This document shows, one piece after another, positions 1 through 64,000 of a stretch of DNA of 64,000 nucleotides (the first letter of the stretch is position 1; each line of letters begins with the position of its first letter). Below the pieces are notes generated by a model. The model was not told where the DNA came from and did no database searches. It saw only the letters and a list, made by a program, of their open reading frames with translations. A program made the translations under genes and the position numbers. Source of the stretch: Tubulanus polymorphus (lineage: Eukaryota; Animalia; Nemertea); contig NC_134036.1 of NCBI RefSeq assembly GCF_964204645.1, forward strand, positions 3,224,001 to 3,288,000. The letters are read 5' to 3'.

Positions 1-84
1 GTCTAGCCTCAAACTAGCACCGGCCAAGCACGATTAAAAGTATCGAAATTTTTGTGAAAATAATGAATTGAGAAATGTTCTAAC

Positions 85-177
85 CTCTGGATTTAGTTCC
101 TCTGACGTCGGCTCCTCCTGAGAATGAGTTAGCGTCGCTGTCAACACCAGAATCAGCAGCAATAGCGTCTTTTTCAT
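85..177 (-). CDS. First coding exon of a secreted or membrane protein with a signal peptide; the gene continues past the window start
   Basis: ATG at 177 reads MKKTLLLLILVLTATLTHSQEEPTSEELNPE: a basic N-region, a hydrophobic core and a THS-Q cleavage-like site. It is followed by a phase-0 donor GAG|gttaga at 84. Confidence 0.6.
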
Positions 178-543
178 TGCGTATTTTCGGCGGACGGAGA
201 ATACGTGGCTAATGGACGCAGCCATGTTGGAAATGGTCCGGTTGAAACCTTTGCGCCATCTGCTTTGCTTGGCAGCTTCGATGGTTAATTGCTGGCAACC
301 ATTCAATTAGAAAATGGTTTCGCGCACCAATTCGCCATCTATCGAATATTTTACGAGATATTGCACTAGATCTATCGTTTCGGGTTCGGGAACTACATGT
401 AGTAGACCTTTCTCCTGATCGAGGCACTGTCCCCAATTTTGCCAAAATCTTAAACTATACTGCGCATTGGCTGGTGGGTGGAGAAGAGTGGCGTGGGTCA
501 CAACAAAATCGTTTTCTCCTACAATTTCAGGCCATAAACACCA

Positions 544-652
544 GGGCCGGTTTTATAGACTGGTATAACCTTTAACCCGGGGGCTAACTCAATTGACAAT
601 GAATTGAGTTAGCCCCCGGGTTAAAGGTTATACCAGTCTATAAAACCGGCCC
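544..652. mobile_element. Palindromic MITE, PIF/Harbinger-like
   Basis: Perfect ~51-bp inverted arms (gggccggttttatagactggtataacc...) around a 7-nt loop, with CAG-like flanks. A half copy lies at ~8820-8866. Confidence 0.7.
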
Positions 653-942
653 CAGGCTTCTTAATGAAAAGAATATGTCCTTCAAATAGCGATTTGGGAT
701 TTGCTTCTTTAAACCATAAGAGGTTTAGTTCAGAATCCTTCATATAGTAGAATCCATGCTTGATTCAAAAATGATTGCAGAATTGCCAAGAATAGAGAAT
801 CAGCGATATTCTCCGAAACGAGAAGTAGCATAAGTAAAATAAGCAGGAAATTTTACAGGAAAAATGTTTCTTTTTATTTTCAGGTTGAAATCGTTTTTTA
901 TGAGAACAGAATTAATCGACTTTTCATCCATATCATCATTTT

Positions 943-978
943 GAATAATAATTAATAAAAATAATAATTATAATTATG

Positions 979-1014
<36 letters not shown>
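943..1014. repeat. (AAT)n microsatellite
   Basis: aataataat... run seen directly. Confidence 0.9.
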
Positions 1015-1015
<1 letters not shown>

Positions 1016-1845
1016 TACATAGCACATATGCCACTCTTTACTGGCCATCACGACGCAAATTGATTAAGTTGACCGATGTAGTTCACAACATGCGGGACGA
1101 AGTGCTTGACAATACAGCAACTTGATTCCAGAATATATACACATCACCGACCAACTTTTTAAAAACATGTTCTTAAGGAAATTCAAGGGTTTTCATCGCC
1201 CCCTATACCCGCTAAAATCAGTAAACAGTTTTCCTTATTGCCCGAACGGAAACCACTAATCGATTTATAAAACAAATAGTTATGATGGACTGCTGCCAGA
1301 ACTTAAAACGCACGCAACGATACAAAATGGCACAAACCAATAAAAATGGCTGCCTCTATGATTCTTCCGATGACATCATTGAAAATAAAATTACAGTACA
1401 GAATTCAATTTAATGTCATAAGGAAAATAGTGGCATGGCAAGGGGAGGTGCACATACCCCTAAGATGTCAAATTGCCCTCAAATTTTATGGGAAAATGAA
1501 AAACATTAACTATAGAATATCAACTGTTTCAAAAATGAACTCAGTACTTTTCAAGGTAATGTTTCCAGTTGATCAGGTGGCCTTGTAATTATATGATAAT
1601 TATATTTTGAGGGTGCACCCTCCCTGAATCAGATCCTAACTCTGCGCCCCTGTATGGTAATAAGTTATGTCACAGGGGAATTCATGAAGGCAGCCATACG
1701 TTCAGAACCGGTCAATACATGTATGCTGCCCACATGAGTAAATGCCGCCTTTTCAGAAAACAATGAAAACCGTTTATAATTCATTCTATTTTGACATATG
1801 CATCATGTATGACCAACCTCTCGATTCTCAAGGCAGAGGGAAAAT

Positions 1846-2081
1846 CCAGGGGCGGATTTAGGGGGTGGTCTTGGGGGTCTGGACCACTGCCTTTCCATTG
1901 AGGTTGCCCTTTACGTTAAAACTGCAAATTTGACACTCTCTCAAAATGTGCATCTTTAAGGATGTATTTCTTCAAAAATATCTTAACACCGAGGGTGGGA
2001 CCCTCGGACTGCTTTATCCAAAAAATGCCTTTTCTCTTTATCTGGACCCCCGGCGTTCTTTTTTCCCCAGATCCGCCTCTG
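1846..2081. mobile_element. Non-autonomous DNA transposon (MITE) with CAGGGGCGGAT-type termini
   Basis: caggggcggattta at the left end and agatccgcctctg at the right end are imperfect inverted termini. A similar terminus occurs at ~5847. Confidence 0.45.
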
Positions 2082-4086
2082 AAATATTTTGTAGATGAAC
2101 TAGAAAAATGATGATTGTCCGAATTTATTTTTGCCTTAGTTAAAAACAAACACTGTTTACCTATGAATCGATGGCCGATAATTTTGGTCACCGTCTGACT
2201 AAAACCTGATTCAAATGTACAATCGATATTCTATACCCCAAATATCTCTCGCTGAAATTTACAAATGTACACCTACTACGAAGAGAACTGGGCTCCTAAA
2301 GTTGTTATCTACAAATACCTTGCAATTTTTAAGTCATTTATTAAGTGGTGTAATGGTAACCAGCACCGTATTGTTTTTAGATAATTCCGTAGCGCATAAA
2401 ATTACCATTAATTGAATTAAATATTTACGATAGGCGCAATGAGTGAAATTAAAGTCATTTAAGATTTCGGCCATTGGACTTATGGAAAATACTATCGAAT
2501 TAAACTTAACTCGAACATAATTTTTCTTACTTTTTGCGCCAATTCCTTTAAACCGACTCGATTTCAATTATATTAAAATTACTGTAATGCGCCTCGATTG
2601 AACTTAACAAATTCTATCTACATCGACTTAATTTCTACAAAAAAGAAAAATTTTTTCCATTCAAGATTTACATATTTACACTTCAGAAAATTGAAGAAAT
2701 GCATTTTAAATATTATTCGCTATCATTAGTCAATCATCAACCATCGAACATTTTTCTATTGATAGATGCGCTCTGGTGCATGCTGCCATCTGTTGGACAG
2801 CGAGGAAACAAGTCACCTCGTTCAGGCGAAAGGTACTTTCATGTGTATGGTATCGCCATCTGCAGCTTAACACCAAACGCTTGCTGTGTACAGATTTTGA
2901 TGCTTGTGGAAACAGAATAATTCAAAATTTGAGGACAGAATTTGTATAAGCATTTGATAACTTGATATAACCATTTCAAACTAGAAATTTCCAAGTAAAC
3001 TGTAGGAAGAAGATTTTCACACGATATTGAACAAGTTTCCAAAATATAAAATTTGAACTTATATAGCAGTACCTCGAGCAAAAACGAAATCTGACCTCCC
3101 CATCCAACCACAAACTAGCGCAATTCATAATGGGGTACCGGCACTCACCGGTGGCGCCACTTAACACTGGGTCCTTCGATGAACTTTTAACTTTATTTTT
3201 AACGTTAGGCTTCCAAATTTGAAAACTATCAAACGAGTCATTGGATAGATATAAGATTCACTTTTCACTCAGTGTTTTACAAAGCTGAAAATTGAGTTTA
3301 ATTGAAATGTAGAAGGAAAACCCAGTGCCACTAGCACCACCTGGCGGATTATCCCTGAATCCTCGCTTGCCACAGTAGCATTGCCGGTACACCATTAGAT
3401 TCATCAAAATCAAAGATGAACTTTGTTTCTTCGTTGCAATCATCGTTAGTAAAAACACTAATTAATTAATAATCGATTTCCCCGATTGTTTATTATTTGA
3501 GGTGGGATTTGTATTACGCTGTATTTTTGTTTTTATAAACCCTGAGAGAATTACACAATATAGACATCATCGTCGTCGTCAGTTATATTTACAACAGAAA
3601 TAAAAAGTATCCAGATCAACCCGCGCACCGAGCTAACCCTTGCGCAGGCGCCGCCTGGTGGCGGGTTAATCGAAAAATTGAAAACAGTTTTTTCATTAAT
3701 TATCTATTACACAATCCACATTATTTCACACATTTTTGCGTCAGTCGCGATTTCGGTAAATCCGTTTTTCGTCTACACGTATTTCTTTTAAATGCATTGG
3801 CCACCAACGTTAAAGGGTTCACTCGAAAATTACCCTCATTCTACGTCAACCGACATTCCCTCGTTCAACCGAGGTTTACTCCGAATAACCCGTTCTAAAA
3901 ACAGTGCCACGTGAGTAAGAATGTAACTCCGATAAAATTGATGTTTAAGGCCCAGTCCCTCGCAGAAATCAACCTTCGAGCAATTGGGCTCTCTAGACTC
4001 AAACCCTCTAGACACATTCACCCGAGCCAATCATAAATAAATAAAAACGATTGCGACGCTCTCCGCAGCTGCGCTGATTCGTCGTA

Positions 4087-7000
4087 TCACCTCTGCACGT
4101 GCAGTAGAATCTCGATCCAACACGGACACGACATTATAAACTGTCGCGAGTACGTCGAGCCCCAACCCTTTGCGAAACTGACGCGCACCGCGTAGCCGTC
4201 GTACGGGCCGTCGAGCGAACGCGGGTCGCGCGCGCATTCCAACAACAGCGCCATCTCGTAGTCGAACACCTTCACCGCGTGGCCGGCGGCGACTTTGTGA
4301 ACGGTGAACGTCCGAGCGCTAGGCGGCGCCGTCGGTTCCATCGTCGGCGAATTAACGAACACGGCGTGCGCCGACCGATTATAAACCCACACGCCATCTG
4401 TCTCTTTACTCAGTACTAACCCGTGTCCGATTTTCTCGCGAGTTCGTTTGATATTTTCGAGCGTCGCCGGACTGTTGACGACGCCGACGTCGGCGACCGA
4501 GCATCGACCGGTGGCGCCACCACCACAGGAGCCGCCCGACGACTCCGAGTCCTGTAAAACGGCCAGGCACATACCGTCGCCGCGCGGCAACTGTTGAAAT
4601 ATGTTGACGCTCTGTTCGGTAACCGTGTACAGACGACCGACGCGCTGTCGATTCTCCCAGTAAGCCACATTACACCAGAACCGTCGATAAGTTCCGTCCT
4701 GAGATTGACTTTCACCTGAAAAATACATACAGCACAAATATTAATTAATCACTTTTTTTCGTACAAATATCATATTTCCAATGATGCATACATTATAGCA
4801 GTTTATTTTCAATAGTAATAGTGATAGTGCAATAGTAATTTCTCTTGCGCCCTTTTTACTGTGATACTATGTTCAACGTTGTTTTCTATTAAATCAGTAT
4901 TATAACCCCGTCCTATAACTCTAGCCATTTATCAGTCATCTCTACCCGGGGAAAAGTTTGCTAGGTGCTCAGGAGTCATCTATCAGGCCAGGTACCTGTT
5001 TACTCCTGGGTGGAGAGAGGCAATGAGGATAAGCGCTTTGCCCAGGGACGAGTACGGGTAACGTACAGGGTTCGAACCCACGGCTTCCTGGCCACTCGCC
5101 CACACTGCTTGCTCAGGCAAAATCAACGTTGGTAAATTGAAATATATATTGTGAAGAGCTTCGAGATTGTTCGAATGTAATGCACTTTTTACTAATAACT
5201 TATTATCATCATCAACATACAAAACTTTTCTCGAAGAAGAAGAGATGGAACAATGACAGAAACACGAAGACAACATCGAAAAGCATTTAGATAAAAATCA
5301 ACAAGAGGAAGTTAAAATGCATTCGGATGCATTGAGAACTTGGCGACATGGCCATGATCAATCCAGCCAAAAAACGCTCTTTTGCAAAGACTTTGAAAGC
5401 ACCACACCATGCTTAAAGACTGTATCGAAATGAAAATCCAGCTGAACCCATCATCTTTCGCTAAGATTTTCTAAAAGAAAGAACATAGAAAATTCTACAA
5501 TGCCAAAAGCGATGCTGATTCTTTAGAGCGGAGGAATGAATACACGTCGCGAGGCTCTTTTGATTAACGAGTTATTTGTTTCAACTGTATGTTGTGGATT
5601 AAGGACTGGGATCGAGGTCGACGCCTCATTTTTGTAGCTGCTTAAGAGAGTTGATCGTCATCTATACTGCCTCCTTACGAGACGTGTCAATGATGGCGGT
5701 TAATCTTAGTTAATCTAACAGCATCAGCGTGATAAGAGTGATGATATATATATATCTACATATTGTAGAATGTGGGAGATAGAATCGAGTATCAATGAAA
5801 AGAAAAATCGTATTCAAGAAAAGATAATAGCGAGAGATACCTAAGTCAGGGGTGGATCCAGGGGGACTTGAGAGACTTGCATAAGTCTATAAAACTTTTT
5901 TGAGTGCCCATATCAACAAAAGATAATTGGTCCATTTCAGTGAGGTAGAGGCCCTGGTATTGCCTATTTGCACATCTAAGTTAGTATTGGCCCCTCTGTG
6001 TGTGGAAGTTCATTTAATTGGACATCAAAGTATTCTTTGGCATTTTCGAGGAATCAGGGATTCGTAGAGACCTTGAGTATCCTTACAGCTCGAGTTCATA
6101 TGACAGGAATACTTTACCAGTGGCATTCTCACGAAATATCCTCATCGTCAAATGTATCGCTTTAAGAGAGGATGGGAACCACATGACCGAGAGGAGAGCA
6201 AAACACGAAACAACCGGTTTCATTTTTAAATTTCCCTCTTATAGTCTATTAACATATGTAGAAACCGAGTCAAGTTTGTTATTTTTCATAAAACAAACTA
6301 ACACTGATACTTTTTCACAACTCGCAGCGCTCAGCAGATGCGATCGTTTAAATCGGCCATTATTATGTGGCTTTTCTACATTAGAATTCTACTGTTTAGA
6401 TAAAAATTTACTATTCGCATAAACAGGGGACGATCTGGAAAAATTGGAAGGCGCCGAGTTCCAGAAAAAAAGAAAGGGCATTGCTACGATATAGCAGCCA
6501 TGGCCTCTGTGGTGTTAGATACTTTTGAAGAAATAAACGCGAAAAGATGCAATTTCAAAGACGATGAGTGCCAAATTAACAGTCAGGTTTTCACCCAATC
6601 CTGTCTTGACGAATAGGACAACCTCGATGGGACAACAAGGCTGTCGAGACCGACCCCCAAAATCTGCCTCTGATAAAAGCGAACTTTTTTTTGCACGAGA
6701 CGAGTCTAATCTATCGACTAATGAGTATAGAGGGTTAACAGGAGACAGTGTTCGGTTCTGCTCGGCGATGTCGTCGCCGCCACCGACGGTTCGGGGGATA
6801 ATTGGAGTCGCTGTGTATAATTGAGTTGTTTGTCTAATCGCGGAATAGTTTTTGAACGCCGGTTTATTCACGGCTCGGCTCCAGTCCGCTCGGAGCTGGT
6901 ATTATGCTGATCAGCAAGTGTGGTGCCTCTAAGTCTGTTCTTACAATAGAGCAGAGCTATACCACCACTGCCACCGCTCACCACCAAGGCTGAACGCGTA

Positions 7001-10000
7001 TATACATATGTATAAACTCATAGGCTTCAAAACCCTTTCTTCAATTCATATATACTTATACACATATTCTGTAATATAAGTTTCATGTTTTTCTTTCCGA
7101 ATAGATATTTCGTTTAAAAACCTTAAACCTGTCCCACCTATTGCTTTGATATAATCTGCGAATGGTGGTCACCGGCATTATTGTTAGTTCCGATAAAGGT
7201 TCAATGTAAAACTCTCCCACACCGACCGCCTCAACTTTACATCCCTGCTTCTCGAAAATAATTTCTTCATCAATTTTCTCTCATTATAGCAACTTGTTGT
7301 ATTTGTAAGTCATGTCAATGTAAAGTAATTATTCAGTATGTCCTCTCTGTCTTTGTTTATGGGATGTTGTTGCTCAAGTCTGTTAGCTTCCACGCAGGCA
7401 GGAGATAAAACTTAAAGAAGACTTTAAAAGATTCACTTTTAGTCTTATGATATATACATGTATATCAAAGGTATTTTAAAAAAGATATTTGAAGGTATTT
7501 TCCATTTAATTTTCAGATAGATCCAAAAGAAGGCAAGAAGCACTTTGCTGAAGCTATGAAATAAATGATTTAATATACAATGTATCGGAATCAATGTTAG
7601 TGTCAACTTGATAAACTAAACTAAAACTTACAACATTTTTTCACAATTATTGATTTAGCATTAAGCTTTGCAGAAGAATACCACCAAAGTCAAACTGAGG
7701 GCCCAGCCTACCCTAGAGCCAATGAAAGCTGGTTACCTGTGGTACCCTGTGCCCTATCTATTGAATGCAAGGTCTATGGTACCTACGTTTCAAGTACAGC
7801 TTTTCTTACAAACGAGGGGCCGCAGTTGCTCTGAAGTTTGTTAAAGCTTTGGAAGTTTTCTGAGTTAACTAAGTAGATAGTTGATGTAGTGACAATATTA
7901 AAAGTTCATTGCAACTATGGCATTTATCCGCTGGTTATCTTCAAGCAACTTTTGAGCAACTGCAGCACCTGATCCAAGAAATTAGACAAATTCAATGTCA
8001 ATCTAAGCGTCACTGTGGATCATCAATCGAAAATTTTTGTCCAGTTTTTAAAGTTCAATATATCAAGGTTAACCCTGGCCGATTCTATTCTTACGCTGAA
8101 TTCTTTCAAGACATGGAAGACATGACAGCTAAATAAAACTAGGCCTCCAGAAAAAAAAAAACCAAACGGAGAGTAACTCGCTGATTAATTTCCAAGATAT
8201 ATTCATAGGTACGTACGAACATGTACGACTAATAAATTACACCGAACAGTCGGGTGATAATCACGCGAGAGACGAGTCTTTATCCGATTAACAATGACAA
8301 TATACCTCGTCGTCGTCGACGACGCTGATCTCGGCATCTGATAACGCGAGCGAGCACCGGTGACAACAACAACAAAACCCGCCGAACACCGAGATAGCGA
8401 TCTACGGCACGGCGGCGGCGGCGTCCGGGCGACGGCGCGACGCGGCCGCCGAGCCGATCAAACACAGGCGTCTACGCGTCGTCTTGTCGATCGTCGACGC
8501 GATAAGAAACGTCGTCGACGACGATGACGACCGAGTCGATACATTTGAATCGAACGAGCGAGCCGACCGAGGCTCCGTCGAGACGCCATCGCTGATAGTC
8601 GTCGTGTCTGTCGCTGTCATTCATAACTTTAGTGAATACAACATGTATATATGTATTATCATTACATACATTACAATGAATTTTATCAATTTGTTGCTTC
8701 ATGAAACTGAATCATCCTTAACACTTAGTCATAACATCGATCTGTCTCCAACAACAATCTGCGTATCTCTAAGGCGACCTGATTCCTCCTGACACCTTGT
8801 CTTATCTGAACTTCCGTGACCGGCTTTATAGACTGGTATTATTACCTTTAACCCAGGGGCTAACTTCATCAGGGTGGCCGCTTTTATTTGACTCGCTATG
8901 TTCCCCACACTATTCCCTGACATGCGCGTTGTTTTCCCTGACTTGATCAGCTAAGAATCCGATCGATCGATTGACGCACAGTCAAATACGTAAAACATAG
9001 ACATTAACATAAACATAGTCAAATACGTAAGACATAGACGGAAACTGCTTCATGTTACGTGTAATCTAGCAATCTCAACAAATTTCCATGACTTTTCCTT
9101 GATCTTTAGCTGTTTTTAACACAATTCCCTGATTATTCCCAGACTTTTTAAAGAAAAGAAGATTCCCTGACATTTCCCTGATTTTTTTTCCTTAAATTTA
9201 TGCATATACTTCTAACGGAATAAGAATGTTATAAAATCTGTGTAAATAAACATTGCAAGTGAATTTCATATATGAAGCTACCGCATTGCAACAACTGATT
9301 CCGTTCGTGAATTCAACACTAAAGAATGAAACAATTAGTTTTTATGATGCTGTTTCCGATGCCGCTCGGATAGAAGCGAATTCAATTCTATCAAATTTCA
9401 ACTGGCTTCCACTGAATAAACTAAGCGTTAACACAGTTAAACAACGACGGTTTATCTTCATGAATTCAATACGTTTTTTCCTAAACGTTCTAAAACTTTT
9501 ACTAAACGTCTCATAATGAATTGTGAATTGTTCCTCTTTTTATGCCATGTAATTTTGAAATGCAAAATAAATTCACTGAACGCATCGAAGCCGCTTAATT
9601 TTCGCGAAGCGTGAAAAACTGTCGGTTATCGACGGAACGGAAATGAAATGGTTAACTATCAGTTTATAGCCGAGAAGGTGAAGGTATAAACGATGTTTAT
9701 TCAAGTAGAATTCCTGCCTCATCAACTCTTAATAGGCAGCATTCTTCATTCTTTACATCCCACTCGCTGTTCTCTCCTTCTCTCTCAGCGAGCGCTGGCT
9801 CAATCACTCACTCGCCACAGTCGCCGCATTCTACACACGCCTCGCTATAGTGCAAACCTTAAAAACCGCGGCCGAACTCTACAGCTGATGTTAGAGTCCA
9901 GTTCGGTAGTTCGGCATGGTAGATGCTAGATATTATTTTATTCAATCTTATTACCACCTCGTAGTAAAATAAACACGAAATGAGCTTATGAGCTAAGAAA

Positions 10001-13000
10001 ATTTATGCAACCTTTGAAACTGAGGTTTGGACCCAGAGAAACAACTGTGGAACTGTGTCTAGAGACAAATTAAACCCGCACAGCTGTGGAACTGGGTCCA
10101 GAGACAAATTAAACCCACACAACTGTGGAACTGGGTCCAGAGACAAATTAAACCCACACAACTGTGGGGCTGGGTCCAGAGACAAATTAAACCCACACAA
10201 CTGTGGAACTTGGACGTAATTTCTAAATCTAAAATATTCCCTCTGTGGCCACTGAATGTACACTCTACGCGCATACAGTCAGCCCTCTTCAATCTAACCT
10301 AACGCCGACCCCTTTTCGCATATCAATAAAACACGGCCCTAAAATCCTTCTACACTTTTGAAGCCATGCGACCTTTTACTTGAAATAATTATATGTCACA
10401 ACGCGCGAAGCAAAAATACTTGACCTCAGGGGCTTTCTATGTAGGGCAATTGTGTTGTGTAGCGATTAAGAGATACACGGTAGATAGACCTACTAGCATG
10501 CCAGGGGCTACTTCTTCAACTGGGAGTACAAGAGAGGCTTTGTTCTCGTAGTTGGGGCAGGGAGGCGAGGGGAGGGTGGATGCGGCTGCTTTTATAGAAT
10601 AGTTGGTGGCTATTTAGAACCAGGCGATGTAGAATAATACAATGTATCTAGTATTCAATGTAAAGACGATGGATGTACTATTCACGATGTACGCACTTTA
10701 CACTGGAGAAAACTGATTCGGAGACTTTTCAAAGTATTTGCTGCAACTGACCAGTAAAACGAAGATAAAAAATCTTCCAGGCGAGGACCTGAACAGATCT
10801 GAATCATGGAATGTCTAATATCTGGTGTTTGTAGTTCATTTTCAAAAAAAAAATGTCTCAGGTGAAGTACTGAACACATGTGAAGTGTGGACGATCAGTT
10901 TTTGAAATAGTGCCGATAAAATGTCCAATATCTGGTTTTTGTAGTTCATTTTCAATTAGAAATGTCTCAGGTGAAGTACTGAACACATGTGAAGTGTGGA
11001 CGATCATAAATTCGAAAAATCCACTATCACAGATTGAATTTTCAACTAAAAATCCAATAAACCTCCCGTTTCAATACTGGCAAGTGCGGTGGGTTCGTAA
11101 GGGACATCAAATCATAAACAAATCACGCGAAATCTACCAATCAAATGAATTATAGTGACAATCCGTATTTTAAGATCAAAATCCAATAAGTACAGATTGT
11201 ATACGGAATCCGGGAAGGTTAATAGCTCCGCGCGAACATTTCGGTTATCGCCCCCCCCTCAGATTTATATTCATACAACTCGAGTGAAGAGTGGAATTGG
11301 ACTGCAGCAGCGACGAGGTATTCACTCGACTCGGTCAACCGTATGTCGTTCGTTCGGTTCCTCGTTCACCGCGAGTATTGTCCTCTACGACGGACAATAC
11401 GACCCCCGCGAGGTCGAGGAAATTTCGTCGACCACGAAATTGTAGGTCGCGCGGAGCCGTCGAACGGAAACCTGATCCGCGCGTAATTGCGGCGTTTGTG
11501 CGGATAATTTCGGCGGCCGGCCGGCGTTATCGGACGAGGGGATCGTCGATTGATAGAATGAATATTCGTCCGTCTGTTCAAAAATTTGAAGATCGCGTAA
11601 AATGCATAACTCGCATCAAAATACTTTTACGATAACAGGTTTTAGAGAGGCGGCCACCCCTTTTATTTCTACAGCCATCCCTTATAAAATATCTGCTGTC
11701 CCTACCAGAGTGGATGTCAATATTCTATCAATGCTGATTATTGAAATATATTAAGCTAATGTGAAAAATAGACGATTGAACCAAAATCAAGCATAGATTT
11801 TCTGTATTCGTTGGGGGGGGTCAAACGCCTCGCTCCTTCAACGACGTCGCCCCTAAACCCAGAACGCAGGATGTATAGAATCTAATTTATGGATTCTCGT
11901 AAAAATGTCAGAAGGGTAATGAAAGAGAGGACATTCATTGAAACAAGCGCTGGTATGTCAGTAAGCCAAGCGGGATCCCGGTAAGCAGCCCCGGTAAGCA
12001 GCCCCTCATCGACCGTCGAGCGAAAACATGCCCTGGCAAGCGAGCGAAGATCTCGGCCGGCCGCCGCCGCCGCTGTGTGAAACTGACACTGGCAATGTAG
12101 GGATTCCTGATGATATACAAGGTAAACAGCCAGTAAGACTACGGAATGCCGCGTGATAAGAACCGTGGCACCAAAGTAGCTTTGCACACACACATTGCCA
12201 GAGCAGACTGGAGCCAGAGTTAAAAGTAACCAGCGAGAGATGGAGAGAGAGAGAGAGGAGCAGGGAGAGAGAGAGAAAGAGAAAGAGTTGAACCAATATT
12301 GTATACACGAATATGATACAGTTTCTGTCCGCCTCGCCACAGGAAGTATTACACAATACAAAAACATCTCCGTTTATTTTAAAAAGACTTTTCTCAATAA
12401 GCAACATTTTTTGAAAAAAAGACACTTTCAGCAGGCGCAGTGGGAAACAATGTAGAATTCAGAAGGAATCTAACAGGGTCCGGGGCTACAGATCATTACT
12501 GGATATAAGGAGTTTCAAAGGAGAAAATTCCTAATTTGCGCCTGCATCGCTTTACAAGTAGACTCCTCCTAAATTGGTACTGTTCATCTCGGTAAACCAT
12601 TAATTCAGCGGTTTTGTTAGCAGATGCTTATTCTTTAGACTAACCAACTTCGGTTTCTAATTCGGTAACCGCCTAATTGGGTAAAAATAAATCCTGGTCC
12701 CAACACTACCAATATAGGTGTAATCTAATAAAGATTTTCTAGTTGCCTATTTCTCAAAATCAAAGGAGTTTTAAAGCAGTTTCTTCAGGCATTTTGCTCG
12801 AAGTCAAGGAGTTTCAAGAATCTTAAAGAAACATTTTTCGTTTAGGAGTTTTTAAATGAATCAAGGAATCGTAGAGGCCCTGTGTGAGCTAGGCATAAAA
12901 ACCATTGGGTAAAGGGAGGAAAATTTGAAATGGAATTCCTCAAATTGATTGAATATTCGATATACAATGACGACGACGTTTGCAAAAATCGTTTAAAAAC

Positions 13001-15427
13001 CGTCTCTACGACGCCGACGAGGAGGCGGCAGATCTTACCAGCACGTAAATAGGAAGGATCTCCGCCGGTTTCCGTGGAGACAGGATCGCTCGGAGGAGTA
13101 TCTACAAAATACAACAATTGAAACGTAACTAATTTATTAAACACAGTTCATCACCATCATCATTAACATCAAAAACATAATACAACTATAATTCTGATTT
13201 CGGTTGTGAATTAAACCTTAAAATGGTCTTAAAGGCTCAAGACTTGCCTTATTACTTGACAACGATTAAGATTTTAAGGTCCGTAGCCACTGGGAAAAAC
13301 CATAGTTAAGATTACCACAGCTTTTCAAGGGCCTGGACAATCCCCATTCTCCGAAAATCCTGTTATTAGATTTCTTACAGAACTAAAGTGAGTTCAGACT
13401 GTTCTTAAGTTTTCTCGTTTTGCCATAGAACGAAAAAGAGCGAAGCCCATCTTGCCTCCGTGACCTAACAACTACAGATATAAACCGATCTTAATTCTAT
13501 AGCATTTACCCAATCCAATAAACCAGACTAAGCCCATTCTGGTTCTATAGCCATTCCAACAACCTAGGACCAGTCTCAGTATACCAAATCTAACAAATTA
13601 AATCCTAGACTCGGCCCCTCTTGGCTCTGTACCCAATCTACACCCGAACTTAGGACCAGACTTGTAAAAATCTTTCCATGACGGCGCCATTCGACGAGGG
13701 TATCTTAATTGAAAAGCCGAACTTCTCTCTTCCAGCGCGGCGCGCGAGTGAGTAGGAGCCGCCGTGGTGGCTGTTGTGTAATCAAACCTTCACAACTTTG
13801 CAACCCGAACTGCACATCAGTTACAACTAAAACAACCTTCAAAACGCTGTTTGTATACAGAGTACGCGGCATTCGCACACATACACTGTACTCACAGTGG
13901 CGCAGAGCAATGGAGTGCTGCGCAGTGAGGCAAGGAGCCGCTGTCAGTTGCTAATTTATACATACACGCTCTAAACTGCTCAGGCTTTTATTTCTTTAAA
14001 CACGGTTAATAGACTTGCTCGCTTTAGAGTGAGAGGGGAGGAAAAATACAGAGAAGAGAGAGAGAGAGAGAGTGAGAGAGAGAAAGAGTGAGAGAGGGTA
14101 GAAAAAATACTTAGAAAGAAACAACCGCTCGAGACTAATGGCGCTTTATGTATTGTGTGTTTAACTCAGCGGTGAGTGGAGAATGAAGGGAAAAGAGATA
14201 ATATCATTTTCTGCATCTCTTTATCTTGATAGAAATTGTTACCGACGAAATTCTATCCCGCGTCGAAGCCAAATACGGAGTAAGAGTTTGTGAAATACAG
14301 TAGACTCTGTCTCTCACTGCGGTGAAGTTGAGACCGGTAGAATTCCACCCCGAGTTGGTGTCAAATACTGAGTAAGAGTTTGTGAAATACAGTAGACTCT
14401 GTCTCTCACTGCGGTGAAGTTGAGACCGGTAGAATTCCACCCCGAGTTGGTATCAAATACTGAGTAAGAGTTTGTGATTAGACTCAGTCCCAAGTTGAGA
14501 CGAGTAAAATACTGAGAATACTGTGGACCCAAACTGGCCATCAACGCGATATATTATAAACCCTTTTGAGTTACACATACCTTTCCAAGATGAGCTGAGC
14601 TTTTTTATATCACAGATATCTTCATGTCGGGGTACCTCTGAAAAAGATAACACGTACTAATTACGAGACGAATAGACGGAAATTTGACCTACGAGTTGTA
14701 CAGCAATAACCGAGCGTTGAAACGTTGAAACGAGGAGTTCTCTTCAATCCAAATATAGAAAACTGATATCTGACAGCTACAAATCATGAGTAAGACATAA
14801 AAGCGATCTTGATTTCAATTATCAGAGGGCCCGATATTTGAGACAGTGGCGAATCATAATCGCGCGCAGACTTAGCGTCGTCTAACGTCTAACGTCGGCT
14901 GGCTTTTGAAACGTTGTATCAGTAGTCCAGGATTTGAGTGGTTGTTCGCCTACGACCGAAGTAGAATCTAAAACCACAAGTTAAAGGACCACCATGAACT
15001 CATCCAGCGATGCTTAATGCATATTTTTGCGAAAACGAAAAAGGTAAAGCTAAAAAGTTGATAACCCGTTTCTCATTTCTGCTGACTCTGACCCGACCAG
15101 CCGCTATATCTACCCACTAAATTACTTGTATTTCTTTTAAATCATGATCAAGCTAACTAACAGACCCGGCAGCTATATGAATGAACTGATTACTAATTTT
15201 ATTTCAGTTTATGATATTGACCCGGCCGACTATGAGAAACGAGGTATCATTTTATTTTCGCCTGAAATATGCGACGATGTTGTATCTGGCCGTTTAACCG
15301 CCGTTTAGCGGGAAAAACGTAGAAACATAAAAGTTAAAAGGGTACAAACATATATAAAGTTAATTGCCGAACGAATACACAACACAATACTACAAAACTA
15401 AAGACTCAATTGTCATGTAATGTACGC

Positions 15428-15494
<67 letters not shown>

Positions 15495-18400
15495 GGATTG
15501 AAGTTGGCGTTGTATGGGAGACAGGCAGCCAGGCAGGCAGCCAGCACTGGTATACAATAATTATTTCACTGGCGCCAATGTCTGTACACCATGCAATTAT
15601 AAGTGAGGAGCGCTTTACTAGTGAACGAGGCTCCCGAAGGGCTCTCCAGTTCGTCTAATACCCTAGTGTGTGTGTGTGTGTGTGTCTCGTAGTCGTCACG
15701 AGAGGGGTTTCCACTTCGCTATTGACTATGATTACGAGGTTTTTAAAATCGGCGCCACCCGCCGTGTGTGCGGAAATTTAGGTTTTGTCAAAAACGAATA
15801 TTTCATGGCATGGAGCTGTAATAGTTGGACTGAACGCTCGTGCGCGCAGATTCACACAGGGTTCCCAGAACGACGATTGCGCGCGTGCATACACTAACGA
15901 TTTCAATACATTTTGACACAATATTCGGGTGGTTAAAACTTTAATCCAACCAGAAAAATAGATCAAGAAAGAGAGAGAGGGGGAGGCAGGGAGACAATAG
16001 AGAGGTCAAGCTAGTCATGTAACATGCTCAATGCCTTTGTTTTTGATATATATCACAAGACCTATATGCACGAAATTGACCGGTTCAAGACGAAGAATCT
16101 TCTACATCAGAATTTTGAAGGTAATTTCCCGATTTCCGCGGGAAATGCCCGCATTCACTGATTTCCCTGCGTAGAATTTGGAATCCGAAATTCCCAGATA
16201 TTCCTCGGATGCCAGTCAACATTGCAAGACATCATTTTATACTGAATCATGTACCGATAAAGAAACGCGTGGTCAATAGCATAATCTGAATTCCCTGAGT
16301 TTTCGGTAAAATCTGTCTCAAATTACCCGCAGTTTTCCAAGAATTTTACTAGAATTTCCTAATTCCCTGAGATTTCTAGGATCTCCAGGTTTTCCAAGTC
16401 GGTGGCGCCACCCCGTTAATAGAGGAGATTTCGAACCGAATAATGAAAACTTCGGGAATTTTTTAGCGGTACATGCATATCATTAATACGTGCAGCATCT
16501 ATATAACTACGCCGACTACGACAGGAGAGGACAGTTAAAACCGGATAAGAGTTTGTGAGCGCCGATGAGAATGTCGTCCTCTTTCACGTAGTCAACAAGC
16601 GAGTAGATATTACACTTGACCTCAAATGTGTTTCAACGACGACATAACGCGAAAAAAATTTACAAGCGTTCAAAATCGTGTCAGTTGATATTTTTCAGTT
16701 ACTATATTCTTACAAAAGCAAAGTTTGCCATTGTTGTTTCGCGGTAACGCCGAACGCGCGCGCGACGACGCAACTCTTTGCGCGAGGTATTTTTTGCCGA
16801 ACGAGAAAAATCTCGAAAAGAAAAATCGAATGAAATCGATGCGCGAGTAGTTAAACCGGAAATTAGTACGTTCGAAGCCGAATAATGTACAAAATATAAC
16901 AATATTAGAAATAAACTTCAGGGATTAACGAGTTTTTTTTTCCAAAATTGCAGTTGATTTGCTTGGATCGAGGCTTGAAATTAATACGTAACCTTGTCTC
17001 ACAAAAAATCTTTTGTTTCAGTGCTAAGGATGGAGGTTTGAATCGATGTCGATACCCAGTAAAGAAGACAACTTCGCGACCACTGAAGATGGTTGAGCTG
17101 ATAGCACCGATAAACGGATGATCTCGGCGCCACTGAAGAAAATGATGGGCTTTAGCACCGCGCGCAGTCAATACCACTTTAGGCCGATAGGACAGTGATA
17201 TGTCAGGAGAAAAAGAAGCTCTTCGTGCTGACGAAGAAAATGATGGTCCACTGGTTGTACCACTTATGAATGAATGTAGTCGATACCGTCGGAGAAGATG
17301 CGGGCTGATACCATAGATGAAAAGGATGGAAGGAAAAGGAAATACAAATACACCCATCAAAAGTAGTAGAGAACCAGTGTTCTCCACAGCGGGTTTCGGG
17401 GTCACGGCCACCTCTATCATTTTCTACATCTGAGTATAGCTATCCCTCATAAAATATCTGCTGCCCCTACCAGCAATAGAAGATTACAACAAAATTAAAC
17501 TTGATCTTCTGTGGTTTTTGGGAGATCGAAAGCTGCGCTAGTTAGGCAGCCACGATATCATAGACTTGGCAATGAATGCAGCCCACATAAAATTCCAGGG
17601 GCCAGTTGCATAGTCGTGACTTAAGTCCAAAAGTGGTCTTAAATGTTCAGACTGGTCTTAAGTTGTTAGATTAGCTATAGAACTAATTTGGTCTTAGACT
17701 CTAAGTCATGACTATGCAACCGGCCCCAGCTTACGGAGAATGATGGAGAACCCACTGAAAACCCCTCAAAAATTAGAAGACAAAATCAGAACTTACCGGG
17801 TACGATGAGTATACTATAATGATAAGGATTACAGCAGATAAATCCTGATTCGTTGTGCGCGCAACACGGCAGTTTTTTACGTTCGAACTTCGCGGCGAGC
17901 TCCGGCCATCGGAACACCTGACACAGCAACAAATCGACGGGTCGCGTCGTCGCCGCGGCGCGAGACGCGGTTCCGACGCGTACGGGCGCGTCGGGCAGCG
18001 GTACGCAGACGCCCATTTCGCCGCCGCGCGATTCGAGGCACTGCGCCAACGATTCGAGTTGCGATTCTTTCAGACGTTTCAGTAAAGCGTGTAAAGTCGA
18101 TTCGAGTTCAGTCGTCGGCGTTTCAGACGAACCCGCGGTTTCATGTTTTAAAGACGACGAAGAAACCGCGCGATTTTTCCAAATACGTTTTATCAGCGCA
18201 GACCTTTTATTCCTGAAACAGAAAAAAACAAGAAACGTTGAAAAATAACAAATATATTGCTTATTATTGTCGATAATAAGATAATAAATTATTATCAGAA
18301 TTTATTGAATATAAACTAAGAGTTATGAAATATTGAAACACAAGATATAAACTAAAATTCACGATGGCAAATTGTTATTTTGAAACGCCGATATTGATGA

Positions 18401-19117
18401 CAAGTACACATCAGCCTTATATAACGCGTACTAGGTATCTATAGGGTTGATTTAATTCAACTTAAAAAAATATGTGTTCACCAAATGTCGATCGCAATTG
18501 CCAATGGACGAGTCCTCGGTCAATTTTTTTCTAGCAAGCTCTAGGCTCAATTCCATCATAAAGATTAAGCATTGACTACTACAATCTACAAACGTTCAAC
18601 AATCTGACACAAAGCGAGCGCTCCGGCTTATTTCTATGGGCGAGGAATTAATTGACCTTATATAGATTCACACAGCGAGTATGTTACATTGTATCAGGGA
18701 GGTGAAGACAATGCATCTTCTTAATTCCTCATAGTTGTGGTATAATAGACTCTTATTGAAATGGACAGCATTGAAATTGACTTCGCTGACTAAATCTAGA
18801 CAAAACAAAGCTGACACCTTCAACAGTGTAATAAAACTAGAAAACCCATAACTGTTGTAGCAGCAGAGAACAGTTCAGATAAGCTGAGCCAAGGTATAAT
18901 ATACGAAAATTAGCCCTCCCTGTCCAACATCAAGAACAAATCAGTATTCGAGTAGGCCTTAGCGATAAAAGGGTTAACCATTGATGATAAACGATACACT
19001 TCAGTCAGCACCGAGCGACTTACTAAGAAAAGTCAACGAACTTTTCACAAGAAAAACATTGTCATAATCGCTAAAAATATACGTGAATTAAATGCTCCCA
19101 ATTACATACCTAAACAT
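4087..19117 (-). CDS. SMAD6/7: Inhibitory Smad (Smad6/7, Dad-like), ~371 aa; exons 19117-19110, 18212-17797, 13101-13039, 4715-4087
   Basis: The spliced product begins MFRNKRSALIKRIWKNR, matching the I-Smad N-terminus. It has a divergent MH1 (LLLCQVFRWPEL...CCNPYHYS), a linker (PVSTETGG) and an MH2 (WCNVAYWE...[26 protein letters not shown]) with no C-terminal SSxS. All junctions are GT-AG with consistent phases (1116 nt in total). Confidence 0.93.
4900..5108 (-). mobile_element. tRNA-derived SINE with a conserved-type central domain
   Basis: The minus strand has a B-box (GGTTCGAACCC) followed by gtccctgggcaaagcgctt...cctctctccacccaggagtaaacaggtacc, which resembles the central domain of widespread metazoan (MetaSINE-like) SINEs. 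Confidence 0.6.
8868..9190. repeat. Dispersed intronic repeat family (probable non-autonomous DNA element); other copies at ~37315-37510, ~45050-45325, ~55995-56280, ~57950-58075
   Basis: Shared core ttttccctgacttgatc..ctaagaatcc.atc..ttaacacagtcaaatacg..gac..ggaaactgtttgatt, and cagggtggcc / ggccaccct ends. Confidence 0.7.
10028..10210. repeat. 39-bp minisatellite, ~4.5 copies
   Basis: Unit gtccagagacaaattaaacccacacaactgtggaactgg. Confidence 0.9.
14240..14520. repeat. 92-bp minisatellite, ~3 copies (same family as 58483-59210, opposite orientation)
   Basis: taagagtttgtgaaatacagtagactctgtctctcactgcggtgaagttgagaccggtagaatt... recurs at 14281 and 14373. Confidence 0.9.
14867..14882 (-). promoter_or_regulatory. 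Bipartite BMP/Smad response element in a Smad6/7 intron
   Basis: The minus strand reads GACGAC-GCTAA-GTCTG, an exact match to GRCGNC-N5-GTCTG (the Smad1/Mad plus Smad4/Medea element). Confidence 0.45.
15430..15491. repeat. (TA)n microsatellite
   Basis: About 30 consecutive TA units. Confidence 0.95.
17599..17726. mobile_element. PIF/Harbinger-type MITE with CAG target-site duplication
   Basis: cag|gggccagttgcatagtcgtgacttaag ... ctaagtcatgactatgcaaccggccc|cag. The same family occurs at 50154-50413. Confidence 0.75.
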
Positions 19118-21120
19118 GCACAGACTGCAACTGCCAGCATCCGTGGACGTGGTTGCTGCTGCTGCTGCTGCTGCCGCTGTATTGATGGATAGGTGATAAT
19201 TTTCTTCATCCGTGGTATCTTTACTACTCGGAGGATGATCACGTCGTATTTCGGAGCAGGAGGAGTTGGAGTTGGAAGCGGTGACCACAGCAGCGAGACT
19301 GGAGTTCGTAGTAGTCGTTGGTGTCGCGGTTCGACCGCCTGTGCCGACTGGTGATGGTATTATTACTACGGATGATGAAGCTGAAGAGGACGATGACGAT
19401 TCGACGATGACTCTGCTCCGGCCAGGGCTGCTGCAGGCTGCTCTCCTCAGTATGTCAAACGCGGCCGTCGTAACTTTTGAAAAATACACCAGCAATGTCG
19501 CCGATTATCGAAGCGCATCACAAATCGCTATTTCAATGACGACGATGCTACTAAAGCTTACGAAAATGACCCTGAATATAAATATGACCCTTAATTATAC
19601 GAAAATGACACTGAATTACCGCGCTATATATGAATATATCAATGTTGTTATTTACCGTTGGCTGCTTCTACAATCGCAAAAATATACCTCCTTTTCTCTC
19701 AAGTTGCAAATTCAACAACTATTCAGTGTAGAAGATGAATACCGGCGTAAATCCTTTTTTCTTCTAGAGATGCCGCACAGATTTAGTAGAGTAGTAGTAA
19801 TAGAAACCGCACAAGATAATTCCTGGGTTTATGAACCCGCAAATAAATCCGCTATTTAACTACTTTGAAACCGGGTGAGCACGGTGGCTCTTTAAATAAA
19901 TAAAATGAAGAGAGGATTGAGAGAGAGATGCGGCTCCGCTGTGGCTAGCCTCCTATGATACACCACACACTAGAACTAGAACTACATCCACACACGTCCT
20001 TTCTCCGTTAATATTACCAGCTTTCTCGTCGGTGAAAATAAACGCTCCGGACAGCGACTGATATTCGTGCAAATCCTAGATCGACATCGGCACCGAATTG
20101 ACACGGCCGAAATTCGAGTTGTTAATCCGCGCGGATTCTGAAATATCTATCATTCAGTAGTTTTGACGAGCTGTAGTTCGCTATGCGTGTTGTGAGTGTG
20201 TGTGTAGTACTCGAATGTAAACTGCTCTGTGGCCTGTGCCATCATTCACACACTGCGCAGGGAGAGCACGTTCTCAGACAATTCGGCACCGCAATGGACT
20301 ATTCCGCTATAATTAATAAAGGGGCACCGAACGCGCAGTTGAGAGTTTAAAATGCTCTAAAATTTTCAAATTTCAATATCGTTGTAATCCCGATGAATTT
20401 GGCGGATGAACGAAAGCCAGTTTAAAACGATCGCTAGCTGATAATATCAAATATGTACGATCAATATTTGTTTTGAGCTTGACCGGAAGGGTCAGTCCGT
20501 AGATCGATTATGATATTGATTTTTTAGACTTCCATTTTTGTTCCCAATTTCACGTCAACTCAGCGAAATCATTTCCGCTAGCAAAGTTTTATTCTCATTG
20601 TGGTTATACACTTTCATTGGGATGAGAAAGACTTGACCTTGTCCTCAGTCAGATCCCCAATTCACGAAAATACAAGAAAACATTTATTCTAAAACTTAAC
20701 ACTCGAAACTTTATTTCATCTCTTCGCAAAAACAAATTGTTAATTAATTAAAGTACTTATTACAACATGTAAACAACAAGATTGAGTTTGACATTCACAT
20801 GCGCCATCTGATGACATTCTAGAAGAACTAATTGAGCTGTATAAAACTTGAAACTCTGCGATCATACACTGCATTGTTTAGAGTTAGCATTCATATGATG
20901 TACAAATCAACCAAAGTTTATCTTTACATAATATAGTTTATACATACATTCAAATTAGTTACTGTTTCCAATTCACTAGTGTACTAGTACCAGAAAAAAG
21001 TACAGCATTCACTGGATATTATGTATGGTACATTAACAATATATTTGTTTTTGCATCGCCCGATGGAAATTTACTATCATTTAAAACATGTATCTAAATC
21101 ATTTCATACTATTAAGAGGT

Positions 21121-22103
21121 TCATTTTGACGAAATGAAATTTTTCTTCACATAGTCCACTCCTTTGTTGGTGTAATGTTTGATTGTTTTGGGCGATTCTT
21201 CGATAGCTTTAAACGTCGTTTCAACTCCTAGAAATATAGATCGATGAATTAAGCAGGTGATTTCAGAGAAATCAAGATATCAAAAATTCGTATTATATTT
21301 ACCACAGTTCCAATATATGGCCACTTTCTGCGACGAGTCATTAACCGAAGGAATCTGAAAGACAAAAATAAGAAAGTTTTAGTTCTATTCTAAATGAAAC
21401 GACTGGACCTAGTTCCACAATTGTGAGTTAAGATTTGACTCAGAGGTAACTCATCAAAACTGAACTAATTCTAACTCAGAGTTAACTCTATAACTCCTGA
21501 CTGTCAAACTGGATCCTGGACTATATCCACTTGTCTAATCCTACAATAACATTATCAACTAAGAATATAATGATCCTTCTTGAGTACCAGACACCGGATT
21601 GTCAATGACATCCTATAATATAGGATGCCGTGGACTTAAACAAACAATTTATATACCTTCATGAAATATTCGTTTGCTGTAGGAAGGACGGTCGTACGAA
21701 CTTTGGTCAAAGCGCGATACCCGTTGTGACTGGAATCCCAGATACCTTCTTTCACCGTCACATACACGGCCCCGCCAACGATGCCAAATTTGGCAGTCCA
21801 CCTGTGAATGTAGCAAGAAGGGGAAATAAATGTTAAGCAAAGTTAAATTGCCAGTTTTTATCGAGAAAGCAGCGATGTTTTAGAGACGTCTCGAGAAATC
21901 CAAATAATGTTCTACTCCGTGTCAAAATGAAAAACTGCAGAAATTGGTTAAAAAAAAGTGCAGATCAATTACATTAAATATCACTGTCTCAGGATCAGGA
22001 GGGCCTTGTTTCAGACAGAGAATGTCATTAGAAATTTTATTACATCATTGCATATTCGATAGGTGTGAATCAAATGTACTCACTTCACAAGCACGCCCAA
22101 CAT
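21121..22103 (-). CDS. MICOS13: MICOS complex subunit MIC13 (QIL1), ~107 aa; exons 22103-22084, 21801-21657, 21354-21303, 21227-21121
   Basis: Spliced product MLGVLVKWTAKFGIVGGAVYVTVKEGIWDSS...KVAIYWNCGVETTFKAIEESPKTIKHYTNKGVDYVKKNFISSK. It has the QIL1-family GxxxG/GGAVY transmembrane segment and the WNxG motif, and the splice phases are consistent. Confidence 0.88.
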
Positions 22104-23149
22104 TCCTGGTCGATGAGAATTTAGCGAATGAGACCTGCAAATGAAGAAGGTAGCAAGCAAATAAAATAGAGATTGAATTTACCGAATTGAATTGTAATTT
22201 GTACCTCTAATTAATACCAACCCATAGGCCTAAAATGATCAAAATAAGAGACACCTGCTTCGTTAAAATAGTTTAAGTAAATGGAACCTCAAAATGTGTA
22301 CCATTAATTATCATTGATAGCTGATAATCAAACGTGATTTAGAGTTAATTTCATTGACACTCACCTTCACAATAAATTTTGATTTACTTCGCTTGCGTTG
22401 ACTGATCGTAGACGGTCAGGCTCGAGTCCCAAATTTGCCGAGTATGGCCATTCTTAAAAATCCGCAGACCTGCCCTGAGAGGCGAATGGTCTAACTGAGC
22501 AGTATAAATGTCAAACTTGCCTTAATTCAGATGAAACGGCGTGGCAAACTCGGCGCGCTCCTGAGAGAATGAAAAAAATAATACAGCGTTGCCCAGTGAA
22601 TTTTTATTTTCTTTGTAACTAGCACTGTTCATATATGTGAAATAATAAAATATTGTAGAAAAGAATTGTATTTATTCATTATTGGCTATTCGCACGGAAT
22701 ACTCCGAAGGATAGTCGTACGGATTACTCCGAAAACTATTACGAACCATGGCTGAATTAGCCACAATTAGGGAAACCAACAATGAGCGAATAAACAAAAA
22801 TAAACAAACGAACGAACAAAACATGTACTTCTATTTTGAAAAAATATCAGCACATTTTCATTCCATAACACAGAAATAAAGAAAGTTTGAGAGCATTTCA
22901 ATTCATGCCTCGTCCAGGAACAATTATAGTCACGGATATAAATCAATATTATTTATTCGAAGAAAACTCATGGTAGAAACAACGATGAAATAAACAAAGC
23001 AGGACCAAGCCCAAGGGTTTCATTTGAATCAACCTTTGATTGTTGCTAAAACCTCATGAAACGATTGGAAGGTTTTAACGTGAATCATATTTATTTTTAT
23101 AATTTACATCAATTATAGAAAATGCCAGATTACGTGCTTGAGGAATTAT

Positions 23150-24690
23150 TAATGTAAGTTCCTCAAACACGTTGACTGTACTATTTCAAAATCAGTCCAA
23201 CCACAGTTGACGTATAAACTATAAACTAGGACAATTTGCTAATATCCTCATTTATCAAGAAACTCAACTCTATTTCCCCTTAATAAAATCACACGAACAA
23301 CTGAAAACTACAAGGTGAAAAAGTTGCTATAAACTAAACAATTGAAGAGTTATGAAGAGTTCATGATGAAGAACATGTGTGTCGTTTTATTCTTATGACA
23401 ACTATTTTACATTGCTAAATGACAGGTATCATACTCAAGGAATTTATCATATAAGTTTCTCATTAACAAACACGTGAACTGTATAGCAAAAAGAGTTCAA
23501 CATAACATAATTAAAAGTATTAAACGAGAGATAAAAGTACGAATTCACTCTAAAAAAGCTTAAGATAAACAAACCCATCTTTAATTTCATGTTGATTGAC
23601 AATTATTTTTATTAGAAAAATATAAATTTGCAAACTTTGCCTCGTCTTAACTTAAAGATTTTCAAACATAATAAATTGCTTGAAATAAGTATTCAGACGT
23701 TTTTTCTTCCAGCTTTGAAATGAAAAATATCAAAATAATTATACTATCAATAACAAATCAACAATGATATCGATAATTTATGTTTATAACGTTTTTACGT
23801 TCGTGTAAATTGTATCAATCAGATTTTATTCCCCAGATTACCCATTAAACAATTAATACAAAATGTCAGGCGAGTGCTCAAGGCAAGTTCCTAACATTTG
23901 GGTTCTATTTCAAAAACAGTCCAACCATGGGACAATTTACTAATTGTTCATATATTCCTCATTTATCAAGGATCATTTATCCTCTTTTTTCGACAGGACC
24001 TTAATTAAATCAGTATTTTATGAACCACTGAAAACCACAACATTGAAAAAGTTGCTATAAACTAAACTAAACTAAACAATCGAAGTGGATGAACATGTGT
24101 GTAGTTTTATTCTTATGACAACAATTATACCTTGTTAAATGACAGGTATTATACTCAAGGATTCATCATGTAAGATCCTAATGAATATATAACATAAGTT
24201 CCTAGTGAACAAACACGTGAACTGTATTGCGAAAACAGTTCAACATAAAAGCATTAAACTAGAGATAAAACCTATGAATTCACTCTAAAAAGCTTAAGAT
24301 TAATAAATCAATCTTTAATTTCATTTGAATTAACATTATTTTTATTAGAAAACTAGAATTTTGCAAACTTTTTCTCGTCTCATCTTAAGGATTTTCAAAC
24401 ATAATAAATTCCCTTGAAATAAATATTCAAGGTAAAACCTACGAATTCACCCAGGACAGCCTAAGATAAACAAATCAATCAATAATTTCATTTTCGTTGA
24501 CATTTTTATTAGAAAACTATATTTCTACCTACTTACATTGTCTCAATTGAGATTTTAAGACGTTATTACTTCACTGACATATTTCTTCCAGCTTTAGAAA
24601 ACATTAAATGATTATACTTTGAATAAATAATCAACATCAGTAATATCAGTAATTTAAGTTCATGGCTGTTTTAACATTCGTGTAAGTCAG
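23150..24690. repeat. Degenerate tandem duplication of an AT-rich ~700-750-bp segment, with an extra internal partial copy
   Basis: ctatttcaaaa.cagtccaacca occurs at ~23181 and ~23905. gaattcactctaaaaa.gcttaagat occurs at ~23541 and ~24276, and in degenerate form at ~24443. Confidence 0.8.
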
Positions 24691-25609
24691 TCGTCCATAA
24701 AAATCTTGATACATTTAAATGATTTCCAATCGCAGAAATTTGTTTCCAAGCAAATGTTAAAAAGCGAGTATGTACAGAAATGTAGTTGCGGCCCCACACT
24801 TTTTGGCCAAGTGATGATTTTTTAAACATTGAAATCCAAAAACAGAATATTACGCATGTCTTCTTTATTATGTCTAAAAGTTAAGTCTAAAAATTTATGT
24901 CGACATATTTTCGCACATACAACTTTTTAAAATCCTGGCTACTTAAACGTTTAGGCAAAGCACATTATTTTCATCCAAGGAAATATAAAATGAACCACTA
25001 TTTCTTAGATTGATAGACCATTCATCCAATCATGGCAGGCTGATACGGAGAACAGGTTTCAAATCATTCAAAGTTAAGCTTAACTAAGTATGAAAATTAT
25101 CTGAACTTAAGTTCACAATATCATGTTGATTCTACCGGTATATCTCAGTTTACGCGCAACTCAACCATTCTATGAGTCGCACCTAGGCAGTGGACGTGAT
25201 CATTAAAACAGCGTCACAAACCTAACTTAACTAATCTAACCTAACTTAACAAATCTATCTGGGAGCAAAGGTCAAAATCACACAGCGTAGATTTTTTGAG
25301 ACTCTAAGAAGGAACTTTCAGTAAAGATTACAAAACAGAATGACTCCTGTTTATAAATTCATTAGTCTTTTCGAAAACAGTTCGCCCAATTAATTTAAAG
25401 TATAAGGATGCGATTTTATTGCAATATTCAAACGTAGATAGTTCCTTCTCAGGCCACAGAACCCTAATTAACCTAACTTCAATTTCATTGAATAATTCAT
25501 TACAAGTAGACTGTAATCTGGTAAATTTTGTGAACCTACATTTCTGACTAGACCAGTTTGTACAAGTGTAAAAATAAATCAGTACTTTACATTACTTTGA
25601 AGTCAATTA

Positions 25610-25985
25610 TTGTCTCTGTTGCTCCTCGAGTGTTCATAAGATGCACAAGCTGCTCCTCAAGTGTTTATAAGATGCACTAGCCGCTCCTCAAGTGTTTCTA
25701 AGATGCACTAGCTGCTCCTGAGTCAGTGTTTATAAGATGCACTAGCTGCTCCTGAGTCAGTGTTTATAAGATGCACTGACAGCTCCTCAGTCAGTGCTTA
25801 TAAGATGCACTAGCTGCTCCTCAGTCAGTGTTTATAAGATGCACTAGCTACTCCTCAGTCAGTGTTTATAAGATACACTATTGTCTCTGCTCCTCCTGGA
25901 TCAGTGTTTATAAGACGCGCTATTGTCCATGCTGCTCCTCGAGTGTTGATGGGATCCGCTACTGCTGCTCCTGAATCGGTGTTGG
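25610..25985. repeat. 31-35-bp minisatellite, ~10 copies
   Basis: Unit gctgctcct(c/g)agtcagtgtttataagatgcacta. Confidence 0.9.
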
Positions 25986-26892
25986 TAGAGATCCACCATC
26001 ATTCGTTGAAGAAATCCATCGTTGGGCGATAACTCGCTGCTGCTGGCTCTACAACTTCTCATCTGGACGTCTGCAGTTTTCATCGGCATCAGTAGTCATC
26101 TACTTTTGGTTGTCATTTACCAATCGAAGACCATTATTTCCAGGATAGAGTTCAGCTGAAATTGCCATGTTTTTTTGCAGCGGAAAGATTGATCGAAATT
26201 GATTGCGGCTTAAGACCATAACTAATAGTAGTTCAGCAGCATTGATACATCACTGTTTAAGACTAGTGACAACAGAATATGAGGCTGGATATAAGATCAG
26301 CCGTGCAGACCGTCACATGTAAATTTAACAATATAGAGGTCTGAAATGTCTATACTAGAAGAATTTCAGATCATTTAAATTCATCTTTATTTTAGATATC
26401 TAAACAATCAGTTAATTATTAAGCTATATAGCTATAATTTTAGCTATAGTTTGTTTTGGTAATTTGACTGCCTATATCCTAGTAACACTTAAGTTAAATC
26501 TGTTGATTAATAACTGACCTATCTACACTTCATTACTCAGCCAAGAATATTCATATGAGACCTAACGAGTACTATTTAGAGCAATGATTGTCATAGATTT
26601 CAACTCACTGATAACCATATACCGGCTACAGAGCTTCAATCTTCAATCAGTAAATAGTAAAATTTAGAATATTGAGAACTTCACCAGCGCCTCTGTTCTC
26701 TTCAGTGCTACGCATCCTGCCATTGATGCTAAACCAGAAATGAAAAATCAACTTAGCTTTTTATCAAGACTGCCAGGTTCCGTTTCGAAAGGTCTCTCGG
26801 TGTTTTGTTGACGAGTTTAATGCAAGCTGGAGTTTTCTGTGGTGACTTCTGGTCGGTAGGTTCTAGATGGCTGATGTATCTCATGCTGGGCC

Positions 26893-27345
26893 TTTTCAGA
26901 TTCATGTTAAGCTGCAATGAGTAAAAGAATGACATTCTGTAGTCACAGAATTGATTAATTGTAATTGACATGTGTATCAACTTAACTTTCTTAAGATTGC
27001 TGAGCATCCTTTTTGCATCGTCCTATGGTGTCTCCGTCATCTTCTTAATCGTGGTGGGCGTGTTCAGATTAAGTCTACCTAAAATGAGTAAAAGAAAGAC
27101 ATTCTGTAGTCAAACAATTCTTTGATTAATTGTGATTTACATGTTAATCAACTTAACTTTCTCAAGATTGCCGAGCATCCTTTTTTCATCGTCCTATGGT
27201 GTCTCCGTCATCTTCTTAATCATGATGGGCGTGTTCAGATTAAGTGTACCTAAAATGAGTAAAAGAAAGACATTCTGTAGTTACAATTCTTCGATTAATT
27301 GTAATTTACATGTTTATCAACTTAACTTTCTCAAGAATGCCGAGT
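26893..27345. repeat. ~171-bp tandem repeat, ~2.6 copies
   Basis: ttcagattaagt..acctaaaatgagtaaaagaaagacattctgtagt occurs at ~26895 (degenerate), 27063 and 27234. Confidence 0.85.
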
Positions 27346-27450
27346 TCAGTATCATCTTGTTGTAGCATCGCCATCTTCTGTCCTCTTGGGGCGTCGTTGT
27401 CTTCTGTGGGAGTCCTGAAATGAAAAAAAGAACAGAGATGAAAACCTGGT

Positions 27451-28225
27451 ACGGAACAAAACTAATGGCCGAAAGCGTCGGCTCTCCTTCGCCGTTCATG
27501 AGTGGAGGATACCAGAAAAAGAGTCGGCCAGGAATTCGCTGCCCTCTACACGCCCTCACACAGAATGCGAAAACCTGAATGACAACTCCCCACGTACACC
27601 ATCTAACCACAGGGTGTACTGGGCTACGTTAGTAACTGACAAACCTGTGCGATTGTTCAAGGCAAAAATAGCGCAGTACAACCAGATTGACCGGATTGAG
27701 ATTCAGGATCTCAACTAGCACCAAAAGCGTGACAAGAGACTTCATCCACTGACCGGGTGGTCACAAGGACACAATGAATCTAGCACTCACAAGCCGACAA
27801 GAGACTTCATCCACTGACCGGGTTGTCACAAGGACACAATGAAATCTAGCACTCAAACTAGAAATCAAAGGGCGAGACAGTAGAATCATCCCTCAGCCGA
27901 CTCAATGAATACCAGAAATCAAAGGCGTGACAGTAGAATCATCCCTCATCCGAGCGGTCACAAGGACCAATGGATACTAGTGGCGTGACAGTCCAGTATA
28001 ACCGCTCCATTTTTACCGCGAACAATCCGACAGATGTGCCCGTCATTGACGTCGCCAAGCACACTCTGCAGTTAGATAACGAACGTGAAGCAGTTGTCGT
28101 CCTGGTTTTCGTGTTCCGTATGAAGGCGTGTAGAGGGCAGCATTTCCTGACCGACTCTTTTTCTGACATCCCCTGCACATGACCGGCGAAGGAGCCGACG
28201 CTTTCGGACATTAGTTTTGTTCCAT
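27451..28225 (-). ncRNA. Candidate long hairpin RNA: imperfect inverted repeat with arms 27451-27674 and 28004-28225 and a ~330-nt repeat-built loop
   Basis: The arms align as reverse complements over ~220 bp. A hand count of transition mismatches gives ~23 that form G:U in the minus-strand RNA versus ~8 in the plus-strand RNA. Confidence 0.5.
27731..27985. repeat. Nested direct repeats forming the hairpin loop
   Basis: gacaagagacttcatccactgaccggg..gtcacaaggacacaatgaa.tctagcactca x2; agaaatcaaagg.cg.gacagtagaatcatccctca x2; a third gtcacaaggac at ~27957. Confidence 0.85.
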
Positions 28226-28407
28226 AGAACGTTGAAAATCGACGGATAAATCGGCCCTGAAAAATAAAACGGATTAGATCCTGAAAAATAGAACGGGTTG
28301 ATAAACACCGAACAGTACACGACAGTACACGGACGGACAGTAACACATAAAACATAAAGACATCGTTCTTTATATGGAAAGAACCAGCTAGTAGAGCGCA
28401 GCGTAAT

Positions 28408-28466
28408 CGCGAGGATGATAGCCAGGATGATCGCCGGGATGATCGCCAGGATGATCGCCGGGATGA
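28408..28466. repeat. 12-bp tandem repeat, ~5 copies
   Basis: Unit gcc(a/g)ggatgatc. Confidence 0.85.
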
Positions 28467-29564
28467 ACGCCATATTCGAAATCAGGTCTACACAGTGTGA
28501 AGATCAAGAGATGAATGACCGGCTTAGTGATTCTACTCACTGTCGACTGGTGGCGTATTTCAATCCTGACCAATAGGCAGCCGCGCTGTTGTCTCTAGTA
28601 GTTGAAAGCGTTTACATTGAAGTGTGAAGACCGTTCCGCTGTTGCACACATGGGGCGATCGTGACGTCACCTCTGTATACATCCAGCATATAGACCGGGC
28701 ACACGGGTACCATTGAATATTGATCTATAGAAATAACTCTGAACATTCGAATTGTCGAAGTGACCGCATGATAAAACACTGAGGCGACGTCACCTCTATA
28801 CACCCGGCATATGGAGTATTGAACTTGATCGAAAAAACTAATGATTAAAGCAAACAATTTGAATACCCTGATCGTTTTCAGACTCTCTTGGTTGCATCGA
28901 TGTCTGTTTATCATTTACGACGGTTGTACGCGTAATAAAATACAAAAAAAAAACATCAACCAACTTCATTGAACGTAAATTTCTAGTCAAATGATGAACG
29001 CATTTGGTAGATTTCTGAAGATGCCGGCTTACTTTTTGATAACGATCGCAGAGATGGAATATTTACCGTATTCGGGAATCTGTCGATGCTTTTAAACGCC
29101 AACTTCAAAACATTTTTAGGAAAGCTTTTACCGTTGAATAATGTCTCTTACAGTTTGTTTTTATGTTCTTGTATTGCAATGGTATTTCAAATAATTTTGT
29201 GGTTTCGTGTAAAGTGCGAAGATTACTATAGCCGTAAACAAACAAGTTACTGTCGATTGATTGATTCAGTTATTTCAAGTAAAATATCAGATAATCATCT
29301 AATTCATTATCGACTGATTCGTTTTTTTGTGAACGTAAAGCCATCTTTTGCTCGTGTCCTAAAAAACTATTCAAGATGTAGAATTTGTAAGTAACGTCCC
29401 ATTGCACCAGGCATTACCTATGATCTATTTGATAAGCCTATAAGACCCCCAGCAATCGCGTCTCGGGTGTTCCGAATTTCTGACGTAATGCGATATTTTT
29501 GTTATATTCTTTTAAAAAGTGTTCTGAGGGTGCGCTTTTCCGAGGTAGAATTCTGAGAGAATTA

Positions 29565-29770
29565 TCACCAAGAGGCGAATTTAGCTTCTGCAGATAGCGA
29601 CCTGTCCTGAGAGGCGCATTTCATCTTCTGCAGATAGCGACCTGTCCTGAGAGGCGCATTTCATCTTCTGCAGATAGCGACCTGTCCTGAGAGGCGCATT
29701 TCATCTTCTGCATATAACGAACCACCTGCCCCGAGAAGCGAATTTGGCTTCTATGGACCTGCCCCGAGTC
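29565..29770. repeat. 40-bp minisatellite, ~4-5 copies
   Basis: Unit cctgtcctgagaggcgcatttcatcttctgcagatagcga. Confidence 0.9.
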
Positions 29771-30891
29771 ATTTAGCTTTTGAATTGGCTTTGTTTATTC
29801 ATGGAAGTGATGAGACTCATCACACTTCCCAAAGGATTCATCAAAGGATTTTTCCTGGGACCGAATGGAAAAATCTAAACACCAATTTCTTCATATGTAT
29901 CTGGAACACCATACGTCAACTCTTGTTGTTCAAGTCACCTTAACTGTAACTGCCAATTCATTTCCCTCTTTTAAGAAACTTAGAAATTTCCTTGGATAAT
30001 AAAAGATAATTATGCAGTTTAATAAGTTGAAAAAATCCAAGAATTCTAAAACAATGCCGTTACTTTTCGATATAAATGAGACTATTTATTCTTCAATAAC
30101 ACATTATTAAACTGAGACGACTAAATCAAAACTTTGCACACAAGTGTGATTGAATATTAATCTTTTTAATACTAATTCGATTTAATACTTAATGAAACGT
30201 CACAATTGATTATCAAATTGTAATTAACGAAACAAAACAAAAATATCTGTTAAGTCACTGGTCCTTATTAAACTTTTCTAAAGAAAACTATAGAGTGAAT
30301 GACAAAAAAATTAACTACAAGATAAAAACAACAGTTTTTCTTAATATACAAACAATAAGTACATATATATCCGCATCGATTAAATTTGATAGTGAAACTA
30401 CAAAAAACATGTCTTCAAATACTGTACATAAATCAACTTAAAAATGCCTGTACATTAATATTAAAGCCTATATTTTAATCACTTCCTTGCGCCGTAATTT
30501 CTATTCAGCCTTACTGACGCAAAGTAGGTTTAAACTTGGCATTTGGAAGTGCATCCATGGAGGCTTTGACTACAGTAGAACTCGCTGAATCCAGACTTTT
30601 AATCAGGGTTTTCGTTTAATTCGGCCGAAATATTTAATCCGTTAAACCTAGAAAATGTAAAATACTATTCACAATTCGGATTTGACTTAATTCCGAGAAA
30701 TCTGGGCAGTCTCAAGTCATCCGAATCAACTGAGTTCTACTGTATGTACATGTACTATCAAAGGGCTGATGCGATACCCTGGAATCCCCGTTGACAGCGG
30801 GCTGGGGTTGCTGGGAAAACCCAGGCTACATTTCTAATAAATGCTATCTTCAGCATTGATTACTAAGAATCGTATCAATTGCACAACGTAA

Positions 30892-33800
30892 TTAATCTTT
30901 ATCCGCTTCGACAGATTCTGTCGAAAGATCGTCGACATCAGGACCCGCGGTGGTCTGATCGGATATTTCGCCTCGAATCGCAGAAGTGGTGTCGCGATTG
31001 TTGTCATGTCCAAACTCAGCTCGTATCTCGCCGTCTTTCTCATCGCGATCAGATAAAATTTTTGGATCTTCGTTTTGTTGATTCTCCGTGTCACCGATTA
31101 AACCCGCGACCATCGGAATATCGCTATCATTAAGGCAAGGATCGACGGATTCCAAGAAACTATCGAACAGATTTTTGCCGTCGAAATGCTCGATTTCGCA
31201 CGAGTAGTCGGCGCCGCTGCTTTCGTCGTCTAACTGTCCGGAATGTTCAGTTTCGACGTCGGTTTGTATCGTGAAACTGTTATCGTGCTGAATTTCTTCT
31301 TTGGAAATCGCACCAGTATTCGCAGCGTCGGAAAGCAGAACGTTCTTTACCCTAAAATCATTCCTCGGTACGGGCATCGCTTTCTCTTCTAGATCCGGCG
31401 GCGATATTTCGCCACACGGGAATTTGTCGGAGTCCTGCGGACGCGGCGATGAGCAGCATCGCGGCGACTGCTGGCATCGTTCATCGTCCGCTGTAACCGC
31501 CTCGACGGACACCTCCGCAGCCGCGAGTACGAACGTACTTTCTCTGTCCGAGTTCGGGGTCGAATTCATGGAACTATCGAGTTTCAACACGAATGGACTA
31601 TTATCGTCGCAATCCATGTCAGCTGTCAACATCGCGTCAACCGATTCGCCGACAGCTTCTATCGCGTCTCCTATATCGACCTCGTCCTCTGTATTCATGT
31701 CATCATCATCCTCATCATTGCCGCATATTCCTTCTTGCTCTTCCTCCAGTTCATCTAGTTTCTCCAACAATTCCGATTTCATTCGCTCCAATTCGTCCAT
31801 CTTCTCTTCGATTTCTTCCGCCAGATCTTGCTGTTGTATTTTCGACTGAAGGCTCTCTGCGATTTCGTCCATTTTTTCGCAGCTATCTTCGTCCATCTTT
31901 TCATCATCGTCACCATCATTTCTATCTTCGTTCCGGATCACAACATCATTCGCATCCTCTCCTGGTTTTCTTTCTTCAGACTCATTTTCATCTAATTTCA
32001 ACGCGAAAACAGGTTTTTCTAACACAACAGGACCAGGAGCCACTACTTTGACCTCAGTAGCCTCGCTAACCTCTGGCACTTCACTTTTCTCGCGTTCTCT
32101 TAAGTTAGTTGAAGCGGTTTCAGTAACATCGCTGTTCAACTCTTCACCGCTACTCTGTTCAACTCGAACATCGCCGCAATCATCATCACCAGTAGATTTC
32201 AACTCCGCCGATTCACTGTTCTTCACAAGAGGAGTAAATTCCTCACGTAGACTACGTCTAACCTCCGAGGACGGTTTCGATTTTTCCTCAGATATAACCC
32301 CGACATTGTTTTTAGCAGCAGCAGCAGCAGCATCCAATCCAGGTGTGGATTTCGAAGCTCGTGGTTTTGAATCACGTTTTGACAATGGTTTTGATTTCGC
32401 GATAGTTTCATGGTCGTAATCAAGCATTTCTTCGAAGCTCAGTCGTTTCCTCGACGAGCTAATTAGTGCTGGTCGTGGTTTCTGCTTCTTGGGCGGAATC
32501 TCCGTCTCCGGGAGCCTCGTCTTTCCTTCAGCCGCCCGTTTCGTTTCCAATCCAATCCCTTTAATTTCACTATTTGCTTTTTCTCCGACCATCGAATCTT
32601 TTCCCTGGGAACTTTTGGATGTGACAGGTTCTGCTTTGCGTTTCATTTCGTCGACGATCTCTTCTCCTTTTGACAGAACTTCGGGAGAACTTTTCGATTT
32701 ATCAATCTTCGATTTTGCAACATCTTCCTGATCTTTTTCATGATGCGATTTCTTGTGCTGATTGCGCTTCGTCGTTTCAATTTTCGACAGAACTATTTTG
32801 CTATGAGATATCCTCTTCGATTTGTATGATTCGGTCGGACATCCGTGGCTGCCGGCGGATGCTTGCGAGCTTCGCCCGCAAGACAAGCACGCTTTCGTAG
32901 CGACGGTCGTTTCGTGATCGGCATGAAAATGTTTGTCCAGTTCGACACGAGATTCCACGCTCCGCTGACAAGTCGGACAATGATCGGTTGACTCGGCGAC
33001 GTCGTCAGAAGCTTCTGACGTAATTTTCTCGCGTTCTTCGCTCGGCAGGATTTTTGGTTTGGCGGCCGGTATTTTCGCAACTCTTTCGACGATCTCCGAA
33101 TCGCAACGCTTCAAAGCGACCACCGGTTTACGCATTAGTTTTTCGTCTGGAACGACAGTGGCGCCAGCGGCCGGTTCAATGCTGTTACTGGCGGAGACGG
33201 GTTTCTCAGCGACGGCGTGTTTGGAAACGTGTCGCACCAATTCGTACGTGTGTTGGAAGTTCATTCCGCAGACGGAACACTTGTTGCGCTCGGGCGGCAG
33301 TCGTTTCTGCAATGCTTGCATCTTCTGTATGATACGCTTCTGCAGTTCATCGCGAGTCGTAGTACCCGTTGTCGAAGTCTTCGCGCGACTATCGCCCCCT
33401 AGTGGTGGTGATGCAATCTTCGATGATGTTGCGCTTCCTGAAGACTCTAGCGATGATGATGACGATGAATTTTGGCTTAATGAAACTTTCGAAGGCGAAT
33501 CATCTTTACCGATTGCAGAAGAGGTTGACTTCAACTGTGTATTTTCACCAACATTGGATGCAGGAGATGTAACTGACGAGGAGTGATCGGTCTTGTCGCG
33601 ATTCTCTAGTCCGGACTGAGAAGAATGGACTGATTTCTCATGTTCGGATAGCAGCGACCGCGACTCAAATACGCCCCAATCACACGATGCGCATTTTCGG
33701 TAGTCATGGCATTGAACGAAATGCTGTTTCAATTCCGCAAGCGACGGGAACGCTCGCGCGCAATGTCGACATCGCTTCGAGGACGGATGCACGGTCGCCA

Positions 33801-36800
33801 GGTGCCGTCGCAGGTACGTTTTATCGGTGAACCCGCGGTCGCATCGTACGCACGGATACGGTTTCCGGTGCATACGCATGTGCATCTTGTAAAGCTTCTT
33901 CAAGTGGAACGAACACGCGCACGCCTCGCACCAGTAGTCGCGTTGGGTTGTGTGCTGCGCGACGTGCGTCAACAGGAGAACGCGCGACGCGAACCTCCGT
34001 TCGCAGATTGAACACGCGAACGCGCGATTCGACAGATGGTGTCGGCGTTTGTGCGAATTCAGCCGCGACCACGACGCGAATGACGGACGACTCGCCGTGC
34101 ACAGGTGGCACGCGAAGTGTCTGCGCGCGATTCCGTGTCGCCGGTGTTTATGCAGAATCAACGAATCGCGGTTGACGAATCGACGGCTACAGAGCGTACA
34201 CTTGAACGACGCTGCTTCAAAGCTGCTCGTATGCGATCTCTTATGTGCCTGCGCTAAACGATGCAGCGTGAATCGCTTCTCGCAAACTTCGCATCGATAT
34301 TGCTTTCCGATCGATGGTTTTAAGGTAGCTTTAGCAACGGCTGATGTTTGGCGAGTCTTGCTGTTGCTGCTGCTACTGCTAGTCTGAGATGATGTTGATT
34401 TCTTACGAGCTTCAGGGGGTTCACAAGGAGGCGACATTTTTATTTTAGCCGATACCTGATTCTGATGAGGCTCACTAGGGGGTGTTGTCTTTGAGGCAGG
34501 CGGAGTCTGCACAGTCTCACTAGTAGTTGTTGTTTTTGAGGCAGGCTGAGTCTGCAGGGTCTCACTAGAGGGTGTTGTCTTTCTGGCAGGCCGAGTCTGC
34601 GCGGTCTCACTAGTAGTTGTTGTTTTTGAGGCAGGCCGAGTCTGCGCGGTCTCACTAGTAGTTGTTGTTTTTGTGGCAGGCTGAGTCTGCAGGGTCTCAC
34701 TAGGGGGTGTTGTCTTCCTGGCAGGCCGAGTCTGCGCGGTCTCACTAGAAGTTGTTGTTTTTGAGGCAGGCCGAGTCTGCGCGGTCTCACTAGTAGTTGT
34801 TGTTTTTGTGGCAGGCCGAGTCTGCGCGGTCTCACCAGTAGTTGTTGTTTTTGTGGCAGGCTGAGTCTGCAGGGTCTCACTAGGGGGTGTTAGTTTTGTG
34901 GTAGGCAGAGTCTGCAGGGTCTCACTAGGGGGTGTTGATTTCGTGGCAGGCTGAGTCTGCAGGGTCTCGCTGGGCAGCGTTGTTTTTGTCTGATGAGGCT
35001 CACTAGGAGATATTGTCTGCATGGTCTCATTAGGTGGCGTGGTTAGCGTCCGTTGAGGCTCACTCGATTTCTCTGCTGCTGCGACTTCAGAATCTAGTTT
35101 CCCATCATTAACTTCATCATCATCTTCATTCTCATCTTCCATCGTAATAATTTTCATCGGTACACCTGGATGCTCGTGACGGAAGTGCGGAATGGCGGCG
35201 TTAACGTGGTCGAAAATCGTCGAGCAAATAGCGCACTTGCACGGCTGCTGATTGGACGAATGATGCACCAGGTGACGCCGCAACGACGCCATTTTCATCG
35301 ATGCTTTGCACAGTGGGCAGATTACGTGATCTCGTTTGGCGCCGACCCGGGACGCAGTATCGTCCTCGGTTTCCGTCTGCAGCTGAGCTTGCACCATGCG
35401 TAGCCTCGAATCGTGCGCGATGCCGCATCTGGCGAGGCAGCTACCGACGTGTTTGTCGTACGCGTGTTTCTTACGATACGACGCCCCGCAGCCCTTGCAC
35501 GTCCGGCCGTGCGCGGCGAAGATGTGCTGCTCGCATTCGCACTCGCTTAAACCAGCCCACGAACAAGCATCGCACAGGTAGACCTTTGGGTTGGCGGTTA
35601 CGACGGCGCCGCAATCGTGAATCTTCAACTCGTCTACGTCGACGAAACGCTGCTTGCACAAATTACACGCGTAAATCGGCACGCGTCGCTCGATCGGGTG
35701 CGCGTCAGCGGCGTGCTCGCGCGCGGCTACCGCGTCCGGGAAATACCGCGGGCACGTGTGACAGCGTATGCGCGTCGTGTACACCGCTCCGCTGCGGTGC
35801 ACGTCGAGCCCGTGTCGGAGCGCGTGGCTCTCGACGGCGTAAACGCGTCGACTCTTCGGCGGGCAGATCGTGCACTCGTGTTCGTAAACGAGCTGCCAGT
35901 GATTGTCGGCGACGTGTTTGTCGAGCGTCGACAACGCGCGGAACGCGTAACCGCACGCGTAGCACACGTACGGACACTCGTTCGCGTGCGCCGACGCCGC
36001 GTGGCGCAGACATTTCGATTCGTTGGCGAACATCTCGCGACAAACGCAACAACTTTTACGACGCGTTCGTTTCTGACGGTCGTTCTTATCGGAAATCTCG
36101 ACGGCGGTCGTAGTAGTTTTCATTTGGTCGATGGCGCGTGATTTTCTGGTCGATGCCCTCTTTTTCCTATTCGATATTTTTGTGTCTGAAAATTCAACGA
36201 AATATCATCAAGAAAACACACGCTTTGCGATAACTCTGCGCACTTGTAGAAATCGAACGTACCGGACTTTGTCTGAGTTTTCTGCATAATTGATGACGTA
36301 TCTTCTTCCATCGCTTCATTACAGTTGAGATCGACAACAGGATTTACATCAGGAGTATCGCTTGTAGCAGAATGATGACGCTGTGCGAAAACAAATCAAC
36401 AAAATTCAAATAAATATCATCCGAGAGCGTTATTACAGGTATCATTCTGTAACCTGGATTCACTAAGAGCGAACGATCGACAATCATTTAAGAAAAATGC
36501 GTTGATAAAATGTCTAATATCTGGTGTTTATAGATCATTTTCAATTAAAATTTTTCCGGTGATTTTCTGAAATCACGCTAGAAATTGAAAGAATGCATTG
36601 ACTGAATGTTTATTTTGCCTATAATAAAGTCTCTACCTAAACTCGAGTTTACGAATTTTATCCGAAGTCAAACATATTTAGTTCACAGCAACTCTAAATC
36701 AGTACATTGTATTCAACAAAGCCAATTATGAATAATAGTTTACACATGGTTCCAAATAAAATGGAAAAATATTTCATCCAAATTAAGTGAAAATCCGGAT

Positions 36801-39653
36801 TGATCAAGTTCTACCGTACAGGTGGTTTTGAATTGAAATTACCTTCACTTTTTTCGATTTTCTACTATTATCTGCCGCTTTCTCTTCCTCGTTGTTGTCG
36901 CTTTCGATGATTTTTCTCTTAGCAGACGCTTGTTCATCGTCGGAGCGCGCGACGAGCTTTTGCTTTCGCGACGCTTTCGTTTTCCTCCCCCTCGACGCTT
37001 TGTTCCGTGACTCGTCTGTTGTATTCCGTGTGTCCTCATCCTGTGAAACGGTCTTCTGTTCGATGTCTCTCTGCTTTGTTGATTCATCGCGCTTTTCTCT
37101 TTTTCTGTCCGGTTTAGTTGGCGGAGCGTCGTTCTGTTTCGATTCGGCTGAAGTCTGTCCATTATCGGTTTTCGCCGCAGGTTCATCTGCAATCGCAGTC
37201 GACACACTCTTGCATACGTCGATCCCAGACGCAGCCGGCGTCTGACTCAGGTTTCTTGGCTTGCGCTGAAACAAACAATAAAACACATTACATTCATTAA
37301 CGAATGACTAAGAAGGGTGGGCTCTTTTATTTGACTTTATTTTCCCTGACTATTGCATGATATGCACACGTTGTTTTCCCTGACTTGATCTGCTAAAAAT
37401 CCGATCAATTAACACAGTCAAATACATAAGACACTAGACGGAAACTGTTTGATTTTACATGCGAACTAGCATTCTCAATAAATATCCCCGACTTATCCCT
37501 GATCTGCCAATAAATTTACCTGTGAAATACGTAAAACATAAACTGACAGAAACTGTGTGATTTTGCGCAAGATCCAGCAATTTCAACATATATCCATGTT
37601 TTTTTTAGGGATTTTATGGGACGCAGGAACCCTGACACTGGCATATTTTTCTCGATGCATACCTGAAGTGCTGTTTTGGTATTGCCTCGGCTGGCTCGGT
37701 CAACCGATGTGTCAGTTGCTGTCGCTTCTGATGAATAAGAACCACCGCATGTTCCCGTGTCCATTTCCACTTTTTCATCAGTAGCCGCGACTTGCTTGTC
37801 GTTCGCTTTCAATAAGTGAAGAACACCGTCTATTACGATGAATTTCTGCGTCTGTTCAGTTGACGAGTTGACATCGACATGTTGCGTCTGTTCAGTCGAC
37901 GAGTTGACATCGACCTGTTGCGTCTGTTCAGTCGACGAGTTGACATCTCGTTTGGTCGCCCGATTCAAATCGACCGAATCGTTATCTTTGCGCTGCGATT
38001 TCGATTTCTTCGATTTTTTTCTCCTAGCGGTTTTTTCGGTAACCGGTGTTTCATCCGGTGAGATTACTATCGTTTCGGTCGGAATAATCGAGTTTTCCGT
38101 CGTATGCGTCGCCGATTCAGTTTCGCTCGTCGCGCTCAGGCGCTGGTTATCTCTGACCGGAATCGGATCCGGAGGAATCGCTTCCGCCGGAGCGCTCGCG
38201 AATCTGGAGCGCGGCGATAAAACGGCAAAATTTTGTCGCGATAATTCGACGTTTTCGCCGCCGAGATTTTTCAGCGTACTCTTTCGGTACAGTTCGAGCA
38301 ACAGATCGTCAAATTCTGTCGAATAAAACGAAATGGAATAAATTAAAGACGAAAAGGATAATTAACAAATATACGGTACACGTGGAGTCTTTTGTGCAGT
38401 CATGATGCTGGTTTTCAAGATACAGGCAATGATGCAATGGTGGACAACGCAGCCACTTTATTTTCATGTATTACAAGACTTGTTATACACAAACTTGAAG
38501 TTTGTGTTATCTTGTAGTAAATAGTCAAGGCTTTCATATGATATAAGATTTGATGAGGTGGGCCACCGAAATCGTGTCCTTTTGACCCCCGAAATCCATC
38601 CAGACTTCTTTTGATTTGAAGTGACCGCTCAGATCTGTCATGTTCATACTCCAAATACTGAAGAATTTCAAATGGGAAGATGTTGCATATTTTAGGCGCT
38701 TTGAGGAATAATAGCAGGGAGGATACAGGCAGCTTGAGGAGTAATAGGCAGGGTTTATATGGGCAGCTTGAGTGCTAATGGGTTGATAATGATTTTTCAG
38801 TAGTCATCGAAACCACGCATCTCTCTGTCGCTTCTTACCTTGGAAGTTGAAATCGACGTTGTTTTTGAATCTGTATTTTTCGATGATGTCCACGAAACTT
38901 CTCGCGTTCAGTTGTAACATCAGTTCTTCTAACAGCAACGCGGAAACTTGCTCGTTCTCATGGACGGACTCTTTCAGCGAACGATAAGGAATTCCTGAAA
39001 TTATGTCAAAACTGCACCTAAAACATACATCGACTGAGCAGATAGGCTCGCATTCTGCAGTACTCGCAAAACAACTAATGGAAGCAGCAGGAAATGTTTA
39101 TACAACTGAGTCAAAATTTTTAAATTCGGATTCTGAAACCATACACCCCCTATCAGTTTTATAGGTGAAAATTTTTTTCACCAATAAAACTGATTCCCAA
39201 AGTATACACCCTGATCAGTTTTATAGGTGATAATTTCATTAAATATAAAAACTGATTCCGAAACCATAAACCCCCATCAGTTTTATAGGTGACATTTTTT
39301 GTCACTCATATCAAACAGAAAAGCCGTTTCTGACAACGAGCTCTCGGACTCAAAATATATACTGAAGTTCCACTATTTTCTGACAGGGCCGGGAAAAAAA
39401 AGTTTATGACACCGGTTGTTTTTTCTTCGTATTGTACCTATAGTAAGATTATGGGGTTATCAACCTTTTGCGTCAGGCAACTCTGATTCTGAATGTTTTT
39501 TTAGACGCAGCTCGATCATCTCAAGAACAACTTCGAAAAAAACTGAAAATCAATAATACTAAGGCAGGCTGGGGATCACTAAAATACCCCCTCCCCTGGG
39601 GCAAGAGAGCGATTTCATGTAAAAGCATACTTACTTATCAACAGGTCGCCCAT
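30892..39653 (-). CDS. Large multi-C2H2 zinc-finger protein, ~2220 aa; exons 39653-39635, 38994-38839, 38315-37663, 37265-36843, 36380-36263, 36185-30892
   Basis: A 5.3-kb terminal exon holds two clusters of CxxC-x12-HxxxH fingers separated by a Thr/Pro/Ser repeat spacer and followed by an acidic tail. The upstream exons join with consistent GT-AG phases (6663 nt). The start at MGDLLIRIPY is inferred. Confidence 0.8.
34460..35030 (-). repeat. 39-bp coding tandem repeat (13-aa unit such as SETAQTRPASKTT), ~14 copies, inside the zinc-finger gene
   Basis: Visible in both the DNA and the ORF translation. Confidence 0.9.
39135..39292. repeat. ~60-bp tandem repeat, 3 copies
   Basis: atcagttttataggtga at ~39152, ~39214 and ~39276. 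Confidence 0.8.
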
Positions 39654-40421
39654 GATGATGGAGTTCCTTGCTTAGCGAATCCTATTCAGAAATCAACAAA
39701 CAACTAAAAAAAGAAGGGAAGTTTGATAATCAAGAAAGAGAGGGGTTGTTTTGCTTAAAGACCCGACGAGGTCTATTCCAGGATCGAGCTAGCAAATATC
39801 GAATTGATCCGATTCGATCGATCAATCAACGAACGCGGTCTGAATTGATTTTTTTCATCATCTTTTAATTCAAACATCTTCTTTCTTCATTTTAAACGCA
39901 TTTATCGTAAAACTGGAAACAATCCGAGGCAATCAGGAGTTAACCGACTTACCTAACTTTCAACTAGATTCAAAGACGAAGGCTGACACGCTTCCGTCGC
40001 TGCAGCATCGTCGTCAGTAAGGCGGAGGCTGACCCAGGGAGGAACAGCTTGAGGCTATATTCATCAATAAAATGTTGCTTTAGTTGCGTTCATTTCAGCG
40101 CTGTCGATACTAGGTTCGAATCCCGAAAACCTGAAAACGAATTCCAATTCACTTTATTGATCACCGTATTTGGAAATTCCGACCGACGGTGCGCGAATTA
40201 CCGCTAGACGGTGCACCGTTCGATAATAAACTACACATCGAAACTTGTTTCGTACACATTTTGTTTCTAGGTCATAACTGTGTTCGGGATGTGTATTTTG
40301 AATAGTAGATAACGATATCTTAGATTCTTAATAATCTGTTGTATTTCATTCAATGTTCAAAAACTACACGAAACCGACATTTCATGTCTACAGTTCATTT
40401 ACGAATAAGAAAGGAGGTATC

Positions 40422-41711
40422 ATGGATTTCGTGAAGAATTCCAGGTTCGTTTTGGTCGTTTCTCTCGGGTTTCTGGTGATCGTCGGTTACTACATGGTAC
40501 GCGGCAGCGGACCTTACGATCCCGTTAAGGTCAGTTTGGACGCTTCGATGCCCGTAGGCGTGGCCAACGCCACCAGAACGATGTACGTCATCATGTTCGA
40601 CGCGGGAAGCACTGGCAGTCGAATTCACGCTTACGAATTCGTGAAGGACAACGTGAACAACAAGATCGATTTGAAGGACGAATTATTCGAACACGTCAAG
40701 CCTGGGCTGTCGTCCTATGCCGACGATGCCAAGGCGGGTGCCGAAAGCTTACGAACGCTGGTGGAAAAGGCGAAGAAATACATCCCGCAAGACCAGTGGG
40801 CATCGACCCCGCAAGCGCTGAAAGCCACGGCCGGTTTGAGATTGTTAGAGAAACACAAAGCCGACAACATCTTGAACGAAGTACGCGATTTCATGCGCCG
40901 TCAACCGTTTCAATCGGTGGAAAACGTCGTCGAAATCATGGGCGGTACTGACGAAGGAGTTTACAGTTGGTTCACGATAAATTTTTTGAAAGGTCACCTG
41001 GCGAATATCGCGACGACCGCCGGCGTCATCGACCTGGGCGGCGGATCGGTGCAGGTAACCTTCATACCTCGCGAGGGATCGGACACGAAGAAAACCGCCC
41101 CGAAATCGCATCTGCATCGGGTACCTGTCATGAAACGCGACGTGGACCTTTATACGCACAGCTACCTAGGACTGGGTCTGATGTCGGCTCGTATGCAAAT
41201 ATTCGGGCGCGATCCCGACGCGAAAAGCCCGACCCAGTCGACGTCTAACGAACTGCATAGTCCGTGTATCGCTCCGGCCATCGAAACCGAATGGGAATTC
41301 CAAGGAAACAAATTCACAGTTCGCGGAACAGACGATTCTAACAGTTTCGAGTTGTGTTATAAAGCCGCCCGGGCGGTCGTCGTGAAGCACAAAGTATTCT
41401 CGCCGGTGGAGATTAGAAAAGATCGGCCTTTCAATTTGATCTCATATTTTTTCGACAAGGCCGCCGATGCCGGCTTGATCGACGAAGAGAAAGGCGGTCA
41501 TTTGACGCTGGAAGATTTCTCGAAAGCGGCCGCGAAACTTTGCGCCAATCACGACGCGAAACGCCCGTTTTTGTGCATGGATCTCTCGTACATCACCGCG
41601 CTACTGCGCGACGGATGGCGTTTCGAAGAGCGAACTCAGTTTTCGCTCGAAAAGAAAATCAAAGGCATCGAAACGGCTTGGACATTGGGAGCAGCGTATC
41701 AATTACTATGA
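40422..41711 (+). CDS. ENTPD5: Ectonucleoside triphosphate diphosphohydrolase 5/6-like (GDA1/CD39 family), single-exon CDS
   Basis: Apyrase conserved regions are present: DAGSTGSR, KATAGLR, GTDEGVYSW, DLGGGSVQ and WTLGAA. There is an N-terminal signal-anchor (FVLVVSLGFLVIVGYY). The likely start is MDFVK at 40422 (an in-frame ATG also exists at 40353). ENTPD5 versus ENTPD6 orthology is not resolved. Confidence 0.88.
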   Translation: MDFVKNSRFVLVVSLGFLVIVGYYMVRGSGPYDPVKVSLDASMPVGVANATRTMYVIMFDAGSTGSRIHAYEFVKDNVNNKIDLKDELFEHVKPGLSSYADDAKAGAESLRTLVEKAKKYIPQDQWASTPQALKATAGLRLLEKHKADNILNEVRDFMRRQPFQSVENVVEIMGGTDEGVYSWFTINFLKGHLANIATTAGVIDLGGGSVQVTFIPREGSDTKKTAPKSHLHRVPVMKRDVDLYTHSYLGLGLMSARMQIFGRDPDAKSPTQSTSNELHSPCIAPAIETEWEFQGNKFTVRGTDDSNSFELCYKAARAVVVKHKVFSPVEIRKDRPFNLISYFFDKAADAGLIDEEKGGHLTLEDFSKAAAKLCANHDAKRPFLCMDLSYITALLRDGWRFEERTQFSLEKKIKGIETAWTLGAAYQLL

Positions 41712-42944
41712 AGAGCTTTTAGATATCATTTTATACGTGAAACTGGTGAAATGAACAAAGGAAAAATATTTTTGAACTTGGACATTTAGGAGCGGCGTAT
41801 CAGTTACTTACTATGAGGAGATAGACACTTTAAATAACGTTTATGTCAAAACTGGTGAATTGAACAAACTGAAAATACCGTGGAACTTGTTTTGGAATAA
41901 CGCAATTAAATTCAAAGAACTACACTGTGACTTTGACAATGTATAAAAACTTTCAAATTTCGAATCTAATTTTTCGTAATACATCTACATATATTATATT
42001 CCACTTATCAATTATCACTGCTCGTGATCTATCTGTTGCGTGATATGGATATTCCGTCCTTTAGAGCACATGTACATGTATACACATTTTGTGAAACTGA
42101 AAGGGGAGATGGTATAGGTAAAGTTTTAACCCTTCATTGCATTAGGTTTCAGTGCAGCTTTACTAGATTCGTACACCTACATTACAATAAAGCTTTCTAG
42201 CTGGATTTCCTTACATTATATCGCTTGTCTTCCAACTTCAAACAAACCTTTTCCCTCTAAAACACTTTCGCGTTGTGAACGCACTCTTTGTAAGTTACCT
42301 CGATTTCCGTCTACGTTTTCCTTTTAATAAACAGTTGAGGCACATGTTTTGTTATCGTTTAATGCATTATTTTTACACTAATTCGACGATGCGGAACGAT
42401 GTCAATTCTGTCTTCATTCGGAGATTGCCTCATCTGAGCAACGAATAAAACGGCAGAAGAGAATTGGTTTTGTGCGCTGCTTCTGGACCGACGTTAAAGC
42501 CGGGTAGCCGGAAGGCCAGCCTAAACGGGCAAACGATCATCAATACAGCCCCCTTTGACTATGGCCACATATCAATGGTAAACATTCCACCCGCGATTAG
42601 ATTCAGGATACGAAAAACTAATACAACAGAACCGCTACATCAGGCCGAGAAAAATGTACGTCGATGAAGATAAAGAATTTCCTTCGAATAAACAACGACG
42701 CCATGAACTGTTATTCTATACAATGTTTATGTACATTTATTTTCCAAAACTTTCACCCGAACGTCTTTTTTTTACTTTAAATCGGCAACAACATTCATAC
42801 ATCAACGATATAAATATTAGATTTTACGAGGAGCAGGAGGAGGTAATGTTTGTTTCATTCCCATTAATTACAAAATTATCAATGATAACACGATTAGATT
42901 TCAGAATTCTAAAACACTTCTTTTGTTTCACTAGTTTTTTTTCT

Positions 42945-45900
42945 TTAGATGACCTCTTCTCCGGCTGCTTCTAATATAGCGCCGCTGAACGCCAGATCCC
43001 AGTAGTGTTGAACGCCGTGTTTTTTAAACTGTTCCCGAGCGAACGTTTCGGTCGGGCACGCTTTGAACTTTATGTCGCCGAATGAACGATGTTTCACTTG
43101 ACCCTGCAAAGACAAGAAAGCGACTGATCTAGAAACCTTTGATTCCGACTTAACCTGATATCTTTAATTGGAGAAGATTTCACCTAGCCTGGAAATAATT
43201 TTTCATCGAAAATAATAGTTTTAGTATAATGAGCAAAACCCATAGTTGAATGAACTTCATCACGCTTGGTACGATAACCACACTCAAACGTGGTGAACAG
43301 ATGATAAGATAAAAACCCACTATTTACAAATTAAAAGAAATCTAAAATCGAGAATTTATTTATTGAAACAATCTAAAATATAAGAACACGACGTTTCGAT
43401 CTCACACTAGAGATCATCGTCAGGTGTGAGATATATCATCACGCTTCTCTGATGATGAACTTTAGTCAAAACTTCGAAACTGTTGGAATAAATTGTTGCA
43501 TCATCAACTGTGGGTTTTGTTCATTAACTCTGAATGAGATTAGTCTCTACCACAGTCACTTGTAGTTTACTTGAAAATGAACTTAAAAATCATCTTAATT
43601 TTCAAGATGAGCTCGACTTCAAAATGGTAGAAACTACATGTAAACAGTTGGCTTAGGTGTGCAAGAACTTAAAGATATTTTTCGAACAATTTTTTTAGAT
43701 TAGATTTTTAAAATACGAACCGTCCAAACTAGGTGACATTTATTCCGTTTGTCAGAATCATCATCATCCTCGTCATCGGATACGTCATCTACAAACAAGT
43801 GAAAACATTATAAATCAAACATTTTAAAACGGCAAAGTGCAAGAGGGTCGTCATTTCCCCATTTTTCGAAAGTTAAATTTGATTATCATTTAAAATTCGT
43901 TTATTTCTTACCTTTATTTGCTTTGTCCTCTTCCCATTTGATTCGGTGCATCATCAAACGACGAAATTTCTTCTGTTGTTTCGGACCTAAATCGAGCACA
44001 AAAATTTGTTGAAAGACAAGAGACAACTACTGATTTTGAGGAAAGTTGCAATGAAGTTTCTTTTCAATCAGTGGTTAAAAGACACAATAAATTGATTGTC
44101 TTACCGAAAGAAAAGTTGCAGAGGAATTTTTCTCACAACATCAAATTAGGACTTTATTTTTTTTTTCTCATTTCTGCTGAGCTTATTATAAGATGACCAG
44201 GCCTGTACATTACTGTATCTACCCTGTATATTACTTTTCTTTCAAATCATGATAAAGCTAACAATAACGGAATCAGCAGTCATAGAAATGAACTGATTAC
44301 AAATTTGATTGCAGATTACAGATGACCCAGTTGATTATGAGAAACAAGGTATCATTTTTGTTTAGCCTAAGAAATAAATAACAAAAGAAATGCCACCGAT
44401 TCTGAGAAGTTTCCTAGCAGTTATATTTCACTGTGAAGAAGACATGGTTAGAAGGTAAAGAGATCATTCTGATTTTACGAAGTGTCAAGCCAAGTTTCAG
44501 AAGGGGATGAAAGATGTTTCCGCTGATTCTGACGAGCAGATGAAGTGGTTGACAATAACACGGGAGAAGAGGGTTCAGTTTATGTTCTACATCTAAAAAC
44601 AAACATACCTCCTTCGACGGCTACTACGTTACAATCTTTGTACAACACGACGAATCCGGTCATTAACAACTGAATGCAATTCTGTTCGACTTTAAACTTC
44701 TTCGACGGGTGACTTAGATTCTTGATCCTGTCAAATACATATTAGATACACGAAGATAGAAATTATCTTTAAAAGGATATTTTTTGGAAAAGCATGTTGC
44801 TGTCTCTCACCTGTAAACTGCTACATCTATCCCTAATGACGTGTCCTCGCGGATTTTCTTCAGTTTTTTCTCGCGGCGTTGATCAGGGGTCAGTTTACGC
44901 GCCGCGTTCGTTTCTTCATGTAGTCTACGAAATACAGATAATACCCATAGTATACGTCACGTCTGAACACACGGGATATTTCGATTTCATGTTTGATGGT
45001 CAAAATGACTACTAAATTATTGATACATAATCAAAGTGATTATTTGATTGGCTTTTTCCCTAACTTATATCTTGGCTTATATCTCTGACTATTCCCTGAC
45101 ATGGATGTTGTTTTTCCTTTATTGATCTACGAAGAATCCAATCAATTAACACAGTCAAAATACGCAAATGGAAACTGTTTGATTATATGCACAATTTGAC
45201 TACTTTAGTGAACAAATTATCCGTGACTTGCCTTTTTAGCTTTTTTTACAAAATTGTCAGAATACTCCCCAACTTTTAGAAAATTCCACGCCTTTACCCT
45301 GATTTCCTGGTAAGTGGCCACCCTTATAAAGTCAGTTTAAAAATGACGACACCCATTATCAGGATAAACATGATGATAACCTATAACAACAGGCTTACCG
45401 TGATAACTAAAACACAGAAACAATATGAGTTGCCCCCAAGTAATAGATCATTCATAAACTATCCTAACCATAGTAACCATGAACATGATTAGCCCAATAT
45501 CCCTACACTACAAGTACCAGCATTTGAGGGCACTGAAAATATGAAAGGAAACTGACTTTTGACGTTTTGCCATCTGCGCTCGTACGTGCGCTTCTATCTT
45601 GGTCGGATCTTGTACGGCTTCGGTGCCCAACACTCGCATCAAATTAGCCATTCGCACTGAAATAAGGGCAAACATTAAGTTAACCATATCATCTTAGCTT
45701 GTTATCTAGTTTCATCTTTAAATAGGGATTCTCCCTGTTATTCATTCGTTTGGATGATTTGGTCTGATATGTGTTGATTTGGTGTCCCTTACAAACGCAC
45801 CACACTCGCCGGGAACAAATCAGGCAGTTTTTCAATAATTATGTGGCTTGGACGATAAGCAACTACGCCGATAGAGACAATATCTGAACCGGTGCAGCAA

Positions 45901-48900
45901 AGCTTGCCCAAACTTTTATCTACCTATATCTCTTACACATTGACAGGTAAAACTGTTCAACATGCCTTATGTTATAGGATATCTATCAACCACAGATCTC
46001 ATTCCACGCCTATGATCTTTATCCTTAGTAAATTTGACCATATACGAGTTATTTGACGTATCGAAAATAAGTAGTTTGATAGAAAACGAGTAAGAAATTA
46101 TGCTGATTTTGATATTCCTGGGAGAATTTGAGCATCGAACCCGTTCAGTGCAGTGTATAAATCAGTGCTGATGGACTCCGCGGTGTAGAGGCAACCAGTG
46201 TGCCCGTTATTCAACACACTGGGGTGGAATTTTTTCGAAACCATCTCCAGCACTTTTGGGTATTAATAAGTCAGCTCTGAAAGGGTTTTAAAGAATAGAA
46301 ACTAATCTTCGATTGTAGTCAAGTGTGAGATACCTTTCGGTTCGGGAGGAGGCATCAGTCCGAGGCGTATTTTCTCTGTCACATCTTTTTGCGCTTCCGT
46401 ACGATTTTGACGGCGTAACTTTTTGCGTTCTTGTTTCGTCAGGATGACGGGAATAGGAACGACTTTTTCGGGTTCGGCTGAAAACAGAAAATCAAACGCA
46501 ATGTAGTACACACGCATAATACTCGAGATCTAAAAGATGCCATTTCAAATATAGGGGTCAATTAGAGGTTAGAGTTAAGCAGTACAGTCAACCCCCTATA
46601 TACCACCAACATTGGTTGTTTTACTATGTATTTGTATAGAGATGTACATCGAGAAAACCTGGCGGTAGGCCGGGAAGGCGTTATATCAGGGGTTGACTGT
46701 AGTTAAATGCCATAGTGACAATTGGAATTGCATTATTACAATGGTATTTGTCCAATCAACTTTCCAAGCAACTTGCATGATTGATAACTCTCAAATGCCG
46801 ACTAACGACATTCAACTGGCAGCAGTTACGGTCAACTCACCGGGTGGTTTCATCTGAGCAGGATGTTCCACTAGGAACGTGATGCCTTCCAGTTTATCGA
46901 CTAATATTTCAGCTTCATCATTGTACATGTCATTATAACTGTAAAATATCAAAACGTTTAGGGTTAGTTGCTTTCAAACATGGATGCCATGGACCTATTA
47001 TCAAAGAATTCCACTATTGACTTTCTCACTCCTCATATCTATACAGTATCAATCGGAAACCTCAATCTTACATGCCCCAAGACATTGGAAATTTCATCAA
47101 CACTTGTCCAATCTTTGATTGTCTAGACTTCACAAGTGTTCAGTGTTTCGCCAGACAATTATGTAATTGAAAAGAACTACAAACAACAGACGGAGATTTC
47201 ATCAGCTGACTTTCAAGAACTGATCGTCCATACTTAACATGTGTTCAGCACTTCATCTGAGACATTTTTTCATTAGAAAGGAACTAAAAACACCAGACAT
47301 TAGATAATCTTAAAGAATGCTTTCAAAACCCGATCGTCCATGGCTTTAAACTCCCAGGGCTAATGTCTGAAAAGGGTGTTTGCAGGCAGCTGAATCGCAC
47401 ATACGGACAAATGCTGATGGAAAATCATATCAAATACGGGTACAAACGTATCATGCATGAACAGTAGACATACATACCTGACCCCTCTCATGATAACACT
47501 ATCCCACCACTCAACATCTGGTATTTCACCCTCGTGTATCTCGTGTTTCGGTTGAATCGTCGCCAGTTTCGCCGCCGACGCGATTCCTGTTTTCTTCGCC
47601 GCCTGCGCGATGTCCTGCTGCAGCTTCTCGAGTTGCGCCTTCGTGCGCATGCGCTGCGCCACCTGCTGGAATTTACCGGCGTCGTGGAACTTGAATAAAC
47701 GACGCGTGCGCGTTGCGCTTTTCAAACTGTAATCGAAAGAAGACCTTTTTGATTTTTTTCATGACCTATTTGTTTAAACAAATTCAATTTGTTCTTACAA
47801 TTATATCTTCCTTGTCACTGGCAAGAAAACAAAGAGACACTAAAAATTCGAAGTCCCCGATTATGCCGTGACCCGTGCCCCAAATATTCAAATTCCATGA
47901 TTTTCAAGAAAATAGTAAGAGTTCCCTGATTATCCCAGCAGGTAAAATTAAATCTGGAATAATTCCCTGATTACCATAGTCACACTAACAGAACTCGCGA
48001 GCATTTTCTGACTGAATAAAATGTTTGAAATTGACCCTACCTGACTCTGTTGTCGAAGAACTGAGCCTCGGCCGTCACTTCTTCCGGCAATTTCTCGGCG
48101 AGATTCTGCTTGAATTCTTCGCGACGTTTCGCCCGGATATTCGCCTGAAGTTCGAAATCAACCACTTACAATAATACGCGAACGCCAATAAAGCATTGAA
48201 CGCTGCCTGATTTCAATCTTACTTACTTTAAGCGTAGGCATATGATGCGCTAGAGTAATAGCTTCACCAGTCGAAGCATCGATCGTTCGTCCTTCATCGT
48301 CCAAAATAACAGGAGCTGGTCTGAAAATTCAGAAACTTTCATTCGCACTTTTTATAAAACGAACACAGGCACTGATCGGCATATTTCATTGACTTCTCCC
48401 CCATTTTGGCCATGACTGACATTTGAATAAGGCGGAGTCAACTGTTTCATTAAATGCATATAATTAACACTTACTTAGAAGTAGCTGTCACCACTTTCCT
48501 GAAAACAAAAACCAAACCACAAATTATTTCATTGCATTTAAAAACGTGGAAATCTACAATAACTCGACTGTAGCCGGTGATGTTTATGGAACGAGGTTTG
48601 ATTATCACCATGAAAGTGGAACTTTGAATAATTTGATACCAAAGAGAAACAATTTTCCAACATCCCCAACTTCTAGCGTATTTTGGGTGAAAATTTTGCT
48701 TCTTTTTCCTACAATTTCGCCTCAAGTCAAGTAAGTTTGGAAGCAAGTGCTCATTTTGAAGAAGAAAACAAATGAAAGCGTCACCAATGAGCGAATCTTT
48801 GAAATCGATGTTCTCATTTTCTGGCCGGCATCTGTGCCAAACTTTGTCAACAAGATGGGCTCAATTGAATCAACATTTTTCCATACACTTACGGAATAGC

Positions 48901-50880
48901 GTTTCGTAGTTGCATTTCTTGCGTCGCCGAGGCGATTTGTTGTTGTAGTCTCGCCGTCCTCGCCATTGTATCGGCCAAAGTCGACGACGCGCCCGGGGGC
49001 ACGGACAAGGTCGCCGCACGGATCTGCGGTATCGTCGCCTGCAAGGCAGACACAAAGAAGTCATATACACAAACTTTCCACCTGTTTACAAATTTCTTGA
49101 GTTTGCGATATGTGATTATACAAAATTCCCCCCCCCCCTCCGAGTGATTCAGAGAAATTTCTAGATTTAAAATGTTACAATTCATTCATTTTTCAGCGAA
49201 TCACGTATTAATAAAGAAACACGAAATCAATAACATTATCCAATTTCCTTGAGTTTTCTGTACGTACTATGCCGGTTCATATTCATCCATTTACGAAAGA
49301 CTCACCTGAATTTGAGCTTTTCGTTCTTGAATCATTTTCTGTGCGTTCGCCATCATTTCCTTAATCTACGTAAAGTGAGAAAAAATTGCATCAGGCAACG
49401 CGCGTTCTCTTTCTCAATTATTCATGAATTACGCCATCATTAGAGTAGTTACCTTATCAGCGGTCAGTTGTCCGGGACTCGGCTGTCCCGGTTCGGGAAT
49501 CGTCACCGGAGCGCTGTCCTCGAATTTCCGCTTCTTTTTCGTGTCGGACGAAGCATCGTCGTCGGTGAAACCGCGTTCTTCCTGAAACGGACGAGTGAAA
49601 AAAAAAAACAATTTTCTAAATTTCAAATATTGATTTCCAATGGAAATCAGTAGTAGAAATGAGCGGTTAACAACGGATAAATCGACGTATGATTTCTACG
49701 CACTTTACGCTTTCGCGATTTTTTCCTACTGGACGAACTGAAATCGTCGACGACGTCGAAGAGTTTATCGGTGAATTTGGCGGCTTGTTTCTCGTCGAGT
49801 ATCGCCGATAGTTTATCTGAAATAACACGACAATCAGGGTTCTGTATTTGTAGCAATACGCGACTGACTCGAAAATCAAAAATTTAACGGATACACTTAT
49901 TTTTCAAAATCAATGATTAACAATTTCAGTGCTGACTAATTAATACCTGAAAAACCTGGAGATAATTGATAATCAAAATAAAAATTTCACCCCAGTGTTA
50001 AATAACTGGCATACTGCTAGAGTGCGTCTAACGCTGTGGGCCAGTGTATCATTTGTTCTGTATTTGTAGCAATACAAGACTGACTCGAAAATCAAAATTT
50101 TTGATAAATGATTGACAATTTCAGAGCTGACTAATTAATACCCGAAAGTGCTGGGGCCAGTTGCTCAGTTGTGACTTAAGTCAAAAATTGGTCTTAAATC
50201 TTAAGACTGGTCTTAAGTTGTTAGATTGGCTATAGAACTTAGTTGGTCTTAAGTCTACGCCATGTAACCGGCCCAGGGCCCAGTTGCACAGTCGTGACTT
50301 AAGTCTAAAAGTGGTCTTAAATCATAAGACCGGTCTTAAATTGTTAGATTGGCTATAGAACTTAGTTGGTCTTAGACTGGTCTTAAGTCTAAGCCATGAC
50401 TATGCAACCGGCCCCTGGAGATAATTAATAATTTAAAAAAATTCCACCTCAGAGTGTTAAATAACTGGCATACTGCTTTGGTGAGTCTACAGCGCAGTGC
50501 GGTGTATCATTAGTTACTAATATTTTCCAATGTTTGACAGTTGCTTCCATCTTCCGATAGAGATAAAATCTTATTACTAATTACATCAATACACAGCAAT
50601 GCTGTGTACTGGCAAAATCTATCACTGATTTGTACACCGCAGTAAAGGATAAGGCGTGAAATAAAACAATGCAAATTGCAATCGCATTCGATGTTTTTAG
50701 AGTTACTGGGCCCGAATCATTCCACCTCTCCTCACCTCGGGTCTTCCGTTTATCGTATCCCTTATCGACGCAGTTGATCGCCGCGGTAACCAACGTCGTC
50801 TCGCTGAATCCGAGGAATTTCTGTACGGCTCGATTCACCTCCGGTTTCAAAACGTCCAAATCTTTCCGCGACAGAGACAT
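42945..50880 (-). CDS. PRPF3: U4/U6 snRNP protein Prp3, about 16 coding exons (e.g. 50880-50736, 48498-48475, ~47727-47478, ~46477-46334, 44924-44811, ~43103-42945)
   Basis: N-terminal PWI domain ([34 protein letters not shown]), then [43 protein letters not shown]...[13 protein letters not shown] and [20 protein letters not shown] junctions throughout. Confidence 0.93.
43386..43427 (-). ncRNA. Minimal type I hammerhead ribozyme (Penelope-like-element type)
   Basis: Minus strand: acac-CUGACGA-u-gaucuc-uagugu-gagauc-GAAAC-GUC-gugu. Stem I is acac/gugu, stem II is 6 bp, the stem III region is the palindrome ACGU, the cleavage triplet is GUC, and AATAAA lies downstream. Confidence 0.72.
43445..43488 (+). 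ncRNA. Second, more degenerate minimal hammerhead-like motif
   Basis: uucu-CUGAUGA-ugaacuuuagucaaaacuuc-GAAAC-u-GUU-ggaa, followed by AATAAA. Stem I is uucu/ggaa and stem II is imperfect. Confidence 0.45.
46585..46699. mobile_element. Tc1/mariner-type MITE with TA target-site duplication
   Basis: ta|cagtcaacccc ... ggggttgactg|ta. A relative lies at 62801-62966. Confidence 0.75.
50154..50413. mobile_element. Tandem pair of PIF/Harbinger-type MITEs with CTG flanks
   Basis: ctg|gggccagttgc...aaccggccc ag ggcccagttgc...ctatgcaaccggccc|ctg. Same family as 17599-17726. Confidence 0.75.
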
Positions 50881-51599
50881 CTTTAGTTCTTTTGTTCTAG
50901 TTTTTAGTTGTCTTTCTTATGATTATGATTCTCGACCTGTTGGTGAAAAAAAAGGAAAACGCGCTGTTAACTACTTATTCATGTGTTAACAAGCTTTACA
51001 TCATTTGGATCATTGTTTCCCAACATTCGTCCCATTGGATTGTTGATTTAACCTGAAGACTGGACCACAGCCTTTGAAGTGTCACCCCCATACTGTAGTG
51101 TAAGCAGCCAGTAGGACTTGAACCTACTTGTCAGTCAGTCATGGGATGGATAGGCCTAGGTACATAAATAGGTCGGTAAAACCACGACACTGTTTTATAT
51201 GTGGTAAAATATTGTGGCGCTAGCCTAGTCTATTGAACTGATGGATTAGGTTTGGCACATAACCATTAATGATACTTTTACTTGAATTACTTCGAAAAGA
51301 ATAGGCCTAACCCATTTTTGACAGTGAGACTGGTTTAAATACTTATTTCTGAGATAGACTGAGCCTTTAATTTCTGCCCTGGCAAGTGAGGTGAGGACTG
51401 TTGTTAAAACGAAATGAAAACGTATTTTCGAAGCGATTTACTCGGATTTCGACCGGTTCTGACGATTAGAAATATTACAAAAATTTTCAATACGAAAATT
51501 CTAATTCGACACGGGCTTAATACCGGAGATTCACTCCAATAAAAGCGGTTAAATCGTCACAAATTCCACTGAATCGTACCTTTCATTCGAGTTGAGACG

Positions 51600-51865
51600 C
51601 CATTAATCTTCTGCAGCATCCGTGCGCGAGTAAATTAAAATTAAAATTTGTTGAAAGACTCGGTCACGATTTTCGCTTATTCCAGTATTACCTGCTCTAA
51701 CGCGAATCCTTAAAAATAAGAATTTACTCCTTTTACGTGTTACTTTTGTTCGACGGATTTGAATTGTTCGATTTTCCGTTTCAGTCGGTGTTCTAGGCCG
51801 GCGGAGAAACTCGCTACGGCTGATCGGCGCGCTGCGCGATTTACGAATAGTGTGGAGCATCCAAC
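51600..51865. promoter_or_regulatory. Probable bidirectional promoter shared by PRPF3 and LSM7
   Basis: The PRPF3 5' non-coding exon donor (gaaag|gtacga, ~51579, minus strand) and the LSM7 ATG at 51866 are less than 300 bp apart. The region is CpG-rich and has a YY1-like CAACATGGCG at the LSM7 start. Confidence 0.6.
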
Positions 51866-52965
51866 ATGGCGCACGTAAGAGATGGAAAAGGCGATCGAGA
51901 GGTAAACATAAATCGTTTAATCGCGGCGTTGTGCAGCTTTTGGGCGGGTTAATAAAATGAGTGTGACAAGGACAGAAGAAAAGTGGGGGTAATGGGAATA
52001 GTATTTTTTGGGATGGGGGAGGTAGAACTGTCTAATTTTAGACAAGTCAGTCGAGCTGGAGGTGGAGCGGAGCCCGGAGGGCCGGACTGGCTCGATTCGA
52101 AGCGAAAAAGGAAGGTCGAAGTAAAACTGACATTTTTTTTGTTTTTCAGCCTCAACAGGAAAAGAAGAAAAAAGAGACGATCCTCGATCTGTCGAAGTAT
52201 ATGGATAAAAATATACGAGTAAAATTCAGTGGAGGACGAGAAGGTGCGAAGAAAAATAGTTCAAAAATTTTTTCATCATCTAATGACGTCGACTTGAATT
52301 AATCTTCAATTAATTAACGATTAATCGAAGTGAATGATATTTGTATTTTCAGCCGGTGGACTCTTGAAAGGTTTCGACCCATTGTTGAATCTTGTATTGG
52401 ACGACACAGTCGAGTTTCTCCGAGGTAGGTTCTAAGTTTCCGCGAGATTGAAACCTTTTCAGGACCAGTGGGGGACCCAATGTCCCCTGTGCTAAAAGTT
52501 TACAAACCACCTAGCCGATTATGGGGTCATTGTTGATAAATCAGCTATTTGGTTTTCAAATGTCAATGCATTCCTATATGTGCTGCCATCTGGTATTGAA
52601 ACTTAACACTAAGGAGAAAATCAGAGAAATATTGCCTGGCTCTATAAGGTTTTTTAATCAGTGATGTACTTTCGAAACAATTACAAACATTTCAAAGCTA
52701 CACCCTGTCTTCTTAAGAGCATTTCTTATTTAGTTATGAGCTTTTAAGGAATCAAGGAGTCGTAAAGATCCTGTTATTACTACCCGTAATCATATTCTTA
52801 ATTTGAATTTCTTTGTTTAAAATTTCAGATCCCGATGACCCGTACAAACTAACGCAGCACACGCGCCCCCTAGGATTAGTCGTATGTCGCGGCACGTCGG
52901 TAGTTTTGATTTGTCCGTCCGACGGAATGGAAGCGATACAAAACCCGTTCATCAATCAGGAATGA
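51866..52965 (+). CDS. LSM7: U6 snRNA-associated Sm-like protein LSm7; exons 51866-51874, 52150-52243, 52353-52424, 52829-52965
   Basis: Spliced product MAHPQQEKKKKETILDLSKYMDKNIRVKFSGGREAGGLLKGFDPLLNLVLDDTVEFLRDPDDPYKLTQHTRPLGLVVCRGTSVVLICPSDGMEAIQNPFINQE. Confidence 0.95.
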
Positions 52966-54742
52966 GTTAAAATACGACATCGGAATTCTCCGAGGACAAT
53001 TTAAAAAGTTTTGCGGAACGGAGCGTAATGATCTCGAAATAACTACCGAAAACGAAACTTTGTGCCCTCTGTGTATTTGAGCAGGATTATAATTGATAAC
53101 ATAAAGAGCCCCTAATAATAGTAGAGAATTCGGTCTTAGAAATCTTCGTAATGAGATCAAGGGGTTGCTATCGCTGTGCTGGCAAAAATATCTAGCATTT
53201 AAATATGTTTTATACAAAATACAACAAAAAAAAACCCAAAGAATATTTGTACATATGAATGTATAATAAACATGAATTGAAATTCAGATTCGTTTTTGTG
53301 ATGTTAGCCTGCGGATTTTCGAGATTTTTTTTGGATGAACACATGTCAACTGGGGCACATGTGTAGAGAAGAAAATTTGGCATTTCTTGTGAAATTAGAT
53401 TTGCAACTTTTTGTCGACCTGTCGTATCTACCAATAAATTCTCTCCGAGGAGGTACACAATTCTTGGGCAGTCGGAGTAAGGATATTCAACCCTAACTCG
53501 AGGAAAATACAAAATTGATCAGAAAGAATAACGGGACCACGAATAAAGATATACATCGACTTATTTTAAATATCAACTGTCATGGTTTTAATATTTTCAA
53601 TTAACAAATTTTTCCATCATTTTTCTATGATACATAATTACATATGTATAATACGCAAAACTATTCTTCAACAATTCTATAAATCCTACAAGTACAAATT
53701 ACGCGTCACCTTTGTATAATATTGAAAATTATTAAAATCTATTCTTTCATGTATTCAATAATATATTTCATTCGATAACAAACAAGGAATGAAAAACTGC
53801 AGTAGAATCCGCCTATAGCAGTAGCTCTATAGGCTGAGGCCACTGTACTGAGTAATAATTAAATAGGCATCAAAGACTGGAGCAATTTCGATGTTACATT
53901 GAAGTAAATGAATTTTGAAAGTCGATGACACAAAACCGCCATAAGACCCACCGATACGGTAACTGTCACTGAAGGTAATAGAACCGCAAACACATAATAA
54001 TCATATAAATATACACGTATAACGTCTTAATCTTTCACCGATATTTTCCAATAACGAAGGCAGTACTGGTCCCACGCGTTATAATGCAGAAAGTACAATA
54101 CATGTATTAAAGAACTTGCTTTTGATATTCACTCACTCTATGGGGCAACGACGAGCTTTACCGAGGATATCATTTATTCATATGTGTGCACAGCGAGTTA
54201 AGATGATGACTATAAAATTGACTAGTTCGACTAGACGGCTTCAGGTTTTAGCCACCCACCTGAGAGAGATAGCAGAGACAAACGCCAATCTGGTAATCGT
54301 TAAACAAAATGCTTCGCCGTGTACTTAAAACTATCACAGAAAAATGCTTGCATCGTTTTTCAACACAAGGAATTTTCCTCTAAATTCCACCTCTAACGTC
54401 ATTTATTCCCTAAAACACGGCTTTTTCATCTTAATGATTTTTCTATAAAAGTAAAGCACGTTAGCGTCTGTCAGCAAAGCGTTTCGAAAACATTGGAAGA
54501 ACTTCTGTCTTTTTCTCTAAAAAAAAAACATACGACACTTCAAAAACTACAGCTCTAAACTCAGCTGAACTACAGCTCATATCTAGTCAGCGCCTATCTT
54601 AACTCAGGCCGAACCGAAAAACTTCAGCATAGCACGAGCGTCGGCTCGTTTAAAACAAGTCATAATTTAAAGATCGAAGGCATTTTTTGGCAACGAATGG
54701 AGTCTAGCGCGTGCACCGGGTGGCGCCGCTTTTCGGCGACAA

Positions 54743-57700
54743 CTACTCGTGGAAGAACGGCACGCGCCGCAGCCATTTCTGTATCGTGTCGAACGTCATG
54801 AACGAAATGCCGACGGCGACCGGGCCTTTGATGAAATTCATCGTCAGTCCTTTGTAAAGTCCGCGTCGGATTCCTTCGGTCGACGCGACGCGTAATAACG
54901 TTCCTGAGATCGTCGTGTAAACAGACTCGTTACCGAATACACCTGAAATATACAACAACGTGTAAACGTTTTATTTTGATTTTGTTCGAGTTTGAATCCA
55001 AAATTCTGATATTGTACGGATATTTCCCTATGACCCCTGTCCATAAATTCCCCGATTAAATCATAAGATATCCTCTTTTTAAGATTAGATATTCCATACG
55101 CCACTCGTCAAATGCAAGAAAAAAGAAATTCAAATTCCCTGACTTCTCCCTGACTTCCAAAAAAATTGAATTCCAAGAAAAGTCAGAATTCTCTGATTTT
55201 CACTGCAGACGGAAATAATTGATTTCTCCTGATCAGTAAGAAGAACCCTTCCTCCGAAGAGGATAGAAATCGAGGTCAGCGGACTCTGAGACTCACCAGC
55301 TGTTTGCATGCGTCGTCGCACGATATCCAACGGATACGAAGACGTCTGCCCCAACAATCCGGCGATCGCTCCGAAACACAACCGATGCAACGCGGACGGG
55401 TCTTTATTTTTATAATACTCTACAACGAAAATAATGCGCAACAATTCCATCAGACATCGACAAGACGAGTTAAAACCCTTTCAGCGCTGACTAATTCATT
55501 AGATAATTAATTAACTGGCTATAATTTTGTTAATTCCATTGCAGTGCGTTGAAAATAACTGCTACAATACATTTACACAGCAAAGCAAAGCAGTGTATTG
55601 TTAGTCAGTTATATTTCACTATGTTTGACAGGTGCTGCCATCTTTCAATGGAGATAAAACTAATTACTTATAACATCAATGCACTATGATGGGGTGTTCT
55701 AGCAAAATCCAACACTGCACTGCGGTGTTTGTTGATGGTCTTTATGCCATCTTCAGAGAAGCTGAATTAGACATCAGCGACTTTCAACAGATGTTTGATG
55801 ACTACAACTCACCCCAGTGAAACTTTTTCAACGATTCGTACGTGAAGAAACTGACGCCGGAGTAAGGGACGACTCCGAGCAACGTCGGAGTGAATCCGCG
55901 ATACAGTTTCCAGATGCCTTCCTCGCGGTAAGTTTTCCGGAACACGCTGCGTAAACTGTAATACCTACAGTAACCGAAAACAAAGGACTCAATAATTAAC
56001 ACAGTCAAATACGTAGACAGAAATGGTTTGATTACATGCGCGATATAACTTTCTCAACAGTTTTCCCTAAATATTTCCGGACATGCACGTTGTTTTCCCT
56101 GACTAGATCTACTAAGAATCCAATCAATTAAACTAACACAGTCAAATATGTAGACATTGACAGAAACCGTTTGATATAAAGCGCGATATAGCAATCTTAA
56201 CATATTTCCCAGATTTTTAGCATTTAACAAAATTCCCCAACTTTTTTAAGGAAAGATATTTTCCTGACTTTCCCACTGATTTCCAGTTTCATAGACCGGT
56301 ATCAAAGTTATCCCTAGGGATAACTCCTAAATCTGGTTAACAACCACCATAATAACAATGAGAAACCATGGCTATAACTGAGAAATTTCAAGATGTTCCC
56401 AGGGACTATTTTGCTTGCACATCCATGAAACCCAGCCCAGGTTAGCGGTCACTGTCTATGATAGCCGCTGTAACTGTTAAACTAGCCTCACAGTTTTATT
56501 TCTGTGGATAACTGAAATATTGAGACTTACTTTTTTCGTTCGGTGACGGCCATTCGAGCTCGAACCATGTCCAACGGATAGGTACAAGATACAGCAGTAA
56601 CACCGGCCAGACTGCCGGCTATAAACCTCGGCAGTGGCGCTAATACTCTACAACAACAAAATACAACAGACGAATCTTTCAAACTGAGAGTCATTCAAAA
56701 GTGTTTATGAATATTGGTGTTTATCAGATAGTTGTGGGGTATTAAAATTGAAGTTTACGTTCACCAAAAGAAGTGATATTCGTAAGCCAGAAGATGCTGT
56801 CTCCAAATCCAAAGATGCCTAAGTTCAAGTATGTGGTATGTCCAAAAGCCACTATGGGGAGAGTGACGATCAGGTTTTTTACACAATTACGCTCAATTTC
56901 CCTGACCCGCGACCAAAAATTCCCCGATCAAATGATCAGATATCCCGAAGGAGGATGCTTCAACATGTAGAAGTTCATTGTGCCACCAAATGCACCAGGG
57001 GCCAGTTGTGTTAGAGTTACGTTAATAGTTGATATAGTGACAATTCAAATTGCACCGTAACTTTGGTATATATCCACTAGTTATCTTTTAACCAACTTAA
57101 GAGCATCTGGCCCCATGATTTCAAATCCCTTGACTTTTCTCTTGAATTTCTAGAAGAGTCAGAATTCTCTGATTTCCCCTGATGCAGCACGCGAGTAAAC
57201 AAGGGTATCAGAATAAACCAATCTAACTCGACGGAATAGAGGAGGCCGGGCGCGATCGTCCGATGTTCGTACCTCTGGTTGGTCGGATTCAGCAATCGTT
57301 TCCATTGTTCGTGCGCGGCGTATTGTATCGAGGCGTACGGTACGATACGCGCCATCGTCGCCGTGTTACCGCGCCACAACATGACGAAACCATCCGTACG
57401 GTAGGTGTTCACGATGAACCTCAGCGCCGCGACGTACGAGAACGGTGTCTTCGTCGCTGCAACGTTAAAACAACAATGTTAAGCGAATTTCGCTTTTTTG
57501 AACAATTTTTTCAGGGTGGCCACAAATCATGGTTCCCACAGTTATATGAATTCAAATTTCCCAGGTTTTTCCAAGTATTTCATGGGTGTTTTTTCAATTT
57601 TCCCAAATGGAAATGAACACATATCATTATGCTATAGTCATCATTTTAGTGGTGACTGGTTGATAAAGGTGATTTTCAAGGGGAAATCGCTGAAGAAAGA

Positions 57701-59590
57701 TGCCCTAGGCAAATGCAATACGTGAAATATAATGAATTTCCCAAATATTTCCCTGATTTGAGAAAAATTTCTCAAATTCCCAAATATTTCCAAACCAAAT
57801 TCCCAAGTTCTTCCCAATTTCCCTGTTCTGTGGGAACCATGCCACTTATATTTAATACATAGGCCTATAGTATGAGCTATACCAGCATACTAACACCCAA
57901 AAACCTCAACAAAAATATGGGATATGTCCAACAAACAGACCATAGCCTAGGACTTACAGACGGAAACTGTTTGGTTATACGCATGATCTAACTATCTCCC
58001 TGACAATTGCTTGACTTTTCTAAATAGAACAAAAAAAAATCCCTGAATTTTCCCTGGTCGCTCGAGTGTTCACCCTGTTTCCTATTTCTGTCACGTGGGG
58101 CAGAGAACAACCCGAACACTTACTTTGAAAGTTAATTTTCGTCCGATCCAACGGAGCGATGACGGTTTTTGCCACCGCGCCGGCGATGGCGCCGGCAGTC
58201 AACGACGTTAGCACTTTGTAATGATTTGGCACCTGAAGAATGAAGAGACGAGACGCGATTATACGCAGGTGCGGCGTGAAGCAGGTACGATTAGTGAAGA
58301 GATTTATGGGAACCAGATCTGAAGATTGGAGGAAATGAAAACGTTCCGGATGAAATGAAGGGTTTAATAATGAGCTCGCTTAAACCTTCGTCTATGTTTG
58401 CCCTGGATTTATTAAACCAGATCCATCCACAAATAAAACTCGAAAACTTGAAATTCTTCATTTTGGTATGTTTCGAACTCAGGGTAAAATTTTACCGGTC
58501 TCAATTTTACCGCAGTAAGAGACAGAGTCTGCTGTATTTCACAAACTGTTACTCAGTATTTGGCACCAACTCGGGGTAGAATTTTACCGGTCTCAACTTT
58601 ACCGCAGTAAGAGACTGAGTCTACTGTATTTCACAAACTCTTACTCCGTATTTGACACCAAATCGGGGCAGAATTTTACCAGTCTCAACTTTACCGCGGT
58701 AAGAGACAAAGTCTATTGTATTTCAAAAACTCTTACTCAGCATTTGACACCAATTCGGGGTAGAATTCTACCGGTCTCAACTTTACCGCAGTAAGAGACA
58801 GAGTCTGCTGTATATCACAAACTCTTACTCAGTATTTGACATCAATTCGGGGTAGAATTTTACCAGTCTCAACTTTACCGCAGTAAGAGACTGAGTCTAC
58901 TGTATTTCACAAACTCTTACTCCGTATTTGACACCAAATCGGGGTAGAATTTTACCAGTCTCAACTTTACCGCGGTAAGAGACAGAGTCTATTGTATTTC
59001 AAAAACTCTTACTCAGCATTTGACACCAATTCGGGGTAGAATTCTACCGGTCTCTACTTTACCGCAGTAAGAGACAGAGTCTACTGTATTTCACAAACTC
59101 TTACTCCGTATTTGACACCAACTCGGGCAGAATTGTATCAGTTTCTACTTAAAAGCAGAAAGAGACAGAGTCAACTAAACAGTCGCCTCAAACTCTTAAT
59201 CAGTATAGGAAGCACTTCGAGTAAACCAATAAACTTCTAAAAGCTCATTTGCTACTAAAGTCAGCCTGTTTAAGCTCGAGAGAGATCAGAGATACAAGGA
59301 GTAAGCGTGCTCTGAAACTGAGTATCAACGGCTCGTGAATTATCTAGATTACCTTGTGAGAGCCGACTGTAGCCGTTGCTCCGGAATGATGGTCGACGTC
59401 AGCGTGACCGGTATCAATGATAAATGACGGCACCTACACCACACAAAAATACACACAACTATCATTTCTATCATGCTCTCAGCCGGTAAACAGTGCTGAA
59501 TGAACCAACTCAATATCTAACCCTTCGCCAACCCTCCCGGACGGTGCGTTCTGTCAATCCAACACCGATGCTTGAACGGATACGACCCAT
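54743..59590 (-). CDS. SLC25A42: Mitochondrial CoA transporter SLC25A42-like; exons ~59590-59522 (tentative), 59433-59353, 58232-58123, ~57456-57272, ~56647-56531, ~55964-55812, ~55418-55297, ~54941-54743
   Basis: Three carrier repeats with PxDxxK/R signatures: [59 protein letters not shown] and [21 protein letters not shown]. The first exon and start codon are uncertain. Confidence 0.88.
58483..59210. repeat. 92-bp minisatellite, ~8 copies, in an SLC25A42 intron
   Basis: Unit ttttaccggtctcaactttaccgcagtaagagac.gagtctactgtatttcacaaactcttactc.gtatttgacacca..tcggggtagaa. Confidence 0.92.
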
Positions 59591-61289
59591 CGACCCAAAG
59601 ATGACAGGCACCCTCCATTAAACACAAGATGCCGACATTCACAAAATTGGCTCCTGGTGGTATAGCTGGATGATTTCTAAGGAAACACCACACTATACGG
59701 TGGCTGGTAGACACTCATGTTAATCTTAGTTAATGAACACAACCCACAGTTAGATCTGTAGAAACAGTTTATTTCTTTACAGTTTCGAGGTTAAAACTAA
59801 ACCTCATCTTCAGAGGAACAAAAAATATGTATTTTTTGTTCGTCTGAAGATGAGGTTTAGTTTGAGGTGAGTTTTCACCATACTTCAACATCGGGGAATC
59901 AAAATGTTTAATGACCTTTTTCTCTGATGATGAAGTTAAAAATTTGAAAAACTGTCCGAACAAACTGTTAAATCATCCGCTGTTGGTTTTGTGACTGTAG
60001 AGCCTATGTTTTAACACGAGATCAATGAAAGCATTAGACAATATTCAATCAAATATTAATCGTGCAGACTACAAAATCAGGGGATTCTACACATTCTAAT
60101 TATGGAAAGGTGTTAAAAGAGGGTTTTAGAAAATCATAAACATCACTGAGCACTAATAGCACCGTTAAATATCAATCACTAGAAATAATACAGCGAAAAA
60201 TGGTATGTTTTTTACCCTCTGATTCAGTTTGTGTTCGTCTTTTTCAGCGACTATGATTTGTAGATTCTTGGCCCCGGCCGGCGCGTCGCACGACCCGCCG
60301 ATCTTATCAACCCCCATGATACGCTCCCTAGCGGCCACCATGAGAACTAATACCGCAGTCGGTCGAACTGGACTGAGTTAAGTGTAAAGATGATGATTCA
60401 CATCACATGACGCCACCTGGTGAGAAGAGAAGATATTGCATGGACATTTTAATGAGTAATCCTGACAAATTGATGAATCAAATGCCTTTTAACTTTAAGT
60501 TTCACGACGACCTAAAAGATAGGTGCAATTTCAAATAGCCCTAGTTCAGTAACACGCCTTCTTAATCTGGTCGGGGGCGATGACATGTCAACCTGGACCA
60601 ATCATTGAACGGGGAGCTGATGAATTGAAAAAACAAATCAGACTCGCGTCAAATCAAATAGCTCTCTTGGATTTAGCCAATTAAAGGGGCTAGGCCTATA
60701 CTGTCCTCGTTAAAAACAGAAGCAAAGCGATGTCTAGACAAGATGAAGCATCTAGTTCAAAGGAATTGTATTTCGAGGAGTGATAGCTGGGCTTGAACTC
60801 AGTTGTCACGATCCACAATGGCCAATTTTGAATGCTAGACTACTAAAAAAGCCATAGGTAGGTCAGGTAGGTGAACGATTTAGACACAGACTACATTGAA
60901 CGTAGTTTCTATCATTTCACGAATAACAAGCGATTGATTTCACGGTTCAACCGATTTGATTCAACGAGAATACCTTTAACAATTAACGAAACACTGTGTG
61001 ACGATCAGGCATTGATTAATTACTATAAACCTCTTAAATTAGTAATTACTCCGACGGCGAATCTAGAGAAACGGAAGTGCTGTCAAAAATGGAACAAATC
61101 TGCAGCACTTTCGAAAAATTGTACCAAACCAGGAAAACTAGGGCTTTTTAACCTATAGAAGTTAATTCTTGATAGTTTTATCAATAATTCTATACCTATC
61201 GGTTGATAAAATTAGCAAATAACTATTTTTCAGTAAAAAGATGTTTTTAAAATTCGCCGCGGAGTCGTTTTTCGGGAACTTCCGTCAGA

Positions 61290-63397
61290 ATGGTGAGTTT
61301 TGCTAAGTGTAAATTTCCGTCTTTCCTCGTTGAAATGCTCGTTTTTCGTTCGGTTTATCGCGTGTATTTCAACATCAGCCTTTCGAGTGATTTTATTTTC
61401 ATGTTTCAGGCGCGGTTTTTCAGTCAGAAAGATATCGATGGTAAGTTTAAATCGGGTATAGAGTGTTCGTAGAATTCACTTCCGGGTTTGGTTTCCGGGT
61501 TTCTCTGTCAGGACAGAATGACATTCTTGAAAAACATTACTTCTTGATACTGGATCCACCACAGGGATTTATCACAATTGTCAATTGATTTTAAATGAAT
61601 AAAACCAGTATCTATGAACAACTCCAGTATCCCTTTTTTTATAATACAGGGATACTGGGAGTTGGTTATTGATACTGGTTTTATTCATTTACTATCAATT
61701 GTAACAAGTCCCTGTGAGATCCACAAAACCACAGGGGCGCGTATCAGAGTTGTAGATTAATGCAAAAACGATAATCTGTTAATCCAATGTCTATGATGTA
61801 TGTTATTTTATATAACACTATGTGTAACTTTTAGTGAATTTTTGTTTTTTGCAGAATTCAAAGAATGTTTTTTCCTGTACGCTCGTCGCGGGTATGTGGT
61901 GGACGATGCCGAGTTGTCGCTGATAACGCGTTCGCTAGGATTCAGCGTCACTGCTGAGGAAACCGAGAGATACTACACAAAATATAGCAAAGGTCAGCGA
62001 TAAGGACAAGACATAGAATTAGAAAGCCCTGAAAAACCTGCATTATGAAGTTAAGATTGACAGAGGATTTTAATGTTTGGGATTTTATTGAGCTGAAACG
62101 TCAAAATCTTCCATTGGTACTGTCGAGATTTTTTTCTTCAATTGAATTAGATAGTTACTTATCCTCGGAAAACTAACTTCTCTTAACCATTTACATTTTA
62201 GAGGCTTTCTAGAATAATCTGATTTTGTGAATGGAAAGATGACTAGTTGAACAGACGGATGACTTTTAGTTGAAAGTGTCATTCGAACTGTACCATGCGC
62301 TGATCTATTTCTCATTCGAATACAGAATGTTTATAGAATTATTAGTTTTTTTTAGTTCTTTCTTCACAACAAAATGTATCCTTCCGTTATCATCTAGATT
62401 CAGAATACAGGACGCTTTTGAAAAAAGATCTTTATATGATAGCCATACTTCCTCGAATTGCTTTAATATTTGCTTCGAATTCTCCGTAAAATTTCAGACG
62501 GTAAAATTGACTTCGCCACATTCCTCGAACTGCTGTACGAACACTCGAAAATTGAGAGCGCCGAGAAAGAGATCGTAGCCGCGTTCGAAGCGACGGACAC
62601 CGCCAAACGCGGATACGTGACGTCATCCGAGTTCAGACATATACTCACCAGTTTCGGAGAAAAACTGACCAAAAAAGAAGGTACATTTTTTCGAAGCAAA
62701 TTAAAACGAGTTGTAGATGAGTGTGTTGGGATCAATTGTTTAGGAGTTGGTAAAAAATACCAGATGGATAAACACCGCATTAACAATGAACTTTTCACTA
62801 CAGTCAACCCCAGACATACCGCCCTCCCATATACCGCCACCTCCGCTTACCACCAGGTTTTCTCAATGTACATCTTTATACAAATCCAGTCAAACACCCC
62901 CCTCCCATATACCGCCATACTCTAAACCGCCAAAATGGTTGTGGGCGGTATATCGGGGGTTTACTGTATGTCAACTATCCAATGGTGAACCCACTTTAAA
63001 CCATAGCAATAAAGTTTTCATTGTCTCTATGCGTCAACTATCTACTAGCCAACTCTTACCAACTGCAGCCCCTGTTGTCGAAGACTAGTAGAAACTGTGT
63101 AGGTTTAAACTAGATTTTATTAGAAATCAAGCTACTAGTAGTGAAGGGTAGTAAAAAAATTACGACTGCAGAGTTAAAAGCTTGGGGTTTTATGCTGAAT
63201 GGTGGGGCATTTTTACGAATAAGATGAGGAATTTGAGAAGTTTGGTAAATGAAATGCCGGCCTCAAAATAATGTTGTTCACATTTTTTTTTTGTTGCAGT
63301 CGACTCGATGCTGAAAGAAGCCGGAGTGCCACCTGGCGGCAAAGTGAAGTACATAGATCTGATAAAGACAATGATGACCCCGGTGCCGGATTATTAA
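61290..63397 (+). CDS. CALML4: Calmodulin-like protein 4; exons 61290-61292, 61410-61440, 61855-61992, 62498-62680, 63300-63397
   Basis: ATG-only first exon, typical of the calmodulin family. The product reads MARFFSQKDIDEFKECFFLYA...DGKIDFATFLELLY...FGEKLTKKEVDSMLKEA...TPVPDY, with CALML4-type N- and C-termini. Confidence 0.88.
62801..62966. mobile_element. Tc1/mariner-type MITE with TA target-site duplication
   Basis: ta|cagtcaacccc ... gggggtttactg|ta. Confidence 0.7.
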
Positions 63398-64000
63398 ACT
63401 CAACGAATGAATCGTCGGCTGAGACGAACTGCTGTTATTTAAATGGTCGAAAAATATTTAAAGATTGTTTATTTTGCAGTATTTGATACAGTTCTGCTTT
63501 AAACAACAAACTACTACACTAATATACTGATCGTTGTAAAAATGCTGAAAATATTTACTATAAAACCCTCCAGAAAAAAATTGCTGTCTCGCCGAAAACA
63601 AAAGGGATATGATCCAGCGAAGTTTGATTGAAGATTCTATTTACTATCATGTCAAGCTAAAGTAATTTAATGCGATTCAGCCTTTAATGAATGGATGATC
63701 GATATTTTATTGTGAATCGAATCAGGATTAAGTAAGACTTACCGAAAAGACGATTATACGTTTGTTGTTCGTTCGAAAGTCTGAAATTTCGTTGAGTCAT
63801 TTTTAAGCGCGCGCTGAAATGAACCATATGCAAACCATACGTGAAAGTACCGTCCTAAATTATCATCATTGTCCATACAAATTTTCCAAATACGCTGTTG
63901 AAGGTTCGAAATCTTCAATAGCTAATCATATTAAATATTCTATTTTGAAATATATATTTCTCACTTGAAATGATCTTTAAACTTTGAAATGTATTTCTCG

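Follow-up and report, generated by a model that had tools for sequence, protein, structure and literature searches.

The hairpin RNA (hpRNA) loci of Drosophila, described in Okamura 2008 and Wen 2015, are among the described systems closest to the locus analysed here. Such loci, among them hp-CG4068 and Nmy/Tmy, are long imperfect inverted repeats predicted to fold as one RNA strand; they contain internal tandem units, evolve fast and belong to lineage-specific families, and each occupies one locus or a small cluster, with a stem sequence that is matched to its target (PMC10292708, PMC10317233). Foldback transposons and MITEs also have long inverted arms and internal tandem repeats, occur in many copies and lack coding capacity, and their arms are their termini. 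Subtelomeric and ectopically recombining repeats are enriched at chromosome ends and consist of mosaic copies whose segments have decoupled histories. Finally, hairpin transgenes have been engineered in plants so that C-to-T changes, all placed in one arm, break the DNA inverted repeat and avoid self-silencing while G:U pairs (roughly 18–26% wobble) keep the RNA hairpin (PMC9263138). Here, we describe a dispersed repeat family of the nemertean Tubulanus polymorphus that is like each of these systems in some respects and differs from each in others. One copy lies in the 64-kb stretch of DNA that was analysed as a whole (hereafter, the window). On the evidence of substitution patterns and predicted folding, we put the chances at about even that the minus-strand RNA of the module common to the roughly 105 copies is under a pairing constraint.

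The window copy is built on two arms that flank a central region (Table 1). Computed local alignment of one arm with the reverse complement of the other gives 183 matches over 232 aligned positions (78.9%) with three small indels, in keeping with the two diverged reverse-complement arms with few indels that the initial annotation had described. Among the 49 mismatches, 24 become G:U pairs when the minus strand is read as RNA (12 C/T and 12 A/G), 8 become G:U pairs on the plus strand and 17 are transversions; the polarity of 24 against 8 (binomial test on the window copy, p = 0.007) is close to an earlier hand count of roughly 23 against 8. Folding both strands as RNA, as the initial annotation had proposed, places the minus strand lower, with a minimum free energy of −428.2 kcal/mol (z = −28) compared with −336.7 kcal/mol (z = −20) for the plus strand. 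With DNA folding parameters the values are −195 for the minus and −178 for the plus strand. Because the gap between strands is large with RNA parameters and shrinks with DNA parameters, the asymmetry is mainly a property of RNA wobble pairing. The 323-nt centre, which lies between the arms and had been treated as a loop, itself has a significant fold on one strand, the minus (−107.6 kcal/mol, z = −2.85; none of 100 shuffles did as well), and not on the plus (−69.2 kcal/mol, z = +0.55). In the RNAalifold model, pairing inside the centre depends to a large extent on G:U pairs formed between the two types of tandem unit there. Read as minus-strand RNA, the whole module is predicted to form a nearly continuous, imperfect rod of roughly 790 nt.

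Table 1. Positions in the window of the hairpin module and of the repeat that surrounds it
Feature	Position	Strand	Remarks
Larger repeat unit carrying the hairpin (approximate)	23000–29200	-	Copy L002 90% identical over 25943–29206; no ORF of at least 150 aa
171-bp tandem array, 2.5 units, part of the repeat unit	26916–27344	.	Single unit in main subfamily; exon-like part has stops in all three minus-strand frames
Left flank common to all copies	27250–27442	-	Acceptor-like motif (T-run then CAG, ~27415–27432); all 39 other copies homologous from ~200 bp left of the hairpin
3′ arm of predicted minus-strand hairpin (left arm on plus strand)	27443–27677	-	Alignment to 28001–28233; RNAalifold, 40 copies
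Central region	27678–28000	-	Two 65-bp and two 53-bp tandem units; best-conserved part of the family
5′ arm of predicted minus-strand hairpin (right arm on plus strand)	28001–28233	-	Pairs with 27443–27677; ~83% identity to main subfamily (B)
Right flank common to both subfamilies	28234–28368	-	Two 24-bp direct repeats (28256–28299), each with an acceptor-like T-run and CAG on the minus strand
ATG followed by hydrophobic stretch on a 12-bp repeat (28406–28472)	28385–28473	-	Possible first exon or mere low complexity, uncertain; Pfam sub-threshold only

The genome to which the window belongs (268 Mb in 77 contigs) was searched with the 791-bp unit, and all 40 of the candidates scored are full length at 86–96% identity. 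The 291-bp centre alone returned 109 candidates, of which the 40 scored are all at least 94% identical, and a 21-mer present twice per copy gave 210 matches at up to three mismatches, compared with 0–1 for the reversed control. The 210 matches and the 109 centre candidates together indicate a family of roughly 105 members, so the single uncharacterised host locus that had been envisaged gives way to a family, with at least 40 full-length copies scored and ~105 inferred. All 39 other copies have in common with the window copy ~200 bp to the left and at least 135 bp to the right of the hairpin, and many extend for several kilobases. Six copies of the main subfamily have most of the left 10 kb in common at 90–98% identity; window positions 23083–27022 are collinear with the 10-kb flank of one subfamily-B copy (66–82% homology), and homology between subfamilies A and B ends at 28368 on the other side. 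The 10-kb flank of a subfamily-B copy contains no ORF of at least 120 aa and no further long inverted repeat, and a 116-bp tandem array is the only one there.

Since homologous flanks continue past the arms in all 40 copies, the arms are not transposon termini. The initial annotation had named as adverse to its own reading many genomic copies in which the arms are the long TIRs of a foldback transposon; the many copies are there, but the arms are not TIRs. In contrast to foldback transposons and MITEs, the Tubulanus arms are also only 79% alike and carry a one-strand wobble bias. Only short A-rich similarity (GAA/TGAAAA) borders them, and the common flanks leave a single ancestral junction, with no independent insertion sites at which a target-site duplication could be scored. 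We rejected an independent foldback element or MITE because the flanks are common to all copies. The hairpin is the conserved 0.8-kb core of a larger repeat and not the mobile unit itself.

A protein-coding gene with the hairpin in its first intron was also considered and is not supported: there is no long ORF, the reading frames are not conserved and Pfam similarities are sub-threshold only. Minus-strand ORFs that start at the ATG and hydrophobic stretch (28473) enter the arm, in a frame that differs between subfamilies, and in subfamily B the position matching 28385–28473 is taken by a different hydrophobic start, beyond which the frame is not conserved. Beyond the acceptor-like motif, the frame in which the putative second exon is open is not the same in subfamily A as in subfamily B. 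No module ORF has a Pfam match above threshold. Rfam gives no hit at gathering score in the window, an E-value scan returning mir-329 alone at 24 bits against a cut-off of 76.8, and neither exact-ORF look-ups nor a protein word search gave transcript-derived records in a database from which this genome's own records may be absent. The polypyrimidine/CAG acceptor-like motif noted earlier is indeed present ~30 nt beyond the hairpin on the minus strand, and it is retained across the family. The surrounding interval had been described as 7 kb free of genes; there is no ORF of at least 150 aa across 19859–30892, but the interval is not empty, being filled by the repeat unit.

Two more tandem arrays lie inside or beside the repeat unit: 7.6 copies of a 34-bp unit (with a 42-bp variant) at 25629–25939, and 3.8 copies of a 40/80-bp unit at 29571–29752. 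Upstream of the module on the minus strand (28650–28810) are two copies of a ~20-nt motif ending GGTGACGTC, which are CRE/ATF-like (TGACGTCA), and the subfamily-B consensus also has GGTGACGT at a comparable place; this motif may be a promoter element. A single large ORF on the same strand (30892–36123, minus) encodes 1743 aa with C2H2 zinc fingers (Pfam zf-C2H2 and zf-C2H2_4) and contains an internal 45/135-bp tandem array (34471–34968) encoding T/S/P/E/Q-rich repeats. It ends ~2.7 kb upstream of the hairpin, so that in the window copy the module could lie in its read-through or 3′ UTR territory. Elsewhere in the window we find a 452-aa ORF that lacks introns and belongs to the GDA1/CD39 nucleoside phosphatase family (40353–41711, plus strand; E = 2e-74) and an exon-sized ORF with a complete SMAD MH2 domain (4087–4737, minus strand; E = 3e-44).

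The copies are dispersed over all large chromosomes and concentrate towards their ends. Among 44 loci on the five chromosomes whose lengths are known, 31 map to the terminal 10% (8.8 expected, p = 7e-13), and the central 40% contains none of them; copy L002 sits 812 kb from the window copy. Both orientations are found at both chromosome ends, which shows that the polarity tracks the strand of the element itself rather than replication direction. There are few flank types (three main ones on the left, two on the right); they are shuffled with respect to module type, and farther out many flanks are unique. In L003 and L005, for example, the module is A-type and the right flank B-type; in L028 and L032 the module is B-type and the left flank A-type. 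Pairwise distances of left flank, module and right flank are uncorrelated (r = 0.02–0.05), compared with r = 0.95 for left against far-left flank. The repeat is thus mosaic, dispersed and non-coding, and the window copy belongs to subfamily A, the older and more diverse of its subfamilies. The mosaic copies suggest ectopic recombination among chromosome-end repeats. Ectopic exchange is common near chromosome ends and, given the decoupled histories of the segments, could lower diversity in the core without selection.

Copy number, terminal location and shuffled segments, all TE-like or subtelomeric in character, bring in an explanation with no selected RNA, which we regard as the serious rival, although on balance the less likely account: the module could be a DNA-level palindrome within such a repeat. 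An old inverted duplication would then owe its polarity to mutation that differs between strands, through transcription or some other link to the element's strand, and its apparently compensatory changes to templated quasi-palindrome correction or arm-to-arm conversion; low diversity in the core would reflect ectopic gene conversion, perhaps started by breaks at the palindrome. The family nevertheless differs from subtelomeric and ectopically recombining repeats in having a discrete, highly conserved core with strand-specific potential to fold as RNA. Across the clean columns of 16 subfamily-B copies, diversity falls from 0.137 in the far-left flank through 0.091 in the left flank and 0.038 in the near-left flank to 0.028 in the left arm, is lowest in the centre (0.011), and rises through the right arm (0.017) to ~0.03 in the right flank, making the core the least diverged part of the unit. 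Identity of the window copy to subfamily B is 66–70% in the wider left flank, 81–83% in the arms and 94–95% in the centre. From these profiles, the stem appears to behave as a conserved structure and the centre as a conserved sequence.

The same minus-strand G:U polarity, at roughly 3:1, is found in all 40 copies, and predicted folding of one subfamily-B copy gives −429 kcal/mol for the minus strand and −318 for the plus. An RNAalifold model of the 40 copies contains 284 pairs (−346 kcal/mol), in 19 of which both sides have changed in at least one copy with the pair kept. Pairs defined in this way are biased towards kept pairs and were set aside for the polarity test, which instead used 216 pairs supported in both subfamilies, taken from strand-neutral DNA alignments of the arms, with substitutions placed by parsimony on the tree. 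On subfamily-A and deep branches, 60 transitions at Watson–Crick pairs created G:U on the minus strand and 29 on the plus strand (p = 0.0013); in the young subfamily B the counts are 36 and 28, which is not significant. Both transition types contribute in the arms (C>T 62 versus G>A 40; A>G 34 versus T>C 17). Between the window copy and the B consensus, 13 G:U pairs are common to both, lineage-specific changes comprise 22 G:U against 9 A.C, and there are five compensatory double changes where 0.78 are expected with shuffled partners (0 of 2,000 shuffles reach five), counts that are to be read with the copies related by descent and arm-to-arm conversion possible.

Several of these patterns bear on the palindrome explanation. 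Positions that are not Watson–Crick paired change ~3 times faster than paired ones, mostly toward pairing, which fits selection or templated quasi-palindrome correction alike. Arm-to-arm identity is 76–82% in every copy, so conversion between arms cannot be frequent. Strand asymmetry of transitions is seen outside the arms too: in the centre and right flank, read on the minus strand, C>T far exceeds G>A and T>C exceeds A>G, and the left flank shows neither excess. The premise of the initial annotation that neutral decay gives no strand bias was therefore too strong. Transition rates in the centre, which is not a clean neutral control, predict an arm polarity of ~1.3:1, whereas 1.7:1 is observed (96 versus 57). 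Of the transition excesses, only A>G is clearly arm-specific, exceeding T>C by 2:1 in the arms with the order reversed in the centre and right flank, which speaks against the palindrome account. CpG-specific strand asymmetry was dropped as a test of selection, since it came out at 30 versus 12 in one analysis and at 22 versus 25 in another, depending on alignment and filter. A DNA palindrome also does not predict the minus-strand-only, G:U-based structure of the centre, or a gap between strands that is large for RNA and small for DNA; the lack of significant bias in recent copies speaks for it. The earlier view that the polarity reflects minus-strand RNA and not plain decay of DNA thus draws support from recurrent independent substitutions, compensatory changes and the one-strand fold of the centre, but strand-biased mutation may contribute.

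If a minus-strand rod is made, the copies might be true hpRNA loci of the Drosophila type, the rod being diced to siRNAs for silencing either their own repeat family or a gene in trans, a possibility that we judge improbable. The long predicted duplex, with ~235 bp of stem and a paired centre, would suit this role; repeated centre units would yield repeated identical duplexes, as in tandem-repeat hpRNAs; and RNAi can be triggered by G:U-rich hairpins (PMC9263138). The genome contains one Dicer_dimer locus, and, according to a survey of RNAi genes in lophotrochozoans, Nemertea have kept an siRNA-type Argonaute (PMC11114477). The same survey reports DICER2 to be absent from the phylum, unlike the hosts of Drosophila hpRNAs, and an endo-siRNA signature to be absent from a small-RNA library of the nemertean Notospermus geniculatus (PMC11114477). 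Together these reports lower the prior for a Drosophila-style Dicer-2/AGO2 hpRNA, and that route is doubtful for the module. Neither the arms nor the centre has homology outside the module within the 64-kb window or 80 kb of its flanks, and the count of the conserved 21-mer (210, two per copy) agrees with the size of the family, so that no target outside it is obvious. Whereas the stem of a Drosophila hpRNA is matched in sequence to a target, the Tubulanus stem seems to evolve as structure and not as sequence, contrary to what trans-targeting siRNAs need, and where a discrete locus or small local cluster is expected there are ~105 dispersed copies. Production of siRNAs from the module is possible and is disfavoured by the gene content of the phylum. 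We consider it quite improbable that the ~105 copies are active genes for a wobble-paired RNA rod feeding a Dicer-2-independent dsRNA pathway, built on the single Dicer and an siRNA-type Argonaute, in which the conserved repeated centre would specify functional small RNAs or serve as a protein-binding platform; the clade is at present regarded as having lost its endogenous siRNAs.

A long predicted dsRNA would also satisfy the structural requirement of ADARs, and the genome has roughly four A_deamin (ADAR/ADAT-type) loci. The rod might then be mainly an ADAR substrate, acting as an editing sponge or as self-marking dsRNA, or the A>G changes, which exceed T>C in the arms, might be editing fixed via RNA-mediated copying; this strikes us as highly improbable. 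At arm A>G events a 5′ G neighbour is not depleted (19/60 versus 30/99 A sites, p = 0.86), so the polarity is not due to fixed footprints of editing, a neighbour signature in genomic A>G saying nothing about editing of the RNA itself. In addition, C>T contributes as much as A>G, and the copies have long common flanks and show no sign of retro-copying. At C6:22412835–22415754 and C6:22408010, one family copy and the genome's best A_deamin locus (ADAR-like) lie ~5 kb apart, which is probably a coincidence given ~105 copies.

Returning to a pairing constraint on the minus-strand RNA, the most likely role of the module would be as a long-dsRNA element acting in cis within a non-coding repeat of selfish or gene-like character, and not as a single host hpRNA gene. 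The repeat would be transcribed from its own minus strand, and the rod might occupy an intron-like segment bounded by a variable piece upstream and by the acceptor-like motif. In the lineages that seed new copies, pairing of the stem would be kept as structure and the centre would be kept as sequence, with G:U wobble preserving the RNA duplex while the DNA palindrome drops to ~79% identity. The behaviour of engineered G:U hairpins, in which C-to-T arm differences likewise break the DNA inverted repeat and G:U keeps the RNA hairpin, provides a plausible rationale for a natural wobble-rich hairpin (PMC9263138). In contrast to those plant constructs, the Tubulanus hairpin is natural, has its wobble in both arms at ~10–13% of pairs, and is putative in function. 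The rod may be bound or processed by dsRNA-binding proteins, whether the single Dicer with the nemertean siRNA-type Argonaute or ADARs, and individual recent copies appear to decay free of pairing constraint. This reading is weakened by the unbiased recent copies, by the possibility of strand-biased mutation and by the decoupled histories of flank and module.

The meaning of the family depends on which account holds. If the module is merely a palindrome in a recombining subtelomeric repeat, it is an ordinary repeat, and it cautions that finding wobble biased to one strand in a single copy is no proof of a host small-RNA gene. If the rod is a selected RNA, it would be a natural counterpart of the engineered G:U hairpin design, and a phylum from which Dicer-2 and endo-siRNAs are reported absent would have a large family of long-dsRNA genes. 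The use of endogenous long dsRNA by such animals would then become directly testable.
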